A stretch of 64,000 nt of DNA, taken from positions 1 to 64,000 of the IMG/VR virus record IMGVR_UViG_3300030117_003378. One strand, written 5' to 3'. Numbering within the stretch: the first letter of the stretch is position 1; the number at the start of each line of letters is the position of its first letter. This stretch comes from a virus. This document shows, piece by piece, positions 1 through 64,000 of this stretch. The translations under genes were made by a program, and so were the position numbers. Under the pieces are notes generated by a model. That model had not been told where the DNA came from, did not search any database, and worked only from the letters and a program-made list of their open reading frames with translations.

Positions 1-271
1 TCATTCTTCCGCGTTACTATCGACGACAGAGGCAAGTATATCGCCTTCGATAACTCATCTGAAATAGAAGGTATCTCCACCATCGGACACCGCATCCTTG
101 CCGAGAGATTCATCGTCAAGAAAGTCGAGCCATACTACTCAATTGCAGGTTGGGACTTGCAGCCCATCCACAACGCGCTGAATGGATTGGGCGATTTAGG
201 GTGGATTTAGGGCAATCACAACCATTATAAGCAAATAATTCCTAGTGAAATTACCGAGAGGGAGTGAGAAT

Positions 272-634
272 ATGACAAAAGGATTCAGACAACCGAAAAA
301 GCAGACGCACGCACAGCGAGCAGATTCAATCGAAGCACAGGTCGAGCAGATTGCTATGACACAACAAGGACTTATCCGAGCAGTGGGTAGTGACATTGAG
401 CGATTGAACGTTTTAGTTTTCACACTTCTCGACGAATTGGGTAAGGCAGAGAAGATTGAGTGCGTCAACTGTGGTCACGAAATCTACCGACCCATCCTTG
501 AGAAGTTGCCTATGGAGGACATTTGCCCTGTATGCAACAACCCGACCGACGAATTGGTACAAGAGAAACTTGACGTTCTCGGTGAAGAGGAAGAAGAAGG
601 TGGAGAAACCCTTTCAATCGGGGAAGAAGAATAA
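272..634 (+). CDS. Zn-ribbon protein with acidic tail
   Basis: CVNC...CPVC; SD-like GGAGTGA before ATG 272. Confidence 0.6.
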   Translation: MTKGFRQPKKQTHAQRADSIEAQVEQIAMTQQGLIRAVGSDIERLNVLVFTLLDELGKAEKIECVNCGHEIYRPILEKLPMEDICPVCNNPTDELVQEKLDVLGEEEEEGGETLSIGEEE

Positions 635-669
635 ATACATTGAAGTAACAGTCTAACGGTGGTGAAATT

Positions 670-954
670 ATGTCTGTCCTTGTCATTTCCGACGATGCTG
701 ATGTTGTAGCCGCCGCTATCAAAGAACACGGGGCGGAGAACGTATCATGGTATGCTTGCTTCTCACGACGCCGAGAGGCGTCTACTCTCGGTCTTGGCGA
801 CCGTCTGCTCTCAAAGCAGATGATGTCTGCCAAAGAAGCCGAGTCAGCAAGCGATTGGTCATCCGTTATCGGAGGCTCAAAGAAGGCCGCACCTGCCCCC
901 AAAGCAACAAAGAAGGAGGCGAAGAAAGGTGCAGTTAAGAGCGGCGACGAATGA
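670..954 (+). CDS. hypothetical protein, Lys/Ala-rich C-terminus
   Basis: ORF preceded by GGTGGTGA SD. Confidence 0.55.
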   Translation: MSVLVISDDADVVAAAIKEHGAENVSWYACFSRRREASTLGLGDRLLSKQMMSAKEAESASDWSSVIGGSKKAAPAPKATKKEAKKGAVKSGDE

Positions 955-1771
955 AGAGATAGAGAACTCTTCTTACAATCCATCCGAGGGCCAATACCTT
1001 CGCGTGAGTAAGTCATCATTTATGACTTACAAGACCTGCCCACGTCAGTTCTATTGGCGCTACATCGCAGACATTCCTAAGCCACCGGCCAACGAAGCCA
1101 TGCTTCGTGGTACACGGGTTCATTCGTGGCTTGAGGGGACATACATGAACGATGAATCAATTGACACGACAGAGGATGAAGATGCCGAATGTGTCGCCGC
1201 TTTGGGGCAGATGGAGAATGCCCGAATCGAGGAATGGGGTCAGGATGAAATCTTTGACGCTGTTGTCTCTGCCGAACACAAATACTACGCCTTCGATGAA
1301 GAGAACCAAGTCGTACTCGTCGGTGTGATTGACGGTGTGCTACGTCACCCTGATGGTAGCCTAATCATCGCCGAACTCAAGACCGGAGAGATGGGCGACT
1401 CCAAATTAGGCCGCACCCGTCGAGAATTGTGCTACTACAATGCAATCCTTCAGGCTAATGGTATGGATGAGGTCAAGCACTTCATGTATCTAACGCCTGA
1501 CTGCACCAACGAAAAATTCCTGACCAGCATGATTAACAACCGCAACAAGAAAGTTTGGTTGGGAGAAAGCATGGGTGTCACCGTGATTGAAAAGGTAAAT
1601 GCACGCTCTCTTAATGCTTTTGCGAAAGCCTATAATAGTGTCATTCCTTCGATGAAATCCCGCGAGTGGCCCATCAGTTGGAACGACTACTACTGCCCAA
1701 CATGGTGTGAGTTTTTCGCGGCCTGTGAGAACGAGATGATGGGTGTTACTGCGCCTTTGGAGTTGGTATGA
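929..1771 (+). CDS. Cas4/RecB-like PD-(D/E)XK exonuclease with Fe-S cysteines
   Basis: S-S..TYKTCPRQF, G.RVH, GVID..ELKTG, C-terminal CPTWC...C. Confidence 0.85.
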   Translation: MQLRAATNEEIENSSYNPSEGQYLRVSKSSFMTYKTCPRQFYWRYIADIPKPPANEAMLRGTRVHSWLEGTYMNDESIDTTEDEDAECVAALGQMENARIEEWGQDEIFDAVVSAEHKYYAFDEENQVVLVGVIDGVLRHPDGSLIIAELKTGEMGDSKLGRTRRELCYYNAILQANGMDEVKHFMYLTPDCTNEKFLTSMINNRNKKVWLGESMGVTVIEKVNARSLNAFAKAYNSVIPSMKSREWPISWNDYYCPTWCEFFAACENEMMGVTAPLELV

Positions 1772-1944
1772 TGGAGTCAGATGGTGAGATAGCAGAACAC
1801 GTTTGCGAGTTTTGTGGCGCGAACGATTTTACCGAGCCTGAAATCCTTTTCATACTAACGAGCGACCAAGATACACCTACAAAGCGAGTGGCCTCGGCAT
1901 TTTGTGGTGCGTGCGGTCGTCGTGTCAAGGTCGAACACATTTGA
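1768..1944 (+). CDS. small Zn-ribbon protein (58 aa, below ORF-track cutoff)
   Basis: Manual translation MMESDGEIAEHVCEFC...FCGACGRRVKVEHI; ATGA overlap with upstream gene. Confidence 0.6.
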   Translation: MMESDGEIAEHVCEFCGANDFTEPEILFILTSDQDTPTKRVASAFCGACGRRVKVEHI

Positions 1945-1956
1945 GCCCAAGGAGGG

Positions 1957-2976
1957 TTGTATTTGCGAAGTCTGTTGAGTTTCCCCCGTGAGATTGGTTT
2001 GAAGCGTACCACCTGTGGTAGCCGCGAAGAATTCGATTCTTACATCATGCGTTTGAACGGCAAGGCATCTTGCTATACGTCGCTATACCATTTCCGTGAC
2101 CGATGCAGTGTCAGGCATTGGAAATTCGACACAGACAGTGTGGTGATTGACCGTGCGTGGTGGGACTTCGACAGTGGTGAGCGCGGAGATATTGTAGCCG
2201 TTAAGAAGGATGTAGCCAAACTACTGACTCGCCTGAACGGTGACGTAAGAATCGTAGCGACGGGCCGTGGGTTCCATATCCATGAATTGTTTGAAAGTCC
2301 GGTCATCGGTCGTGATTGGTCACGCCACCTAGACCGATATGAGCGGGAGATGGCACGCGGCCTCAAGACCCTAGATGGCGTCGGTCATGCACAAAAATTG
2401 ACTCGCATACCGGACACCTTCAACGTCACGCGCTCTCGCTGGGCGGTCAACATCGACGCAGATGCCTTCAAAGCAGACCCGTTAGGCTACGAGATACCAC
2501 TGCGGCCCGACCCAAGATTGTTTGTCAACGACCCATTCAGAGGCCAGCCATCCCGTAGTAAATTCAACCTCGCTAGATGGGTGGCAGAGAACCCAATCCA
2601 ACAGGCCATACAGTTGCCCGCCTACAAAGGACCAATCGGTGTGGCTTCGCAGGTTCCAATCCCACCGTGCCTTGAACGGGGCATCAGTGTCAACAATCCA
2701 TCTCACGAAATTCGTGTTGCTTTGGTACAGCACATGACAGAGAACCTACGTTGGTTCGCGCCATCAGACACAATGACCAACGAGCAGCGTGATTCTATCA
2801 CCAAGGAGATTTGTGATTTCATAGCCACTCTAGGTTGGAGAGACTACAACCCTTCAATCACCCTGAAGCAAGTACGCTCTGTCGTAAACTACGAGCGTGC
2901 CCCTTCCTGTGCGTGGTTCCAAGGTCGCAACCTATGCGACAGACCGTGTTGGCGAGACGACGGAACGTTGAGATGA
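1957..2976 (+). CDS. archaeo-eukaryotic primase, PriS catalytic domain fused to PriL-like C-terminal Fe-S domain
   Basis: WWDFD, TGRGFH, RIPDTFN motifs; C-terminal PPC..SHEIR...PSC..C..C. Confidence 0.85.
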   Translation: MYLRSLLSFPREIGLKRTTCGSREEFDSYIMRLNGKASCYTSLYHFRDRCSVRHWKFDTDSVVIDRAWWDFDSGERGDIVAVKKDVAKLLTRLNGDVRIVATGRGFHIHELFESPVIGRDWSRHLDRYEREMARGLKTLDGVGHAQKLTRIPDTFNVTRSRWAVNIDADAFKADPLGYEIPLRPDPRLFVNDPFRGQPSRSKFNLARWVAENPIQQAIQLPAYKGPIGVASQVPIPPCLERGISVNNPSHEIRVALVQHMTENLRWFAPSDTMTNEQRDSITKEICDFIATLGWRDYNPSITLKQVRSVVNYERAPSCAWFQGRNLCDRPCWRDDGTLR

Positions 2977-2995
2977 TTTAACTATCATTAGGGGG

Positions 2996-3238
2996 TTGAA
3001 TATATTGTTGAGGTTGGAAGATATGGGTAAGGTGCGTAGTGCTGCTTCACACCGAGAGATGCTACACGAAGCAATCCGTCTGCTCAAAGAGTGGGAGGTA
3101 TGGATGCAGCACCCTGACTGTAAACATGACAAAAAGGCATTTGCGGAGGCCGTTCGTAACTACAATGCTCTACGCGGCGTGGTCAAGTGTCTCAAGTGGT
3201 CTTTGCGTTTTCCCAACGTCGATGAACCATTGTGGTGA
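2996..3238 (+). CDS. hypothetical protein
   Basis: ORF fills the gap between primase and ERCC4 genes. Confidence 0.5.
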   Translation: MNILLRLEDMGKVRSAASHREMLHEAIRLLKEWEVWMQHPDCKHDKKAFAEAVRNYNALRGVVKCLKWSLRFPNVDEPLW

Positions 3239-3242
3239 TTGG

Positions 3243-3962
3243 ATGCTATACATTGACGACAGAGAGAACGACAAAGTGAAGCATAAGATATTGATGCGTC
3301 TTGGTGATAGCAAGCACGACCCAAAGGGACAGGCGCAAGTCAAGCGCCTAAAGTCGGCAGACTACATCATGGGTCAGTGGGGTATCGAGGCCAAAGAAAT
3401 CAACGACCTGTACCGTAGCATCCTAGGTATCGGGAGGACACGCACAATCGCAGGTCAGTTGGCGGACCTCAACGCATCCTTCGACGTACCGATGCTAGTA
3501 GTTTATGGTACAGAACTCAAGCCGTGGATTGCGGGTAGAAAGGGCAGACCGACGGCAAGAGAAATCGCGATAGAACGTAGTAGAATGGAAAAGACCATAT
3601 CGTCATTCAAGGCTTCATTCTTCCACCGCTACCCCAACATCAGATTCATGCAGGTCAAGAGCATGGATGAGTTTGTAGAGTGGATTGCTCTCAACCATTT
3701 GCAGATGGCTGTGGCTGGCAAAACCAAGGCTATACCACCCCAAATCAAGAGTGCCCCTAAAACGCTCTCCGATGCCCGTGAGGGCGCGCTTTTTTCCATT
3801 AGTGGTATCACCCAAGAAGTCGCACAAAGGCTCTTAGAACGCTTCGGAGGGCTCGTAGAGGTCATCTCCGCAAGTCGCAAGGAACTTATGCAAGTCGAGG
3901 GCATCGGAAAGGCCAAAGCGGACAAGATTCTGTCACTCAAAGAGCCTTACGAGTTGTCGTGA
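3243..3962 (+). CDS. XPF/ERCC4 structure-specific endonuclease with (HhH)2 domain
   Basis: IDDRE, ADY, IEAK..DL; C-terminal ISGI..VA..LL.RFG and VEGIGKAKA HhH motifs; start reassigned to ATG 3243. Confidence 0.85.
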   Translation: MLYIDDRENDKVKHKILMRLGDSKHDPKGQAQVKRLKSADYIMGQWGIEAKEINDLYRSILGIGRTRTIAGQLADLNASFDVPMLVVYGTELKPWIAGRKGRPTAREIAIERSRMEKTISSFKASFFHRYPNIRFMQVKSMDEFVEWIALNHLQMAVAGKTKAIPPQIKSAPKTLSDAREGALFSISGITQEVAQRLLERFGGLVEVISASRKELMQVEGIGKAKADKILSLKEPYELS

Positions 3963-6900
3963 TTTTTCCAATCGTGGAATCCGAAGTTTCGGCTTGAAGT
4001 TTGGTCAACATTGACGGATGCTCTGTTGAACCTGATTGACAGGTCGTGTACCACCACTCCATCTTCGTTGGCGTTGTCGGCCTGTGTCGAAGAGGTAATG
4101 GTGGTCGTACCATCGACTCTGCTAAGTTGATTGCTTATTGTCGTGGTCGTACCGGGCTTCCTCTTGACAGTGACCTTGATTTCGCTACCGGGGCTTATAC
4201 CTGATAGCAGTGTTTGGTCTAACAGAGCCATATCGGATTTTGTAGTACCTGTTTCGATTGCGACATTCTGTGATACCGTGGTTTTTGCAGTATCGGTCGT
4301 ACACTGTGCCTCGACAATCAGAACTGCTTGTCTAGCACCTGTCTTTCCACTACCATCTAAATCAATTGGCGCACAGGAAATAGTGCCAAAGATTGAGATT
4401 GACTCGCCTATCGCATCTGATGGTACTTGTAGTGTGGTAGAGATGGAATGCTCTTGGTAGCCGGTTTCGTCAGGGTGCCCCTTACCGGGCAAACAGAATC
4501 CATCGTCGGTCTTTACTGCCATACCGCTTTCAGGTACTACATCGAAATTCAAGCCCTCTACCGGAGACATAGCAGATGCCGGTGGTGCAGGTCTGTTCTG
4601 ACCCAAGATTCCCCACTCCCCAACGGTGGCGCCATCCATATCCATTCTTCTCTTGATATTGCTATGCAAACCCTTGGTTGTGTTGTTGACACTCCACTGT
4701 ATATTGGTATGGCTACCCGTTTGGTCGCCAAAACCGGGGAACTGTCCGCCCTGTGGGTGTTGCGGTCGTTGGTCAGGCTGGCTTGGGCCTTGCGGTCTAC
4801 CGTCTTGCGGCGGCCTATCCGGTGCGGGTTGTGGTGGCGCGGGAGGTGGGCCGGGTGCGTTAGCGCGGCTAGTGTCTCCCAAAACCGGGAATAGGTAAGC
4901 ACCTAGACCACCTGCAAACCTAGACTCATCTCTCTCAAGGGACAGCGTAACTCTCTCGGTGTTTCTACCGTCGATTTGCCAATTGACTCTTTGTATGGCG
5001 AGTACCTCGCTGTTGAGGTCATGTGACTTGTTCGTGTAAGTTACTGTGGTGGCGGGTATGAAGTTCAAATCATTGACGATGTGGATGCGAGGTGCATACC
5101 ATGCTGCTCTACCATGTGCTACTGATGACATCTCCGCGTACTTCCGCATACCAATTGGGAAGATGCTGTTGGCGTTGGTAGCAGACCAATTGGAACCCAT
5201 CATCTCTGATATGTTGTGAGCATTGTGGAGGATTCCCGATGCAGTGGGGTCGCCGCATCGGTGGCGTAGTAACGCCTTACAGTATTCTGCATTGAAAGAC
5301 ACAACGATTTTAGATTGTGTATCGGCGGCAATCATATATGAAGTTGGAACCTCAATCTCATAAAACCCGCTACCCTTAGCCACGACACTCTCAAATCCAT
5401 TAGTCGCTAGAGATGCGGCCAAAGAAGGACCACCGCCACCCTTAGCAGTGGTGCTGCCCGAGAATGAGCAATCACTGATACCGATTAGGAATTCAGCGTT
5501 GTCTATGTCCGTTCCACTCTGACCGTTCTTGAGAGCAACCCAAACCCTTAACTCTTCGCCTGTACCCACGCTGACCTTCGGGATGCCGTTAGCGACGTGG
5601 ACTATTTGCACCGCATAACTGATGCTGTTAGCGCCGTACCAATACCAATTCTCATTCCAATCAACAGAGTGCCCCGCCGTAGCAGTGGTATCTATCTGCG
5701 CCGATTGTCCGTATCGGTTGTAGATGTCGGTGGCCGTAGCCATGTTGCCATCAAGTGCGTTACACATACCGGGGAACGGCATACCTCCCGTCTGCAAGGA
5801 GTCCCAAGAGTTGTATTTAGGTGCGCTAGAGTTGGAGTTAGTGGCATCGGATTCGACCATCCTAGTAGTATCTGCGATGTAACCGTACCTAGCGCCCGTG
5901 AGCATCTTGTTGTGTTCAAGCGTGATTGTATCGCGCATGATTTCTACCTCAACCTTTAATTTAGAATCCTTGACCCGATTGTATTCGTTCTTGGCAACTG
6001 CCTCTGCCTCTATTTGGCTTGTCAGGGATGGCATATCAAGCACTTTCCATTTTGTTGTGTCTGTGGTTGATGCTACCGGGAAATCAGCGAAAGAGCGACC
6101 TGCGTTGTAGTAAACTCTGACGTGGCTAATCTGTGCGCCGATGTCAGCATCCAATTTTGTGCTTAGGCTGTTGTCTCTGTTGATTGCCCAACCACTGTTG
6201 TAGTTCGGCCTAAGTTCGATTCTACCATCACGACCCATAAGATACGAGAAGGACTTTGCCGTGTCGTTGTCCACACCCGCTTTGATTGACTCCTTGATGG
6301 TTCTGACAGAGCCCAAAACAGTCTTACCTCTAAGGTCGGACACACTACCGAAAGAGTCACTGTTCGATGCCGTTCCATCGGTAGTCATATCCATAGTCAA
6401 GGGTACGTTGTTGATGTCAAAAATACAGGAGAAGTTGGTGCGAGGCATCCAAGAATCTAGTGTGCCAGCAGTCCACAGTGTACGCATCTTATCGCTCTCA
6501 AAGTATGTACCTAATCCTCTACTTTCGACATAGCCCTCAATCGTCATCATCAGGCGTAACATGAACTTAGATGCAATCGTATTGAAAATTTCAACCTTGT
6601 CGTAACCTCCCGATGTTGAATTTGTTGTGTTCAAAGTAAATGTAGTGGGCGCACCTGCGTTGTTCACCAGCATCCTCAAAGCCATTTGTGTGTTCAAATG
6701 GTCTAAAATCTGTTGCGAAGAGTACCCGGCATTGACAATCGTTTGCTCCCAGCCCGAAGGTACATGATTGATACCTGCCAACTGCGGTGCGAACTTGTAA
6801 GTGTGTCCCGACGAGAATGCGCTGGTGGCTTCTGATGTGAATACTTTGAGTGTCGTGGCGCTTGTAACCTCTCGGACAATCGCTGCTTGGTTGGTGTTGT

Positions 6901-9900
6901 TGTTCTGTACGACCATTCCTACTATGATTCCCTTGTTGATGAAATCGCCGGATGAATCTACTAGAGTTCGTGTTTCCGTAGCACCCGAACCTGCGACGGT
7001 GTTTGTTCCGCTGGTCATGGTTCCGGTTATCTCGTTAGCGACACAACCTGACCAATGGAACCACTTACTGACCTTTGTGGTCTGCGAAGAAGAGGTAGAT
7101 GACGTAGTACCCGAGCCACCACCCGAAGATGTAGCCACCATTTCGCCCCACCCACGGTAGGGGAAGTTGCTGGCATCTTTGACTAAGATAGCAGTATCTC
7201 CCTGCAATATAGTGTTGGTGGCGGTCGTACCGTCTGACATACACCACATCGTATTGGGGTGCTGCGAATAAGGAACCGTCACGGTTTTGAAGTTCGCCAT
7301 AGCCTCTGACCAATAACTGTCGATTAGTTTAGGGAATCCTCTGACCGATGCGAAATAATCTTCCAAGTCAGTTCGACCACCCGAATCCTGACCACTCTTC
7401 CCGTTGTTGGCTAGTGTGTTGAGATTGAAGAACTTCGACGCATCAACGACTACAAATGCGCCTCCCTTGTTCTCCCAATCTTGATAAACAGAATTGCTAG
7501 AAGGTGAGGTCGGCTCTGCTGAACCTGACGCACCACCCGGTCTGTGTTCTGTTTCACTTCCGATTGCTCTACCCCACTTGTAGCCCCATGCCGGTGCGTT
7601 ATCCGTTCCAGCAAAATCCAAATCCAAATCTATCGTTGTTGACCCGACAGCGCTTACCTTGTGTACTCCGTCGTGTAGTGCGCTACCTACGACGTGGACA
7701 TAGTAATCGAGAGAGCCCGATGGTCCGAAGATGTAGTGATTAGATGCTACTGTTAGTCTTGCTTTACCACTACCGTTGTCAGTAATGGATGTTAGAGTCT
7801 GTAAGTCGGCATAGTTCGCTGGTTTGGAAAACGCACCGCCGGTAGTAGGGTCTGTCAGTGAGGATATTTCCCACAAATCACAGTCCTCACCCAACTTGAG
7901 AGAAGCGAATCTATCCGGCTCTCCGGTCATAGCATCAAATTGGTCGTCATAAAATAGACTCACTTCGTAGTTCTCACTCGTAGGGAACATCAGACCGAAT
8001 TTGTCCTTTCTTTGGCTGTTGTCTGCATCTGCTTTGCCGTTATTTCTCATATCCGCCCACAGAACCCAACAGTGCTTGTAGTCATCACTGACGGTCAGCA
8101 CGTTGACAGTCGCACCGTTATCGTGCGCCTTACTCAAGAACTGAACCCCTATGAGATAATAATTACCTCCGCCGGTAGCCTTTGCTTTCCAAACGAAGGT
8201 ATCTACTGTCCCGTCGGCATCTACGATTTCACCAAGACCTCCGGTGGTATCAATGGCGTTGTAGGCGGTCGCATCTATTTGGATATACTTGCTATCGGTG
8301 GTTGTTGCGGCTTGTATGGTCCCGGTTGCGTCGGGAGCATTCGCAATCTGCCCGAAGTGGTATTGGAACCATAGCGACTTGGGTAGGTCACGCACCCAAA
8401 CTGCATGAACTGCCTTGCTCTCAATCAGGTTGTTTGTTATGGGCCGAACTACGCCCGATTCCTTACCGAGTTTTGTGAATCTGATTCTCGCGTTGCCGCT
8501 AAGGTAGCCGGATGCGTCAGTCGTGTTGTACTGCCCCGTGGTTGCGTGCCCCTCACTATGAGTGGAAAACTTCTCGTCGTCAAAAACAGCCACTCTATGA
8601 TAAGTCACGTTGTTCCGTGTGTAGGTACTTTTGAATCTGCAAGTGTAAATCCCACCAACAGCGCCATCCCCTAGTCCCGTGGGTCTTGAGTTGTCAAGCG
8701 CGCCACCATCGGGAATCAAGAATCTATCTCCTTGCTCTAACTGTGGGTCTGAATCGAAGTGAAAGTACATCGCACTTGCTGAAAGGGGGCTGTTACTACC
8801 GTCAGTAAATCTGTCCCCGTGGTAGCCTCCGGCGTACACGATAAGTGCGCTCTCTCTTGTGTAGGCAAGAACAGAACCCGAAGTACCATCAAACTTCAAG
8901 AATTGATGCGTGGTGGTGGGGGCCGTGGGTAAGATTGATGGGTTAGTGTAAGTTCCGACCGCAGATGGCTGCTGCGTCGCTACAAGATTGTGGTTTGCGG
9001 TGTTACTGACCGTAACGTCGCTGCTTGTAGTGTAGCCGGGATTGCCAGCCAAAAGAAGCATCGTGTGCCCTGAAGTGTCTATACCTACGCCCAACAAAGT
9101 GTTGCCCTCGTATTGTTCCTCTATACTGTTTGGTCCTGAATTTGACTCGTTGTTGTAGATTTGGATTGGGTGGGAAGAGTGAAGTTGAGTACGTTGGTCG
9201 GTGCGCTCGACGTAGTTGTCATCTTTGTCGAACCCAACAGTTTTTGAGAGCATCTTCAACCTCGCTGCGCCCATGTAGAAAACGTCGTTCCAACCCTTAG
9301 CCGAATCTGTCCAATACGCTTTGGCGGAGTTGTCGTCATTCAACGACCCCTGACCTAGTTCCCAAAGAGGAACCTGTCTGTCGAGTGCGTGTAGAGTGTC
9401 CTTTGCCGTAAGTTGGATGGTTCTTTGTTTTGGCCCATTGTCGTTGACGGACATTTTATCTAGGATGCCACGCCAAACGGGTCTGTCGATACGGCCACCG
9501 CCCTCCCTAGCGGTATGTTTGTTACCCTCATCATCAGCGAACATCAACAAACTCCAATCGTCGTTTGAGGATGTAGAGAAGAGTTTGGTCAACTGATGAC
9601 CGTAGTGGGTATCTAGGCTACCGATATTGTCTCCATCTCTACCGGGGTCATCCGATACCTCAATCTGCAAATTTGATATACCATCTACCGGACTGACCAT
9701 TTTCATACTGCGAATCGGTGGCATATCCCAACCATCACCCTTTTGTTCGGGTGAGTCGGTTAGCGGCCTCACAAGACCCACACGGTCAAGCATCAGTACG
9801 ATTGTGCAGTTTTCATTGTTAGAACTACTCTGTGGCTCTACCGTAGCCATCCATCCCTTCATCTGCGTTGGTGTGAAGTTTGCAGATGTGACGTTGTTGT

Positions 9901-11200
9901 TTTTGAGTGTGTAGTAGCCACTAGATTCCGAACCACCTAAAGCATTTGTGCCTGTGACCTGTGTACCATTACAGAACACACGGTATCGGTTGTTGGTGTA
10001 ATCTAGTACGAAATCCATATCAATCCACAAGTCGTCATTGTCATAAGTTTGCTTCGTCGTACCACCGGCTTCCGTGTATAGTTGCCTCAAGAAATCGTAG
10101 TTCAATCCCGACTTTAGACCTTCGTTATCTGCGAAATCCATTGTCCATTCAATCGCGGCAGTGTTGGTGTTGCTTGAGTAACCTAACTCATCCGTAGCAG
10201 ATAGTGTGTCGGAATAACCCACATATAGACTCACTATCGGCGCTCTGCCCGAAGTAGAGCCACCACTACTTGAAACATGACCATTGAACCCACGGACTGC
10301 AAATCTGACTGTAAATATGTCGCCATCATCACGGCTGTTGAGTGTACCGTTGTATGCGATTGCAGGTCTTTTGTGTGTACCTCCACTGTTGTTGATGTGT
10401 GCTTCGTGTGAATTATTGTGAGTAGTATTATTGTTGCTATCTCCGTGGTAGGATGTGATTTGTAGGAATGGTTTTCCAGCAGGGGATTTCACGGGAACCC
10501 AAACCGCGTTGGGTGATTCATCTACCCCTCCGGCTACATCGTGAAATGTTGGTGCGCCTAGGGAGCGAGCCTCAAGTCTTTCTCCCATCCAACAACCCGT
10601 AAGGTGAGCGAACTGTTGATAATCTACTCTTTCTTCGTTAGAGCCGGAATATGTGATTGCACCCGAGTAGTTGGCGTTGTGGTTGTTTTGGCTGAACGAG
10701 TATTTCAAGACTCTACCGTGCGTTGAATCTTGGTCGCCGTTCGGCACAATGTAATCTGCCGCTGTCCTAAAGCCATTTACGAATCTCTGAAATCCACCGA
10801 CGTTGGTTCCAATTGAGTCAGTATCATCGAATCGCATACGGTTTGGGTTGGCAATACCGTCAGGATATTGTAGTTGCGCCATACCCTCCCATCCCGTGTG
10901 CCCGTTGCGTATATCGTCATGCCTAAGCCACTTGTACTCTGCGAGGTTGGCTATGAACTTGGTAGTGGATGTCGTAAGCAATCTGCTTGTTACCGCAGCC
11001 CTCTCGTTGTAAGACCAACGGAAGCGCGGGTTGAGAGTAGCCTCTCCGTTCATCGGGTTGCCGTGGTGGGATGTAACGTGGCTGTATGTGGCCGTGAGAC
11101 TAGGGGAGTTACCATCGTCGGCGATTGCTCGCGCCCCCGTGAAATCGTCGTAATAACCTGCAAGCCAAAACTGATATAGACTATCTACCGCTCTTACCAT
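3947..11200 (-). CDS. giant tail-tip/hub and adhesin protein (2417 aa)
   Basis: Directly after tape measure; hub-like segment PVWRGILDKM..RTIQLTAKD; G/S/T/N-rich beta regions; Pro/Gln linker near C-terminus. Confidence 0.65.
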   Translation of the reverse strand: MVRAVDSLYQFWLAGYYDDFTGARAIADDGNSPSLTATYSHVTSHHGNPMNGEATLNPRFRWSYNERAAVTSRLLTTSTTKFIANLAEYKWLRHDDIRNGHTGWEGMAQLQYPDGIANPNRMRFDDTDSIGTNVGGFQRFVNGFRTAADYIVPNGDQDSTHGRVLKYSFSQNNHNANYSGAITYSGSNEERVDYQQFAHLTGCWMGERLEARSLGAPTFHDVAGGVDESPNAVWVPVKSPAGKPFLQITSYHGDSNNNTTHNNSHEAHINNSGGTHKRPAIAYNGTLNSRDDGDIFTVRFAVRGFNGHVSSSGGSTSGRAPIVSLYVGYSDTLSATDELGYSSNTNTAAIEWTMDFADNEGLKSGLNYDFLRQLYTEAGGTTKQTYDNDDLWIDMDFVLDYTNNRYRVFCNGTQVTGTNALGGSESSGYYTLKNNNVTSANFTPTQMKGWMATVEPQSSSNNENCTIVLMLDRVGLVRPLTDSPEQKGDGWDMPPIRSMKMVSPVDGISNLQIEVSDDPGRDGDNIGSLDTHYGHQLTKLFSTSSNDDWSLLMFADDEGNKHTAREGGGRIDRPVWRGILDKMSVNDNGPKQRTIQLTAKDTLHALDRQVPLWELGQGSLNDDNSAKAYWTDSAKGWNDVFYMGAARLKMLSKTVGFDKDDNYVERTDQRTQLHSSHPIQIYNNESNSGPNSIEEQYEGNTLLGVGIDTSGHTMLLLAGNPGYTTSSDVTVSNTANHNLVATQQPSAVGTYTNPSILPTAPTTTHQFLKFDGTSGSVLAYTRESALIVYAGGYHGDRFTDGSNSPLSASAMYFHFDSDPQLEQGDRFLIPDGGALDNSRPTGLGDGAVGGIYTCRFKSTYTRNNVTYHRVAVFDDEKFSTHSEGHATTGQYNTTDASGYLSGNARIRFTKLGKESGVVRPITNNLIESKAVHAVWVRDLPKSLWFQYHFGQIANAPDATGTIQAATTTDSKYIQIDATAYNAIDTTGGLGEIVDADGTVDTFVWKAKATGGGNYYLIGVQFLSKAHDNGATVNVLTVSDDYKHCWVLWADMRNNGKADADNSQRKDKFGLMFPTSENYEVSLFYDDQFDAMTGEPDRFASLKLGEDCDLWEISSLTDPTTGGAFSKPANYADLQTLTSITDNGSGKARLTVASNHYIFGPSGSLDYYVHVVGSALHDGVHKVSAVGSTTIDLDLDFAGTDNAPAWGYKWGRAIGSETEHRPGGASGSAEPTSPSSNSVYQDWENKGGAFVVVDASKFFNLNTLANNGKSGQDSGGRTDLEDYFASVRGFPKLIDSYWSEAMANFKTVTVPYSQHPNTMWCMSDGTTATNTILQGDTAILVKDASNFPYRGWGEMVATSSGGGSGTTSSTSSSQTTKVSKWFHWSGCVANEITGTMTSGTNTVAGSGATETRTLVDSSGDFINKGIIVGMVVQNNNTNQAAIVREVTSATTLKVFTSEATSAFSSGHTYKFAPQLAGINHVPSGWEQTIVNAGYSSQQILDHLNTQMALRMLVNNAGAPTTFTLNTTNSTSGGYDKVEIFNTIASKFMLRLMMTIEGYVESRGLGTYFESDKMRTLWTAGTLDSWMPRTNFSCIFDINNVPLTMDMTTDGTASNSDSFGSVSDLRGKTVLGSVRTIKESIKAGVDNDTAKSFSYLMGRDGRIELRPNYNSGWAINRDNSLSTKLDADIGAQISHVRVYYNAGRSFADFPVASTTDTTKWKVLDMPSLTSQIEAEAVAKNEYNRVKDSKLKVEVEIMRDTITLEHNKMLTGARYGYIADTTRMVESDATNSNSSAPKYNSWDSLQTGGMPFPGMCNALDGNMATATDIYNRYGQSAQIDTTATAGHSVDWNENWYWYGANSISYAVQIVHVANGIPKVSVGTGEELRVWVALKNGQSGTDIDNAEFLIGISDCSFSGSTTAKGGGGPSLAASLATNGFESVVAKGSGFYEIEVPTSYMIAADTQSKIVVSFNAEYCKALLRHRCGDPTASGILHNAHNISEMMGSNWSATNANSIFPIGMRKYAEMSSVAHGRAAWYAPRIHIVNDLNFIPATTVTYTNKSHDLNSEVLAIQRVNWQIDGRNTERVTLSLERDESRFAGGLGAYLFPVLGDTSRANAPGPPPAPPQPAPDRPPQDGRPQGPSQPDQRPQHPQGGQFPGFGDQTGSHTNIQWSVNNTTKGLHSNIKRRMDMDGATVGEWGILGQNRPAPPASAMSPVEGLNFDVVPESGMAVKTDDGFCLPGKGHPDETGYQEHSISTTLQVPSDAIGESISIFGTISCAPIDLDGSGKTGARQAVLIVEAQCTTDTAKTTVSQNVAIETGTTKSDMALLDQTLLSGISPGSEIKVTVKRKPGTTTTISNQLSRVDGTTTITSSTQADNANEDGVVVHDLSIRFNRASVNVDQTSSRNFGFHDWKNHDNS

Positions 11201-11213
11201 TTTTACACTCTCA

Positions 11214-14200
11214 CTATCTGCTGTCGGAGATGTTGATTCCTCGCAACCCCGCCTCTTCCTCTATCAAATCCATGATTTCCTTCGCAACTTGGTCCGTCGT
11301 CATTCCATTAAATACGTTGGTTTGGATGACCTCTGTTTGGTTAATCAAATTTTCTACTCCTTCATTGATAACCTGCTTCATTAGGTCGCCCGTCAGATTT
11401 GCTGAAGAGAATCCAAAGAACAGTTCTTCTCTTTGGTTGTTAAAATCGAACAACTGCTCGCTGAAGGTAGTCAAGTGTTCTGTCGCACTTTTAATCGGGT
11501 CAACAACCCCTTCATCAAAAACAACACCCATAGTCCGCAAGAACGTCAAAACATCATCGGTACTTTTGAACCCTTGTGTACGCATGAAGTTGAAAAAGTC
11601 TTTTTGCGCCTGACCACCGTTTTTGAAAGACTGTTCCATGAGTGTCATTTCACCGGACAATTCAGAAAGGGGTTTTTCCAAAGGATGAGCAGCGATGAAA
11701 TCAGGCATCAAATCAATACCAAAGAATCCAGCATCCGAAACCCCCTTTTCAAAATCATCAATTTCCTTTTGGAAATCATCTATTTGGAAGTAAGCACGGA
11801 TGTCTCCTTCGTCTAATTGTCCTTCCGTGAATAGGTCGGCAATTGTTTTTGATTGGAGAGTTTGGAAGTTACCCAAAGATTCATTCACCGTGTTTAATTG
11901 AGTGTTCAGCAAGGATGCAGTAGCCCCATCAGCGCCTTCAATCGCCTCTGTCAATTCTCCATATTCTTGCTGCAATCTCTGGATATTTGTTGTTATTTGA
12001 CTCATTGGCATATCTTCGTTTGCCTTAGCGAAGTCAATCGTATCTTGAGTAACAGTTCCCACGATATGACCGTATGATTCGACAGAATCACCAGCGTCGT
12101 CGAAAACACCCGCTGCTTCAAGACCAAAAGAAATAGCCAAACCCGCAAGCACTGCCACTGCACCTAAACCCGTACTAATCAATGCAGCCCTGAAAGCCTT
12201 GGCAGCAGCCGCGCCTCTAAGCATAGAGGCGTTTGCTACATTTTGTGCTGCGGCTTGTCCTTGTAACCCTGTGGTAACAGCACCTATCTGTACCACCATT
12301 GGTATCATAGATGCGGTCATCAGAATGATGCTGGCGCGAGCAGCGTGTTTGCTATCGCCAAACATCATGGTAGCCATAGAAGCCATACCCAAAACCATAC
12401 TAAATTTATTAGCGCTCATGGTGAGTCTGTCTAGTTTAGGTGCTGTGGTTTCAGCACCAGCGGCAACGGCTGGCATTCTTCCCGCCAAAAACCCTAGACC
12501 ACCGGCTGCTTGTAGTGCTTCAACGCCTTGGTCGTGTATATGGAAATTCAACTCTCTCATAGCGTTGGTAAGTGCCTCTTCGACAAGTAGCAACGTTTGC
12601 TTCTGCCCCTCGGTGCCACTCAAAGCGGCCTGTAACTCTTTTTCTAGTGTAACCGACACCGACTTTAGTCTGTGCATTTCTGCCTCGTCATTGGCGCGCT
12701 GCGCTTCTATCTGCTGCCTCTTTATTTCTCTTTGGATGTAAGTATCTTGTGTGAGAATGTATTCCTGTTCCTTTGCGATTAGTTTTTCTAATCCAGCCAA
12801 CCTTCTAAATCCTACTTGACCATACTTTTGTTCGACTTTGACTTGAGCGGATATTTCCAATCCGGTTAATCTATTTATAGCGACTTCTCTATTCTTAATT
12901 GCTGTTTCCTGTGATAAGTTTCGCCTCATCCTCTTCCCGTCTAAATCTGTGGCCTTATCACCCATCTTCATCATAAGGGCGATTTCAGCCTGTAAATTTG
13001 CTTTTTTCTTTGCGTGAAGATTACCTGCACTGTTGAATTCCTCAATAAAATCCTGTTGCTTTTCCATGCTCATCATATCGAACTGCCTACGCAAATCGCT
13101 CGCATCCGTGATGTTTTTCCTGTGAAGCACCATAGAGTTAGCAAAGTTGACTCTAAATGCCATTTGTTGCTCTGTGGTCAAAGCGCGCATAGTGTCTCTT
13201 TCGGCCATGACCATACTTAATCGCATTTGGGCAGAAGTCTTGCCTTCTTGTTCTCCCTGTATCAACATATCTTGGACAGCCAAACGCTCTTTCACTTCGT
13301 TAGTCAATCTTTCATTAGACAATACCTGCTCTTGAAGTGAATCCACAGCAATAGCGTTAGAGAAGGTGATGTTTTGATTTAAAGCCGCCCTCATTTTTTC
13401 CAATATGAAAATTTGGCTCTGCAACATTTGTTGCTGATTCAATCTTCCTGTCAAAGCACCTGTGATTTCGTTTGTTCTCCCATAAACCTGTTTACGCACT
13501 AACTCTGTACCCAACATACTCTTAGTGATTGCTTGTTGCGTCATCAGCGCTACTTTCAGTTGCATCAAGTTGATGAACATATCAAAGGGGCCAGCAGCCA
13601 ACTTACCGAACTGTTGAGCCATGATGACGAATTGCGCGGTTGCACCCCCTACGTTGGTGCCTACGAAATCATTCAAGGCACTTGTGAGTCTACCCTGTGC
13701 CTCTGTAACGTGTGTAAGGGCCGGAAGTAACTCGTTGCCCATTTCCGCTCGATAATTTTTCAGTTGCGCCTCGGCCTTTCTAAACGCAGTTACGTTTTCT
13801 TCAAGTCTCTTATCTACTTCATCCTGTGCCTTCGCTTGGTCGAGAAGTGATTGAATCTGCAATTCCTGTGCGCGGTCAACATTTTCTGCCAACTTCAAGA
13901 ATCGAACATAGTGGTTGTTACCTGCAACAGCCTGTGCGATTGCTTGCTTCTGCGAATCCTCAAGAGTGTCGTAGATACCACTCAAGTCTTTGAGGATGTG
14001 GCTTAGGGCACGCAGGTTGCCCGAAGAATCGTGTGTCGCTACACCGAAGTTCTGCAAAGTAGTTGCCGCACCGTTTGTGTCGGCACCAAGACGAGCATAA
14101 ATCATCTTGAGGGCTCGACCGGCCTTACCCTGTTCTTCACCGGCCTCAATCATAACCGCCGATTGGGCAGCCATCGCCCCTATCGACTCGCCGGTCATAT

Positions 14201-14963
14201 CCGCTTGCGAAGCGAACTGATTCATAACGAATGTTATTTGGCTCATCGTCGCTGCGCTACGATTCTCAATAGTGTTCAGTTGGTCAAGAATAGCCATGCT
14301 GTTGCGACGAACGGTGTTGGATTGCTCTTGGGCGTCTAACAGTAGGTACTGCTGACGAGTCAAGTCGCCATACATGAATCCTGTTTGCTGTTGTAAGTTG
14401 ATAAGGCGTGTCATGGCTGCTTCTGTTTCCATGCCACCAATCAGAGCAAACTTAATACCCACTTCTGTTGCGGCACCCATAGCACCGGTTCCGACGATAC
14501 CCGACAACTGCGCCATACGCGCACCTGCCGCTAGGGATGCGTCGGCAGCGAATCCATACGTTTCACCCATTCTGACGATTTCATCGGTAACTTTTGCTAA
14601 ATTTTCTCCTTCCTGTACGAATTTTTCAAACTCAATTCGGGCATCTGCGACTTCTATGGTCACTTCCTTAAACGAATCAACGAACATCTGTACGTTGTCG
14701 CCTAGCATCTGAAATGACTCTTGTATGCCCGAAAGACCGTCAAGCATAATAGCGTTGAATGCGGCCTGTTTAGCGCCCGCATCCTGAAGCATTCTGTCTG
14801 CTTGGAATGTACCCACAATGTCGAAGAAAACACGCGACGCACCACCACGAAGTTGCATCATGGGGAATAGCGATAGAATAGCGAGAATGACCCAAAGCAG
14901 GTCAATCCATGAATCGCCCCACGACCATGTGGGAATCATCAAATCAGGGGTTGGGAAATCCAT
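11214..14963 (-). CDS. tail tape measure protein
   Basis: 1249 aa, Ala/Gln-rich helical; TP901-like core (AGRALK.I..RL...L..FGV...D.SGNLR.L..IL.DL); hydrophobic segments; follows chaperone pair. Confidence 0.9.
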   Translation of the reverse strand: MDFPTPDLMIPTWSWGDSWIDLLWVILAILSLFPMMQLRGGASRVFFDIVGTFQADRMLQDAGAKQAAFNAIMLDGLSGIQESFQMLGDNVQMFVDSFKEVTIEVADARIEFEKFVQEGENLAKVTDEIVRMGETYGFAADASLAAGARMAQLSGIVGTGAMGAATEVGIKFALIGGMETEAAMTRLINLQQQTGFMYGDLTRQQYLLLDAQEQSNTVRRNSMAILDQLNTIENRSAATMSQITFVMNQFASQADMTGESIGAMAAQSAVMIEAGEEQGKAGRALKMIYARLGADTNGAATTLQNFGVATHDSSGNLRALSHILKDLSGIYDTLEDSQKQAIAQAVAGNNHYVRFLKLAENVDRAQELQIQSLLDQAKAQDEVDKRLEENVTAFRKAEAQLKNYRAEMGNELLPALTHVTEAQGRLTSALNDFVGTNVGGATAQFVIMAQQFGKLAAGPFDMFINLMQLKVALMTQQAITKSMLGTELVRKQVYGRTNEITGALTGRLNQQQMLQSQIFILEKMRAALNQNITFSNAIAVDSLQEQVLSNERLTNEVKERLAVQDMLIQGEQEGKTSAQMRLSMVMAERDTMRALTTEQQMAFRVNFANSMVLHRKNITDASDLRRQFDMMSMEKQQDFIEEFNSAGNLHAKKKANLQAEIALMMKMGDKATDLDGKRMRRNLSQETAIKNREVAINRLTGLEISAQVKVEQKYGQVGFRRLAGLEKLIAKEQEYILTQDTYIQREIKRQQIEAQRANDEAEMHRLKSVSVTLEKELQAALSGTEGQKQTLLLVEEALTNAMRELNFHIHDQGVEALQAAGGLGFLAGRMPAVAAGAETTAPKLDRLTMSANKFSMVLGMASMATMMFGDSKHAARASIILMTASMIPMVVQIGAVTTGLQGQAAAQNVANASMLRGAAAAKAFRAALISTGLGAVAVLAGLAISFGLEAAGVFDDAGDSVESYGHIVGTVTQDTIDFAKANEDMPMSQITTNIQRLQQEYGELTEAIEGADGATASLLNTQLNTVNESLGNFQTLQSKTIADLFTEGQLDEGDIRAYFQIDDFQKEIDDFEKGVSDAGFFGIDLMPDFIAAHPLEKPLSELSGEMTLMEQSFKNGGQAQKDFFNFMRTQGFKSTDDVLTFLRTMGVVFDEGVVDPIKSATEHLTTFSEQLFDFNNQREELFFGFSSANLTGDLMKQVINEGVENLINQTEVIQTNVFNGMTTDQVAKEIMDLIEEEAGLRGINISDSR

Positions 14964-14972
14964 TACTCAACA

Positions 14973-15263
14973 CTACTCGCTATCATCGTCGAACCCGACT
15001 CGCTCAATTGGCATACCTGCCGCTCTGATAGCATCTAGCATATCAGTGTTGGATAAACCTTCCCTCGCTTCACGCTTTCTGTTGCGTCTTGCGACTGCGC
15101 CCTTGGCGTTGCCAGCCGATTTCTTCTTGGCCGCATTCGTAGCCTCTCGGGTCTGTTCCGATATTTCTGCCGCGACCAACAGGTCTAGGTTCATTCGGTG
15201 TGTACCGCCTTCGCAATCGTAGCGGTCCCACAGTTCCGAGGGCAGCGTTCCCTTGAACGCCAT
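14973..15263 (-). CDS. tail assembly chaperone T part, probably expressed as G-T frameshift fusion
   Basis: In the -1 frame relative to the upstream chaperone and open from the slippery site. Confidence 0.75.
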   Translation of the reverse strand: MAFKGTLPSELWDRYDCEGGTHRMNLDLLVAAEISEQTREATNAAKKKSAGNAKGAVARRNRKREAREGLSNTDMLDAIRAAGMPIERVGFDDDSE

Positions 15264-15277
15264 GCAAAGATTCGGGG

Positions 15278-15637
15278 CTACTCGGAAGAAGAGGCCAAAG
15301 GGATTGCGCCCTCCAAATCATCACCACGGATGAAGTAGAGGATGTCACGGCACTCTTCGGATGTCAACGATTCAACGTCAAAATCTTTGTCCATGATGCA
15401 CTTTGGAATCCACTGCTGCATCTGCTGTTCGATTCCACACCCTGCCTCGTCAATCGCCTGTGCAAACTCTTCGTTCTGCTTTGGCGACCACTCGTTCGGG
15501 TCTAAACCAAAGTGTCTAAAATCTCTAAACACTCGGGCCTGTGCCGTTTCAATCTTGAGTTTGTCCATGCCGGAGGCTTGGCGCACCCAAATCTTTGTTC
15601 CATCATTCAATTCAATTTCTTTTTTCAATACGGGCAT
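15278..15637 (-). CDS. tail assembly chaperone G
   Basis: Between tail tube and tape measure; slippery heptamer near 3' end. Confidence 0.75.
   Translation of the reverse strand: MPVLKKEIELNDGTKIWVRQASGMDKLKIETAQARVFRDFRHFGLDPNEWSPKQNEEFAQAIDEAGCGIEQQMQQWIPKCIMDKDFDVESLTSEECRDILYFIRGDDLEGAIPLASSSE
15296..15302 (-). other. programmed -1 ribosomal frameshift site C CCU UUG
   Basis: X XXY YYZ in the correct phase (ATC CCT TTG); -1 frame reads ...GLFFRVAPNLCMAFKGTLP into the next ORF. Confidence 0.8.
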
Positions 15638-15685
15638 ATTTTCATCCTCTTCTCTACACTATCTTTCTCTAAAATCTAATCACTA

Positions 15686-15883
15686 TCAAGCAACGTCATA
15701 CCATACTACTGTCAAGGTTATGTCGTTGCTATCTTTCTTTCTGCTCGTATCGCAAGAAATGATAACATCATTGTTTGCGATTGCGGCCCTAAATGCCGTC
15801 TGCACAGCCGACGCTGTTCCTGTGAATTGGTTGACTTTCAGTTTGGTCTTGTCCGTAATGACAGTTCCACCGTTGTTAGCCAA
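15686..15883 (-). CDS. small hypothetical tail-region protein
   Basis: GAGGTGA SD before TTG start. Confidence 0.5.
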   Translation of the reverse strand: MANNGGTVITDKTKLKVNQFTGTASAVQTAFRAAIANNDVIISCDTSRKKDSNDITLTVVWYDVA

Positions 15884-15892
15884 TCAATCACC

Positions 15893-16945
15893 TCAATATG
15901 TGGAGGTTCGCTGTGCGCCTTTGGTCTTTACAGACATACAGTTGTTACTGTTGTTGATGTCTGCGAGTGCTACGAAGTTTACAGTCATGGTCTGCGTATC
16001 GCGACCACTGACACTTGCTTCAGGTGCTTCAAACCGAAGGTGGAAGAATTTGACCTCGACGTAGTTTGTTCCGGCCTCATCTTTGAAGTTGAGTACCATA
16101 GCGGGCGTCGAGGTTGATTGGTTGATGCTGTGACCGTCTGCTGCAATCAAGTTATCGTATGTTGGCTCGTTGGTGCTACTTGCCGCACTGTGGATAACTT
16201 GGTTGAACTCGATTGTGCCCGTAACCTCTCGCATCTGCACGGGTGGTGCGCGAGTGTATGTCGGGCTACCGATTCCACAGGCGTTGTCTGTATCACGGTT
16301 GAGATTGATTTCAAAGTTTACAGCCTTGACCTTTGCGGTTGCTGTTCCATCAGATGCTTGACCCAAGAACACTGTTCCGTCTGCAAAGTGTAGAGCATCA
16401 ACGGTGTGGAAGGCTACATCGGATGCACCCAAACAGGCGTTTGAGTTGTCGATGGCTAGAGTACCGGATTCTGACTTGCCAACGAAGTCAACGCTCATCA
16501 TAACGTACTCGTTTACTGATGCGCTTAGACTCATTCTGTTCGCACACATTCCGGTGTACTTGTGTTCCTTGTCCTCACGACCCACACGGATTGTGAAGGA
16601 TGGGTATGCGTGCGCGGTTGTCGTATCTCCCTCATCGAAAGTGTGAGCGGAGGAACCGTATGTGTTGTTAGGGAAGAATCCCAAGAAGCACATATTGACG
16701 AAATCGTCAGGTTGTAGTGCCATGTTGACGCCACCTTCGGAAAATTCCTTTCCGGTTACAGATTTTGCTGCGATTGCTCGGCTCATATCAGAGCGAGTCA
16801 GTAGGTCGAATTTGTGTGCGAACGATTCGTCGTCACACTCGCCGTAAAAATACGCTGACGAAGGCGTTGCTTGCGGGTCTGTGCCGTATGTTGATTCCTT
16901 TGCGATTGCCACATAGCGCAGGTCGAATTCACTTGATTGAGCCAT
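15893..16945 (-). CDS. major tail tube protein
   Basis: N-terminal YVAIAKESTYGT; beta-rich; YTGM.ANRMSLS; REVTGTIEF; position upstream of chaperones. Confidence 0.8.
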   Translation of the reverse strand: MAQSSEFDLRYVAIAKESTYGTDPQATPSSAYFYGECDDESFAHKFDLLTRSDMSRAIAAKSVTGKEFSEGGVNMALQPDDFVNMCFLGFFPNNTYGSSAHTFDEGDTTTAHAYPSFTIRVGREDKEHKYTGMCANRMSLSASVNEYVMMSVDFVGKSESGTLAIDNSNACLGASDVAFHTVDALHFADGTVFLGQASDGTATAKVKAVNFEINLNRDTDNACGIGSPTYTRAPPVQMREVTGTIEFNQVIHSAASSTNEPTYDNLIAADGHSINQSTSTPAMVLNFKDEAGTNYVEVKFFHLRFEAPEASVSGRDTQTMTVNFVALADINNSNNCMSVKTKGAQRTSTY

Positions 16946-16985
16946 AGAGAGTTACACCTCTTATGTGTCACCATCCATTGAGTGT

Positions 16986-16999
16986 CTTATCAACGTTTG
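16986..16999 (-). promoter_or_regulatory. putative late promoter CAAACGTTGATAAG
   Basis: BRE/TATA-like, about 41 nt upstream of tail tube ATG; identical 14-mer at 25122-25135. Confidence 0.6.
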
Positions 17000-17012
17000 T
17001 ATAATGTTCGCT

Positions 17013-18092
17013 TTACCGCGTTCTCATGTTGATTCGGCGCATATAGCGCATGGTCAATGTATGCACGCAGACTGTTTCATCATCGTCGCGTTTGGTGTCT
17101 AAATCAGCAGCATAACTGACGATACTGTCAGTGTTGGCGCTCAATCCCGTTTTCGTGTAAAGTTCGTCAAAAACCTCACCAACAATGTTTAGGCAAGAGC
17201 GGTAGGCATCAGAATAATTAGTGCCGCGTGTGGTCACAAAAATAAGCACATCATACTCTTGGATGATTCGACCACCACCTAATGCGTCAAAGGATGGTGA
17301 TTCGATGCCTTTGACAAGAACGTGTATAGCCGGTGCTGAAATACGATTGACCATTTCGGATGAAATGTCATATCCATATACGATACTACTGTCCTCGACC
17401 TGTGTTTTGAGGTAAAGGCGGTTACAATCTCTCAACCTTTCTACGATTGATAGCCCCATGCGCGCAAGGGTGTCCTGTGCAAAGTCGGAAGTCATCAACT
17501 CTTCAGGACTGAAAGCGCCGTGCGTAGAGGCGTACACAGAGCCCCATTTTACAGAACCGTTAGCGTTACCCCACAAGATGCTTTTTGATGACCCTGACGC
17601 CCCTGTAACGGACAGGAAATGGGTAGCCCCGTCGTCATCCTCGATGATTTCACGCATATACAGTTTGGCAGCACCGCCATCCTCAAGAGTCAAGCGAAGA
17701 ATCAGAGTAGTTGGCTCATCTTCAGCCAAACCCAAATCTAAGTCGTGTGTTGTGACTGTGCTTGCGCCTACTAGGTCTAATTTAGAGCGGTTGCCCTTCG
17801 ACCTAACCTCAACCTTATGGGTGCCGTTATCAAGGCTTAGAAGCACCGTACCGTTGCTCGGTATGCTGCTTCCATTGTCCATGTAGAGTGCTGCAACGAT
17901 TGTGTATGAATTTGTGGTCGGTGTAATCGAAAAGGTCTGATTGGAGGTGATAGTCCAATAACCATCAGTAGTAGCGGAACCACCTGTTCCGCTTTTTGTC
18001 CAAACCTGATTGTTGATGTCGCTAGTCGGTGATTCAGGATTGTCGCCGTTCAAACGACTTGTCCAATACTGCGTCTTATCTGCGATAGCCAT
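17013..18092 (-). CDS. tail completion/terminator-like protein with extra N-terminal beta-sandwich domain
   Basis: Immediately upstream of tail tube; C-terminal PAIHV..EYDVLIFV.. pattern; N-terminal lectin-like beta region. Confidence 0.5.
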   Translation of the reverse strand: MAIADKTQYWTSRLNGDNPESPTSDINNQVWTKSGTGGSATTDGYWTITSNQTFSITPTTNSYTIVAALYMDNGSSIPSNGTVLLSLDNGTHKVEVRSKGNRSKLDLVGASTVTTHDLDLGLAEDEPTTLILRLTLEDGGAAKLYMREIIEDDDGATHFLSVTGASGSSKSILWGNANGSVKWGSVYASTHGAFSPEELMTSDFAQDTLARMGLSIVERLRDCNRLYLKTQVEDSSIVYGYDISSEMVNRISAPAIHVLVKGIESPSFDALGGGRIIQEYDVLIFVTTRGTNYSDAYRSCLNIVGEVFDELYTKTGLSANTDSIVSYAADLDTKRDDDETVCVHTLTMRYMRRINMRTR

Positions 18093-18709
18093 TAGTACCC
18101 CATCCCCTTGTTCTTTGCGTGTTTGACAAACTCTTTCGCTAGAATTCTAGGTATTTTATCAGACAGTAGTTTTTCTACAATCCTGTCTGCGGTTTTTGAC
18201 AGCCAATCTGTTCTCGGGAATCCGGGGTGTCTGTGCATTGTTTCACCGGGCAAGTAACCCATTTTGCCGCCAAGAAGTCTCTTGAAAGTACCTGATGCTT
18301 CAATCTCTTTACCCTTTTCATAAGCAGCACTAGATTTGAAGGCGTACACAAATGGGCTCATACCATCTTCTAGCATTTCAGCAAGGTTGATACCGCGAGA
18401 ACCCAAAACACCCGTTACTGTACCATCCTCGGCAACCGATGCGATGAAGGTTTCTGAATCAGTATCATCTACTATTTGCCCGACCTGCAAAGATTGAGCC
18501 ACGGCATCTCCCTGCTCACCGTGCCGTTTCAATCGGGCTTGGGCGTTGCGTTTTTCATCTTGAAATACTTTTTTGATTTCACGGGCCACCAATACACCAG
18601 CCCTTCTTTTGAAGGTTCTAAGCAGTTCATTGACTTTTTCTTGTGGGTAACTTACCTCAAATCTAAGGAAATCACCTGCGTTGCCAATCTTTGTAAATTC
18701 GGTTGCCAC
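18092..18709 (-). CDS. neck protein (HK97 gp10-like)
   Basis: Position; LAEMLEDG...HRHPG.PR.DWL pattern; start reassigned to GTG 18709 after GGTGA SD. Confidence 0.5.
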   Translation of the reverse strand: MATEFTKIGNAGDFLRFEVSYPQEKVNELLRTFKRRAGVLVAREIKKVFQDEKRNAQARLKRHGEQGDAVAQSLQVGQIVDDTDSETFIASVAEDGTVTGVLGSRGINLAEMLEDGMSPFVYAFKSSAAYEKGKEIEASGTFKRLLGGKMGYLPGETMHRHPGFPRTDWLSKTADRIVEKLLSDKIPRILAKEFVKHAKNKGMGY

Positions 18710-18719
18710 AATATCACCT

Positions 18720-19256
18720 TCAGTCAACAGAACCAAGGTGTGCAAGTCTGCGGAGATTCTGCGTTCCGCGTTCGCGAAGTCGATGTGCGCGACCGGTGCC
18801 CTCTGTGCCGGAAGTTTGGAATGTAGCCTCATCTTCGATGTAGTAAGCCGCAGCCAAATCCGCACAGATTTCTCTTAGAACGTGGGCAAACTCTCCCTGT
18901 TGTACGGTTACATTATCAGCATGGTCTGCCGATAGTCCTGTGACGCCTGTAAGTTGGTTTGTAGATTTACCTGACCATGCAAACGAGTCTCCGTCAATGT
19001 TACCGTTGCCGGAAGTGGAAAAGGCTGTACCGGAAGTTAGATTAACCGTTGTTGCTCCCGCAGCGGTCGCGCCGTCGAGCGTAGTCTCTGCGGTTTCTCG
19101 GCTAGGTGTATCTCTGCCGTAGTCTAGGAACTCTTGGTCGATGTCGATGGTTGCACGGCGAATAGCGCTGTTTAGGCGCGTAGTCGCTTTGTCACGCTGC
19201 GCGCTGTTGAGCCCCAATCGGCTTCCAACGTCGGCGTTCGTGCAATAGTATGCCAT
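18720..19256 (-). CDS. head-tail adaptor (gp6/Mu gp36-like) with inserted beta domain
   Basis: MAYYCT.ADV..RL, AI..AT.DID, L.EICADLAA.Y, L..LA.G pattern. Confidence 0.65.
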   Translation of the reverse strand: MAYYCTNADVGSRLGLNSAQRDKATTRLNSAIRRATIDIDQEFLDYGRDTPSRETAETTLDGATAAGATTVNLTSGTAFSTSGNGNIDGDSFAWSGKSTNQLTGVTGLSADHADNVTVQQGEFAHVLREICADLAAAYYIEDEATFQTSGTEGTGRAHRLRERGTQNLRRLAHLGSVD

Positions 19257-19260
19257 CTAA

Positions 19261-19449
19261 TCACTCCTTGATTTCTTTGACTTCCTTTTTCGTTTCTTTT
19301 GCCTTGTCTGCAACATCTTCAACAGTGTCAATCAGTTCGTCAAGGGTAATCTTGCCATCAGCCATAACCGACTGATACTTCTTTATTCCCCAAACGGCTA
19401 CACCGATACCTAGCACTGCTAATGCACCATACATCTCAATATCCATCAT
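19261..19449 (-). CDS. small single-TM protein (holin-like candidate)
   Basis: N-terminal hydrophobic helix, ADGKITLDE, charged tail. Confidence 0.45.
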   Translation of the reverse strand: MMDIEMYGALAVLGIGVAVWGIKKYQSVMADGKITLDELIDTVEDVADKAKETKKEVKEIKE

Positions 19450-19643
19450 CTATCACCTTCTCTATTATACAGAACCTCTTTGACTGCTGAATGCGGAATC
19501 ACCGTAAACGGCCTGTCGTGACCTGCCCTGTAAATCTTATAACCATGAGGTGTTACTTCAATATACACGTTGGTATAACACTTCTCGGGTGGAACATACA
19601 CAATTTTACCTAGTCTCTTTTCTTCTTTGCTCATTTTACTCAC
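19446..19643 (-). CDS. hypothetical protein
   Basis: ORF tiled within the operon. Confidence 0.5.
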   Translation of the reverse strand: MSKMSKEEKRLGKIVYVPPEKCYTNVYIEVTPHGYKIYRAGHDRPFTVIPHSAVKEVLYNREGDR

Positions 19644-19809
19644 TCATCCATGTTTCTAGTTGTTCATCTGTGGGTGCTTCGCCCCACTCTGCGGGCCAAT
19701 TTTGCCTTTTGAAATATACACCGTCGCCTTTATCTTCTACTAGATTAACCCATAGTGGGTCAAAATCAGGATAGTTTTCCATCAATACTTGTTCCATACT
19801 TTTACTCAT
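19636..19809 (-). CDS. fiber assembly chaperone-like protein (XkdW-like, 57 aa)
   Basis: Manual translation MSKSMEQVLMENYPDF...WPAEWGEAPTDEQLETWMSE, directly after the fiber gene. Confidence 0.5.
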   Translation of the reverse strand: MSKSMEQVLMENYPDFDPLWVNLVEDKGDGVYFKRQNWPAEWGEAPTDEQLETWMSE

Positions 19810-21728
19810 TACAATACCTCCATAATACTCAAAAATGTTTGGTTAACACCTACATTATCACCAATAAGATTTTTACCTGAACCTCCATTGTGATAACAAA
19901 ATAACTGAAGATAATCACCTGCGGATAATTGTAACAAAAGAGTCCCATTAGAAATCCATGATGAGTCTTTACCATAGTTTCCTCGATAAAGACCTGTTGT
20001 GTCTCCATTTTTTTGTAATTGGACAATTACTGAATGAGAAGAAGTTACATATCTGACTGTTGCGCCCATCGCCACAAGATACACACCGTCGCGTGGGACT
20101 ACCCATTTACGATTTGTATTATCCCATGCGCTTGCAGTATCAAAAGCGACAGTATCAAGTGGACATAAAGTGTAAGCCGCACTTGTAGCAAAGTTTGTTA
20201 CACTTGTTCCGAGAGAGATATGTGCAACATGGGGCGAAGTAACAACAAAATCCATATTGCCGTTAGCATCGTCGTAAGTCACCGTTATGCCCGTTTTTGT
20301 ACCTCCGGTCGCCACCAAAGCCCCTGCGTAGTCCTCAACCTGTTCTTGAGAAAGTTGTGTGTTTGTATCGGCAGAAGAAATTGTAACAACACCACCGGCC
20401 TCTGCTAAAGTAATGTTTGTACCTTTTTTCAGCATTAGAGTTTCGCTTGAGCCCAATGTGTTGTCGGCACTTCCGTCGCCATCTGTATCAACTGTTACCG
20501 TTCTTACCGAGCCGCCACCACCGGATGCCGCAGCCCACTCAATATCGTTACCACCACTGTTGACGGTAAGAACCTGATTCGCAGAACCTAAAGCAAGAGT
20601 TGACATTGAAACGTTACCGTTGCCGATAAGCAAAGACTTAGACACTACATTATTCAACCCTGTTCCACCTTGAGACACGGGGAGGGTGCCTTTGGCATCA
20701 AGAGAGCGATAAATACCATCTGCGACCTGTTTGAAGTTCCAAGAGCCATTTATTTTTGGGCGGTTCAGCAAGTGTATTTCAGAGCCGGGGTTTGCGTTCG
20801 GACCGTATAATCTTCCACCGCTGGCTATTTCCAACTTGTCGCATTCAAGAACGGCACCTGAAGTAATCGCGCAATAATGGCTAGCCGTTGTTGCTCCCGG
20901 TTCAATGACGACTGACCTGTAAGATGCAGTAAATGAGGTTCCGTAACCGGCCCCCGTAACAGGTAGATTAAACGGACCCGCACTACCGTAGAAATGTACG
21001 GTGGATTTACCCCAATCGTGTAGAGCAGTAGAGGAAGAGGCAAATGTACCGTTAATTTTGAATATGGCTGAATAGTCAGCCTCGACTGTTACAACACCGC
21101 TAGGAGTCAAACTAACATTGTTGCTAGATATGTTGAGGTTTAGCATTTCTACACCCCTGTCTATGTTAGCATTTTGTAATGTCGTGTTAAATGCGGGCGA
21201 CCATTTCTGTCCCGATGAGCCAGCAGTAACATCTACATTTGGGTACGTTCCTGAAGGCAAAACCATTCTACCCGAAGCATCAGAGCCAATCACTGTAAAC
21301 TTAAATGTTGTCCTTGAACGAGATGTAGAGTCGTCGAATATACCATTGTCCAACAGAGACAAGGATTCAGTAACGGAATCTGTTGACCCGGCAAATTTTA
21401 CAAAACTGTTGGAGTAATCGTAAGCGCTATCTGAAAAGTTAAACACCAATGTTCCCGAGACAGTCAAAAAATTGCCGCGCTCAAATAGGGCACTTTTCAA
21501 ATTGATTGTACCTGCGGAAATAGTAACAGAAGCATTTCCTCCTTTGAAATCTTCCATGACTCTAATATCATCGACAGTGCCATTTGTTGCTGGATTCCAA
21601 ACACAAGGGTTTCCCGGCTCTCCCATAAAAACTACTGTGTCACCGGAACCGGGAACTGCACCCGTGTCCCAATTCGCGGCGGTGTTGTATGCGTTAGATG
21701 CCACGCCAAGCCAAACTGTAACTGCCAT
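19809..21728 (-). CDS. fiber/adhesin with C-terminal C1q-like domain
   Basis: W.TAANW..GAVP N-terminus; LPV..GGTG and GSANQVL.V fiber motifs; C-terminal FDTASAWD..VPRDGVY..LSAGDY.QL. Confidence 0.7.
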   Translation of the reverse strand: MAVTVWLGVASNAYNTAANWDTGAVPGSGDTVVFMGEPGNPCVWNPATNGTVDDIRVMEDFKGGNASVTISAGTINLKSALFERGNFLTVSGTLVFNFSDSAYDYSNSFVKFAGSTDSVTESLSLLDNGIFDDSTSRSRTTFKFTVIGSDASGRMVLPSGTYPNVDVTAGSSGQKWSPAFNTTLQNANIDRGVEMLNLNISSNNVSLTPSGVVTVEADYSAIFKINGTFASSSTALHDWGKSTVHFYGSAGPFNLPVTGAGYGTSFTASYRSVVIEPGATTASHYCAITSGAVLECDKLEIASGGRLYGPNANPGSEIHLLNRPKINGSWNFKQVADGIYRSLDAKGTLPVSQGGTGLNNVVSKSLLIGNGNVSMSTLALGSANQVLTVNSGGNDIEWAAASGGGGSVRTVTVDTDGDGSADNTLGSSETLMLKKGTNITLAEAGGVVTISSADTNTQLSQEQVEDYAGALVATGGTKTGITVTYDDANGNMDFVVTSPHVAHISLGTSVTNFATSAAYTLCPLDTVAFDTASAWDNTNRKWVVPRDGVYLVAMGATVRYVTSSHSVIVQLQKNGDTTGLYRGNYGKDSSWISNGTLLLQLSAGDYLQLFCYHNGGSGKNLIGDNVGVNQTFLSIMEVL

Positions 21729-21746
21729 GCTTTCCTCTCACTATCA

Positions 21747-22211
21747 CTAATCACTCAACACACCTGACAAATCATCAGACGAGTCGTGTGTTGTCGTAAT
21801 GATAGTTTTGGAAGAAGGTGTCGCGCCTGTCTCAAGTCGCGTGTCTGTTTTGCCCGAATAGAATGCACTGCCTCCTTTCTCTTCGATAGTTCGCAGTGCC
21901 TCCAACGCTTGCTTTTCAAAAGATTTAAGTTGTTGGTTGTAACGAATATCCTGTGTACCTTGTTCCTTTTCAGGAACCCATGCTGGAACGGTGTCAATCA
22001 AGACACGCAAGCAGTCGCAGCATACTAGGAGTTTGACAGCACTTTCTTTGAGAGCGGTAGTAGGTGCGTTATCAACTACACCAAAGTTAGCGCCACGCGC
22101 TTTCTTGGTAACTTCTGCGTCACGGATTGTAATGTATTCGTTGATTGTACCGTCGTTTAGTCCACGCGGTCTATTCAACAAATCACGAATCTGCGCTACC
22201 GTCACTGCCAT
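21747..22211 (-). CDS. head-tail connector-like protein
   Basis: MAVTVAQIRDLL..L.D..I..YI pattern; downstream of capsid genes; start reassigned. Confidence 0.5.
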   Translation of the reverse strand: MAVTVAQIRDLLNRPRGLNDGTINEYITIRDAEVTKKARGANFGVVDNAPTTALKESAVKLLVCCDCLRVLIDTVPAWVPEKEQGTQDIRYNQQLKSFEKQALEALRTIEEKGGSAFYSGKTDTRLETGATPSSKTIITTTHDSSDDLSGVLSD

Positions 22212-22539
22212 TGTTCCAAGCCTCCGGGTAATCCTTTGGTATTTCAAGATGAGTAGTGTCGGATAAGGGTTGTGGCTCTCTACCCAAAACAAACACAAGT
22301 TTGCTTTCGATAATATGCTGTGCGAAGGTACTATTGGCTACCCAATAAGTAGTGTTTGGCTCCATCAAAACAACGGGATTCCAAGGTTTGCGAGAAGCAG
22401 GGCGTGCAAGTCTAAGTAAAAACCCATCACCGGGCAAGTAAACGTCAAGCCTGTGTTGTAATTCTTCAACAGTGGCACCCTTTGGAACGGGAATGCCGCG
22501 TGCTTTCAGTTCTTTAACCAATGCTGCCTTTGATGCCAT
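22183..22539 (-). CDS. HeH/SAP-like domain protein
   Basis: KAALVKELKARGIPVPKGAT.EEL..RL. Confidence 0.55.
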   Translation of the reverse strand: MASKAALVKELKARGIPVPKGATVEELQHRLDVYLPGDGFLLRLARPASRKPWNPVVLMEPNTTYWVANSTFAQHIIESKLVFVLGREPQPLSDTTHLEIPKDYPEAWNNGSDGSADS

Positions 22540-22543
22540 CTAC

Positions 22544-22702
22544 TCACTCTTTCTTCGCTTTACTCTTCTTCGCTTTACTCTTCTTAGCAGGTTTTGCGCT
22601 TCCAACGCAGACCCAATGCTTACCATCAATTTCAACGGTAATACCTGATGGCTCACTAGCCATCTGATACAGTTTGCCTTCGTGTTCCATTTCTTCAGTC
22701 AC
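22544..22702 (-). CDS. small protein with basic KKSKA repeat tail
   Basis: Manual translation ...SAKPAKKSKAKKSKAKKE; GAGGTGG SD. Confidence 0.5.
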   Translation of the reverse strand: MTEEMEHEGKLYQMASEPSGITVEIDGKHWVCVGSAKPAKKSKAKKSKAKKE

Positions 22703-22712
22703 TTAGACCACC

Positions 22713-23180
22713 TCAAGCAGCCTTGTAACCTTGGACAATGACAATCATTGGCTCCAAATCCGAGCCGGAGTTGTCGGAGGTAGTAACTCGTAGTGTGCCA
22801 CCTGCCGCGATTGTAACGTTTGCGGTTGTTAGGTTGGCTGCGCGAACAATGTCACCTGCGCTACCTGATACATCAAGAGCGGCGGTAATGTGGTTGCTAC
22901 CTGTTCCGTTGGTTACACGGACTGTATCGCTTGACGCACCTGCACCTGCCATGATAACATGAACATCTGTAACGGTCATTTTTTCTTGAATCTCGGTATC
23001 AAGGTTTGCGCTTGCACCTGCGGCAGTTACAATCTCAAGCATAATGGGGATGTATTGCACACCACTTGTGGTAACTGCTGTGCGAGGCTTGATAGCCGCC
23101 TCAAGCAACAGCGAATCGTCTTTGAGGTATTTGTCCTCAACAAAGTCTTGGAATTTTCGGTTTTGTGCCATGATTGTCAC
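22713..23180 (-). CDS. capsid-associated jelly-roll/decoration-like protein
   Basis: Follows the major capsid protein; A/T/G/S-rich beta protein. Confidence 0.45.
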   Translation of the reverse strand: MTIMAQNRKFQDFVEDKYLKDDSLLLEAAIKPRTAVTTSGVQYIPIMLEIVTAAGASANLDTEIQEKMTVTDVHVIMAGAGASSDTVRVTNGTGSNHITAALDVSGSAGDIVRAANLTTANVTIAAGGTLRVTTSDNSGSDLEPMIVIVQGYKAA

Positions 23181-23210
23181 TCTCCTATATTTTTACCTCG
23201 GAGAACAACC

Positions 23211-24131
23211 TCACGAACGGACACCGGTAATCTTCACAATTCGGTTGTTTTTGCCACTTGCTGCACCATCTTGGTGTTCGTGGATAACAGTTCCCATGTA
23301 TGAAGTGAGTAACCAATCGAATCCAACACCGGGTAGTCGTGTCAATTCAGTCTCTTGGAATCCTTCTCCGTTGTATTGGAAGAACTCTGCGGTTTCTGCA
23401 CCGGGGATTAGCAATAGTGCATCGTTACCTAGTGCGCTGCTGGTTCCGTAGTCACGGGAGTAGTAGATTCGCAAGTTTGCGATTCGACCCATGTGGTCTG
23501 CGAGTGACTCAACAACGTTTCCGAAGAGTTGTGTGTTGAGCATAGCACTGCGCTTGTCAGCAGGTAGAACAAGAGCCATTGGCTCGTCACCGCTAACACG
23601 GGCGTTTGCGAAAATCAAGTCCATAGCAGCCAAGAGGTCTGCTTCTTCGTCAGCAGTTGCGCTACCGAATACTGCGGTTGCTGCTTGTGTCTGACCTGCA
23701 CCTGCGACCAACGTGGTTAGAATGTGGTTGTCAATCTTGTCTGCGCGAGCGCGGATAATTCCGAGTTGCTGGCGGTCGATGTTTTCAAAGGACTCGCCTC
23801 GTAGTCGAACAGCGTCTAGGAAGACACAGCGGCCTTGTCCCTTCTCCAACTTAACGGAGTAGTTTGCAGTTCCGACCTTGGTTGGGTCAGTGACAGCAAC
23901 ATCGTCTAGTGGGTAACTGAAAGTACCGTTGACTCCGGTGTACCACTTGAATTCAAGCCATCCGACTGTGCGGTTTCCAACAAGGTCTGTACCGATAGCG
24001 ATGGTAGTGGACTGAAGTTGGATAAAGTCACGAAGGGTCTGCTCAAGAACAGCGTCGCCGACCGAGAATGGCCCTGCTGCTGCCTCGACGTTCAAAATTT
24101 GCTCTAGTGAATCATTTGCCATATTTTTCAT
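23211..24131 (-). CDS. major capsid protein (HK97 fold, inferred)
   Basis: About 300 aa after protease and decoration gene; ADKIDN.IL helix; C-terminal IVKITGV. Confidence 0.75.
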   Translation of the reverse strand: MKNMANDSLEQILNVEAAAGPFSVGDAVLEQTLRDFIQLQSTTIAIGTDLVGNRTVGWLEFKWYTGVNGTFSYPLDDVAVTDPTKVGTANYSVKLEKGQGRCVFLDAVRLRGESFENIDRQQLGIIRARADKIDNHILTTLVAGAGQTQAATAVFGSATADEEADLLAAMDLIFANARVSGDEPMALVLPADKRSAMLNTQLFGNVVESLADHMGRIANLRIYYSRDYGTSSALGNDALLLIPGAETAEFFQYNGEGFQETELTRLPGVGFDWLLTSYMGTVIHEHQDGAASGKNNRIVKITGVRS

Positions 24132-24156
24132 CTCCTTTATTCATTTAGGTCTGCCC

Positions 24157-24573
24157 TCAAGCAGTTGCGGCCCCCGCCGTCATAACCGGAATCATATCTC
24201 CGGCTGTGGTGCTTGACGCACCTTCGCCGACATATACACCGAGAACCTTGCTTGTGTGGTCGTTGCTGTCAATTACTTGACCGCTTGCACCGACGTAAAC
24301 CAAAAGTCCGGTTGTGTAAGTTTGTGATGCCTCGGACTGAACCATTAGGACACCGCCCAATGGGTAGTAAGCGACTGTTGCACCTGAAGTTTCAAGTGTT
24401 CCGTCTGCATCGCGTGAGGACTCTGCTGCACTGATACCAATGCAAATTTCTCCATCTGCACATAGGTCAAGTGTGTTGTTTGTTGAGTCATTCACCAAAC
24501 ACAAACCCGGACCGCTAACGGTTGTGCTTGCCTTTAGTGTTGCATTTCGTGGGTCTGCTCCTTCTCCATACAT
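24157..24573 (-). CDS. capsid cement/decoration protein
   Basis: Small Gly/Ala/Thr-rich beta protein between protease and capsid gene. Confidence 0.6.
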   Translation of the reverse strand: MYGEGADPRNATLKASTTVSGPGLCLVNDSTNNTLDLCADGEICIGISAAESSRDADGTLETSGATVAYYPLGGVLMVQSEASQTYTTGLLVYVGASGQVIDSNDHTSKVLGVYVGEGASSTTAGDMIPVMTAGAATA

Positions 24574-24574
24574 C

Positions 24575-27034
24575 TTAGTTCATCTCCTTTAGTTCATTGT
24601 AAGTTTTTGCGCGCATCTTGACATCGTTGCGCTCGTCGATTGTGAGTGTTTGGTTCCAAGCCTTTGCCCATGCGTTGTATGCCTTTGAGTAAAGACTCTC
24701 GGGGGTTTCGACCATCTTGCCGTTGAGGTAGTTTGCTACAACCGCTTCGGATTGTGGCTCGCTTGCTACAACGGGTTCTGATGGACTCTCAGTTGAAGCG
24801 ACCACAGGGGCCATATCAACGGGTTCCGGTGCTGGGTTTGCTTCTTCCCATGATGCAATTAGATTCTCGACAACCTCAGTGGACAAATCTTCGTGTCCTC
24901 TAAGTCCGATTTCAGTTGCTCGCTGAACAACCTCTTGACGTGAAGCCTCCATTCGTGCTTCCTCGCTTGCCTTAAATGAATCAATCTCCGCATTCTTCAA
25001 GACCATTTCAGCCTTTAGGGATTCGATTTCTGAAAGCAGTTCTTGCTGCTCATCCATATTTTTCTGTTCTTCTGCCATGACGATTGCCTCGCTTTGCTGA
25101 ACCGACGAAGAATAAGAGTGACTTATCAACGTTTGCTCACTCTTGTCAAAGTCACTTTGCGTTGCGGCTACTTTTTCGGCGGTTTCGATATTTGCACGTT
25201 CATACGCCGGTCGATGCACAATAGCAAGATGGTCGAATTTGAAATCGTGGTCGAACAACATACCATTTTCATCTGCGACGGTTGGAACGCCTGTTCCTCC
25301 GATTGATACGCCGTAACCATCACGAAGCCACAATCCTGACTCAAGAGCCTCAAAGAGTTCGGGCCTATACACACGCGCAGTATAACGTACATTCCATTTG
25401 CCATTTCCTAAGTCCTGTATTTCTGCGGCTGTAATAACACCAACAACTGCTTCATTTACATCACCTGCCATGTTTCTACTAAATCCAAAATCATCAGGAG
25501 AAGGGTGATTTAGTGTAACGTCAGCACCAATCATTTGTGGTAGAATCATTTCTACTGCTTGGCGTGTTACTTCCCACTTGTTTCTATTCATGCCTTCGTG
25601 GAATGCTATGCCTGTAATCTCAATCATGGTTTTTCCGGTCGATGCTTCTACGATACTTTGTGTACTCTCTACACTTAGTTCCAAGTTGACACTAACAGGT
25701 TGACAGGAACCATTTATCCATTCTTCACCGATTGGGCAGATGCCATCATCTTCGGCTTCTAGGATTTCGTAATCATCTTCGCAACCACAACCACAGGAGT
25801 CAATAGATGCTTTTTTGCTTTTGCGTGGGTGTCCCTTTGGTAGAAGGTCGTTGTCTTGAGTGTATTTTGGGTTGGAAGGTTTACCGCTTCTGACTAACTT
25901 TAGGAAAGCATTTACACGGGCCATAGACCATGCTGCTCGCGATACACCGGGTCGGTGAGAAGTAGAGTAGGCACCAGCGCCACGACGATAGACTGCTTTG
26001 AGCATACCGAGCGTAACTTTTCTGTCGTGCTTTTCGTTGTGTTCTTTGACTTTGTTCTTGAGAGAATTAGTCACTGATTCTGAAAAGGTAACTTTGCCGC
26101 CGGGAGTAGCAGAGCCGGGTTTGTTTTTCTTTGAGCCCTTTCTTCGGTCCTTTGGTGGGGCAGGGGTGTCGGGGTCACTTGCAGTCATAGATTCCATACA
26201 GTGACCTGCTTGCATACAGTATTCTTTGTCGCCACATTGGGCGCACATGGAAAGTTCAGCCTCAACCTTGCTACCTCCGCGCCACTGTCGGCAAGACCAA
26301 TAGCGAGCCTTGTATTTTGGTCCGGGGTTGTCGCAGTTATGTCTGTCGCGGAAAGCCTTTCTTCTTTTTGGGTCATCCCGTTTGATTTCCATGTTAGGGT
26401 CGCCAAACCTAACAATAACGACGTTGCCATTTGGCCCCATCGTGTAAACGCCAAACTTTTTGTTAGCGCCGGGAGTTCTAAATGGTTTGTTTAGTGTGAC
26501 CTTTCTACCTTGGTATTCTGCGGCAGTAACATCTTCTTCATCCCATTCTTCATAGGCAACAACTGCGCCTTTACATCCACAACCACAATCCTCCGAGGCA
26601 TACTTTTTCTTTTTGTGTTCCTCATCATCATCGTGGTAGCCCTCTACTTCTACGTCACGACCTTGATTCTTACTCATGTATTCTTCGTGTGTTTTGCATG
26701 GCATAAATACTGTTCGCCCATCTTCGTCATGCTGGTGTATTTCATCGCACCCCATTTCTTTTGCGCGATTCATAGCCTCGCCGGGATTGTCGAAGACATC
26801 TCGCCTAATCATGCGTGCTTCAACAGGCTCGCCACTAGAACCACAGTCACAACCCATGTTGTCATCCGTGCTGTTTAATGATTTATCAACATTGGCCTTT
26901 GCCTTCTTTTCAAAGTAAGAATTGCACACTGCCGCCCTTTGTTGTGGGTTTCCGAACTCGCTGTTCATTTTTGAGTCACCCATACACCTATCCATAAAGT
27001 CATCTCTCGACTCTCCTTTTTTTGGGTCAGGCAT
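24575..27034 (-). CDS. prohead protease-scaffold fusion with several N-terminal accessory domains
   Basis: G.AFHEG.N.N, V.LNHP, VSIGG, DHLAIV.RPA protease motifs; acidic coiled-coil C-terminus. Confidence 0.8.
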   Translation of the reverse strand: MPDPKKGESRDDFMDRCMGDSKMNSEFGNPQQRAAVCNSYFEKKAKANVDKSLNSTDDNMGCDCGSSGEPVEARMIRRDVFDNPGEAMNRAKEMGCDEIHQHDEDGRTVFMPCKTHEEYMSKNQGRDVEVEGYHDDDEEHKKKKYASEDCGCGCKGAVVAYEEWDEEDVTAAEYQGRKVTLNKPFRTPGANKKFGVYTMGPNGNVVIVRFGDPNMEIKRDDPKRRKAFRDRHNCDNPGPKYKARYWSCRQWRGGSKVEAELSMCAQCGDKEYCMQAGHCMESMTASDPDTPAPPKDRRKGSKKNKPGSATPGGKVTFSESVTNSLKNKVKEHNEKHDRKVTLGMLKAVYRRGAGAYSTSHRPGVSRAAWSMARVNAFLKLVRSGKPSNPKYTQDNDLLPKGHPRKSKKASIDSCGCGCEDDYEILEAEDDGICPIGEEWINGSCQPVSVNLELSVESTQSIVEASTGKTMIEITGIAFHEGMNRNKWEVTRQAVEMILPQMIGADVTLNHPSPDDFGFSRNMAGDVNEAVVGVITAAEIQDLGNGKWNVRYTARVYRPELFEALESGLWLRDGYGVSIGGTGVPTVADENGMLFDHDFKFDHLAIVHRPAYERANIETAEKVAATQSDFDKSEQTLISHSYSSSVQQSEAIVMAEEQKNMDEQQELLSEIESLKAEMVLKNAEIDSFKASEEARMEASRQEVVQRATEIGLRGHEDLSTEVVENLIASWEEANPAPEPVDMAPVVASTESPSEPVVASEPQSEAVVANYLNGKMVETPESLYSKAYNAWAKAWNQTLTIDERNDVKMRAKTYNELKEMN
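25122..25135 (-). promoter_or_regulatory. internal promoter upstream of the scaffold segment (ATG 25078)
   Basis: Same CAAACGTTGATAAG as the tail tube promoter, similar spacing to an in-frame ATG with GAGG SD. Confidence 0.55.
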
Positions 27035-27354
27035 TATTTGTTACCTCCCTTAAGTTTGACGCGCTTTAGGTCATCTTCAGTCTTTGAAATACGACGCATA
27101 GCCTCAACACGTTCCTCTTGCTCTGCATTCCACCTGTCAAAGAATCGAGAGATAGCCATGTACGATGGGCCGCTCAAAATACCAAGAACCGCGATGTAAG
27201 ATTCAATATCTTCTCTTACTTGCGGATTTACGAACGCTTGGTTGATAAGTTGATACGATAGAATAAAGAAGATAAAAACCATTGGTAGCGACACCACGGC
27301 TACGAAAATATCGTTTAGCGTAACTCGTATTTCCCATGCGCCATTGTCTTTCAT
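27034..27354 (-). CDS. two-TM membrane protein
   Basis: Two hydrophobic helices, charged C-terminus. Confidence 0.55.
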   Translation of the reverse strand: MKDNGAWEIRVTLNDIFVAVVSLPMVFIFFILSYQLINQAFVNPQVREDIESYIAVLGILSGPSYMAISRFFDRWNAEQEERVEAMRRISKTEDDLKRVKLKGGNK

Positions 27355-27358
27355 CTAA

Positions 27359-27778
27359 TCACCTATACACAAACATTGGAAGTGCGGATAGCACCTCATA
27401 GACTTCACGCGCCATAATATCAGACACCTCATCGTAAGTATCGACCGCAACGCCGCCTTGCTTTGCCACCTGTTGTTCTAATATTTCAAGGGTCGTATCT
27501 TCAATTGGATTTGCGAGCGTGATTTTGGGTTTGTCGTGCAAGTATTCGTTGCGCTCGGATAACAAACGGCTATACAGACCATGCCCTCTATGCGCGGGTG
27601 TAATGTAAGTGTTGCCCACGAAATAGAAATCGCCCATATCGGAAAACGATGTGTAGCCGACCATGTGGGGGTAGCAACAGCCAATTAAATATGTGATTGG
27701 TTCAATGATAGAAGGGTAGCCCTTTTGTGAAGGTGTGGATTCATCAATCCAATTTTTTTTGGAGGCAAATGTAATCAT
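27359..27778 (-). CDS. GNAT-family acetyltransferase
   Basis: YITPAHRGHGLY..LL acetyl-CoA motif A. Confidence 0.7.
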   Translation of the reverse strand: MITFASKKNWIDESTPSQKGYPSIIEPITYLIGCCYPHMVGYTSFSDMGDFYFVGNTYITPAHRGHGLYSRLLSERNEYLHDKPKITLANPIEDTTLEILEQQVAKQGGVAVDTYDEVSDIMAREVYEVLSALPMFVYR

Positions 27779-27921
27779 TTCAAATCCTCCGGTCCGTAGT
27801 GCGGTGCGTCAGGGCAATAATGAGGGTCATAAGGAAGAGGGTTCAATAGCATATCAGAAATAGTGTGAAGCATCAATAGCCCAAAACATAGACCACCAAT
27901 AACCCAACACGCGATGTCCAT
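27775..27921 (-). CDS. small membrane peptide (48 aa)
   Basis: Manual translation MDIACWVIGGLCFGLLMLHTI...; overlaps both neighbours. Confidence 0.45.
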   Translation of the reverse strand: MDIACWVIGGLCFGLLMLHTISDMLLNPLPYDPHYCPDAPHYGPEDLK

Positions 27922-29048
27922 TATTCATCCCTTGCCTTCATTTCTACATCAAGCCATTTGTCTTCCTTAATCATTTGCCCTTCTTCGTTAATCAAGTAAG
28001 CATAAATATCGTATGACCCATTTTCAAAATTACTTAGGAACACAGTTCGACTGTCCCAATCTTGGTAGGTTGTGTTGTAAGTATCAGTGGTGTAGTTGTA
28101 AGGTGCTTCTCCGTGACCGCTACCGTTGACGTATGCTAGGAATTGGATTGTGACTTCCTGTTCCTCGTCACACGAAATATCCACGTCATAAGTAAATTGT
28201 AATCCTGTTGTATTGTTATCGGTATAGCCCACATAGTAGTCGTAGTATTCCGGTTCACAATCCGGTTCAGGTTCAGGTTCAGGCTCGGGTTCAGGTTCGT
28301 CGTTCTGTAAGATAATAGCGGGGAATGTTTCATCATCCATCAGTTCTCCTTCGGGGTAGTACGCACGGATTCGCACAACCCATTCACCATCTTCTAAGTC
28401 ACTCCAATACTCTTCAACGTGTCCTGTATCACCGGGGTACTCTTCGGTATGTCGGTCGTATTCAGGTCTTTGTTCACCATCATGTTGTACTGCCCACCAT
28501 AATCCGATGTCGTCTTCAAAGTGACCTTCAACGACTAGATACATCTCCATCTTCATATCACCATCAGGCGTAAGGGATGACTCTATCTGTGTAATATCTA
28601 CGCTCGGTTCAACGTGGTGCGGATAGTCACAAGACCCATCATCCACCTCTGCCGTTTCATCGTAGTTTAGTGCGTTGTAATCTGTGCATCCCAAACGAGG
28701 TATATGTGGATAGTGGGGGTCATTATTATCTTGCCAAAACCATTCGTCGTCGTCACCATCACCTGCGGGTGTAACGTCGATAACACCACCGAGTTCCAAA
28801 CCGCTACCTGCAATAAGAACAAGGATTGGGATAATAGCAGTCAGGAGTTTCTGTAACTTCTGTGCGGTTTCTGTGGCCCGTTCGATAACGTCTTGAGTTT
28901 CACCGTTGGACTCAATAAGTCGTTCCGTGGAGCCAAGAAGGTGACTGTTGTTTAGCAGACCATCGTCCGCAAGGTCTTTGGCGATGTCTTCGTGACTACG
29001 ACCGGACGCCAAAGCACGTTTGATTGCTTCCTCATTACCATCACTCAT
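27921..29048 (-). CDS. acidic membrane-anchored surface-type protein
   Basis: One TM, GCTDYNALNYDETAEVDDGSC motif, EPEPEPEP linker, beta-rich acidic domains. Confidence 0.6.
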   Translation of the reverse strand: MSDGNEEAIKRALASGRSHEDIAKDLADDGLLNNSHLLGSTERLIESNGETQDVIERATETAQKLQKLLTAIIPILVLIAGSGLELGGVIDVTPAGDGDDDEWFWQDNNDPHYPHIPRLGCTDYNALNYDETAEVDDGSCDYPHHVEPSVDITQIESSLTPDGDMKMEMYLVVEGHFEDDIGLWWAVQHDGEQRPEYDRHTEEYPGDTGHVEEYWSDLEDGEWVVRIRAYYPEGELMDDETFPAIILQNDEPEPEPEPEPEPDCEPEYYDYYVGYTDNNTTGLQFTYDVDISCDEEQEVTIQFLAYVNGSGHGEAPYNYTTDTYNTTYQDWDSRTVFLSNFENGSYDIYAYLINEEGQMIKEDKWLDVEMKARDE

Positions 29049-30423
29049 TGCCACCACCCGAACTGTTATTCTCATTCTCATTCTTAGGCTTATCGGTTAC
29101 ATTATCCTCTTGTTCGTTCTGTCGAGGCATTTGTCCTTGGTCGGCATTTCCTTCAGACTTTCTTTCCTCTCCTTCTTTTCCGATAGACGGCATATCAAGA
29201 ATGTCAAGTGCTTGGTTTAGCGTAATAACACCAGAGTCGTAACCCATAGTAGCGCGACGCATCTTGTCGAATCGAGATTCATCTTCAATTGGGTGGAACA
29301 TAAGCCGTGGAATTTGTCGTGGCTCAACGCTAATTCCTTGTAAAGCAAGGTGTCGCATAAACAATTCTTGTATTCCTTGTTCTACTACGCCTTGCAGTCT
29401 TTTCATTGCTGATACTGACCACATATTTGCGTTGAAGGTTGCGGCAAACGTAGAACCGCGTTCCTGACCTGCCGCTACACGCGGGACGTTAAGAACCGCC
29501 GCAATATCGGCGTTCACACTGTCAAGGAACCCTGAGTTGTCAGGAATTGTATTCTTGAGGTCAACGTGGTGCATTTCAACATAGTGTGGAAGAATTGGGA
29601 TTTGGTCACCGCGTAGCCCACCGAGTAGCGAAGCGACTTCGTCCATAATGTACACAAGTCGGTCACGTTGTTCGTTAGGGTCTGTAATGTGTTCTACCGC
29701 ATCTGAACCAATCGTGATAAACTGCTTTGTCAAACTGTCTTCAAGCGCGGTTCTGTTGTTGATACTGTTGTACTTTGCGCGGATTGGTTGCTTTAGACTG
29801 CTGAATCGAGATGCGCCCCAAATACCGTAAGTCCACCGCAATTTCTTGTCCTTGTACCAATTGGAACGGTAGTCAATCTTAACGTGAAGGATTTCGTTTG
29901 CAGGGAATGTCATTGGGTCGCGTTTTTCTTCCCGCAGGATGTAATAATTTGCTTTCATAACGGGATTGTCTTTATCAGCCGCAAAGGGTGGCTTGCGCTC
30001 GTCAACAATAGTAATTTGTGAGATAGGTAGACTTTGTACCGCCGTGATACCGACACCGGCCTTACCGACTAATTTGTTTATGTCGTTTCCATATACCATC
30101 ATGTTACGCATAGCGTTGATAAGAACGTCGTCAAAGTCAATTGTATCAACGAGGTCACGAATACTGTTTCGGATTCGGGCATTTTTACCGGGGCGGTAGT
30201 CGATTTCCCAATTATTGGCCGTCAAACTCACGGAACGGACTGCACCGTTCAACTCGGGGTCAAATCGAACCATATCGTCGTAAAGGTCAAACACCGTATC
30301 GTAATGTGCGTCCTTTCGCATATCTTCTGTGTCGTCAACGATAGAAGGAATGCCTGTGGCCGCTTGGAAGGCATTTTTTGGTCTGTTTGTAGCAGTCGCA
30401 ACGCGATACTGTTTCTTGCTCAT
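29041..30423 (-). CDS. portal protein
   Basis: 460 aa after terminase; F...EILH.K, YG.WG.S, I.AVLNVP, GVITLN.A..IL motifs. Confidence 0.85.
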   Translation of the reverse strand: MSKKQYRVATATNRPKNAFQAATGIPSIVDDTEDMRKDAHYDTVFDLYDDMVRFDPELNGAVRSVSLTANNWEIDYRPGKNARIRNSIRDLVDTIDFDDVLINAMRNMMVYGNDINKLVGKAGVGITAVQSLPISQITIVDERKPPFAADKDNPVMKANYYILREEKRDPMTFPANEILHVKIDYRSNWYKDKKLRWTYGIWGASRFSSLKQPIRAKYNSINNRTALEDSLTKQFITIGSDAVEHITDPNEQRDRLVYIMDEVASLLGGLRGDQIPILPHYVEMHHVDLKNTIPDNSGFLDSVNADIAAVLNVPRVAAGQERGSTFAATFNANMWSVSAMKRLQGVVEQGIQELFMRHLALQGISVEPRQIPRLMFHPIEDESRFDKMRRATMGYDSGVITLNQALDILDMPSIGKEGEERKSEGNADQGQMPRQNEQEDNVTDKPKNENENNSSGGGNE

Positions 30424-30453
30424 GGTGTTGTGATAAAGCAAGTGGTATTTAAC

Positions 30454-31944
30454 CTATCCGCCGAAAGTAACAAATTTTCCTCGACTTGAAGAAGATTTTT
30501 TCTTTTTTTCGCCTTTTCCCCAATTATTCATCGTTGTTGTGCCGGTTGAAAAAGCCGCAAAGTTATCTTGGAAAGAAAATTGGTCAACGGCGTGAGCCAA
30601 AGCCATCGTTGTATCGTTGTGTCGGCCTATGTCTGTAATTTCACCGGCCTTCCACACATGATTTTCTAATTCTTCAAGCACAATTTCCATTTGCTTACGG
30701 GTATTATCGTCTCCGTACGGAAATTGAATTTTATCTTGCTCAAACCATACGCGCAAACGATTTAACAGGCTTTGTTTCAAACCCTTGTTGCTTACTTTGC
30801 TTGGTTTGAAATCTACTGCGCCATTTTTTTGATTGATTAGTGATTCGTACAGTCTTTGGAAGCCAACCTCTTCACAAGCAAACACAGGCATCTTGAAAGC
30901 ATGATTCCAACGAAGAATTTCGTCAACTTGCTTTGACGGTGGGAAATCATTACGACGCCACATATTTACAACGTGCAAAATACCTTCTTCGTCCTGCCTA
31001 ACAACAATCATTACAGAATAGTCCTGTTTTAAACCGTGTGCGGGGTCAAACCCGATAGCATATTTTCCGGGGTGTCTTTTTTCTGTTTCTAGTACAGATT
31101 CCATCTTTAGGTGCTTACGAATTACACCACGGGGATAAACCTGCGCGTCGTCATCGACTACTTTGCACAGGTACTCTTGGATAAACGCCAAATCACCCAT
31201 AGCCTGTCGTTGTTCCATGATAAATTTTTCAGAACGGTGTTCCGGCCATAAACATTGCAGTTTTACGCCGTCAGGATTCGATTTCCACTCATCCCAATTC
31301 GGAAAGGCCGACCATGTGCCGGATTTCCATGTATCGTTCTTCAACATTTCTGTATGGTAAATATCTGTCTTTGACATCGGGGTTCCGACAACGTAAAAGT
31401 CGGTTCCGGGCGACAACATTGGTGTTACGACCTTTCGCATCCATTGTTGAACGGTGTCCATTGATGTATCGCCTAAATCAACAAGTACGTCGTCAAAAGC
31501 AATGCAAGCAGGGTGTTCACCACGAATAGCGGAGCCAACAGAGGTGGCCTTAATCCACGCGCCGTTTGTAAAGCGCAATTCCATCTTTCCGCCCCGCCTT
31601 TCGTCAATCATTTTCCGCAAATCGGGATGCCTTGTTAAATCGGCACGAATTTCTGCTAATCTGTTGGACGCCGTGTCCTTTGAAGCCGAAAATAACCAAA
31701 CTGTATAAGGTTTGTTGCGCCATTTTCGGAACAGGCAGTTGTGGGCGAGGACAATACGAAGGGTCGTTGACTTTGAGTGGTCACGCGGTGCGATAATACA
31801 CACACGGTGGACTTCAGAGTCACCACGTTCACGGTATAAGTCCATCCATTCGCCTATATGGTTTCCCCATGAGTAACCGAGCCATTCGTAGAAGTGTCTA
31901 ACGTCTTTCCGCGACCTCTGAAAGTGGAACGCGGACATATCCAT
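30454..31944 (-). CDS. terL: terminase large subunit
   Basis: APRDHSKST Walker A, IRGEHP..IAFDD Walker B, VVGTP, GFDPA..DYS, HNDTTMALA nuclease motifs. Confidence 0.95.
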   Translation of the reverse strand: MDMSAFHFQRSRKDVRHFYEWLGYSWGNHIGEWMDLYRERGDSEVHRVCIIAPRDHSKSTTLRIVLAHNCLFRKWRNKPYTVWLFSASKDTASNRLAEIRADLTRHPDLRKMIDERRGGKMELRFTNGAWIKATSVGSAIRGEHPACIAFDDVLVDLGDTSMDTVQQWMRKVVTPMLSPGTDFYVVGTPMSKTDIYHTEMLKNDTWKSGTWSAFPNWDEWKSNPDGVKLQCLWPEHRSEKFIMEQRQAMGDLAFIQEYLCKVVDDDAQVYPRGVIRKHLKMESVLETEKRHPGKYAIGFDPAHGLKQDYSVMIVVRQDEEGILHVVNMWRRNDFPPSKQVDEILRWNHAFKMPVFACEEVGFQRLYESLINQKNGAVDFKPSKVSNKGLKQSLLNRLRVWFEQDKIQFPYGDDNTRKQMEIVLEELENHVWKAGEITDIGRHNDTTMALAHAVDQFSFQDNFAAFSTGTTTMNNWGKGEKKKKSSSSRGKFVTFGG

Positions 31945-31948
31945 AGTA

Positions 31949-32089
31949 TCACCCGTAAATCCAAGGAACAAGTTTCTTTTGACCGCAAAATGGACAAATG
32001 CGAGTAGACGCGGTCTTGATGCCAAGGTATTTTGTTGCCCAACCACAGGATGTGCATTTTACGGCTTGTCTGTCGTGTGGGTCTTCCAT
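31949..32089 (-). CDS. small Zn-ribbon protein (46 aa)
   Basis: Manual translation ...KCTSCGW...ICPFCGQK. Confidence 0.55.
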   Translation of the reverse strand: MEDPHDRQAVKCTSCGWATKYLGIKTASTRICPFCGQKKLVPWIYG

Positions 32090-33297
32090 TACTCATCACC
32101 GTTAAGGATTTTCAACGTTCGGACGCCTTGTCTTAGGTCTGTAAACACCTGAATCTCTCTTGTTTCGGGATTGAGAATAGCCAACGGACAAGTTGGTCGG
32201 TCTGAAGCAAACCCAATCATTTCTGCAAATTTGTCAATGACTTTGTAAGAGCCGGGGCGAATAGCCCAACGCTCAACTCCGTGTCGTGTAAATGGGGCGG
32301 TAATCGGAACGTGGTTGTGACACACGACACCGATGTCGAAATCTGACTCTCCATCTTCCCACATTTTCTTTACTACACGCGCGGGGTCAATTTGTGAATT
32401 ACCGCGACGCTTGTGGCGCACAGCAATATGATATGGTTGCTTTCCAAGGAAAACACGCACGTTTAATTCGTCTGTTTGATATAGCATATCGCGGTCTTCC
32501 ATAATATCGGCTAATGGGTCAATACCGGCATACTTTTTTGTCCATTGGTCGTGGTTACCCGCAACAACGGCTAAAATGTCACCATCGAACATATCAATGT
32601 AATGTTCCATCAACTGCCATTGTTTATCGGGAAGAATAGTGGCTTTTGCGGCGGGGAATGCTTTGTCAGCAGGAAGGAAATTGTCAATAAAGTCCCCACC
32701 CATAATCGCGTAGCAATTTGGTGTTGCGGCGACCATTTCTGCGTCTTCGCGCATACGCTTCATATCACAGAACGTACTTCCGATGTGTTGGTCGGCGGCA
32801 AATGCAATACCGATGTATTTTTTACCGTCGAAGTGAATATCGGCCCATCGCTCATTTTCATGGTTGGAAATAGCACGGGTCGTTCTTAATTCGATTTCGT
32901 TCCACAGGTCTTCGGTGGTAATCTTTGGTCCTTTGAGGTGTGTTACAATAAAATCGTTGTGTGCTTTACGAACCAATTTTCCATTTAGTCTCGCTTGATA
33001 TACACGGTCTTGCCATCCATGAACTGAAATATCGGGTCTTTTGTCGTGGAGAATTCTTGCAAGGTCAGTCCACGACCCCCCTTCCCATTCGTCGGGAATC
33101 AATTCGTTCGGGTCGTCTTTTTCTATTACAGGCATTTCATCAGGAAATTCTGCTTTGAATCGTTGAATTGCCAAACGCCATGAGTTTGGATTCTTTTCAC
33201 CGGTTCTCTCAAAGAGAAGCCGTCCATATTCAGTGTCGTTTCCTGTCCATTCGTGGATGAAGGCCCTGACTACATCGTGTGCGGTCTTTGGTTCCAT
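32089..33297 (-). CDS. calcineurin-like metallophosphoesterase with N-terminal helical repeats
   Basis: ADQHIG, GGDFID, GNHD, CHNH motifs. Confidence 0.85.
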   Translation of the reverse strand: MEPKTAHDVVRAFIHEWTGNDTEYGRLLFERTGEKNPNSWRLAIQRFKAEFPDEMPVIEKDDPNELIPDEWEGGSWTDLARILHDKRPDISVHGWQDRVYQARLNGKLVRKAHNDFIVTHLKGPKITTEDLWNEIELRTTRAISNHENERWADIHFDGKKYIGIAFAADQHIGSTFCDMKRMREDAEMVAATPNCYAIMGGDFIDNFLPADKAFPAAKATILPDKQWQLMEHYIDMFDGDILAVVAGNHDQWTKKYAGIDPLADIMEDRDMLYQTDELNVRVFLGKQPYHIAVRHKRRGNSQIDPARVVKKMWEDGESDFDIGVVCHNHVPITAPFTRHGVERWAIRPGSYKVIDKFAEMIGFASDRPTCPLAILNPETREIQVFTDLRQGVRTLKILNGDE

Positions 33298-33385
33298 TGA
33301 TTAATACGAAAAGCGGTTGCCCTTTAAGTGTTGTGGGGCAAATAGACGGAATTGTTATCACTCGCGCTCACATTTTAACATTCCA

Positions 33386-33655
33386 ATGACTGACACAGTA
33401 GAAGGGACTGATTGGGGTTCGCTTTGGGATGCGGTCACGAAGCCGGACCCTTTCACGGTGTGTTTTGACGATTTTTGCTACGATGTTCCGGGGTGGGGTT
33501 CGCCATACTTGCTTGCTTTGGGCATTTTTGAAATCCTGTGGTGGTTATTCGTTTCTGCGTGGTTAGGGAGAAAACTTAAGAGAGTCTTGTTGCGTCGTAA
33601 GGCTCGGAGGGAACGGCGTGAGCAAACAGACGGATTTGATAATGACCCGTATTGA
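33386..33655 (+). CDS. single-TM protein with basic tail
   Basis: Hydrophobic helix followed by an Arg/Lys cluster. Confidence 0.5.
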   Translation: MTDTVEGTDWGSLWDAVTKPDPFTVCFDDFCYDVPGWGSPYLLALGIFEILWWLFVSAWLGRKLKRVLLRRKARRERREQTDGFDNDPY

Positions 33656-33935
33656 CATTATCAATGACAAGGTCGGAGATGTCCGCGAAGACTTGCGCCG
33701 CCATGAGACACGCCTCGTCCGATTGGAAGATATGAATGCAGACCATGAGGCGGCGACAGAACGAATCTCCTCATTGGTTGAAATGGTGGCATTGGATGTA
33801 CGGGAAATTAAGAACGGCCCTGTCTATTCCCTCGACAAGTTTATCACGAAGCGTGTAGCCCAAATCGTGAGCGCATGGACGGGCGGCGTTGGCATCTTCC
33901 TATTTTTCGTGTTCAAATTTTTTGAAGTAATATAA
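33618..33935 (+). CDS. coiled-coil protein with C-terminal TM (XhlA/holin-like topology)
   Basis: Heptad RL.RLE segment; C-terminal hydrophobic stretch. Confidence 0.5.
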   Translation: MSKQTDLIMTRIDIINDKVGDVREDLRRHETRLVRLEDMNADHEAATERISSLVEMVALDVREIKNGPVYSLDKFITKRVAQIVSAWTGGVGIFLFFVFKFFEVI

Positions 33936-33968
33936 TTTTTTTTTTGAAAAAATTTTATTGTGTATTTT
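33934..33968 (+). terminator. oligo(T) terminator-like tract
   Basis: T10 run immediately after the stop codon, followed by further A/T runs. Confidence 0.55.
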
Positions 33969-34092
33969 GTGCGAAGGTTGCCCCAGTGAATATACAAGAT
34001 GGCCGGATTTATGGCAAAATCGCCGTTTTTGGGCTGGAATCGACGATTTTAGAGGTAGTCAAGTATATATGTAACCACTAACATGGGTCACC

Positions 34093-35034
34093 ATGGTGAC
34101 CCACCTGAGCCGGAATCGGAAGGCGATAGCCTCACGCGTAGCACTGTGTGACATGGTCGGATTTGGTGATATCGCCGAATTGAAGTACGAGGCCACAGAA
34201 TCAACTCAAGGCATGGGCCGGTTCAAAGAGTCCAACGGTGGACACCTAACCAAATTCGGCAAAGAGATGGTTCTAAGCATGGAACAGGCCGGATATGCTG
34301 GCAAGGGTATTAGTCGAGGCGGGTTCATCGTCGATGCCAGCGAAGAGGGATGGCAATACGCCGCCGATGTCCTAGGAGGTAACCCATGGCACCGATTAGA
34401 CGACGGGCAAGTTATCCAATACGGTGACATCAGACAAAGCGACAACCCATTGACTAACAACTACTACCACGTTCTACAAGGCGTATTCGATATGGCAGAG
34501 GGTGACCGTGACCTTGAGCGACTTATCGCCCTCCTTCATACAAAGGTCCGATTCAAGACCACATTTGACGAGGCACAAGGTAACTACGACACAGGCCCAA
34601 GCACCCGAACCCTATGGACAAAGGCACGTTCATGGGTTCAATTCATCCGTAAGAAGGAGAAGCAAGCCGGATTCATGCCCATTCTACTCAAGGACGCCGG
34701 ACATTATGACCGCATCAAGCACCTTATCGTCAAGCCGTCCGATGTTATTCACCTATCCGGCAAGCGTGCCGGAGATGTCAAGCAGTCATGGCTTGACGCA
34801 GTAAAGCGACGCCGTAAGAACGCGGACAGTCGCAACAACAAACGTTCAAACCGTAGCCGTTCCCGCCGCAAGACAGCGGGAGAGAAGGCTAAGCGGTCAG
34901 CCCGGAAGAACCGCCGGGGTGCTACGCGGGAAACCCCCACACAGCGTAGCGAGGCAGGACGCGCCTACGAAAGCGTCAGTGCAAAGCACAGCAGGGACAT
35001 TGCACCTGTGACCCGCAAGGGATTCACTAAGTAA
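34093..35034 (+). CDS. hypothetical protein with very basic C-terminal tail
   Basis: TATATA about 24 nt upstream (leaderless spacing); last ~75 aa are R/K-rich. Confidence 0.7.
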   Translation: MVTHLSRNRKAIASRVALCDMVGFGDIAELKYEATESTQGMGRFKESNGGHLTKFGKEMVLSMEQAGYAGKGISRGGFIVDASEEGWQYAADVLGGNPWHRLDDGQVIQYGDIRQSDNPLTNNYYHVLQGVFDMAEGDRDLERLIALLHTKVRFKTTFDEAQGNYDTGPSTRTLWTKARSWVQFIRKKEKQAGFMPILLKDAGHYDRIKHLIVKPSDVIHLSGKRAGDVKQSWLDAVKRRRKNADSRNNKRSNRSRSRRKTAGEKAKRSARKNRRGATRETPTQRSEAGRAYESVSAKHSRDIAPVTRKGFTK

Positions 35035-35037
35035 TGC

Positions 35038-35625
35038 TGGCTCCGCCTTCGGGCGTCGAGCAATTCCCTGACCCCCTAACAGGGGGTGGCCCTCAAAGGG
35101 CGACCCATTAGGCGGAGCCATGGACGGCGTAGCATACCGTTCCATTGTTCTGAACCGGTGGGTTGCAAAGGTACCTATGTCCCGGCTTGTGACCCCAAGC
35201 CCGACAGAGAGCCACCCCCGAATAGGATTCCAAGAAAGGACAGAATATCAGGGCCGAACACGGGCAACTGTGGTGAGGAAGAAAAAGGGGGTGGCTTGGC
35301 TTAACCTTATCAAGTCTCTCATTTCACCTTGACAGGAAACAGTTGCCGTGCGGCGATATAACCAAAAACTGTTTTCATTGTCTTGGTGGTGAGATAAAAT
35401 ACTGTGTGTTTATACCGTTAGAGTTTGGTTGCTTTCTCTATCCGACAAATACAGCAACAAATACACACAAGGCGCTATCCGTAGTCTGAGTAGTTAACAG
35501 ATTGCGAACAACGTAAGAGAGAGGTTGTGGGGTGACTCCCCTCTCCGCCTATCCGTAAATCAGCCGTAGCCGGTCACAAGCCCGGTTTAGAAATGATGAG
35601 TGCGGAAACCCGACCGAAGAGGGAT
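35038..35625 (+). ncRNA. putative large structured RNA A
   Basis: No convincing ORF; several 10-12 bp complementary pairs, including long-range and crossing ones. Confidence 0.5.
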
Positions 35626-35639
35626 AAGGAGTGAGAAAA

Positions 35640-36212
35640 ATGAATGGAACAGAAGCAGTCGTTCTGCTTTTCTTCATGGGCGTATTTGCCGTAACGGCAA
35701 AAATCGCACACGGAGTTAAGAAGGGCGATATTGTGATGGTGAAGCCAACGCTTTCCGCAATCGCGGAAGGTCTTGGTCTAAAGGTGGAAACGGAATATGA
35801 TGCGCCATATTGGTTGCAGATTGTCCACGCGCATGGGTTTGAAAAAGCCTTACGCGGCGTGGTCAATACGCTGAAACATGGTGGTCAACTTGTTGCAGAA
35901 GTAAACGTGTTTGCTTTGTACAACAAGGGAGTTCGTGAGATGAACGCAATACCGTGGAGAATTGGAAAAGAGTTGGCAAAACTCAACACGCAATTTGAGT
36001 GTGGTTGTACCGAAAAACTAGATGATGGTGTTGCGTCATGCACCGAGATATTGGAGATGGCAATTAAGTCGTTGGTTGAAGAACATTATCGGCACAATGC
36101 TTTAGCGCGGTTAAACAAATTCTATCTTGACCGCCTCGCTTCGGATGCTGAAATCGAAGCGGACAATGCCTCTCGATGGGGAACGCACATACCCGTTAAA
36201 GGTATGGATTGA
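35640..36212 (+). CDS. hypothetical protein with hydrophobic N-terminus
   Basis: GGAGTGA SD; 190 aa. Confidence 0.65.
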   Translation: MNGTEAVVLLFFMGVFAVTAKIAHGVKKGDIVMVKPTLSAIAEGLGLKVETEYDAPYWLQIVHAHGFEKALRGVVNTLKHGGQLVAEVNVFALYNKGVREMNAIPWRIGKELAKLNTQFECGCTEKLDDGVASCTEILEMAIKSLVEEHYRHNALARLNKFYLDRLASDAEIEADNASRWGTHIPVKGMD

Positions 36213-36820
36213 CCGGGCTTAGGCCCCGATTGTGAGTCCGGGGGGGTACATCCCCCTCGGCTCCGACGGGAAAGCCGAAAGGCAGGAGGTGAAAACTGAA
36301 ATGGCACAATTGTTAGTGAGACTTGAGTTCCCAAAAGAAGGATGCGTTTTTGAGGAATACAAAGTAGCATGAACACCACAGAACACGGAGACAGGGTGAG
36401 TCGGTACGTCCGGCCCCTGCTCCAAAGTGTCACTGTGACACTCGGTAAACCACAGTTAGCAAGTTGTAGCGTTAGTAAGCAAACGAGCAAAGGGTTGGAA
36501 TGACAGAGGTGCGCGGAAAGGCATTGCGCCGGACCCCTGCTGTCATAAACAACAAAGAAGCCATGTGATAACGGGACAGTCTGTAAGCATTAAAGAAGCG
36601 ATACCTGCCAAACATGAAGGATTAGACCTCCTATCATTGAGGTACAAAAAATCGCAATACGCAAGCAGATTGACACCCACACGATATGAAGGCGATAGCA
36701 CAAAGCGAACACAATACAACGAACTGACTGACATAACCGCATTAAAGGCATGAGGAGTTCGACGCCAGAGTTACTCATGGCCCACCATTTACCGGTGGGT
36801 ACTCGGATGGCGCAAAATAA
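36213..36820 (+). ncRNA. putative structured RNA/leader B
   Basis: Series of stem-loops, GCC-GAAA-GGC tetraloop, nested helices at 36560-36781. Confidence 0.45.
36301..36372 (+). CDS. 23-aa peptide MAQLLVRLEFPKEGCVFEEYKVA
   Basis: Perfect GGAGGTGA SD 8 nt upstream of the ATG. Confidence 0.45.
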   Translation: MAQLLVRLEFPKEGCVFEEYKVA

Positions 36821-36834
36821 CGGAGGTGACATTT

Positions 36835-39800
36835 ATGACAAACAACATGAATGTAACTAACGGTCTACGGGTCGTCTTCGTTGTCATGGCACTTGCTTTC
36901 GTTGGCCTCGCGGCTAGCGGAGCAGTTGTCACAGACAGCGCAGACACCCACGGGGTTGTAACAAACCCCACACACATGGGAGTCGGTGGAAACACTGACC
37001 ACATGGAGGTGCTTGAGTTGCACCATCGTCCGCGAAACAGCGCCCAACGTCGTCGTTGGCGTCTTGCCAAAACATCATGGCAACGTCGACGCGCTCGTTG
37101 GCTCTCGCTGAATAGCCTTCAGGCTTTGCGAGACGCATGGGACAAACTTGCCCCAAGAACACAGTTTAGAATTAAGCACGGCTTCGCCAAAGCAAAATTC
37201 GTGGGTGTTATTGGGCTGATGGCTATGATGACTTACTACGTCATCGGACTGCCATTGGCCTTCCTTGTGGGCAAAACCAACCGACGGTGGTACAAGCCCG
37301 GTGTCTATGTGGCGGCGGATTACCTCGTTGCAAAACTCAAATCCGATAAAGAGGATAGAGAACTTGTAGCGCAGGAAAAACGTCAACTGCATCGGGACAT
37401 GGATGAGGTTCAGGACGAGTTGAACATTGCGACTGAAGAACACGAAAAAGCGGTTGACCATCACCGTGAACTAGAATTGTTGCATAAGGACGACCCTGTA
37501 CTGTTTGGTGAGGACGAACTGAAGCAAGCAATTGCTGATGTAGAAGACACCAAGGAATGGGTCAACGAAGCCACTGAGTCATTGCAGTCTGTTCTCGACA
37601 GAGTGGAACAATTCTACTCTGTCAAGATTGATATGCGGCTTGGTAAGTACGGTGAGAATGTAGCCGAGAAATACGGCAGTAGGTTCGCTGAAGTTGACAC
37701 AAGTCTGTTGGAACTTAACCCTGACAACTGGACAGTTGCACCTGAGCATGAAGCAAAGGTTCTGAACATTAGCGACGAACCTAAAGATGGCTTGCGACAA
37801 ATGATGCGAACCAATCTACGGGAAGTGTCAAAGGAGTTTGGTGTGCAAACACCTGTGTTCCGCAACGGTCCGCGTTCGTACACCATCAAGGGCGACGGTT
37901 CAGTGCATGACTATGTCAGAGACGCTGACAGGTCAACCGATACGGTAGCACCCGATACCCGTGCCTATGGCTTTGAGACAAATTTCCCTGTCTCAAACCT
38001 AACTGCGATGATGCGTCACTTGGACATCTACTACACGGCGCAACAACGGTTCCATTGGCCCGGACACTCAAAGCCCGGACAACCGTCAATGATTGTTGAT
38101 GTAGAGTGTGGTTGGCACCTCCACATATCGGTTGCCGCTGGACTTGAGGGCGCGAAGGACAACATCAAAAGAATTCGCAAACTTGGTACTGGCAACGCAA
38201 CACACGATGTGTGGGTTGACTGGCAAGCCGCATTTACCATTAACTATCATGGTAACATTGAGCAGTTCAATGGGATGATGGGCAGAAGCCGCGACCACAA
38301 CAACAGTAACAACACTGGCTATGCGAAGCCTCAGTTTAGTCGTATCAACCATTTGCGTAAGGCAAAGGCACTGTACGAACTTGCGAAGCCTCGCGTGACA
38401 GAAACGGCGCAGGAAGCAAAAGACCGCTTCACTTCGCTCGCTGTTGAGTGGCGAAAGTTTGACGGACCCCATGCGGTTGGACACGAAACACTGGAACAAC
38501 TGGAAAAGTGGGACGGCGTGTCTGCCGTTCCTACGCGAGTTGCTAACCGGTTGCTTAAGAATGCTCGTAAGAAGTATCACGAAGCATTTTGGGCTATGGT
38601 CGACGAAGGTCGTAGCGACTACTGGATGGTTAACTTCGGTGGTTATACGGAACACGGCACAGTAGAGGTCAGACACATGGGCGGATTGAACAACTGGTTC
38701 ACTTCCTGCCTATGGATGATTACCATACAAAAGTTGATGATTGATTCAATGGATGGCAAAGAGTTCTTCATTGCATCACAACACAACAATGGTAGCCAAA
38801 AGGACCCACGCCGCGATGCGTCACAGGCACACGCCTTTGCACAATGGTTGTGTAACGGCTACGAGTGGCCGAAGCCGGTACAGGTTTTCTTGGATGTCTA
38901 CGGCATCACGGAATTCGCAAGTCTGAATGCGGACGCTGTCAACAAGAGTCACCTTGAAGGACAAAGTGTCTTTGTCGAGTCAATCTTGGCATTCAAGGAA
39001 TTTGACGATTGGCAACCATCTGCTGATTTCGTGGACATGAGCGACAAGCGATTAGCCAAGTGGCGACAAAAGTCGTATGCCATGATGGGTGAGACATACA
39101 TCGAACCCGGCAGTACCAACCCGTACAACGCAAGTCTGTTCGGTGTCGGCCTAATCGGTGCTATTGTCGCAGGTACGTCACCAGTGCTAATTGCGCTCGC
39201 GTGCGTAGCGTGTGGCATCGGCGGTTGGATTAACATGAACGTCGATGACGATGGCAAGCCGACAAAGCCAAGTCGTGGTGAGTGGAAGGGGATTCTCAGA
39301 ATCCTCGCCGAACTGTCCTCGCGTGGCTCAGAAGCCTGTGGTGTTGCTTACAGCAGAGGTGACGGTAAGGTACACGGTGCATGGGAAGTAGAACCCGAGT
39401 CCAAGAAGAAGGACAAGTGGGGCTACTACTCATCAGGTATCAACGTACCCAAGATGGTCGGCAGTCTGATTATGAAGAAGATTGCCAAGGGCCTCGGTCG
39501 AATGGGCTTCCGCATGAAGTGGGTTATGACGCACACCCGTCATAGCACAGGCGGTGCTAACAACCGACGCAATGCACATCCAATCAAGGTTGGACCGAAC
39601 GATAACCAAAATGCCGGTATAGTGCTAACGCACAACGGCATGATTTCGTTCAACGCAGAGCGCAAGGTCGAGGACACGCTACCCGAAGAATACTTCGTAT
39701 CGCGTAGCAAGGACATTCGTGGTCTTGAGTTAGATACACGTTGCATCGTGTACTGCTTGGACTACTATGGTTCGACCAACGACGGCATCGACAAGATGGC

Positions 39801-40533
39801 GGCACTGTGTGACTTCGACGGTAGAGCGTCCATGCGTCTCGTATGGGTCGACAAGTCAGAATCGCGTGACGGGTTCCCCGAGCGCGTTCACTTGTGGGCT
39901 AACTGCGACGACCTATGGGTTGCACAGACAGTCAAGGGTAACTGGGTGTATGCTTCAACGCAAAACATCTTGAAGCGTACCTTCGGTAACGTGCTTATAG
40001 ACAGCACTATCCGACACCTAAACCTTGACGCGCACTATGTCATTGATTGGCAACATGGCCTAATCAACCTTGGCAAGTGTGGCAACAAGCACATCGTAGA
40101 GCCTGTCAAGCGTGACTCAAACGCATGGAAGACTGGTCGTAGCACAACTAACAAGCCCGCGACTGTCAACTTAGATGCTTTGGTGTCACCCAAGACAGTA
40201 CCGCCTGTCAAGAACATCATGGATGACGGCTTCTACGAATGCCGCAACTGTGAAAACGGACACTGGTTGACGTTTGACAACAACTGGAATATGTGCCAAA
40301 TCTGCGGTCGTTCAGCAGACGATGTGGTTGACTCTTGCAGTAGCCCATCGTGTGAGACTGACACATTGTGGGACACCTTGCCCGAAGAGGTCAAGACAAC
40401 TGTTCCACCTGTTGGTAGTCCTGACTTGAAGGGATTTGTCGACGAGGTAAATGCCAAGGCAAAGGTTGACGCTAACCTGCGACCGGTCAAGGGCGCACTC
40501 ATGGCGCACGACGAAGACACGCGACAGGCCTGA
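36835..40533 (+). CDS. membrane-associated fusion: putative amidoligase (COOH-NH2 ligase) + class II (Ntn) glutamine amidotransferase + Zn ribbon
   Basis: IKGDGSV, GFE..P, ECGWHLH, GTVEVR (amidoligase); CGIGG, RG.E..G, HTRHSTGG..NAHP, HNG.I, D (GATase II); CxxC..CxxC; GGAGGTGA SD before ATG 36835. Confidence 0.8.
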   Translation: MTNNMNVTNGLRVVFVVMALAFVGLAASGAVVTDSADTHGVVTNPTHMGVGGNTDHMEVLELHHRPRNSAQRRRWRLAKTSWQRRRARWLSLNSLQALRDAWDKLAPRTQFRIKHGFAKAKFVGVIGLMAMMTYYVIGLPLAFLVGKTNRRWYKPGVYVAADYLVAKLKSDKEDRELVAQEKRQLHRDMDEVQDELNIATEEHEKAVDHHRELELLHKDDPVLFGEDELKQAIADVEDTKEWVNEATESLQSVLDRVEQFYSVKIDMRLGKYGENVAEKYGSRFAEVDTSLLELNPDNWTVAPEHEAKVLNISDEPKDGLRQMMRTNLREVSKEFGVQTPVFRNGPRSYTIKGDGSVHDYVRDADRSTDTVAPDTRAYGFETNFPVSNLTAMMRHLDIYYTAQQRFHWPGHSKPGQPSMIVDVECGWHLHISVAAGLEGAKDNIKRIRKLGTGNATHDVWVDWQAAFTINYHGNIEQFNGMMGRSRDHNNSNNTGYAKPQFSRINHLRKAKALYELAKPRVTETAQEAKDRFTSLAVEWRKFDGPHAVGHETLEQLEKWDGVSAVPTRVANRLLKNARKKYHEAFWAMVDEGRSDYWMVNFGGYTEHGTVEVRHMGGLNNWFTSCLWMITIQKLMIDSMDGKEFFIASQHNNGSQKDPRRDASQAHAFAQWLCNGYEWPKPVQVFLDVYGITEFASLNADAVNKSHLEGQSVFVESILAFKEFDDWQPSADFVDMSDKRLAKWRQKSYAMMGETYIEPGSTNPYNASLFGVGLIGAIVAGTSPVLIALACVACGIGGWINMNVDDDGKPTKPSRGEWKGILRILAELSSRGSEACGVAYSRGDGKVHGAWEVEPESKKKDKWGYYSSGINVPKMVGSLIMKKIAKGLGRMGFRMKWVMTHTRHSTGGANNRRNAHPIKVGPNDNQNAGIVLTHNGMISFNAERKVEDTLPEEYFVSRSKDIRGLELDTRCIVYCLDYYGSTNDGIDKMAALCDFDGRASMRLVWVDKSESRDGFPERVHLWANCDDLWVAQTVKGNWVYASTQNILKRTFGNVLIDSTIRHLNLDAHYVIDWQHGLINLGKCGNKHIVEPVKRDSNAWKTGRSTTNKPATVNLDALVSPKTVPPVKNIMDDGFYECRNCENGHWLTFDNNWNMCQICGRSADDVVDSCSSPSCETDTLWDTLPEEVKTTVPPVGSPDLKGFVDEVNAKAKVDANLRPVKGALMAHDEDTRQA

Positions 40534-40597
40534 GCCTGACCCAACGATTGAGGGGGGGCAGTAATGCCCCCTCTCTCTCTAAGGGAGGTGAAATAAT

Positions 40598-41092
40598 ATG
40601 GAGAAAACAATCAAGAAGATTGAAGCCCATTTGGCTCTTTGGATTGAGATGGTTGCGGTATTGTGGATTGATGGCAATGCCCACTATCTACTTTTCAATG
40701 AATACCAAATATCCATGTTCCGAAGTGGACGAACACTACACTTTGGTTTGGTCGTAAACGGTGAAACGGTTGCCAAGTCTCAAATGTCATGGATGCCCGG
40801 TTGTTCAGCAATTTGGTTTGCACATGGCCTTTGGGTACATGAAGACTACCGGTCAAAGGGGAAGCACTCAGGTTGCGGTGCATTATACATTATTCGCCAA
40901 TGGCAGAGAAGACTCTTGTTGGATATGGAAGCGAGCCGTGTTTACATCACGGTGCCAGCAGATAATCCAGCAGGGTTGAGAGCGGCTGAAAAGGCGGGTT
41001 ATGTAAGAATGCCCGACCCACACGATGTGGTTAGCGAGCGACACGGATTCGGACGAGCAATCATGTTCGTTTGGGACCCAATCGGCGCTTGA
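40598..41092 (+). CDS. GNAT-family acetyltransferase
   Basis: LWVHEDYRSKG motif A; V..DNPAG...EKAGY motif B; GGAGGTGA SD. Confidence 0.75.
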   Translation: MEKTIKKIEAHLALWIEMVAVLWIDGNAHYLLFNEYQISMFRSGRTLHFGLVVNGETVAKSQMSWMPGCSAIWFAHGLWVHEDYRSKGKHSGCGALYIIRQWQRRLLLDMEASRVYITVPADNPAGLRAAEKAGYVRMPDPHDVVSERHGFGRAIMFVWDPIGA

Positions 41093-41114
41093 ATACGTCG
41101 CAAGATAACACACC

Positions 41115-41320
41115 GGTTGGTCAAGGGGGCTTAGGTTCCCTTGGCTGACTTAGACACAGAGTCGGTTCCGGGGTTGACCCCGCCGACTCATCTTTCACAC
41201 ACCACCTTCGGGTGAGGGTGCAAACGCACAGTAAAAAAGCCCGCTTACAGGCGGGAGTAAATCACGACCACTGGTCGGTTAACGCATGAGCATTAGCCTT
41301 GGGTGCATTGACCCCCCAAA
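41115..41320 (+). ncRNA. putative structured 3' RNA C (hairpin array)
   Basis: GGTCAAGGG/CCCTTGGCT, GAGTCGG/CCGACTC, CACC-TTCG-GGTG, CCCGC/GCGGG. Confidence 0.4.
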
Positions 41321-41340
41321 AACGCGGTATAAAATCGTGC

Positions 41341-41430
41341 TAAAATCTAACAAAAAGAAATGTTCAAAAAAGATACAAATAAAATAACAAATAAAATGTA
41401 ACAAATCACAAATCAAAATTCACAAATCAG
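41341..41430. repeat. A-rich tract with about 5 ACAAAT repeats
   Basis: Directly visible; T-rich on the minus strand just downstream of ORF 41420-41749. Confidence 0.7.
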
Positions 41431-41749
41431 ACTCCGCGACGATTCCTACCAAATCCAAAATGTCATCCTCCTCAAATCCAACCTCGCCCGAAAAACGAAC
41501 GAGTTGAGCGGTGAATCGACGCTTGCCATCGACGCGGCCACGGGCGGTGTCCACGAAGGCATCGAATGATGAACGGTCAGTCGCTACGCGCAGGTCACGC
41601 ATGACGCGAAGGCCGACGGGCTTCAAGTCCCGATTGAGTAGTATGGCGCGTACTCGGTCGTCGCCGATGGTCTGAAGTCCACCACGATGTGCGCGCGCGT
41701 GCGCGATGAGGCGGGGCATCTCGGTCAGGTCTGCGGGTATGTCGTCCAT
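41420..41749 (-). CDS. hypothetical protein, lone minus-strand gene
   Basis: AGGTTCATAAG TATA-like box about 22 nt upstream on the minus strand; T-rich tract downstream. Confidence 0.55.
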   Translation of the reverse strand: MDDIPADLTEMPRLIAHARAHRGGLQTIGDDRVRAILLNRDLKPVGLRVMRDLRVATDRSSFDAFVDTARGRVDGKRRFTAQLVRFSGEVGFEEDDILDLVGIVAESDL

Positions 41750-42367
41750 GAACCACCCTAGCGACGTAACCTTATGAACCTATCGCTTGGCACAAGGTTT
41801 ATAGGCTCCCCGCCCTTTGAACATGGGTGCGGCGTGGGTATTCGCAAGGTTTATAGGCTTCTACCCCGTGTGACATGGGCTTGGGGCCTAGTTTACTTTC
41901 TACACCTAGTGTATTTGTTAAATCTGACCCGTTCATTGATAATCCAGCCCCTCCTTTGACTGAACAGGCTCGCAGTCATGCGTTTTGGGGATTTTTTTGG
42001 CATTTTCGCTCCGAATCTAGCCTATTTGGCTGATATTCGTTTATATTCCCCAATTCGTGGTACTGCGAGGCCGAAAATTGAGGAGGGTGTATGATGAGGT
42101 AGGGTTTCATACCACTTTTCCACCCGCACTAAGTGTAATTTGTACACCACCCCTTCAAGTAACACCACCTGTCCCCGAACACACTTACTTTACTTTCTAC
42201 ACCGCTCCTACGCGTAAGTACGTTCGCGTGTACGCGTATAGCATGACGAATCGTATGAATCTCATACTGTTAAATATCAGGTCCTAATTCTAACAATGCC
42301 AAGGTTTATAGGCATCCATCGGTAGCATCAATTTGTGGGAGGGGCCGACCCCCCACAGGATGATAAC

Positions 42368-42649
42368 ATGGAACCCAAGCCAGCAACCCGAATTGCAGGT
42401 CGCCACAAGCAAGCCTTGTTGGCCGCAATCTCGGAAATGAAGCCTGAACTGCACTACACGGCAGGAGATATGACATACCACGCGGCGAAGCACAGTAAGA
42501 CTTCCGCCCGATACCTGAAGCCAAAGAATGCGTCCCGTATTCTATGTGCGCTTCAGCGAGAAGGTGCGCCGATTCAAATGCACCCACGCGGCGTCGAAGA
42601 TGAGAATGGGAAGGTCACGACCCAACGCACATTTACGGTGATAGCATGA
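42368..42649 (+). CDS. winged-helix-like protein
   Basis: YTAGDM....PKNASRIL..L pattern followed by a beta hairpin. Confidence 0.45.
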   Translation: MEPKPATRIAGRHKQALLAAISEMKPELHYTAGDMTYHAAKHSKTSARYLKPKNASRILCALQREGAPIQMHPRGVEDENGKVTTQRTFTVIA

Positions 42650-43069
42650 AGATTTGGAACGAAGCGTGTATTTGGTTCATGCGGACTAATGGATATTGCA
42701 GTAAGTGTGGTTGTGTTCACAAGAGCATGGACGAAGATTTGTGGAAGGTGGTTGAATGAGTTACCGGACAAAGTACAGACTGATTCAGCGATTCAAGGGG
42801 GCATTCCAATTCCTCATGTTCTGTCTTCACGCAACCCTTATACCGTTCCTTTTGGTGGGAGTATTGACGGGGGTGCTGAAGTGATGGAAACCGTTCAATG
42901 TTGCCTCCGCCGAATCCCTCGGACTCACATTTTCTATGGTCGCTCGATTCAGACCGGAATTGACAAGTCGTGGTGCTTCGATTGCGCCGCCCCATGCGGT
43001 TATCAAAACGGTGACCATTGGGAAGAAGACGGTTATGCTGATGAAAATGCACGGTGGGTGATTGAATGA
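42646..43069 (+). CDS. three translationally coupled microproteins (42646-42759, 42756-42884, 42884-43069)
   Basis: Manual translation; stop/start overlaps; one CxxC, one hydrophobic and one Cys-rich peptide. Confidence 0.45.
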
Positions 43070-43461
43070 CCCGACCACAATATCACAATCACCCCGATGG
43101 GTGGACTGCGGTTTTGACTCCGCATTTCATCGAAACGTGGCGCAAGCGGACCGAAGGTCGGACTTCACTTTCGATGATGGAGTGGGTGTCGAAGGTCGGA
43201 CGCAAGTTTGACCAAATCGGCGACGATGTGCCGAGCGGCGGAGAGATTCTCAATTCCGCATTCGGTGGCCCCGTTGTCGCCTTCGGATATTTCAACCGCA
43301 GATTCAACAAGAGGCGAGGCCGATGGGAATTGGAGATGATTGACGTTGCCCCACCAAACCGATTCAACACGAAGGGTCGCTCAAGTCATGGCAATTCTCA
43401 CGAAGACACCGTGTTCATGGACGTAAATGACAACGTTTATAGGGTAACAAAGGAGGAATAA
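43066..43461 (+). CDS. hypothetical protein
   Basis: ATGA-coupled ORF. Confidence 0.55.
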   Translation: MTRPQYHNHPDGWTAVLTPHFIETWRKRTEGRTSLSMMEWVSKVGRKFDQIGDDVPSGGEILNSAFGGPVVAFGYFNRRFNKRRGRWELEMIDVAPPNRFNTKGRSSHGNSHEDTVFMDVNDNVYRVTKEE

Positions 43462-43464
43462 ATT

Positions 43465-43968
43465 ATGACAAAGCACTTACAGACTGACGAGGGCTATGGG
43501 CGATACAACAAGATTGATATGACCCTCCACGTTTGTCGGACAGGAGCCAAGGAGCAATTCTACACCTTGTATCAAGAGGGTGTGTGTTGGAGCAAGTACG
43601 GCGCGACATACTACTGCAATTTCATTCAGAATCTCTCTCATAGCAGGGCCGATGCTGAAGAGAAGGCCCATGCCTATGCCGAGAAGCGCAACCTGCGCGA
43701 AATCTGCCACCACCTCGACATTGAGATTCACGATACACCACGACCAATCTATCTTCGACACGAAGCCTTTGGCGTCGAGATGAAGATGAATAAGAAGCGC
43801 ACCGTTTGGTTCGGCAATATCGGCTCGGAATTTTGGGACGAGTGGAGAGAAAACAAGGCCGAAATCAAGGCGGCGGGATATTGGGTAATGAAGGGTGACG
43901 GCGGTTCATGGCTACTCTTCAAGCGCATTGAGCAAGACGAGAGGCAATACGCCGACGAGGAGGAATGA
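43465..43968 (+). CDS. hypothetical protein
   Basis: Promoter repeat plus GGAGG SD upstream. Confidence 0.65.
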   Translation: MTKHLQTDEGYGRYNKIDMTLHVCRTGAKEQFYTLYQEGVCWSKYGATYYCNFIQNLSHSRADAEEKAHAYAEKRNLREICHHLDIEIHDTPRPIYLRHEAFGVEMKMNKKRTVWFGNIGSEFWDEWRENKAEIKAAGYWVMKGDGGSWLLFKRIEQDERQYADEEE

Positions 43969-44276
43969 AAATGATTGACACAGAAAAGTACGAAGACATA
44001 ACACCTGAGCGGTGGACAGTAGATGAGGAAGACCCATACCGTGTGGTAGATGTACAGGACTGCACCATAGCAAGGACTGACTTTATCGACATCGAGGAAG
44101 AAAGAGAGTGGCAGTTAGCCAACGCACAACTGATAGCAGACGCCCCACTACTACTCGCAGAAGTCCAGCGGTTGCGCGAGATAGAGCGTGAGTGGAAGCA
44201 GATGTGGTCTAAGTTAGAGGACTACCCTGAAATTTGTGTTGAATTAATCTACTTTATGGAGGGGATGATTGAATGA
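43965..44276 (+). CDS. hypothetical phage protein (ANA.LIA.AP motif)
   Basis: TP..W...ANAQLIADAP.LL pattern, common in phage small proteins. Confidence 0.6.
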   Translation: MKMIDTEKYEDITPERWTVDEEDPYRVVDVQDCTIARTDFIDIEEEREWQLANAQLIADAPLLLAEVQRLREIEREWKQMWSKLEDYPEICVELIYFMEGMIE

Positions 44277-44511
44277 AGAATTGTTACCATTGTCACGGAG
44301 AAATGAAGGCAGAATCTATACTATACAATTTGAAGCGACTGATTCGTGAGCAAAATGCGGTGAATGGCGACTACGACGATTTGTATTTCGGCATCAAGGA
44401 TTTGATTCAGGCAATCGAGGAGAGGATTTGATGGATTGTGAGATTTGCGGTCACCTTCTCGATGACGACGGAAAGTGCGGTTGTATGGAGGCACTTTGGG
44501 GCTGATTTCAC

Positions 44512-44584
44512 GGTTCCCGTTCTCCCGTGCGTCGACGGCCCTTCGCGGGCGACAGCGACCACGGGGGCGGGACCACATTTTTTT
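44512..44584 (+). terminator. long GC hairpin followed by T7
   Basis: GGTTCCCGTTCTCCCGTG/CACGGGGGCGGGACC stem, inner GTCG/CGAC and GCCC/GGGC, then TTTTTTT. Confidence 0.55.
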
Positions 44585-45023
44585 CGGCCATCTGTGAACA
44601 ATAAGGTTTATAGGGTAACCGGATATATGTTACCCACTAATTTTAGGGCGCGGATAGGTTTATAGTCTAACAATGTAAGGGATATTTACAGGAGAGGAAA
44701 GCATGGTTGAAAGATGTTGGTTTGATTCGCAGGGATTTGGGACTTGGGCTTGTCGCGTATGTGGGCGTCAAGTCATTCAAGACCCGATGGGTTACACTTA
44801 CTCATGTGAGGTGGGAGAATGAGAATGAAGAAGATACAAAACGCACTTTACGACATTCACGAATACGCAGACATTCTGCTCAAGAATAACAAGAGTCACA
44901 TTGCCGTTAATGAATTGGCTGAATTGATTTTGGAGAGAGTCGATTTCATTCGTTTGCACTTAGGGATTGATGAATAACCTTTATAGGGTAACAAGAATAG
45001 GATAATTTAGAGGAGAGGAAAAC

Positions 45024-45986
45024 ATGGCAAAGACAGGAAGAGCAGAAGCCGCGCTGAAGCGCGACCAAATGAGAAACATGGTGGTTGAAACCATCATCAA
45101 GCAAATGGAGAGTGGAAGCACCGATTGGTTGCGACCGTGGACAAAGTCGGGTGGTTCAGAATTGCCCGTCAGCAACGTCGGTCGCTCATACCGAGGCATC
45201 AATGTATGGTGGCTTTGGGCCAACGCATCTCAAAACGGATGGGGCAACGAATGGGGGACTTTCGCTTCATGGAAGAAGGCCGGAGAAGCACACGCTAACT
45301 CAATCGGAAGTGACGAGTATTTCGGTGTTCAGAAGGGCATGAAGTCTACACCGGTTTTCTTCTACAAGATGCTCAAGATTAAGGACAAGGACAACGAAGA
45401 CGAGGAGAAGATGATTCCCCTGCTCAAGTGGTTCTATGTGTTCAACCGAGCGCAGACCAACCTGCCGGACAAGGTATATGTTGATGACGAAACTCACGAA
45501 GTCAGCGAGGAGGCCGCAGAATTGGAGGCGTTGGCACTGTACGACAAGCACAATGTGGATTTGCGGTACGGTGGAGGTCGAGCATTCTATCGGGTGTCGA
45601 CAGACCACATTCAAATGCCGAATCGAGAGCATTTCCGTGACTCGACAGGGTTCACGGCAACACTACTACACGAATTGACTCATTGGACAGGTCACCCGTC
45701 ACGACTCAATCGGAAGTTGGAAAACTCATTCGGAGGCAACGAGTACGCCTTTGAGGAATTGATTGCAGAGATGGGTGCGGCAATGGTTTGCGCCGAGGTC
45801 GGCGTGGACAATGACCACCTGATGATTGACAACCACGCGGCATACGTCACATCGTGGCTCAAGGGACTCAAGACGGACGGTGGCGCACAAGCCCTATGGC
45901 GAGCCGCCGCCCATGCACAGAAGGCCGCAGATTGGATTCTCGGCACAGGCTACGACGGAAAGGAGGACGAGAAGAATGAATCATAA
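45024..45986 (+). CDS. ardC: ArdC-like antirestriction/ssDNA-binding protein with zincin domain
   Basis: W.RPW, YRGIN..L, W.TF..W, F.VFN..Q, AFY....D.I.MP, HELTHWTGH..RL.R, YAFEEL.AE.GA, AAY..SWL. Confidence 0.9.
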   Translation: MAKTGRAEAALKRDQMRNMVVETIIKQMESGSTDWLRPWTKSGGSELPVSNVGRSYRGINVWWLWANASQNGWGNEWGTFASWKKAGEAHANSIGSDEYFGVQKGMKSTPVFFYKMLKIKDKDNEDEEKMIPLLKWFYVFNRAQTNLPDKVYVDDETHEVSEEAAELEALALYDKHNVDLRYGGGRAFYRVSTDHIQMPNREHFRDSTGFTATLLHELTHWTGHPSRLNRKLENSFGGNEYAFEELIAEMGAAMVCAEVGVDNDHLMIDNHAAYVTSWLKGLKTDGGAQALWRAAAHAQKAADWILGTGYDGKEDEKNES

Positions 45987-46609
45987 TTGTTGGTCTTGTA
46001 ATCAAGACATTGTATGCGAGTGCGAAGTCGGTAAGGAGGGACAAGAAGAATGACGAGTGGGACGATGGATTTGACACCGACGCCGCGAGCAGTAGCGATT
46101 ATATGCCTTGAGATTCTCAAGAATGCCCACAAGATTGATACACCGCACGACATTCAGTGGGCCGAAGAGCAGATTCTCAAGATGATTATTGAGGATTGGC
46201 CGGATGACAAGTATTCAAAGGCAAAGCGCGAGCAATGGGGGGAATTGTAAATGAATGAAACAGACAGAGAAGTAATAGAAGAGATGTTGGACAGTATAGC
46301 ACATCTCGCAATCATGCAATACGGCACGTTTGCGAGAAACATGGTTGATAAACTACAAATACACATAAACGACCACGTTCATGCCGGAGATTGGATGGAT
46401 GGATTCGTGACCGGCCTTGAATGGGTGCTTGAAGAATTAGACGGCGTGAGGGTGGTCTGAATGCCGCGCAAGGGTCAAAGAGCAGGTAACCGATGGCGTT
46501 GGAATCAGCGTCGCTCAGTGCGCGAATTGAAGGCATTGCGAATCCCGCACAAGCCACCACGAATGGGTGCGGCACATACCTTTATAGGGTCACAAGAGGA
46601 GGAGTAATT

Positions 46610-46828
46610 ATGACAGAAGAGAAGCCCTGCGAATACTGCGACGACGGTGACGATTTGGATATGGAATGGGCAACCGAATATCAATGTATCGACCTATCCG
46701 ACGCCATGTTTGAAATCGAAGATGGCTCAATCGTAATCAGCGTCAATGAAACGATTGACTGCGAGGAATGCGGAAGGTCTAAGACCTTAACCGGCTACGC
46801 AAAGATACACACATGGGAGGTCGAGTGA
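46610..46828 (+). CDS. small acidic Zn-ribbon protein
   Basis: CEYC...CEEC; promoter repeat and SD upstream. Confidence 0.55.
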   Translation: MTEEKPCEYCDDGDDLDMEWATEYQCIDLSDAMFEIEDGSIVISVNETIDCEECGRSKTLTGYAKIHTWEVE

Positions 46829-47146
46829 ATGGCGTGTTATGTTTTCTCAAGCGGCGATAGATATGGCGGCACAGTATATCACGACACATTAACTGATATG
46901 TTCTTCATGCTCAATGACGATGGCGAAGAAGTGAGGTTGTTCTAATGGCATATCTTGGTGGATGCGACGAATTCTATTGTGAAGGGTGCGAGCAAGACAT
47001 ACCCGCAGATGAATTCGGTTACCATGAGTTGTGTCGTGAATGTATGCAAGCGGCCAAGGAACAAGCAGACTATCGAGCATGGGTCGTGCGTGGTGGATAA
47101 GGTTTATAGGGTAACAAGGATAGGGAAAATTACAGGAGGAATAGAA

Positions 47147-48322
47147 ATGACTACTACACAGCAAACAAGGAAGCCGTTGCCAAAGCGCAACACAGGAGAA
47201 ATTAGAGGGTTCGGTAAGCAGGTAAAGACTGAAGGTCGCGTCCGGTGGATGAGCCACAACAACCACGCCGCGAATCTGTTCAATTGGTATGATGCCGAGC
47301 ATCGACTGACAAGAGCAGAAACGAGTGACTACTTCAACGCTTACAATTTGAGTTGCTCGGTGCCACGACTCGTAACAATCGACTATGAGATGGAAGATTA
47401 TGAGGTAACCACAGGGACCGGCGATAACGTAGCCAATGTAACAAGGCAACGACCGGTAAAGGATGATGAGGGTTGGCCTATCGTCAAGAGTATTTCACTC
47501 ATCAGTCCGACGGAGTGGTTCTCAACACTAATGAAGATGCACCGAGTGATTGGTAAGAGCCGTAAGGTAGAGGTCAAGGACGAAGAGGGTAACACCGTAA
47601 TGTTGACCACTCACACCGGCAAGCAAGTACCAAAGACCACATACGAGTATTACAACGAATACAAGCCTGTGACTATTCACGAAATTGTCGGGATTGGTCG
47701 AAACGGCGGTGTGCAGAGAATTTTAGACGACTTGAGTGTTATGGTAACGGGTCGTCAGGGTTACCCATTCGTGAATTACATCACGACGGGACGACGAGGC
47801 TCCGCCAATTGTGGGGCGTATGGGGCAAGGACACCGTGGACACAGATTCAGGGTGGCGACTTCAACCGTAACTACCAATACAATGTTCACTACTACAAGC
47901 GCAACAATCAGCGACAGGTCACAGGCGAATTGGACGAGGAATTCATGCGTGTCTACGGTGAGTGGAAGGCGTTATTCGCTGACCTAACTGCACTGAAGAC
48001 GGTGGCCGACACCAAGCAAATCAACGAAACGGTCGAGAATGCAAGAAAGAGTGTCGCAAAGTTAGAGGGTGACTTGACAAAGATTCAGGAGAAGTGGACC
48101 GAAGAATACATGATGCAATTCGCTCGCAACGAGAGGGATAAGCAACTCAAGCAAGTAGAGCAGAATCTCAAGTACCGCAAGGAAAATTTAGAGCGTTACG
48201 AGAAGAGGCAAGCACATCTAAAGACACAGGACACGACATCAGTGACCGCCTTCCAAAAGAAGCACTTCGGGAAGGTCTTCAAGAAGGCAAACGTGGAGGG
48301 GTTGGGAGATGCCGATAATTGA
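47147..48322 (+). CDS. hypothetical protein with C-terminal coiled coil
   Basis: Start reassigned to the ATG after the promoter repeat and GGAGG SD. Confidence 0.7.
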   Translation: MTTTQQTRKPLPKRNTGEIRGFGKQVKTEGRVRWMSHNNHAANLFNWYDAEHRLTRAETSDYFNAYNLSCSVPRLVTIDYEMEDYEVTTGTGDNVANVTRQRPVKDDEGWPIVKSISLISPTEWFSTLMKMHRVIGKSRKVEVKDEEGNTVMLTTHTGKQVPKTTYEYYNEYKPVTIHEIVGIGRNGGVQRILDDLSVMVTGRQGYPFVNYITTGRRGSANCGAYGARTPWTQIQGGDFNRNYQYNVHYYKRNNQRQVTGELDEEFMRVYGEWKALFADLTALKTVADTKQINETVENARKSVAKLEGDLTKIQEKWTEEYMMQFARNERDKQLKQVEQNLKYRKENLERYEKRQAHLKTQDTTSVTAFQKKHFGKVFKKANVEGLGDADN

Positions 48323-49063
48323 GGGCGTATTGAGAGAATGGGCATTGGAGGAGATGGCCGCCGAAAAGGCGACCCTCCTCCGGCTCGTCTCCGCCATCAT
48401 TGACGGACAAGTAACGGTCATATCAGACACGCCGCACAACGAAGACCACAACGAAATGACATTGGTTTACCGGAGGGACAATTGATGCTCTGTTCAAACT
48501 GTGATATGTCATTCTTGTCGAAGGAGTGGTCGGTGCTGAGTATCAAGCGCAAGCCACAGTACGAGAAGGGAAGTGAAATCACACTTGCTTGCCCTAGTTG
48601 CGGGGCCATGTGGTCAGTGACAGGATATGCGGAGTGGACACTATGACGCATCCGTATTGTCGCATTTGTGGTGAGTACAGTCTCACCGAATTTAGCACCG
48701 ACTTCACATTTAGTGAAATCAAGTTCGGGGAACATTTTACTCACTACGTCAAGGTATGTAACTCTTGCATCAAGGAAGCGGTAAAGCAACGATTGGAGAT
48801 TCTTGGGAGAATCTAAAGGTTTATAGGGTAACAAGACTACGATAATTTACAGGAGAGATGAAAATGAGTTACAGAAACATGACAAGATTGGCTTGTTTTA
48901 TAGCAGACCGATATGTAGCAGAATATGACCGAGAGATGATTGGGGAATTGGTTCTCAAGTTCGGCGGAGAAGCCGTCGAGGACTTCTACGAAATATATGG
49001 CCGAATATACGGTGCAGATGTTCACCAAATCCTGAATTGGATTTACGAAATGGAGGATTGAAA

Positions 49064-49393
49064 ATGGCAGTACCATACGATTTAGGACAATTGTCGGTGG
49101 CCGACATTCAGCGAAAGGTCGGCGGGTTTAACAAGGAATACAAGGTGGTTACACCTAATCTTGGCAACCGATTTACCGTGCAATGCGGAAAGGGCAAGAG
49201 TGCTATTTTCTATGTGTGGCATTACTACGAGGAAGAAAACAAGATTTACCCCGAATATCAATTCGATACGAAGCACGAAGCCCGTGACTACATCTTTGAG
49301 AAGTGGGCGGAAGTACGACGCAAGGTCTACGAAGAGCATTGTGACTATTGGTACTTTGATGACGAGGTTTATGACCCTGAAGGGGAGGAATGA
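49064..49393 (+). CDS. hypothetical protein
   Basis: GGAGG SD; aromatic/acidic ORF. Confidence 0.55.
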   Translation: MAVPYDLGQLSVADIQRKVGGFNKEYKVVTPNLGNRFTVQCGKGKSAIFYVWHYYEEENKIYPEYQFDTKHEARDYIFEKWAEVRRKVYEEHCDYWYFDDEVYDPEGEE

Positions 49394-50144
49394 ATATGAG
49401 GACGATGACAATAATTGATAGCGAGTTTGAAGATATGTTGGGTTACATCGAGTTTTTGGAAGACAAGTTTGGTAACCATTGGGAAGAGTTTGTACAAGCC
49501 GGACTATCGGTGCGGGAAGCATCTGACGAAGAAGCAAAGCATTGGGAGGAATGAATATGACAAAGGAAGGCACACATTATTTGGTTTTGAGCGTGAAGGA
49601 TTTGAGGGCGTTGCTTTCAATGGCGGAAAAGGGCGCAAGCCTAACCGAGTCGAAGATTGACACATGGACACCGGAAATGCACACTATCGTCATGCGGTTC
49701 AATGAAAACGCCAAGTACGAGGGACAATTGAATGCAATAACAGTGAATGATAAGACCATGAATGAAATACGCAGGGGCGATTTCTGAATATAAAGGTTTA
49801 TAGTGTAACAAGGGTAGCAAAATTTAGCGGAGGAATGAAAATGACAAGACAAACAATAAAGGTAAAGGTAAAGATAGAATTAGAAGAGGAGATGGAGATT
49901 AACGCGGAAAATTTACGCGATATGAGTATCGAAGAATATATCCACGAAAACTTTGAGTACGAGATTGGCGATATAGTTGACTACATCGAGCATTGGGTGG
50001 TCTGAATGGGTGAAAGGTTGATGATTTACTCAGCCGAGGAATTGCGCTCTAAGCCACTCAGTCAGGTCAAGCAATACGAGGCGTATTTGTGGGAGCAATG
50101 GCGTATCGCAGAAACGGTAAAGAAGTACATGGAGATGTTGTCCG

Positions 50145-50447
50145 ATGAGTGACGTAACCATCCTTGTCTATTCGTACCGAAACAAGAGCAACAAGACACG
50201 ATGGGCCGTCAAGGAGCAATGGAATCAGGAGATTCTAAGCAACGGTCGGAAGATGACAGGGTTCGATTACCACGCGGCAAGACAAGAAGCACAGGTTTGG
50301 AAGCGCGAGTTATTGGCTTACGGTATGGATGCGGTAGTGTCTTACAACTACGAGACACCGAAGAGTAACGTCACACCTATCAATTGGGAAGAGCGACTGA
50401 TGTCACAAGACCATGACGAGCAAGACCGATTTGGTGCATTACTATGA
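50145..50447 (+). CDS. hypothetical protein
   Basis: ORF in the small-gene cluster. Confidence 0.5.
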   Translation: MSDVTILVYSYRNKSNKTRWAVKEQWNQEILSNGRKMTGFDYHAARQEAQVWKRELLAYGMDAVVSYNYETPKSNVTPINWEERLMSQDHDEQDRFGALL

Positions 50448-50807
50448 TTGACTACCGAATCAGCATTCAGGTGCTTGAGCCGCCTATTGGCTCGCGAAAT
50501 ATCCGTTGGGAAATCAAGGATGGCATCGGCATGATTCGTTACGGTTGGACTATGGTCGAATTGATTGAGACACTTGAGGAAATTAATAAGTCAATCAGTC
50601 AGCCTTGAATGTTGTGAAGGAATACTTTTGAGAGATGATGAGAATGGCTAAGGAGATGAGAATGCGTCAGCGTATCGACAATTGGGTCGAGGACCGTTGT
50701 GATTGGTGGGAAGCCAATTGGGATGTAATCACACCGTGGTTCATGGTCGTAATCGGCGCAGGAATTCTATCCGTAACGTTTATAGTGTAAGGTTGTTAGG
50801 GATTTCT

Positions 50808-51233
50808 ATGGAAGGAATATCTATGGACGGTGTGGTCGAAATCGGCCACGACAGTATTTTGAAGATTGCCCACGGTCATGCGTCTTTGGCGACGACGAGG
50901 GCGGATAATCTACTGTTGACACTTTTCGGTGGCACCGAAAACACAATCGTTTGGAGGTTGCGTGAAAACACATGGATGATGTGGAATGTGACACAGCGAC
51001 ATATAGACGGACCCAACCACCGAGCAATTCGGATTGCCGTAGACCAAAGCGACTTGGTATTCAATGACGAAATTGCCGACCTCATGGACACAATCGGCGG
51101 TTATGTCGTCGTTATGAACGAGGAAGAAGCAAGTATCATATTGGATTGTGTCATCTTTGAAGAGACGATTCACATACCATACCTGTTCCTCCTGCGTAGC
51201 AGGAGAAATGGTGGAGTCGGGGTGTTAGCATAG
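50808..51233 (+). CDS. hypothetical protein
   Basis: ATG just after the promoter repeat at 50775. Confidence 0.5.
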   Translation: MEGISMDGVVEIGHDSILKIAHGHASLATTRADNLLLTLFGGTENTIVWRLRENTWMMWNVTQRHIDGPNHRAIRIAVDQSDLVFNDEIADLMDTIGGYVVVMNEEEASIILDCVIFEETIHIPYLFLLRSRRNGGVGVLA

Positions 51234-51529
51234 GCCGACGAACGAATGGCGGGAGGACAAGGAGGATTCTCCGAACCTGTATTTGGAACGGGCATCTCGA
51301 CGAATGGATTTCCGCCAAGGAGTTGTCTCTTATCATAGCCAAAGAGTACGACACAGATAGTGAAGGAAGGCCGCTCTTGTGGGCGGACGTGACTACCATG
51401 AAAGTAGCAACCGTACTCGGCCAATTAGAGCGATACGGCGAAGTCGAACAGAACCGGAAAGCAGGGAAAATCTCCCTGTGGCGAAAGGTTTAAAGGGTAA
51501 TACACTACCCAAGTTTGGAGGCAAAATAA

Positions 51530-51805
51530 ATGAAGCAGAAAAGACTAAGAGCGGCGATTGCGAGAGTCCTGTTGGACTCGATTGAGCGAGGAGAAGGAGG
51601 TATCACGGTAGGTCAGGTCGCTGACCGATTGTTGAATAACGGGTACAAGGATGTACCGTCGGGGCGACGCCTCGGACAGATTATGCGTTCGACCCGTGGA
51701 TTTGAGCGCAACGAGCGACAGTATATTTACGACAGTGACCGAGGTGGCTCAGTGCTACTCTCACTGTGGACTATCAACGAGACAACGGTGCGTGAATGGT
51801 TATGA
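51530..51805 (+). CDS. winged-helix DNA-binding protein
   Basis: ITVGQVADRL...VPSGRRLGQIM...F..W pattern. Confidence 0.6.
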   Translation: MKQKRLRAAIARVLLDSIERGEGGITVGQVADRLLNNGYKDVPSGRRLGQIMRSTRGFERNERQYIYDSDRGGSVLLSLWTINETTVREWL

Positions 51806-51854
51806 ATATAAACCTTTATAGTGTAACAATGGTAACAATTTTTGAGGAGAGAGC

Positions 51855-52370
51855 ATGAATATATTTGTATTGCACACAAGCCCGACATTAGCGGCACGAT
51901 ACCACGACGACGTTCGACTACCCAAGATGGTAGTAGAATTATACCAACAGTTAGGCTCTGCCGTTCGACGCCACGGTGCGACCGACGAGCAGATGCCATT
52001 GACACAGAAAGGCACACCACTCAAGGGTGGTTATCACAATCACCCCTGCACCCGATGGGTCGGCGACTCAATAGCCAATTTCTTTTGGGCGCATCGCCAC
52101 GCGGTTGCCCTATGTGCTGAGTACACCAAGCGCTTCGGCAAAGTACATTCTTGTCGAGCAGGTATCGTAAAGTTACTCGACCTATCCGTACTCATACCTT
52201 CAGGCACCCTTACACCGTTCGCACAGGCCATGCCTGACGAATACCGTGACGACAACGCCGTCGCCGCTTACCGCCGCTACTACCACAGTAAGGCAGATAG
52301 TAAGGGCGGCGTTCGTTGGGACAAGTACGTCGAAGTACACGGTCGTTTGCCGGGATGGTGGATGCTATGA
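51855..52370 (+). CDS. pyrimidine-dimer DNA glycosylase (T4 endonuclease V-like family)
   Basis: MNIFVL..AA.YH.D...KM..E..Q.L, H.NHPCT.W, EY..RFGK.H, QAMPD, AYR.YY. Confidence 0.75.
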   Translation: MNIFVLHTSPTLAARYHDDVRLPKMVVELYQQLGSAVRRHGATDEQMPLTQKGTPLKGGYHNHPCTRWVGDSIANFFWAHRHAVALCAEYTKRFGKVHSCRAGIVKLLDLSVLIPSGTLTPFAQAMPDEYRDDNAVAAYRRYYHSKADSKGGVRWDKYVEVHGRLPGWWML

Positions 52371-53269
52371 AGAATAACGTCATCTTAGACACATCGAAGA
52401 TTGAGATTGAGGAGGTCTACCCGTACACACGGTCAGGCAAGAATCCCGTAATGCAACCGACAATCGTCCTGAGAGATACCGAGACGAAGGAGTATTACTA
52501 TTTGTGCGGCATGAAGGTTCTGTACTCACTGATGAATCAGTTAACACGGCACTACTACCGCACGACAATCAAAGACTATCTATACAACGGACCGACCGAA
52601 GAATTCATTACCCTGTTATCCCACGACATCCTTAGTTACAAGGGTGTCCTGTCTTTCAATCTATGTAACCCCAAACAATACATTCAATCATACGGTCGCA
52701 AGGCTATGGTAAATACACGGACACCGGCTAACGATAGTCACAACATCGTGCAGACCGTGTCCTCGGTCTATCAGGATTCAACGGTAGACCATATTATGTC
52801 CGTAGCCAAGGAATACGACGTACATTGGGAGTTCGTCGGCACAAGTACGCCCAACGACGGTTACGTCAAGGCCACCACAAACAAGCGTTCATATCCTGAC
52901 AGAGTGTGTTACAAATTCCAAAGACATGGTCCGCTGTATAATAAGGGCCAAATCAACATCACACTTTCCCCGACGGGTACTATGATGGCTGAGGTTTGGT
53001 TCAAGCATCCCATTATGGGTTACGAGATTTCGCCCTTTGATTCTCTACTGAAGATGACTGAGCAGGATGCAAGGTGGTTAGGGCCGTGGCTTCAGAAGAT
53101 AGACGAGGCACTTGAATACGCATACAGACGACATGAGCCAACATTAGCGAAGGAGACTTGGGATAGGGAAGTCAGAAAGTTTGAGGGTACTGCATCGGAA
53201 ATTGGTTCGACACGCCGTATGTTGTGGCGCAACAAGGCTCTCAAGTATTCATTCGGGGGACTGCGCTAA
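52367..53269 (+). CDS. hypothetical protein
   Basis: 300-aa ORF, ATGA-coupled. Confidence 0.65.
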   Translation: MKNNVILDTSKIEIEEVYPYTRSGKNPVMQPTIVLRDTETKEYYYLCGMKVLYSLMNQLTRHYYRTTIKDYLYNGPTEEFITLLSHDILSYKGVLSFNLCNPKQYIQSYGRKAMVNTRTPANDSHNIVQTVSSVYQDSTVDHIMSVAKEYDVHWEFVGTSTPNDGYVKATTNKRSYPDRVCYKFQRHGPLYNKGQINITLSPTGTMMAEVWFKHPIMGYEISPFDSLLKMTEQDARWLGPWLQKIDEALEYAYRRHEPTLAKETWDREVRKFEGTASEIGSTRRMLWRNKALKYSFGGLR

Positions 53270-53546
53270 TGTTTCTATTATTTCGACGAGACTCAGAAAT
53301 AATTACAGGCTCGCAGTACAACGGTTTTAATTCATTCTTTTCTTACCCATTAGGATGTGTAAAGGAAATCACCAATACGGCACTATCCTACTACCTAGTT
53401 AGTAGAAAGGTAAATACCCTAAACGGGAATAGAAAGAATTACGGGGGGTTCGCCGCAGTAACACGGTTATTTGTTTCAGCGACTCGCAGAAAGAATAGAA
53501 AGAATGGGGTGATGGCATAGGACACAGGAATGGAGGTCAGCGTTGC

Positions 53547-53954
53547 GTGAGTGATTTCGCGTACCGTATGATAATGGAAAAGGGACGGATGACGACGAAT
53601 GAGATTTGGGTGGCCGCACAAGAAAGTGAGACTCGGATTGCCCACTCAGAAAACACGAATCAGATTAGCAACAGATTGAGGGTGTCCCCACTGTTCACAC
53701 AACACGGCACTGTTCGTCAGCGTTCAGCGCGTAGCGCAATCGGTGTGAATGTTGGCAGTACGGGTCACGGAGAGGAGATATGGCAGGGACAAAGTGTACG
53801 CGCCGATGCCATTTTTCACAACAGTCCTCTATGGGATATTGCGGATTTAGACACGGTTGCCGAGAAGTACCTTGCGAAGACACACAAGGTAAAGGTTCAT
53901 AGGCTTCCCGCTATCCTCCGTAATAGAATCAGGGAGTTGGTGGGCGATGAGTGA
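53547..53954 (+). CDS. winged-helix-like protein
   Basis: G.MTTNEIW....NQISNRLR.SP.F..W; GGAGGT SD. Confidence 0.5.
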   Translation: MSDFAYRMIMEKGRMTTNEIWVAAQESETRIAHSENTNQISNRLRVSPLFTQHGTVRQRSARSAIGVNVGSTGHGEEIWQGQSVRADAIFHNSPLWDIADLDTVAEKYLAKTHKVKVHRLPAILRNRIRELVGDE

Positions 53955-54735
53955 CTATTTCGGAAAGAAGGTAGATGCAAAACGAGTTATCGTATGCGTG
54001 GATGGAGAGACGGGACACGCGCCTTTCGTGGCGTTGTCCGCATTCATTCAGGACAAGAAGGCAATTGGTTACATTATGTCACGATTCATGCGCCAAGACC
54101 CCCTCAATACTGTCCCTGATTTCGACGGGGCGGGTTGGCCGGTCTACGATATAGGCAAGGACACTTTGGCAGTCGTAATTCGCGGGTTCCACAGTCCTGA
54201 ATCAACGGGGTTGGGGTCAAACACCATTTGGACGTACTACTACCCTGTAATGAAGGGCCTAGTCGAAGTCATGGCGCGTCACCATTTCAAGTGCAAGGAA
54301 TTGTTCTTCCTCAACACGACTTCAGTCCACCAGTTTATGCCGGACGAATTGTTTGAGCAGTTACCGAATGACAGATGTCACGTCACGTCATTTGAAGCCG
54401 GAGAGATGGTTCGGGATGATGGGATGCCGCAGATATTCTTGCACAGTCCCGCGTGGTGCATCCCGTGGTTGTTCTCGTATCTTGGTGGGGAGGCAAATAT
54501 CCTCACGGTGGGCTTCGATGAGGATAACCCCGAAGCCGTCGACATTACGGCGGCACACACCCTTTCACAGAAGATTCAAGATATGACTGATATTCCCCGA
54601 GACAACGCCCACATGGAAAAGGTCGCGGCAGAAATCAACGAGGTTGACGAGGCCGAGCAAGAAATGTTCCGAAAGGTATTTAGTGAGCAGACCGACCGCA
54701 AGGGTAACGGGGACGTTGGAGGTATGTTCGGATGA
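53947..54735 (+). CDS. PAC2/PbaA-like proteasome assembly chaperone homolog
   Basis: C-terminal VD..AA..L...I.......M...A.EI pattern and terminal GMFG resemble archaeal PAC2-family proteins. Confidence 0.45.
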   Translation: MSDYFGKKVDAKRVIVCVDGETGHAPFVALSAFIQDKKAIGYIMSRFMRQDPLNTVPDFDGAGWPVYDIGKDTLAVVIRGFHSPESTGLGSNTIWTYYYPVMKGLVEVMARHHFKCKELFFLNTTSVHQFMPDELFEQLPNDRCHVTSFEAGEMVRDDGMPQIFLHSPAWCIPWLFSYLGGEANILTVGFDEDNPEAVDITAAHTLSQKIQDMTDIPRDNAHMEKVAAEINEVDEAEQEMFRKVFSEQTDRKGNGDVGGMFG

Positions 54736-56090
54736 CTGATGAGCCAATGGATATTTTCGATTCTGTTCAGCGATATGCTGACGCCAACCACTACGTCGAT
54801 GTGGCTGATAAATTACCCATCTTTATTTGCTCAATCGGCGCACACATCCTCAACACTTTGAACAAGTGTAATCAATGCCCGTTCAAGCCGGAGGACAACG
54901 AGGAGGGGTACGCCATCTTTGACTGTCCCATGCGCCATGAGCATCAATCAATTTACACACCGATGAGCCACGTCGCCGACACCCGATTGCACTTACTAAT
55001 GCGAGGTGCTAAGGGGTCGGGCAAGAACGTCCTCATTGACCTCTTCCTCCGAGAAGGCACGGGTCTTCTATACAACACCAATGCGGTGACAAACGTACTC
55101 GACGCACAACACCGAGATGCGGGGTTCCCGACGGACATTGGCCCCAACTCAATCACGGAAGCCGGTATGTTCGGCTCAGTAGATGAAGAGGGCAACATCA
55201 CAGGTCGTCCTTTGGCCCGTGATATGTGTGGTGGCTTCCTCGGCTTTGAGGAGTTTTCATCCGTGACTGATGCGAGCAAGAAAGACCACAGTATGGATAT
55301 GAAGAATCAGTTGCTCACCTCCACTGACAGTGGTCGTGTCAATAAGCGAATGCGAAGTGGTATTGTCCGCTATCTCACCAAGTACACGATTTGGGCGGGG
55401 ACTCAGCCCGGTCGTTTTGAGTTGGAGTCCGGTCTTGACCGACGCTTCTTCATCATTGAGATTGGTATGTCGCCGGAGAAGGAGCGAGCATACAAGCAAG
55501 CACAGGTTCTCAACAGTAACATGGACATCGGGACTCGGGTGAGACTCGCACAACAAAACCTTGAAATAAGGACTTGGTTCACGACACGTCTTCTCGACGC
55601 CATCAGCAATCCACCGTCACGCCTACTGTTCGACGCCTCTCTTGAGGAGTGGTTGATGCAGGGTGACGTGCGAAGTCACGAAGCAGACTTGTTCCGTCGC
55701 CTCGCTATCGGGTATCACATGATGCAACCTGAGTGGAAGGGGGGACAATCCTTGACGGTAACCGTCGACGATAGGTTAAAGGCGTTACTCGATGCGTCGT
55801 TGTTGATGCGACGAGAAGTGATGGACGCCGACGTGCAACTCATCAAGACCACGTTTTGGGGTACTGAAATGCCCCGCAGTACGTTGCTTAAGGAAGTATC
55901 TCGCATGGTCACAATGGGTGACTACCAATCCGCAAAGCGGTGGGTTGATGACAACCTGCGCGGTCAGCGTTGGTACGAGGAATACAGGCCGGAAGGTGTG
56001 GGCCGTGGGCGCCGTGGCGTCATGGTCAAGATACAACCACCGGCACCGAAGGAGCATACAGAATTAGAATGGGGTGAATCCGATGAATAG
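54732..56090 (+). CDS. MCM-like AAA+ helicase (motor domain only)
   Basis: LL.G.KGSGK Walker A, SITEAG..GS, GG.L.FEEF Walker B, LDRRF Arg finger. Confidence 0.7.
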   Translation: MTDEPMDIFDSVQRYADANHYVDVADKLPIFICSIGAHILNTLNKCNQCPFKPEDNEEGYAIFDCPMRHEHQSIYTPMSHVADTRLHLLMRGAKGSGKNVLIDLFLREGTGLLYNTNAVTNVLDAQHRDAGFPTDIGPNSITEAGMFGSVDEEGNITGRPLARDMCGGFLGFEEFSSVTDASKKDHSMDMKNQLLTSTDSGRVNKRMRSGIVRYLTKYTIWAGTQPGRFELESGLDRRFFIIEIGMSPEKERAYKQAQVLNSNMDIGTRVRLAQQNLEIRTWFTTRLLDAISNPPSRLLFDASLEEWLMQGDVRSHEADLFRRLAIGYHMMQPEWKGGQSLTVTVDDRLKALLDASLLMRREVMDADVQLIKTTFWGTEMPRSTLLKEVSRMVTMGDYQSAKRWVDDNLRGQRWYEEYRPEGVGRGRRGVMVKIQPPAPKEHTELEWGESDE

Positions 56091-56400
56091 GAGAGCAAGT
56101 GGAATAGAAAAATATACAGCAACGACAGGTAAGCACAAGTGGTGGCGCAACGCTACATACGAGTGGTTGAAGAAACAGGATGGGCCGAAGACCGGTGAGG
56201 AAATCATCGAGGCTTATACGACCGGTGAGATTCTAGCCCGGACGGGGATGCCGTTCTCAACCAAGTATGTTCCGCGCCGACCAAACGATGTCTCCCAACG
56301 ACTACGCCGTGACGCCCGATTCAAGAGTATCAAGGTATGGTCACGACGACCACATGGTGGTGGCTCTTATCACATTCACGCATGGACGGTGGAAGAATGA
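56083..56400 (+). CDS. winged-helix-like protein
   Basis: GPKTGEEI....P.RPNDVSQRLRRD.RF..W. Confidence 0.5.
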   Translation: MNRRASGIEKYTATTGKHKWWRNATYEWLKKQDGPKTGEEIIEAYTTGEILARTGMPFSTKYVPRRPNDVSQRLRRDARFKSIKVWSRRPHGGGSYHIHAWTVEE

Positions 56401-57032
56401 GGTCACGACGAGAAATAGAAGAGCGTATGCACTTACTCCACGCTGAAGGCAACCATGACGCTTCGGGCTTGTTGGGTTGGGTTCTTCAGGATGCAGAATG
56501 CGCTATGTGCGCCCACAAGTCCGCCCGTGAGTTTGAAATGAAACTCAACCGTGAGGAGGTTACCGCTTCCTTCCTTGAGATGAAGATGAATTGGCCTGTC
56601 GGCACGGTAGATACTCACATGAAGGAACACGTTGAGTATGACCCGACTGAGGCTTCTGCTATCGAGCAAGCCCGTACTGAGACGATTGACACGCTCAACG
56701 TGGCGGAGAATCTCATGCAACGTATGGTCGGTTGGCTTGATGAATTGGAAGAGCGACGTGAGATTGAAGGTGTGTCGTCAGATTGGATTGCTGACGCCAC
56801 CAAACTAACAGGTCAGTGCCACACCGGATTGAAACTTATCGGTCAATTGAAGAAGGAGATTGGTGTTGATTCACAGTTACTTCTTGCCGACCGCAAGATG
56901 GATGCAGTCATGGGAATCCTCGTTGACACTCTCCGTGAGGAGCCTCGGCTTCTCGACACTATCGAATTGAAATTGGCCGGTCTGAAAGCACCGAGCCACG
57001 TTATCGACGCAGACTTTGAGGTGGTTGAATGA
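56397..57032 (+). CDS. Zn/HTH protein, terminase small subunit-like candidate
   Basis: CxxCxH..HxxxH, helical middle, C-terminal IDADFEV. Confidence 0.4.
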   Translation: MRSRREIEERMHLLHAEGNHDASGLLGWVLQDAECAMCAHKSAREFEMKLNREEVTASFLEMKMNWPVGTVDTHMKEHVEYDPTEASAIEQARTETIDTLNVAENLMQRMVGWLDELEERREIEGVSSDWIADATKLTGQCHTGLKLIGQLKKEIGVDSQLLLADRKMDAVMGILVDTLREEPRLLDTIELKLAGLKAPSHVIDADFEVVE

Positions 57033-57259
57033 GACGTAAGCGCACTATGTATCGCACGACCTTCACCGAGAAGGATATGGTTGAGTCCATGATGATTCTA
57101 CGAGAGGACGATGTCACATGGACCGTCCGTTCCGACCGCATTCAATTCCTAATTGGCCCCTATGCAATCACAACTGAATCGGTACGCAAGCGATTCGATT
57201 TGGGTAAGAGCCAAATGCAAAGGTTTATAGCGTTCCTGTTGAGGCAAGAGTGGTCGTAA
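57029..57259 (+). CDS. hypothetical protein
   Basis: ATGA-coupled ORF. Confidence 0.45.
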   Translation: MRRKRTMYRTTFTEKDMVESMMILREDDVTWTVRSDRIQFLIGPYAITTESVRKRFDLGKSQMQRFIAFLLRQEWS

Positions 57260-57930
57260 TGGGCGTGGTCATATTCACACGGGATGCCGAGAGGTATCGT
57301 GAGGGCAACTATGTCGAGGACCACAGGGGTCTTGCGACGCCACCAACTGCACCGGACACCACGTTCATCGTTCACGATAATAAGATGACCGAGAAGAAGG
57401 CGAGTGAGTGGGCAGACATTGTCCCGTTCCGTATGGTTATCGTGACCGAGAAGGCAGTCAATCTCAAGGGAGATGACGAGCGAGTGTTCGCTGACAACAG
57501 TGTAAGCAACCGTAAGCAAAACTACCGGCGCAACGTCGAGTCAATCTTCCGATGGACCGACCGCGACCGCGCACACTCTATCCTTGATGGCACCCCCCTC
57601 CCACTCATCGCGTCATTTGTCCGTGTCAATCGGCCCGACGACATCGCCACGGCACGTCGTTTGGCGCAGGTTCGGTATCAATTACCCGACCAATACGCTT
57701 ATAGCGTTCTCGCTTTTTCAATAGAACCGAGAGCGAGTAAGGTTGTTTGGCCTAAGAAGCATCCGTCTTCGACGGTGGGTTCTTCCATGCCCTTCATCCG
57801 TGCTTCGGATGCCTATATCGACAACCTGCTCGCTCTCACCCCCGCCTTGCGTAATGAAGTGAGACACACTTCTAAGGAATTACCGAAGGGGGTCAAAAAG
57901 ACACAGGAACGTGTAGGAGAATGGTTTTAA
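57259..57930 (+). CDS. hypothetical protein
   Basis: ORF after the promoter repeat at 57220. Confidence 0.6.
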   Translation: MGVVIFTRDAERYREGNYVEDHRGLATPPTAPDTTFIVHDNKMTEKKASEWADIVPFRMVIVTEKAVNLKGDDERVFADNSVSNRKQNYRRNVESIFRWTDRDRAHSILDGTPLPLIASFVRVNRPDDIATARRLAQVRYQLPDQYAYSVLAFSIEPRASKVVWPKKHPSSTVGSSMPFIRASDAYIDNLLALTPALRNEVRHTSKELPKGVKKTQERVGEWF

Positions 57931-58118
57931 CGACTTGTTTGTCATGGGCGTTTATCATAGGTATTTATTCCTTTATTTGGTGGCTTTTTGGATTTAAAAC
58001 GATGAACGATTACTGTTTGGATGTGGCGAGACGTAACAATTACGAAATGCACGGAGAACCTTACGAACCTTTGGAAGAACCGGAATTCGCAATGTGGTTA
58101 GATTTGGGTGAAATGTAA
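57921..58118 (+). CDS. small membrane protein
   Basis: N-terminal hydrophobic helix. Confidence 0.45.
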   Translation: MVLTTCLSWAFIIGIYSFIWWLFGFKTMNDYCLDVARRNNYEMHGEPYEPLEEPEFAMWLDLGEM

Positions 58119-58160
58119 TGTTCCGAAATGTTAAAGTAACTTCGACGCGCACATTTAACT

Positions 58161-58559
58161 ATGAGTGCGAACAACCGCCGCATCCGGCGAGTCATCGTCG
58201 ATATTCTGTGGGAACACGGGGCGATGACCAAGCAGGAGGTAGCCGAGCATTTACAGAATCACCGTGGGGTGAGGCAAGTACCGAGTCCCCAATCACTATC
58301 TGCTCTTCTATCCAAGAATCCACAAGTCATCTGCGTGGGAATCGCCAAGGTGGAAACTGCGGCGGGGATAACTGCACGTCACATGACCTTCGGAATCGAC
58401 AAGAATTTGATTCGGCGAGAGGGCGACTTAATGCTCACGCGACCGGTCAATGCAATGACACCCGCGCAACGCAAGGAAGCAGAAAAGTGCGGTGGGTGCG
58501 GTCGTATCAGATTGATGCCGAGCGAGGGGCAACCGTGCCTCCATTGTCGTCGACAGTAA
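58161..58559 (+). CDS. winged-helix protein with C-terminal Zn finger
   Basis: GAMTKQEVAEHL..VPSPQSLSALLSKN; CGGC...CLHC. Confidence 0.65.
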   Translation: MSANNRRIRRVIVDILWEHGAMTKQEVAEHLQNHRGVRQVPSPQSLSALLSKNPQVICVGIAKVETAAGITARHMTFGIDKNLIRREGDLMLTRPVNAMTPAQRKEAEKCGGCGRIRLMPSEGQPCLHCRRQ

Positions 58560-58602
58560 GGTTTATAGGGTCATCGCTTTCCCTTCATTTGGAGGAAGCA
58601 AT

Positions 58603-58830
58603 ATGAGTAACTTTGTGACACAGGAAGAGTTTGCGGTCGTGGGTAACGCCACGTTGGAATTATTAAACAGAATGAAGATGGCGGAAGCGCGTTTAGCGAA
58701 TATCGAAAACGCCATCATTGAGTTAGGTAATACATTGACTATTGTTGCCAACCACCTTTCGTTGGTGTCCGATGTAACGATTGATTCAGGTGCGGTCGAG
58801 GCCGCACGTCAACGGAGGGAGAATCAATGA
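58603..58830 (+). CDS. small coiled-coil protein
   Basis: Promoter repeat plus GGAGG SD. Confidence 0.55.
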   Translation: MSNFVTQEEFAVVGNATLELLNRMKMAEARLANIENAIIELGNTLTIVANHLSLVSDVTIDSGAVEAARQRRENQ

Positions 58831-59756
58831 GTGTGATTTGGTGGGAGAAGCACCGGCCAAAGTGCTTCGATGATTTGGTCGGGCAGGACCACATTATCAA
58901 GCACTTCCGAGTAAAGAGTGTTGCCGAGGCGGAGGGGCGAGATACCGCCAATCTACAACACATGATTTTCCACAGTCAAGGTGCAGGGACAGGCAAGACT
59001 TCCCTCGCATATATCCTCGCTGAAAAATACAGGCTTCACCTTCAGATATTCAATGCGTCCACGCGAGAGCAACGGGGCATCGGCTTCGTTCAGGATGAAG
59101 TCATCCCACTCGCACAGTCGCACCCCAACGTCTTGATTCTTCTTGATGAGGCAGACCAACTGACGCCGGACGCACAGTCCGCGCTCAAGGGCGTCATCGA
59201 GGGTAGCGTGGCTACGTTCATTCTGACCTGCAACAACCTCAATAAGATTAGCCCGTGGCTTCAGTCACGGTGTCAAACCCATGTGTTCAATCCTATTACA
59301 CGGGACACTATGATTCAACAATTGATGAACATTGCGGCGGCAGAAAATCTTACGCTAAACTCAAGGGCTGATTTCGGGGTCATAGCAAAGGCACATGAGG
59401 GCGACCTGCGTAGCGCCATCGGTGCATTGCAGACAGTGGCACTTCTTGAGGGCAAATCCCGAGAGCGATTCATCCGGTCGTTACAAGACCCCGAATTTGA
59501 CGCCAACAAATTCCTAAGACTCACATTCAAGGAGCGAGCATTCGACGAGGCTATGGCTATGACTAAGCCTCTCGACCCCCTCACTCTCATCAACGTCGTG
59601 TTCAAGCACGGCACTAATTCTCCCGCAAGTCCACAGGCAAAACTACGCCTGATTGACGCCGCAATCACGTCACGACGTGACCTGATTATGGGTGTCGAGG
59701 ATGTATTTGTACGGCACAACTTTGTTCGCCTTCTGTGCGAACCGGAGGATTTATAG
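58827..59756 (+). CDS. rfcS: replication factor C (clamp loader) small subunit
   Basis: W.EKHRP..FDDLVGQ, G.GKTS, NAS..RGI, LDEAD, Q.AL, LQSRC, GDLR.AI. Confidence 0.95.
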   Translation: MSVIWWEKHRPKCFDDLVGQDHIIKHFRVKSVAEAEGRDTANLQHMIFHSQGAGTGKTSLAYILAEKYRLHLQIFNASTREQRGIGFVQDEVIPLAQSHPNVLILLDEADQLTPDAQSALKGVIEGSVATFILTCNNLNKISPWLQSRCQTHVFNPITRDTMIQQLMNIAAAENLTLNSRADFGVIAKAHEGDLRSAIGALQTVALLEGKSRERFIRSLQDPEFDANKFLRLTFKERAFDEAMAMTKPLDPLTLINVVFKHGTNSPASPQAKLRLIDAAITSRRDLIMGVEDVFVRHNFVRLLCEPEDL

Positions 59757-59802
59757 CCAAACTGCTATGCGGAAAATGTGGGAGAAACCCGAAAAGGAGC
59801 GT

Positions 59803-61013
59803 ATGAAAATGAGTTACGAGCAAGTGATTGAGCGAGCGGCAAAGAATGTCGGCGTGGACGTGGGTGCATTGAGCAGTCGCGCAGACGCCGTTCTTGCGGA
59901 ACACCGTGAAGAGTGGTCTGCGGCAGGTCGTTCAGAAGAAGATAGCAAGATGATGGCCCTTCGTGTAGCAACACGATTGGTCAAGACAGAAACAGAGCGT
60001 GTGACAAAGTCAGGATGTGACCTCTACGAAGGTATGTTCTTGACCTGCCCGCGCTACAAGGATTGGTCAGAATTGGCGTACAACAAGATGGCGCGTACTC
60101 TCGCAAGTGGACCGGATAGCCTCATGGAGAGTTTAGTCCGAAGCGGCAAGATTGTCGCGTTCACAAAGGACGGCGATGGTTGGACAAAGCATTCCAACCC
60201 GAGCCTCGACGCAAAGGAAGCATTCGCGGAAGGTCACACGACCTCAAGCGTAAGCGACCTTCCTGACCGACACAAGTTTGTCGATGGTAGCACTACCAAG
60301 GCATTCTATCTTGTGTGGGACGCCGCAAGCCCAACGTGGCCGAGCGGTGACAACAATTTCAAGTATGGTGCGGCCCGCCCAATGAAGGAGTTACAACGTG
60401 ACTGCCTGTTCATGGGGCGCAAGCAGGGTAGTGGAGATGAGCCGTCCGTGTTCACGATTCGCTTTAGCGGACTTGAGGCACAGGCGCAACACATGACTTA
60501 CCAACCCGGCACTATCGGTATTCGCATGGGTAAGAATGGTAACATCGCCTATGCAAAGGCGGGTGTGACATCGTTCACCCCTAATTCCGATTTGGCATCC
60601 ATCTTCAGCGGCCCGCCCGTAGATATGACCGGCGACAAGGCTTCCGGCCTCGTCGTTGACAATGCTACTGCGTGGTTGGATTCGTTGGATGACATCGTGC
60701 CATTCACCGAAACTCTCACAGACCAAAACAAGTGGGATGCGTGGGTTGCGGCGGCGGTTGAAGTGATTCACATTGACCCCCGTGACCGTGGTGGTTACAT
60801 TGTCACAGTCGGTGACCTCGATTTGACTTCGATGGCATCGACCATTGACATCTATGTCCCTGCCGAGCATGAGTCTCTCGTTGACTTCGGTGTCGGTTCA
60901 ACCTTGATGGTTGCCGGTTCACCTTGGGTCAGCCGTGAAGGCGAAGGTAGGCTATCCGTAATCGGTTGGTGGTGTGTAGACGCCATCCAACCCGCAAGCG
61001 GCGGGTGGGACGA

Positions 61014-61017
<4 letters not shown>
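59803..61017 (+). CDS. probable ssDNA-binding (RPA-like OB-fold) protein
   Basis: Next to RFC; C-terminal beta pattern (V.V.D....I.IYVP....FG.GS...V.G); tentative. Confidence 0.4.
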
Positions 61018-62829
<1,812 letters not shown>

Positions 62830-62857
62830 TTTATATCCTAACTGCTATTGGTAAGGA

Positions 62858-63805
62858 ATGGTGAAAGAAATGTCATGGGCAAGTGCAAAGACAGAAGAGG
62901 CCGAACAGGCAACGACAAAATACGATGCGGATTTCTACCGCAATCTGTACGCGCAGGGGAAGACGGCACGGGGCGCATTGCGTCCGGTTCGTATGGCTCT
63001 TGTGGGTAAGGAAAACACAACGAAGACAGGTACGGCATTGGACCTTGCCCGCGCAGGTGGGAACAAGGGTACAATCCACATCTTCGACTTCGACAGTAGC
63101 GCGGAGAACACCGTGGACTATGTGTGTGACGGCGACGAAGATGTCATCGTTCACCGACTATTCGATGAGTTGGATGAGTCCATCTTCCACGAAGACAATA
63201 GTACCAATTGGGTCGCCTTGATTGACAAGGTGTCGTGGTTCGTTAGCATGGTTGCCGAGGATGTCAGGGAGACAGAAGTTGCGGCAATCATCTTTGACGG
63301 TGGTTCTACGTTTATGAAGTGGTGTGAGTTTGCTATGACAGACGCACTACTGCGCCGTGGTGTCATCAAGGAAGAGGGCGAAGGCTTCAACCAAAAGGAA
63401 TGGAGAGAGCGCAACAAACTTTTCAAGAATACGATTCAGCGTGTCAACGCACTCCCTGTATCTCGTATCTTCTTCACGTTCCACTTGAAGGATGTCAAGT
63501 CCTATGTGGACTTGGGCAATGGCTCAAAGGGCCTGATGAAGATTGGTGAGAAGGTCGATTGGGTAGATGGTACTCAGCGCCTCTTCTCGCAACAGATTTT
63601 CCTTGAGCGATATATGAAGGAAGAGGATGCGGCGGCAGGTGTGAAAGGTGACGATAGTCTCGGGCCTAATGATTGGGTTGTGAAAGGCACAATCGAGGAG
63701 ATGAAGGGTCGTTACACTGAGCATCTAGGTGAGACGCACGACGTAATCGAAGTCAGGGGCGGCAAGGTCAAGTGGAACGGGTTCCCGTTCCTTAAATGGG
63801 ACTGA
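62858..63805 (+). CDS. RecA/Sak4-like P-loop ATPase (recombinase candidate)
   Basis: G.ENT.KT Walker A variant, FDFD, IIFDG Walker B, F..H.K. Confidence 0.65.
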   Translation: MVKEMSWASAKTEEAEQATTKYDADFYRNLYAQGKTARGALRPVRMALVGKENTTKTGTALDLARAGGNKGTIHIFDFDSSAENTVDYVCDGDEDVIVHRLFDELDESIFHEDNSTNWVALIDKVSWFVSMVAEDVRETEVAAIIFDGGSTFMKWCEFAMTDALLRRGVIKEEGEGFNQKEWRERNKLFKNTIQRVNALPVSRIFFTFHLKDVKSYVDLGNGSKGLMKIGEKVDWVDGTQRLFSQQIFLERYMKEEDAAAGVKGDDSLGPNDWVVKGTIEEMKGRYTEHLGETHDVIEVRGGKVKWNGFPFLKWD

Positions 63806-63807
63806 GT

Positions 63808-63966
63808 ATGCCGATTAATCCTGTGGGCAGGAAGTGGCCTCCGTGGCCCAAATGCCCTAAATGTGATAATGGATATTTGTTATTGGTGGGTGAATACTTT
63901 GACTGTCATTCGTGTTGGTACAAGATTCCGTACAAGGAACACGGACACGGTGGCGGTCGATTTTAG
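63808..63966 (+). CDS. small Zn-ribbon protein (52 aa)
   Basis: Manual translation ...CPKC...CHSC. Confidence 0.45.
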   Translation: MPINPVGRKWPPWPKCPKCDNGYLLLVGEYFDCHSCWYKIPYKEHGHGGGRF

Positions 63967-64000
63967 GGGGTGTAGTCTAATTGGAAGGACATCTGCTTTG

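Follow-up and report, generated by a model that had tools for sequence, protein, structure and literature searches.

The non-coding gap at 35035-35639 of the window (the whole 64-kb stretch analysed, taken from the start of an IMG/VR virus record of 73.8 kb) contains a type-P1 twister ribozyme without P3, on the plus strand at 35552-35606; by its sequence and structure this is a self-cutting RNA of known class, and cleavage is predicted. Taken as a whole, the gap probably combines separate RNA modules and is not a single large RNA of a new kind. We consider it quite likely to be an inter-cistronic spacer in a plus-strand operon of a marine, magrovirus-like tailed virus, composed of two independently inherited RNA modules (A and B), of which B is a twister leader. 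The preliminary description of this DNA had proposed a folded functional RNA and had named a ribozyme among the options, and so much survives; the single new RNA class of about 590 nt is not supported: the ribozyme is a known twister and the modules split at about 35400.

The gap is flanked by a 313-aa gene (34093-35034, plus strand) and by a 190-aa gene that starts at the ATG at 35640. Comparison of the window by BLAST with all fetched loci identified five true relatives (L002, L004, L073, L096 and L046). The gap proved to be non-coding, as had been proposed for about 590 nt of it: the features lie where they had been placed, and indels of 4, 5, 12 and 4 nt in L002 disrupt every frame. Plus-strand ORFs within the gap are just 48-72 aa long and without a usable ribosome-binding site; they were rejected as genes, since the L002 indels interrupt them.

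Folding was better than expected by chance. Against dinucleotide shuffles, z was -4.24 on the plus strand and -3.62 on the minus strand, and a separate run of our own gave -4.9, so that plus-strand values span -4.2 to -4.9. Six other coding pieces of the window gave z from -0.9 to +1.8, while two pieces of the neighbouring ORF1235 and a second spacer at 36213-36825 also gave about -4. The z-score alone is not specific, given the values for ORF1235, and strong folding is a property of the whole cassette rather than of the gap. RNA-level signals in the region include UNCG and GNRA loops. RNAalifold, applied to five sequences in an alignment too shallow for establishing any global architecture, predicted 177 pairs, of which one was compensatory, and the covariation term was unfavourable. 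Long-range helices kept by compensatory changes, by which the proposed large RNA was to be judged, were not found among these 177 pairs, where the small number of relatives gives little power. When the whole stretch was folded as a nearest-neighbour ensemble, the helices of the preliminary description had pair probabilities of 0.00-0.03, versus 0.95 for the stems of the twister, which consists of the following elements.

35552-35606, plus strand: type-P1 twister without P3 (Rfam RF03160 and our own model R1)
35552-55/35603-06, plus strand: P1, UCCG/CGGA (alignments to RF03160 and R1)
U35556^A35557, then A35558, plus strand: predicted cut, U^AA (model R1 alignment)
35559-62/35594-97, plus strand: P2, AUCA/UGAU (alignments to RF03160 and R1)
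G35563 C35564 with G35580 C35581, plus strand: T1 pseudoknot, L2 GC after P2 with L4 GC of AAGC
After P2, plus strand: GCC, then linker GUA (minimal-form element order)
35570-73/35582-85, plus strand: P4; P4 and its loop read GCCGG-UCACAAGC-CCGG
C35575 A35576 C35577 with G35600 U35601 G35602, plus strand: T2 pseudoknot, L4 with the 3' strand of L1
Between P4 and P2', plus strand: 8-nt junction, UUUAGAAA
GAGUG, plus strand: 3' strand of L1 (minimal-form element order)
35598, plus strand: catalytic G at the base of P2 (model R1 alignment; role from PMC6154101)

The Infernal search against Rfam that had been suggested did recover the ribozyme, but only below the gathering score. The match to RF03160 scored 46.8 bits (E = 1.5e-9 for the region, 3e-7 for the 64 kb against all families) against a gathering threshold of 67.2, which is a curation cut-off and not a structural feature. 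It was the sole Rfam match with E < 0.5 in the 64 kb, and at gathering thresholds Rfam returned no match in the window. The alignment covers the whole model except for 16 deleted positions of the optional P3, and the shortfall in score is due to this deletion; 78% of twisters have P3 and about 22% lack it (PMC6154101). The stems occur in the order P1-P2-P4-P2'-P1', both ends of the RNA lie in P1, and the mean stem pair probability is 0.95. The cleavage dinucleotide at the predicted site (U35556^A35557, followed by A35558) and the guanine G35598 are all present. A35557, directly 3' of the cut, and G35598, the guanine that acts in catalysis at the foot of P2, correspond to A7 and G45 in O. sativa numbering (roles from PMC6154101). 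The T1 positions, invariant in 55 of 55 comparison sequences, are present in the window. In T2, CAC (35575-77) faces GUG (35600-02) where the consensus has CCC and GGG; both bases of the middle pair have changed, giving a compensated A-U instead of C-G. Two pairs of P2 depart from the usual UGCA/UGCA, and both changes are compensated. The ribozyme is 100% identical in the five relatives, and so there is no covariation within the lineage.

Comparative evidence from other lineages was obtained through a pattern scan with GCCNNNGCCGGTCACAAGCCCGG, which returned 104 metagenome and 28 genome stretches; 59 distinct sequences from the scan were complete twisters of the same P3-less form. In 59 of 59 such CAC-type twisters the L1 partner was GAGUG, with U opposite the L4 adenine, where the filter had left the base free. 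P1, the pairing of which was not demanded by the filter, was paired in 77% of cells, compared with 14-41% in slid controls, and showed both-side changes at all four pairs; stems of 3-4 bp were the commonest. Covariance model R1, built from 55 unrelated P3-less twisters with none from the window's lineage, matched 35550-35608 at 68.1 bits (E = 7e-16), the single match in the window and in the 73.8-kb genome; the 23-nt fetch pattern having been taken from the window, this match is partly by construction at the 20 specified core bases, the flanking stems, junction and GAGUG not being imposed. Most of the comparison twisters lie 8-36 nt ahead of a Shine-Dalgarno sequence and start codon, in front of small phage or prophage genes; the genes behind them include HTH regulators, AbrB-like proteins and FtsK-like ATPases.

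The crystallised O. sativa twister Osa-1-4 (PDB 4OJI) has the same minimal form, lacking P0, P3 and P5; in twisters, cleavage does not require P1 (PMC6154101). The two share the order P1, U^AA, P2, GCC, 3-nt linker, P4 with 8-nt loop, A-rich junction, P2', GAGNG and P1'; in both, the two pseudoknots are possible, and the catalytic G and post-cut A are present. The window differs in the A-U in the middle of T2 (shared by at least 59 environmental examples), the P2 sequence AUCA/UGAU and the 8-nt junction. Other classes were searched for in Rfam at E up to 10, and neither spacer contained a hammerhead, HDV-like, pistol, hatchet or twister-sister ribozyme. A weak match to an archaeal C/D-box sRNA (sR32, 35589-35628; 17.5 bits against 40, E = 0.01-0.04) was rejected: it overlaps the ribozyme and the Shine-Dalgarno sequence and is without a D box. 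A twister-like word, CCCAAGCCCG, at 35195-35204, together with the neighbourhood on the minus strand, did not represent a second twister.

The ribozyme occupies the 3' part of module B, which begins at 35400 and leads into the downstream gene.

35400-35550, plus strand: 5' part of module B (hairpins and comparison of relatives)
35403-35469, plus strand: hairpin UGUGUGU.../...ACACACA, with a 25-nt hairpin insertion site at 35461 (all five relatives)
35469-73/35546-50, plus strand: three-hairpin domain closed by AGGCG/CGCCU, following the 35403-35469 hairpin
35607-35639, plus strand: short leader with Shine-Dalgarno AAGGAG at 35626-35631, 8 nt before the ATG at 35640
35640-36212, plus strand: downstream gene, 190 aa, hydrophobic N-terminus (ORF list)

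The word CUAUCCG occurs in three copies (35438, 35475 and 35549), and CTATCCGTA in two, at 35475 and 35549. From the 3' end of the twister to the ATG is 33 nt, and from the predicted cut 83 nt; this layout of twister, Shine-Dalgarno and start codon is the same as in most comparison loci. The downstream gene is swapped or mosaic among the relatives (2-77% nucleotide match), and the leader is conserved. No plus-strand terminator or T5 run was found in the gap, and a candidate internal promoter, TTTTCA-17-TAAAAT (35372-35400), was rejected as being at chance level and absent in L046.

The distribution of the gap among relatives showed that its two parts are inherited separately. The gap is complete in L002, L004, L073 and L096. 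In L046 it is shared only from 35400 (35400-35789, 85-99% identity), in addition to sequences 1.4 kb upstream and downstream; the 313-aa gene and 35035-35399 are replaced by a 332-aa protein, 27% identical and with a basic tail, and after this gene lies a different, hairpin-rich spacer of 595 nt (z = -5.4) with a GAAA-capped stem. The stretch therefore divides at about 35400, and the modules on either side are inherited independently of each other. Variants in the four close relatives form a mosaic; L096, for instance, has the L002 changes at 34890-34919 and 35504-35528, but the window version of 35210-35296. This pattern indicates that recombination is frequent. The block identical in L004 extends from 34943, inside the upstream gene, to 35302; since it begins in a gene, and since recombination is frequent, the high identity of module A cannot simply be taken as the mark of purifying selection, and may, on these sequence patterns, reflect recent recombination instead. 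When viral contigs were scanned with each flanking protein singly nothing was found, and a phage collection yielded no nucleotide match and no match to the ORF at 27921-29081.

Module A (35038-35399, about 360 nt) is conserved and rich in hairpins, and it accompanies an orphan gene whose product has an Arg-rich tail.

34093-35034, plus strand: upstream gene, 313 aa, Arg/Lys-rich C-terminal tail (ORF list)
35038-35120, plus strand: hairpin cluster straight after the stop codon, of exact complements, in which an outer 11-bp helix encloses two hairpins
35038-48/35110-20, plus strand: helix TGGCTCCGCCT/AGGCGGAGCCA, 11 bp, perfect complement
35070-35087, plus strand: inner hairpin, 7 bp, loop AAC, inside the 35038-48/35110-20 helix
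35089-35101, plus strand: inner hairpin, 5 bp, loop CAA, inside the same helix
35040-35061, plus strand: UNCG hairpin GCUC-CGCC-UUCG-GGCG-UC-GAGC, conserved in the L046-type spacer
35184-35194, plus strand: GGCUUGUGACC, complement of the twister P4 3' strand and L4 (exact complement of 35572-35582)
35210-19/35287-96 (35210-35296), plus strand: 10-bp stem capping a 67-nt variable insert (L002 comparison)
35297-35399, plus strand: near-invariant block with a local 10-bp hairpin, 35335-44/35367-76 (96-100% identity, four relatives)

The near-invariant block stops where homology with L046 starts. Five pairings had been quoted for the gap; three are exact complements, and the other two (35259-71/35339-50 and 35403-11/35459-69) stand only if one bulge is allowed in each. 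Comparative support for the helices outside the ribozyme is thin, amounting to a single compensatory pair, a single change that is compatible with G-U, and indels that fall only in loops. The 35038-48/35110-20 helix is uninformative, being invariant in the close relatives; its 3' arm is missing from L046, and it competes with the UUCG hairpin at 35040-35061. The sole compensatory change was in an enclosed hairpin, where GCCCU/AGGGC became GCCCC/GGGGC in L002. The UNCG hairpin, GCUCCGCC-UNCG-GGCG-UY-GAGC, is the single element common to the window and L046 spacers (22 nt, 91% identity, E = 7e-4); in L046 the loop is UCCG and the bulge UU, and a loop that still fits the UNCG consensus points to selection on the RNA. 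The perfect complements AGCCACCCCC/GGGGGTGGCT (35210-19/35287-96) are supported by L002, because the change C35219U retains the pair as G-U and the insert that the stem caps is replaced by a shorter, different sequence. That same replacement speaks against the pseudoknot that 35259-71/35339-50 was supposed to form across this stem: its 5' arm is lost in L002 with the 3' arm unchanged, and the 3' arm has an alternative local partner (35335-44/35367-76). A tRNA-like reading of the 35038-35120 'cloverleaf' was rejected, given its 3-nt loops and the failure of ARAGORN to find a tRNA or tmRNA.

The upstream gene is preceded by a TATA-like box (TATATAT, 34064-34070) 26 nt before its ATG, and ahead of the box lies the T10 run with which the previous gene ends; on this arrangement the gene is probably leaderless. 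Its protein matched no Pfam or PHROG family, had relatives in just two to three clusters among 5.8 and 1.8 billion proteins, and gave an AlphaFold model with a pLDDT of 33. The L046 homologue, with its own basic tail and hairpin-rich spacer, is compatible with the suggestion in the preliminary description that the Arg/Lys-rich tail may bind this RNA. Two marine metatranscriptome runs contained contigs on 35122-35291, 35262-35553 and 36468-36801, which are assembled contigs and not proof of transcription; none was seen on the flanking genes, although contigs are no measure of absence. One of these RNA-library contigs runs through 35262-35553 and then back to 35362-35434, the copies carrying different alleles; the joint falls 2-3 nt short of the predicted cut, on its 5' side, and the second spacer has a back-joint of a similar kind. 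This offset excludes a ligated ribozyme product, and inspection of the sequence at the joint ends revealed no bulge-helix-bulge splice motif. With the alleles differing, a tandem duplication in a relative or a chimera of two strains is favoured over a circular RNA.

Taken as a twister leader in a spacer, the locus would operate as follows. A long plus-strand operon would extend from about 34093 to beyond 41 kb. Once transcribed, the ribozyme would fold through P1, P2, P4, T1 and T2, and G35598 and A35557 would catalyse the reaction in which the 2'-OH of U35556 attacks the phosphate next to it. The upstream product would comprise the gene at 34093-35034 and about 520 nt of hairpins with a 2',3'-cyclic phosphate end, module A, a hairpin-rich 3' extension, most likely serving it as a 3' stabiliser or as a platform for protein binding. 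The downstream message would have a 5'-OH and an 83-nt leader, with nearly the whole ribozyme as a 5' cap-like structure and an exposed Shine-Dalgarno sequence. In this way the cut could make adjacent genes independent of one another in stability and translation, with no host nuclease involved. Being conserved between variable neighbours, the leader may also act as a homology patch for gene exchange between related viruses.

In an alternative that we regard as unlikely, the functional unit would be a single stable, folded non-coding RNA that runs from 35035 to 35556 (about 520 nt). The Arg-rich tail encoded by the upstream gene might bind this RNA, and the twister would set its 3' end precisely. 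A type-P1 cut leaves five ribozyme nucleotides on the upstream product, as would suit a maker of 3' ends, and of the two RNA-library contigs here (35122-35291 and 35262-35553) the latter ends 3 nt short of the predicted cut. Conservation and UNCG loops are features of the stretch, long-range complements exist (35155-64/35607-17 and 35184-94/35572-82), and the L046-type virus retains both a basic-tail gene and a long hairpin-rich spacer (z = -5.4). However, L046 keeps module B and swaps everything upstream of 35400, with just the 22-nt hairpin in common; the pseudoknot arm is missing in L002; just one pair among 177 is compensatory, and the covariation term is unfavourable; and such an RNA would have no defined 5' end, the internal promoter-like site being at chance level.

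The second of these long-range complements, GGCTTGTGACC/GGTCACAAGCC (35184-94/35572-82), had been listed as a helix with arms about 390 nt apart. The two arms are perfect complements, extending to 14 nt with one mismatch (35181-94/35572-85), and exact 11-nt complementarity of the twister to the 517 nt ahead of it arose in 0.3% of dinucleotide shuffles (P about 0.003). The second arm is, however, the P4 3' strand and L4 of the twister, and so the helix and an active ribozyme are mutually exclusive. The nearest-neighbour model puts the cost of imposing this helix at 7 kcal/mol (ensemble probability 0.001), and 35184-94 also makes a local hairpin with 35197-35202. The complement is kept in L002, L004, L073 and L096 and absent in the diverged L046; the 550 nt upstream of 58 other twisters held no counterpart, and the other twister loci examined had just one short hairpin upstream. 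As a helix that closes a large RNA, the pairing is not supported. By pairing with the ribozyme core, the 35184-94 segment could instead delay cleavage, and a stronger version of this, to which we attach a small probability, makes module A an anti-ribozyme: 35181-35194 would hold the twister off through P4/L4 until released, yielding a conditionally active twister that controls processing of the operon. Candidates for release would be the Arg-rich tail of the upstream protein, or refolding among three mutually exclusive GGGGGUGGC/GCCACCCCC partners.

A slightly smaller probability still is given to a role at the DNA level, as a recombination linker, an origin or a packaging-related site, the RNA structures being incidental. 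Gene swapping takes place immediately next to the conserved spacer, and the variants form mosaics; the minus strand folds nearly as well (z = -3.6); CTATCCGTA is enriched on one strand genome-wide (5 copies against 0.2 expected); and the RNA-library contig has a tandem-duplication-like joint, 35553 to 35362, with alleles that differ between copies. Yet there is no DNA reason for a complete twister with compensated pseudoknot and stems; the UNCG loop stays UNCG, C35219U is tolerated only as a G-U pair in plus-strand RNA, and the cumulative GC-skew minimum is elsewhere, near 31-33 kb. That the twister-like segment is an inactive relic or chance look-alike in a merely long untranslated spacer is highly improbable: against its score below the Rfam gathering threshold, a P1 of just 4 bp and the lack of variation among five relatives stand E = 3e-7 for the whole window against all families, the presence of every conserved position (G35598 and A35557 included), compensation of both deviations from consensus, a P1 length of 3-4 bp that is the commonest in the comparison set, and 100% identity of the ribozyme in relatives despite a diverged flanking leader and genes.

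The sequence was present in marine metagenomes from ten studies. The large terminase subunit has matches that include viruses of Natrialba and Halobacterium, at about 23% identity, and the genome encodes GroEL, a family B DNA polymerase, an RFC-like clamp-loader ATPase with an RCF1-5 lid and a tape-measure protein; MCM was not detected in it. A motif, AAGGTTTATAGGGTAACAAG ... AATTTACAGGAGG..ATG, lies ahead of many plus-strand genes between 41.8 and 58.5 kb, with TATA-like boxes 26 nt before start codons and T-run ends; judged by sequence, these look like archaeal TATA-type promoters with leaders short or absent. Magroviruses, which infect Marine Group II archaea, are marine and combine a halovirus-like morphogenetic module with PolB, an RFC clamp loader and a chaperonin in a replicative cluster (PMC5434244). 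By that published description the carrier is probably magrovirus-like and a virus of archaea. No paper linking twister ribozymes to archaeal viruses was found in the literature. RtcB is not encoded by the virus; to our knowledge, all of the presumed archaeal hosts have RtcB-type ligases, which act on exactly the ends that a twister makes.

Bacterial twisters are often found among virus genes, and processing of polycistronic transcripts has been proposed for them (PMC6765202). The twisters and hammerheads of phages and prophages have the same inter-cistronic position on the coding strand, tens of nucleotides before a ribosome-binding site and with variable flanks; the window differs from those loci (PMC6765202) in having about 520 nt of conserved hairpins upstream, including an 11-nt exact complement of the core, and differs from known twisters in its carrier, which appears to be a magrovirus-like marine virus with a host that is probably archaeal. 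The large 'ornate' phage-associated non-coding RNAs GOLLD, ROOL, HEARO and OLE resemble the gap in length (several hundred nucleotides), in their many hairpins, in their virus setting and in their occurrence in environmental RNA libraries. Their Rfam families gave no match even at E up to 10, and unlike them the window has no conserved multi-domain architecture, its modules being inherited separately. In T4-type phages, promoter-stem-loop 'mobile regulatory cassettes' flank swappable genes. The resemblance lies in conserved non-coding joints beside non-homologous or mosaic genes and in recombination end-points at the joints; the joint in the window, by contrast, is a predicted RNA-processing element and not a demonstrated promoter, the promoter-like site being at chance level.

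What appeared to be a new large RNA thus resolves into a known ribozyme and conserved hairpins that are unexplained, and a false novelty is removed. P3-less twisters score under the Rfam gathering threshold and are overlooked by routine annotation; the size of this detection gap is indicated by the at least 59 complete variants with the A-U pair in T2 that came from one pattern scan, most of them before the ribosome-binding sites of phage genes. Of all its features, only the complementarity to the ribozyme core could lift the locus beyond an ordinary twister, and were this complement to act as an anti-ribozyme, this would be a natural conditional twister in a virus of marine archaea, a domain without described twisters. 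Should the carrier prove to be a magrovirus, the range of twisters would include archaeal viruses. Ribozyme leaders beside swapped genes fit the idea of cassette joints, and this offers a testable answer to the role of twisters in bacteria and phages.

Three copies of CTATCCG were located between 35438 and 35555, and the last of these supplied both the P1 5' strand and the predicted cut site of the twister ribozyme. Across the window, CTATCCG occurred 12 times on the + strand against 3.5 expected, and four times on the - strand against 4.1 expected. CTATCCGTA was confined to the + strand, with five copies against 0.2 expected. A TATA-like promoter adjoined the copy at 50767.

35475, 35549, 50767, 52182 and 60952, + strand: copies of CTATCCGTA

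Part of the gap was represented in a contig from a metatranscriptome library (RNA run X19), in which 35262–35553 was joined back to 35362–35434; the joint read CTATCC|CAAAAAC, a backward jump of 192 nt, and the two copies differed in their alleles. Candidate explanations are a chimera, a circular RNA, and a relative that carries the segment as a tandem duplication. Within module A (35038–35399), GGGGGUGGC formed a direct repeat (35078–35090 and 35283–35295), either copy being complementary to GCCACCCCC (35210–35219), while the first copy itself also closed a hairpin with ACCCCCU. These three pairings are therefore mutually exclusive, and could constitute a conformational switch.

A second gene-free spacer, at 36213–36825, folded equally strongly (z = -4.2), and a search of it against Rfam, at E up to 5, returned no match. 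An RNA-library contig covered 36468–36801 and again contained a back-joint, from approximately 36826 to 36691. Two coding segments of the 1235-aa amidoligase/amidotransferase-like gene, 37000–37605 (z = -3.7) and 38500–39105 (z = -4.1), also folded much better than shuffled sequences, which was not the case for six coding segments taken elsewhere in the window.

Between 41793 and 58576, many + strand genes were preceded by a repeated motif of approximately 45 nt, AAGGTTTATAGGGTAACAAG..AATTTACAGGAGG..ATG, which resembles archaeal BRE/TATA promoters whose leaders are very short. The cassette at 34–41 kb contained no copy of this motif.

44977–45022, 48817–48862 and 49794–49839, + strand: examples of the motif

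A marine origin and the three genes listed next suggest that the carrier is magrovirus-like and infects Marine Group II archaea:

58827–59756 and 61240–62829 of the window, and 66349–67335 of the genome: RFC-type clamp loader, GroEL and family B DNA polymerase

The gene 3' of the twister (35640–36212) was a mosaic when compared with its counterparts in two relatives, L002 (3020–3475) and L046 (11345–11788). In L046 and in a third relative, L073, the product resembled that of the window at its N-terminus and that of L002 at its C-terminus, and homology broke directly 3' of the conserved leader and the initial codons. Several unrelated loci with a twister used the P1 3' strand itself as the Shine-Dalgarno sequence for the gene that follows.

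L134:3653–3712, L006:2021–2080 and others: P1 3' strand as Shine-Dalgarno sequence, for example GAGUG-CGGGAGGUGAGG-N-AUG

Given this double role, cleavage followed by loss of the short P1 5' strand would unmask the ribosome-binding site at such loci.

What the first reader, a model, noticed from the sequence alone, without database searches (positions are those of the whole stretch)
36835..41092. Membrane amidoligase-Ntn amidotransferase polyprotein with an internal catalytic Cys, plus GNAT: candidate host-surface modification system
Seen: one ORF with N-terminal hydrophobic segments, a coiled coil, amidoligase motifs (ECGWHLH at 38104-38124, GTVEVR at 38656-38673), a hydrophobic stretch (GVGLIGAIVAGTSPVLIALACVA), then CGIGG at 39211 starting a class II GATase domain (RG.E, HTR.ST, NAHP, HNG), and a Zn ribbon. 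No start codon precedes this Cys. A GNAT gene follows. Established: class II GATases need a free N-terminal Cys (B. subtilis PurF removes a propeptide); phiEco32-like phages carry amidoligase and GATase II as separate genes, proposed to modify the cell envelope. Inference: this archaeal virus makes a precursor cleaved at A|CGIGG, by autoprocessing or a membrane peptidase. The products could amidate or ligate, and with the GNAT acetylate, a host envelope or protein target (superinfection exclusion or takeover) in a host lineage without peptidoglycan.
Basis: partly seen in the sequence, partly recalled or inferred. Interest (0 to 1): 0.85.

Follow-up and report, generated by a model that had tools for sequence, protein, structure and literature searches.

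The report
Viral amidoligase-GATase polyprotein, internal catalytic Cys
A marine, probably archaeal, tailed virus encodes one long membrane-associated protein that joins an ATP-dependent amide ligase to a glutamine-hydrolysing domain whose catalytic cysteine sits in mid-chain behind a conserved hydrophobic segment, so the protein probably has to cut itself to work. The same layout is kept across a whole lineage of related viruses.

Summary
ORF 36835-40533 (+) encodes a 1232-aa protein made of N-terminal hydrophobic segments, a glutamine-synthetase-fold amidoligase, a 25-residue hydrophobic segment, a class II (Ntn) glutamine amidotransferase domain starting at Cys796 (codon 39211), and a Zn ribbon. 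No start codon precedes the Cys.

The fusion is not an assembly error. Contigs from three independent studies span it in frame. 19 viral loci and 32 protein clusters keep the junction: hydrophobic segment, Pro at -11/-10, [VI][GAN]|CGIG.

Separate-gene relatives start M|CGI, and the Cys aligns with residue 1 of PurF and GlmS. Processing at Ala795|Cys796 is therefore the best reading, but it is untested.

Charge bias and flanking Zn-binding modules suggest both enzyme domains are cytoplasmic. That favours self-cleavage over a membrane peptidase.

The virus (73.8 kb; PolB, RFC, GroEL, ERCC4) is magrovirus-like. Its 60-kb relatives carry the gene at the same position.

The GNAT gene has a GNAT fold but is a ~565-bp insertion absent from the closest relative and from all 43 related loci, so it is not part of a conserved system.

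The substrate, and any role at the host surface, remain speculation. I rate this a new variant of the known phage amidoligase + GATase module.

The parts
36822..36837 (+). Shine-Dalgarno GGAGGTGA (36822-36829) and ATG start (36835-36837)
   Evidence: Read directly from the sequence. Homologs and the Atlas record start at this Met.
36835..40533 (+). Amidoligase-GATase fusion gene. It encodes 1232 aa from the ATG. Residue numbers in this report count from GTG 36826, which gives 1235 aa.
36865..36930 (+). N-terminal hydrophobic segment 1 (residues 14-35), signal- or anchor-like
   Evidence: Hydropathy peak 2.51. Conserved in P0003-P0009.
37195..37272 (+). Hydrophobic segment 2 (residues 124-149), preceded by an Arg-rich stretch. 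Present in P0001, P0003, P0008 and P0009; absent in P0004-P0007.
37711..38775 (+). Amidoligase_2-like carboxylate-amine ligase domain (about residues 296-650). Invariant residues: E307, E309, D357, S359, E384, H431, H433, R489, G611, T612, E614, R616.
   Evidence: Alignments; Pfam hits on relatives; fold search.
39136..39210 (+). Hydrophobic pre-Cys segment (residues 771-795) with Ser-Pro at 785-786. Proposed propeptide and membrane-dipping anchor.
39208..39213 (+). Predicted scissile bond Ala795|Cys796 (gcg|tgt)
   Evidence: The Cys aligns to residue 1 of PurF and GFAT chains. The cleavage itself is inferred.
39211..40131 (+). Class II (Ntn) glutamine amidotransferase-like domain (residues 796 to about 1102). 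Conserved residues: C796, R833-G834, H903-T904-R905, N916-A917-H918-P919, H936-N937-G938, D970.
40240..40353 (+). Zn-ribbon-like Cys cluster (C1139, C1142, C1157, C1160, C1171, C1176)
   Evidence: Sequence. Conserved in P0003-P0008. The phiEco32-type GATase also has C-terminal Cys clusters.
40598..41092 (+). GNAT-fold ORF (164 aa) with its own SD. It lies inside a ~565-bp insertion relative to L002 and is not a conserved partner.

Best explanation
The gene encodes a membrane-associated precursor of a two-part enzyme, and this precursor is a conserved gene of a magrovirus-like virus lineage.

1. N-terminal hydrophobic segment(s) hold the protein at the host cytoplasmic membrane.
2. A glutamine-synthetase-fold amidoligase (Amidoligase_2 type, with the ATP/Mg-dependent carboxylate-activating residues intact) faces the cytoplasm.
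3. A conserved hydrophobic segment of about 25 residues with a central Pro dips into the membrane. It also acts as the propeptide of the class II (Ntn) glutamine amidotransferase domain that follows.
4. That domain needs a free alpha-amino group on its nucleophile Cys. The precursor therefore cleaves itself between Ala795 and Cys796 by an N-to-S acyl shift, as in other Ntn hydrolases.
5. This gives an amidoligase fragment of about 88 kDa that keeps the hydrophobic tail, and a GATase-Zn-ribbon fragment of about 48 kDa that begins CGIGGW.
6. The freed domain hydrolyses glutamine, or a gamma-glutamyl amide. Together with the ligase it makes or edits an amide bond on a membrane-proximal target, early in infection.

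Shown: the domain identities, the catalytic residues, the junction conservation, the absence of a start codon, and the split relatives with Met-Cys.
Inferred: the cleavage, its autocatalytic nature, the topology, the coupling of the two activities, and the target.
For: The architecture is real:
- Four close clusters (79-93% identity) and more distant fused homologs exist.
- 19 fused ORFs were found in IMG/VR loci.
- 25 further clusters carry PF12224 + PF13522.
- Contigs from three independent studies span the junction in frame.

The Cys is the Ntn nucleophile:
- Profile position 33 (= Cys796) aligns to residue 1 or 2 of PurF and GFAT chains. GlmS 1xff scores E 1e-20.
- The fold matches.
- Arg905, Asn937-Gly938 and Asp970 align with GlmS Arg73, Asn98-Gly99 and Asp123, and are invariant.

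Natural contrast between split and fused forms:
- Separate-gene relatives almost all start M|CGI. In phiEco32-like EP335 the Cys follows a single Ile codern after a stop, i.e. a single Ile codon.
- Fused forms have Gly (26), Ala (5) or Asn (1) at -1, V/I at -2, and Pro at -11 or -10 in 28 of 32. None of these -1 codons can start translation.
- A small residue at -1 is typical of self-processing Ntn hydrolases (own knowledge: Gly-1|Thr1 in the proteasome, Gly|Cys in penicillin V acylase).

Cytoplasmic location of both domains:
- In the short subfamily, the flank after TM1 carries 3-5 K/R.
- The flank before the pre-Cys segment is acidic with no K/R, and the flank after it has 4-8 K/R.
- Zn-binding Cys clusters lie on both sides.
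- A natural variant (P0003; run X8) interrupts the first half of the segment with IDISDLVID, leaving only about 17 hydrophobic residues. A full membrane span is therefore not required.

Lineage-wide conservation at one genomic position: TerL 56-60%, PolB 49-51% and RFC 44-46% identical in complete 60-kb relatives.
Against: - No experiment or proteomic datum shows cleavage.
- AF2 gave the pre-Cys segment low confidence (pLDDT about 40), so its geometry is unknown.
- The window's own amidoligase region fails Pfam's threshold, and its model is poor (pLDDT 56).
- Topology is unresolved in the window's clade. Close relatives differ by one hydrophobic segment (P0001/P0003 versus P0004-P0006), and segment 1 looks like a cleavable signal peptide.
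- Known class II GATase propeptides are short (11 residues in B. subtilis PurF; own knowledge). An N-terminal part of about 800 residues has no precedent in that family.
- Nothing identifies the substrate.
Confidence: 0.5

Rival explanations
1. Same precursor and same cleavage, but the GAT-II-like domain is not an ammonia donor. It would be a thiol peptidase or gamma-glutamyl hydrolase (as in EgtC) that trims or reverses what the amidoligase attaches. The pair would then form a peptide- or amino-acid-tagging and editing system acting on proteins or metabolites.
For: Pfam's own description of PF12224 (own knowledge, after Iyer et al. 2009) calls the neighbour a 'glutamine amidotransferase-like thiol peptidase'. 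EgtC is among the structural matches (4zfk, E 1e-7). The retained Arg/Asp pair fits any substrate with a free gamma-linked glutamyl moiety, not only glutamine.
Against: The best sequence and fold matches are true amidotransferases: GlmS and PurF at E 1e-20 to 1e-12, against 1e-3 for YafJ-like proteins. No tag-like small gene is conserved next to the fused gene. The only conserved small neighbour is a Cys-rich module.
Confidence: 0.22
2. The precursor is not cleaved. The GATase-like domain would work with an internal Cys, or be catalytically silent and serve as a binding or regulatory module tethered to the ligase by a true transmembrane helix.
For: No direct evidence of processing exists. Fusion proteins are usually not cleaved. 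The hydrophobic segment scores as a TM helix (peak 2.3-2.8).
Against: The whole catalytic set (Cys, Arg, Asn-Gly, Asp) is invariant over sequences only 24-37% identical. Split relatives keep the Cys directly after Met. Class II GATases use the Cys alpha-amine as general base (established; own knowledge).
Confidence: 0.15
3. The hydrophobic segment acts as an internal signal peptide. The GATase domain would be translocated and released by a host membrane peptidase: signal peptidase I, a lipobox-type peptidase (the junction [LIV][VI][GA]|C resembles a lipobox), or an intramembrane protease. It would then act on the cell envelope from outside.
For: The junction fits [LVI][ASTVI][GAS]C in most members. 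The segment is hydrophobic and ends in small residues.
Against: - There are 4-8 K/R in the 15 residues after the segment.
- Zn-binding Cys clusters follow the GATase domain.
- Lipidation would block the catalytic thiol.
- Asn at -1 and Cys/Ala at -3 occur in some members.
- Variants with only about 17 hydrophobic residues exist.
- The segment is internal and lacks a basic n-region.
- Classic Lgt/Lsp enzymes are not known in archaea (own knowledge).
Confidence: 0.08
4. The fusion is an assembly or frameshift artefact that joins two genes.
For: One related locus (L006) has the two halves as overlapping ORFs (ATGTTGA overlap).
Against: The fused frame is found in 4 close and more than 40 distant clusters or loci. 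It is also found in contigs from three independent studies, with 0 gaps or a 24-nt in-frame insertion.
Confidence: 0.01

Closest known systems
phiEco32-like coliphage module (e.g. phage EP335 ORF87 Amidoligase_2-like + ORF86 class II GATase with C-terminal Cys clusters)
   Same: Same two enzyme families in the same order, with a Cys-rich tail after the GATase. These are the best hits for the window's GATase domain among cultured phages. Function is likewise unknown; the published guess is cell-wall modification or superinfection exclusion (PMC10580990 and PMC11706807, citing Iyer et al. 2009).
   Different: There the two are separate soluble proteins, and the Cys follows a single (Ile) codon directly after a stop codon. 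There is no hydrophobic segment and no N-terminal anchor. Identity is only about 27% over about 165 residues.
Class II (Ntn) glutamine amidotransferases with a propeptide (B. subtilis PurF, glutamate synthase)
   Same: Same fold, same nucleophile position and same glutamine-binding residues. Both need to expose Cys1 by removing preceding residues (own knowledge).
   Different: Known propeptides are about 11-40 residues and carry no enzyme. Here the part in front is about 450-800 residues and includes a complete ligase domain and a conserved hydrophobic segment.
Self-processing two-subunit Ntn hydrolases (gamma-glutamyltranspeptidase, penicillin G / cephalosporin acylases, acid ceramidase)
   Same: One precursor is cut at X|Nucleophile into two chains that stay together, with a small residue at -1 (own knowledge). 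This is the proposed logic here.
   Different: In those enzymes both chains build one Ntn fold. Here the N-terminal chain would be an independent ATP-dependent ligase. No sequence relation beyond the superfamily was found.
Fused Amidoligase_2 + GATase_6 proteins of marine viral contigs (unnamed 'hypothetical protein' clusters, 760-1020 aa)
   Same: Same family and same junction. Same virus lineage and same genome position.
   Different: - The window's clade is longer (about 1230-1450 aa), with an extra N-terminal region of about 290 residues.
- Its amidoligase domain is divergent and carries insertions.
- It has no Zn ribbon before the hydrophobic segment.
- It has Ala instead of Gly at -1.
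- The window's copy has lost the C-terminal 'QPH...DC.GPC' module.
MurT/GatD and asparagine-synthetase-type amidation enzymes (functional analogy only)
   Same: A glutaminase coupled to an ATP-dependent carboxylate-activating enzyme amidates an envelope precursor (PMC3267633 for MurT/GatD).
   Different: Different folds (Mur ligase + class I GATase; ATP-PPase). No homology was tested or claimed.

Membership tests
Class II (Ntn) glutamine amidotransferase domain (Pfam GATase_6/7) | Four-layer alpha-beta-beta-alpha Ntn fold | tested here: met
   AF2 model pLDDT 74.8 (core 80-97). Foldseek 1xff_A E 3.4e-10, PurF 1ao0 E 2.6e-9.
Class II (Ntn) glutamine amidotransferase domain (Pfam GATase_6/7) | Nucleophile Cys homologous to Cys1, plus Arg, Asn-Gly and Asp of the glutamine site | tested here: met
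   Cys796 aligns to residue 1 or 2 of PurF/GFAT chains. R905, N937-G938 and D970 align to GlmS R73, N98-G99 and D123. All are invariant in 22 sequences.
Class II (Ntn) glutamine amidotransferase domain (Pfam GATase_6/7) | Cys at the N-terminus of the mature chain (free alpha-amine) | not testable with these tools
   In the ORF the Cys is residue 796 (793 from the ATG), with no start codon before it. Whether the mature chain begins there needs protein chemistry.
Class II (Ntn) glutamine amidotransferase domain (Pfam GATase_6/7) | Score above Pfam's gathering threshold | tested here: inconclusive
   Window copy scores 22.3 bits against a cut-off of 27. Relatives P0013-P0015 score 51-60 bits. The family profile against PDB GlmS gives E 1e-20.
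Amidoligase_2 (PF12224; GS/GCS2-like carboxylate-amine ligases) | Match to the family model | tested here: inconclusive
   The window copy has no hit. 16 of 17 aligned relatives hit it, best 2.1e-24. P0008 scores 44.7 bits and P0015 47.2 bits against a cut-off of 22.
Amidoligase_2 (PF12224; GS/GCS2-like carboxylate-amine ligases) | Conserved acidic, His and Arg residues of the metal/ATP site (ExE, E, HxH, R, TxExR) | tested here: met
   E307, E309, E384, H431, H433, R489, T612, E614 and R616 are invariant across window-clade and short-subfamily sequences.
Amidoligase_2 (PF12224; GS/GCS2-like carboxylate-amine ligases) | Glutamine-synthetase-like fold | tested here: met
   In VIA-align, the top 18 of 48,161 chains are all GS/GCL/YbdK/GmaS/PafA/Dop: Z 11.4-6.7, 235-259 aligned, rmsd 4.7-6.0. 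The model is of low confidence (pLDDT 56), and Foldseek gives only E 7e-3.
Phage amidoligase + GAT-II module (phiEco32 type) | The two families encoded together, amidoligase first | tested here: met
   Fused in the window. Adjacent or nearby in nearly all of the 43 related loci and in EP335.
Phage amidoligase + GAT-II module (phiEco32 type) | Two separate polypeptides, with the GATase Cys at position 2 | tested here: not met
   A single ORF with an internal Cys. For this reason I file it as a variant, not a plain member.
GNAT acetyltransferase (ORF 40598-41092) | GNAT fold / family model | tested here: inconclusive
   Pfam Acetyltransf_1 scores 17.4 bits against a cut-off of 20.7. The Atlas model matches GNAT clusters at TM 0.65-0.69.
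GNAT as a component of the amidoligase-GATase system | Conserved co-occurrence with the fused gene | tested here: not met
   No homolog in any of the 43 loci. It is a ~565-bp insertion relative to L002, with identical flanks.
Lipoprotein-type signal peptide (lipobox) | N-terminal basic n-region, h-region, then [LVI][ASTVI][GAS]|C | tested here: not met
   The pattern before the Cys fits in most members. But the segment is internal, has no basic n-region, and is followed by 4-8 K/R. Asn at -1 also occurs.
Magroviruses (viruses of Poseidoniales / MG-II archaea) | Tailed-virus morphogenesis module plus an archaeal-type replication set (PolB, RFC, nucleases) and often GroEL | tested here: met
   TerL and portal; RFC small subunit and GroEL; PolB and ERCC4; DenV-like glycosylase. 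Compared with the descriptions in PMC5434244 and PMC10160649. No phylogeny was done, and the host itself was not tested.

The most novel reading that the evidence does not exclude
This would be the first class II glutamine amidotransferase made as an internal domain of a polyprotein. A conserved Pro-containing hydrophobic segment would hold an inactive ligase-glutaminase precursor at the membrane. Self-cleavage at G/A|Cys would switch on a two-subunit, glutamine-dependent amidoligase. Magrovirus-like viruses would use this enzyme early in infection to amidate a membrane-linked envelope precursor of their archaeal host, for takeover or superinfection exclusion.
Probability: 0.15. Interest if true: 0.8.

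Novelty: new variant of a known kind. Interest (0 to 1): 0.55.

Why it matters
The amidoligase + class II GATase pair has been noted in phages since 2009 and is now listed as an 'auxiliary metabolic gene' in marine and archaeal viruses, but no function has been shown.

This lineage offers a sharp, testable handle. The catalytic Cys sits in mid-chain behind a strongly conserved junction, so either a new self-processing route exists in this enzyme family or the textbook requirement for a free N-terminal Cys does not hold here.

The gene keeps a fixed position in complete genomes of an abundant, uncultured group of marine viruses. That suggests a role in the infection cycle rather than an occasional passenger.

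A self-cleaving module that ends in a defined N-terminal Cys could also be useful as a protein-engineering part.

Tried and rejected
Gene context came from the search for related loci instead.
- Complex prediction of the amidoligase part with the Cys796-start GATase part gave no verdict: score 0.00, controls not run.
- tblastn of the window's amidoligase region against cultured phages found nothing.
- Single-sequence phmmer of the C-terminal 440 aa against PDB gave only weak Zn-ribbon (uS14) rows. The amidoligase profile against PDB sequences gave nothing useful.
- One search failed because I gave the wrong frame.
- Iyer et al. 2009 (PMC3268129) is not held, so its exact statements on fusions could not be checked. 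The jumbo-phage review only cites it.
With A5 it gave two fused hits, both in MAG bins labelled bacterial (Parvibaculum, Opitutales). The 61-kb one is the same virus type. I take this as binning, not host evidence.
- A 157-nt contig from a metatranscriptome library lies on 39234-39389. It is too small, and DNA carry-over is possible, so I do not count it as expression.
- An internal start that would give Met-Cys is rejected: the -1 codons are GCG here and Gly/Asn/Ala codons elsewhere.
- Promoter and terminator scans were at chance level.

Full report
**What is there.** The window holds one long ORF on the + strand, from GTG 36826 to stop 40533. A strong Shine-Dalgarno sequence (GGAGGTGA, 36822-36829) sits 5 nt before ATG 36835. 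All homologs and the Atlas record begin at that Met, so the gene is 36835-40533 and the protein is 1232 aa. Residue numbers below count from the GTG, giving 1235 aa.

- ECGWHLH at 38104-38124.
- GTVEVR at 38656-38673.
- The hydrophobic stretch at 39136-39210.
- Cys796 (tgt) at 39211, preceded by gta gcg.
- RGSE, HTRHST, NAHP and HNG.
- A CxxC...CxxC ribbon at C1139-C1160.

**Domain identities.** On its own, the window protein gives only sub-threshold matches:
- Pfam GATase_6 at 22.3 bits against a cut-off of 27.
- A PHROG 'GlmS-like' hit at E 7.5e-7.
- No Amidoligase_2 hit.

An exhaustive search of 1.84 billion representatives found distant fused homologs, P0007-P0009, P0014 and P0015. These pass Pfam's thresholds for Amidoligase_2 and GATase_6.

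For the GATase domain:
- A profile of 22 GATase halves matches the GlmS glutaminase domain (1xff) at E 1e-20 and PurF at E 3.5e-12. The column of Cys796 falls on residue 1 or 2 of the PurF and GFAT chains.
- The AF2 model (pLDDT 74.8) matches 1xff, PurF, AsnB and EgtC by Foldseek, best E 3e-10.
- Arg905, Asn937-Gly938 and Asp970 line up with GlmS Arg73, Asn98-Gly99 and Asp123, and are invariant.

For the N-terminal enzyme:
- 16 of 17 aligned relatives hit PF12224, best 2e-24.
- The ExE, E, HxH, R and TxExR columns are invariant, including in the window copy.
- The model is low-confidence (pLDDT 56), but its 18 best structural matches among 48,161 chains are all glutamine synthetase, glutamate-cysteine ligase, YbdK, GmaS or PafA/Dop, at Z 11.4-6.7.

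Both assignments stand. The window's amidoligase is simply a divergent copy with insertions.

**The fusion is real and widespread.**
- Four close clusters (79-93% identity) share the full architecture.
- Of 43 IMG/VR loci fetched, 19 carry a fused ORF of 765-1306 aa.
- A profile search found 25 more clusters annotated PF12224 + PF13522, from Tara, JGI, ENA, Logan and NCBI. All are unnamed.
- The two nearest Atlas clusters are fused proteins labelled 100% viral.
- Contigs from three independent studies (2014, 2021, 2025) span 38700-39800 with no gaps, or with a 24-nt in-frame insertion.

An assembly error is excluded.

**The junction.** In 32 cluster representatives:
- The residue before the Cys is Gly (26), Ala (5) or Asn (1).
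- Position -2 is Val or Ile.
- A Pro sits at -11 (24 cases) or -10 (4 cases).
- The Cys is followed by GIGA or GIGG.

None of the -1 codons can start translation. By contrast, related stand-alone GATases almost all begin M|CGI. In phiEco32-like phage EP335 the reading frame opens stop-K-I-CGIV, so the Cys follows a single Ile codon.

The family therefore keeps the textbook arrangement whenever the gene is separate, and replaces it with a fixed hydrophobic-Pro-x9-G motif whenever it is fused. Two rare stand-alone forms keep a 14-16-residue hydrophobic leader (L006, P0013). The leader thus belongs to the GATase half.

I read this as a propeptide that must be removed at X|Cys. Self-cleavage by an N-to-S acyl shift is the rule in Ntn hydrolases and is known for B. 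subtilis PurF (own knowledge). A small residue at -1 fits that. Cleavage itself is not shown.

**Where the domains sit.** In the short subfamily:
- The N-terminal anchor is followed by 3-5 Lys/Arg.
- The pre-Cys segment has an acidic N-flank with no Lys/Arg, and a C-flank with 4-8 Lys/Arg.
- Zn-binding Cys clusters lie just before the segment, and also after the GATase domain or in a small downstream gene.

By the positive-inside rule, and given the need of Zn sites for a reducing compartment, both enzyme domains should be cytoplasmic. A simple membrane span cannot give that. A kinked, re-entrant or interfacial segment can.

A natural variant (P0003, and the contig of run X8) breaks the first half of the segment with IDISDLVID, leaving about 17 hydrophobic residues. 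This argues against export followed by signal-peptidase or lipobox-type cleavage, even though [LIV][VI][GA]|C resembles a lipobox.

Topology in the window's own clade is less clear. Close relatives differ by one hydrophobic segment, and segment 1 looks like a signal peptide.

**Genome context.**
- The record is a 73.8-kb viral genome rated complete.
- It encodes TerL, portal and tape measure; an RFC small subunit and GroEL; PolB, ERCC4 and PD-(D/E)XK nucleases; a DenV-like glycosylase; and ArdC.
- This is the gene set described for magroviruses of Marine Group II archaea (PMC5434244, PMC10160649).
- Complete 60-kb relatives share TerL (56-60%), PolB (49-51%) and RFC (44-46%). They carry the fused gene at the same place relative to TerL.

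The gene is therefore a conserved feature of a virus lineage. The archaeal host is a published prediction for such viruses and was not tested here. Two fused hits in bacterial MAG bins are most simply binning artefacts.

**The GNAT.** ORF 40598-41092 probably has a GNAT fold. However:
- No homolog occurs in any of the 43 related loci.
- In the 83%-identical relative L002 the whole cassette is missing between otherwise near-identical flanks. The cassette is about 565 bp and includes a hairpin, an SD and the ORF.

It is a strain-specific insertion, not a partner of the system.

**Other differences.**
- The nearest relatives carry a second C-terminal Cys-rich module ('QPH...DC.GPC').
- In the short subfamily that module is a separate small gene just downstream.
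- The window genome lacks the module altogether.
- The phiEco32-type GATase also ends in Cys clusters.

**Function.** Nothing here identifies the substrate. Two readings fit the conserved residues:
- A glutaminase that feeds ammonia to the ATP-dependent ligase. I prefer this one, because the closest sequence and fold matches are true amidotransferases.
- A gamma-glutamyl thiol peptidase that edits the ligase's product (Pfam's description of PF12224, after Iyer et al. 2009).

Membrane association suggests a membrane-proximal target. 'Cell-wall modification / superinfection exclusion' is a guess repeated in the literature for phiEco32, OM43 phages and Vyasavirus (PMC10580990, PMC11706807). I found no paper that notes the fusion or the internal Cys, but the key 2009 paper is not held.

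**Verdict.**
- Observation: confirmed.
- Interpretation: partly supported. The domains, the junction and the need for processing hold up. The GNAT linkage does not, and the membrane-peptidase option is unlikely.
- Novelty: a new variant of the known phage amidoligase + GATase module.
- Interest: moderate (0.55). The mechanism is testable with one expression experiment.

Noticed in passing
window 35552-35606 (+); L002:2943-2997: Match to the type-P1 twister ribozyme (Rfam RF03160): 46.8 bits, below the gathering score of 67.2, E 4.8e-8. It covers the whole model, but one internal stem is replaced by a short loop. The same score is found in the 83%-identical relative, and none in L003 or L004. 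It lies in an ORF-poor ~600-nt stretch about 1.2 kb upstream of the fused gene, on the same strand.
   Followed up: partly
window 40534-41100: The GNAT-fold ORF, with a GC hairpin and its own SD, is a ~565-bp insertion relative to L002. The downstream flank is nearly identical in both, a moron-like cassette.
   Followed up: yes
L001 (Escherichia phage EP335) 3303-5324: The annotated GATase ORF86 starts 59 codons too late. The stop-to-stop frame opens K-I-CGIVLAGG, so the catalytic Cys follows an Ile codon directly after a stop. This suggests a non-ATG start. The neighbouring ORF87, named 'GlmS-like', looks like Amidoligase_2 by motifs.
   Followed up: partly
P0003-P0009 C-termini; L004:9402-9641, L005:9135-9659 and others: A small Cys-rich module (C..C...QPH...DC.GPC) is either fused to the C-terminus of the long fused proteins, or encoded as a separate ~80-aa gene just downstream in the short subfamily. 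It is absent from the window genome.
   Followed up: partly
window 36826-37300 versus P0004-P0007: Close relatives differ in the N-terminal region. The window and P0003 have an Arg-rich stretch plus a second hydrophobic segment. P0004-P0006 have an unrelated, shorter segment in its place. This changes the predicted number of membrane passes.
   Followed up: no
L027:7917-9833, L032:4318-6201: Other viral GATase-like proteins carry an N-terminal TM helix, then a KKRR or KNK stretch and a short linker, then CGLFGW. There too the Cys is internal (residue about 32-37), with the amidoligase encoded downstream.
   Followed up: no
L047, L048 (genome contigs): Two contigs carrying the fused gene are binned in MAGs labelled Parvibaculum (9 kb) and Opitutales (61 kb). 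The 61-kb contig also has the virus's PolB and RFC, so it is a whole viral genome inside a bacterial bin.
   Followed up: partly
window 45024-45986: ArdC-like antirestriction protein with a zincin peptidase domain (PF08401 + PF18818), 97% identical in L002.
   Followed up: no
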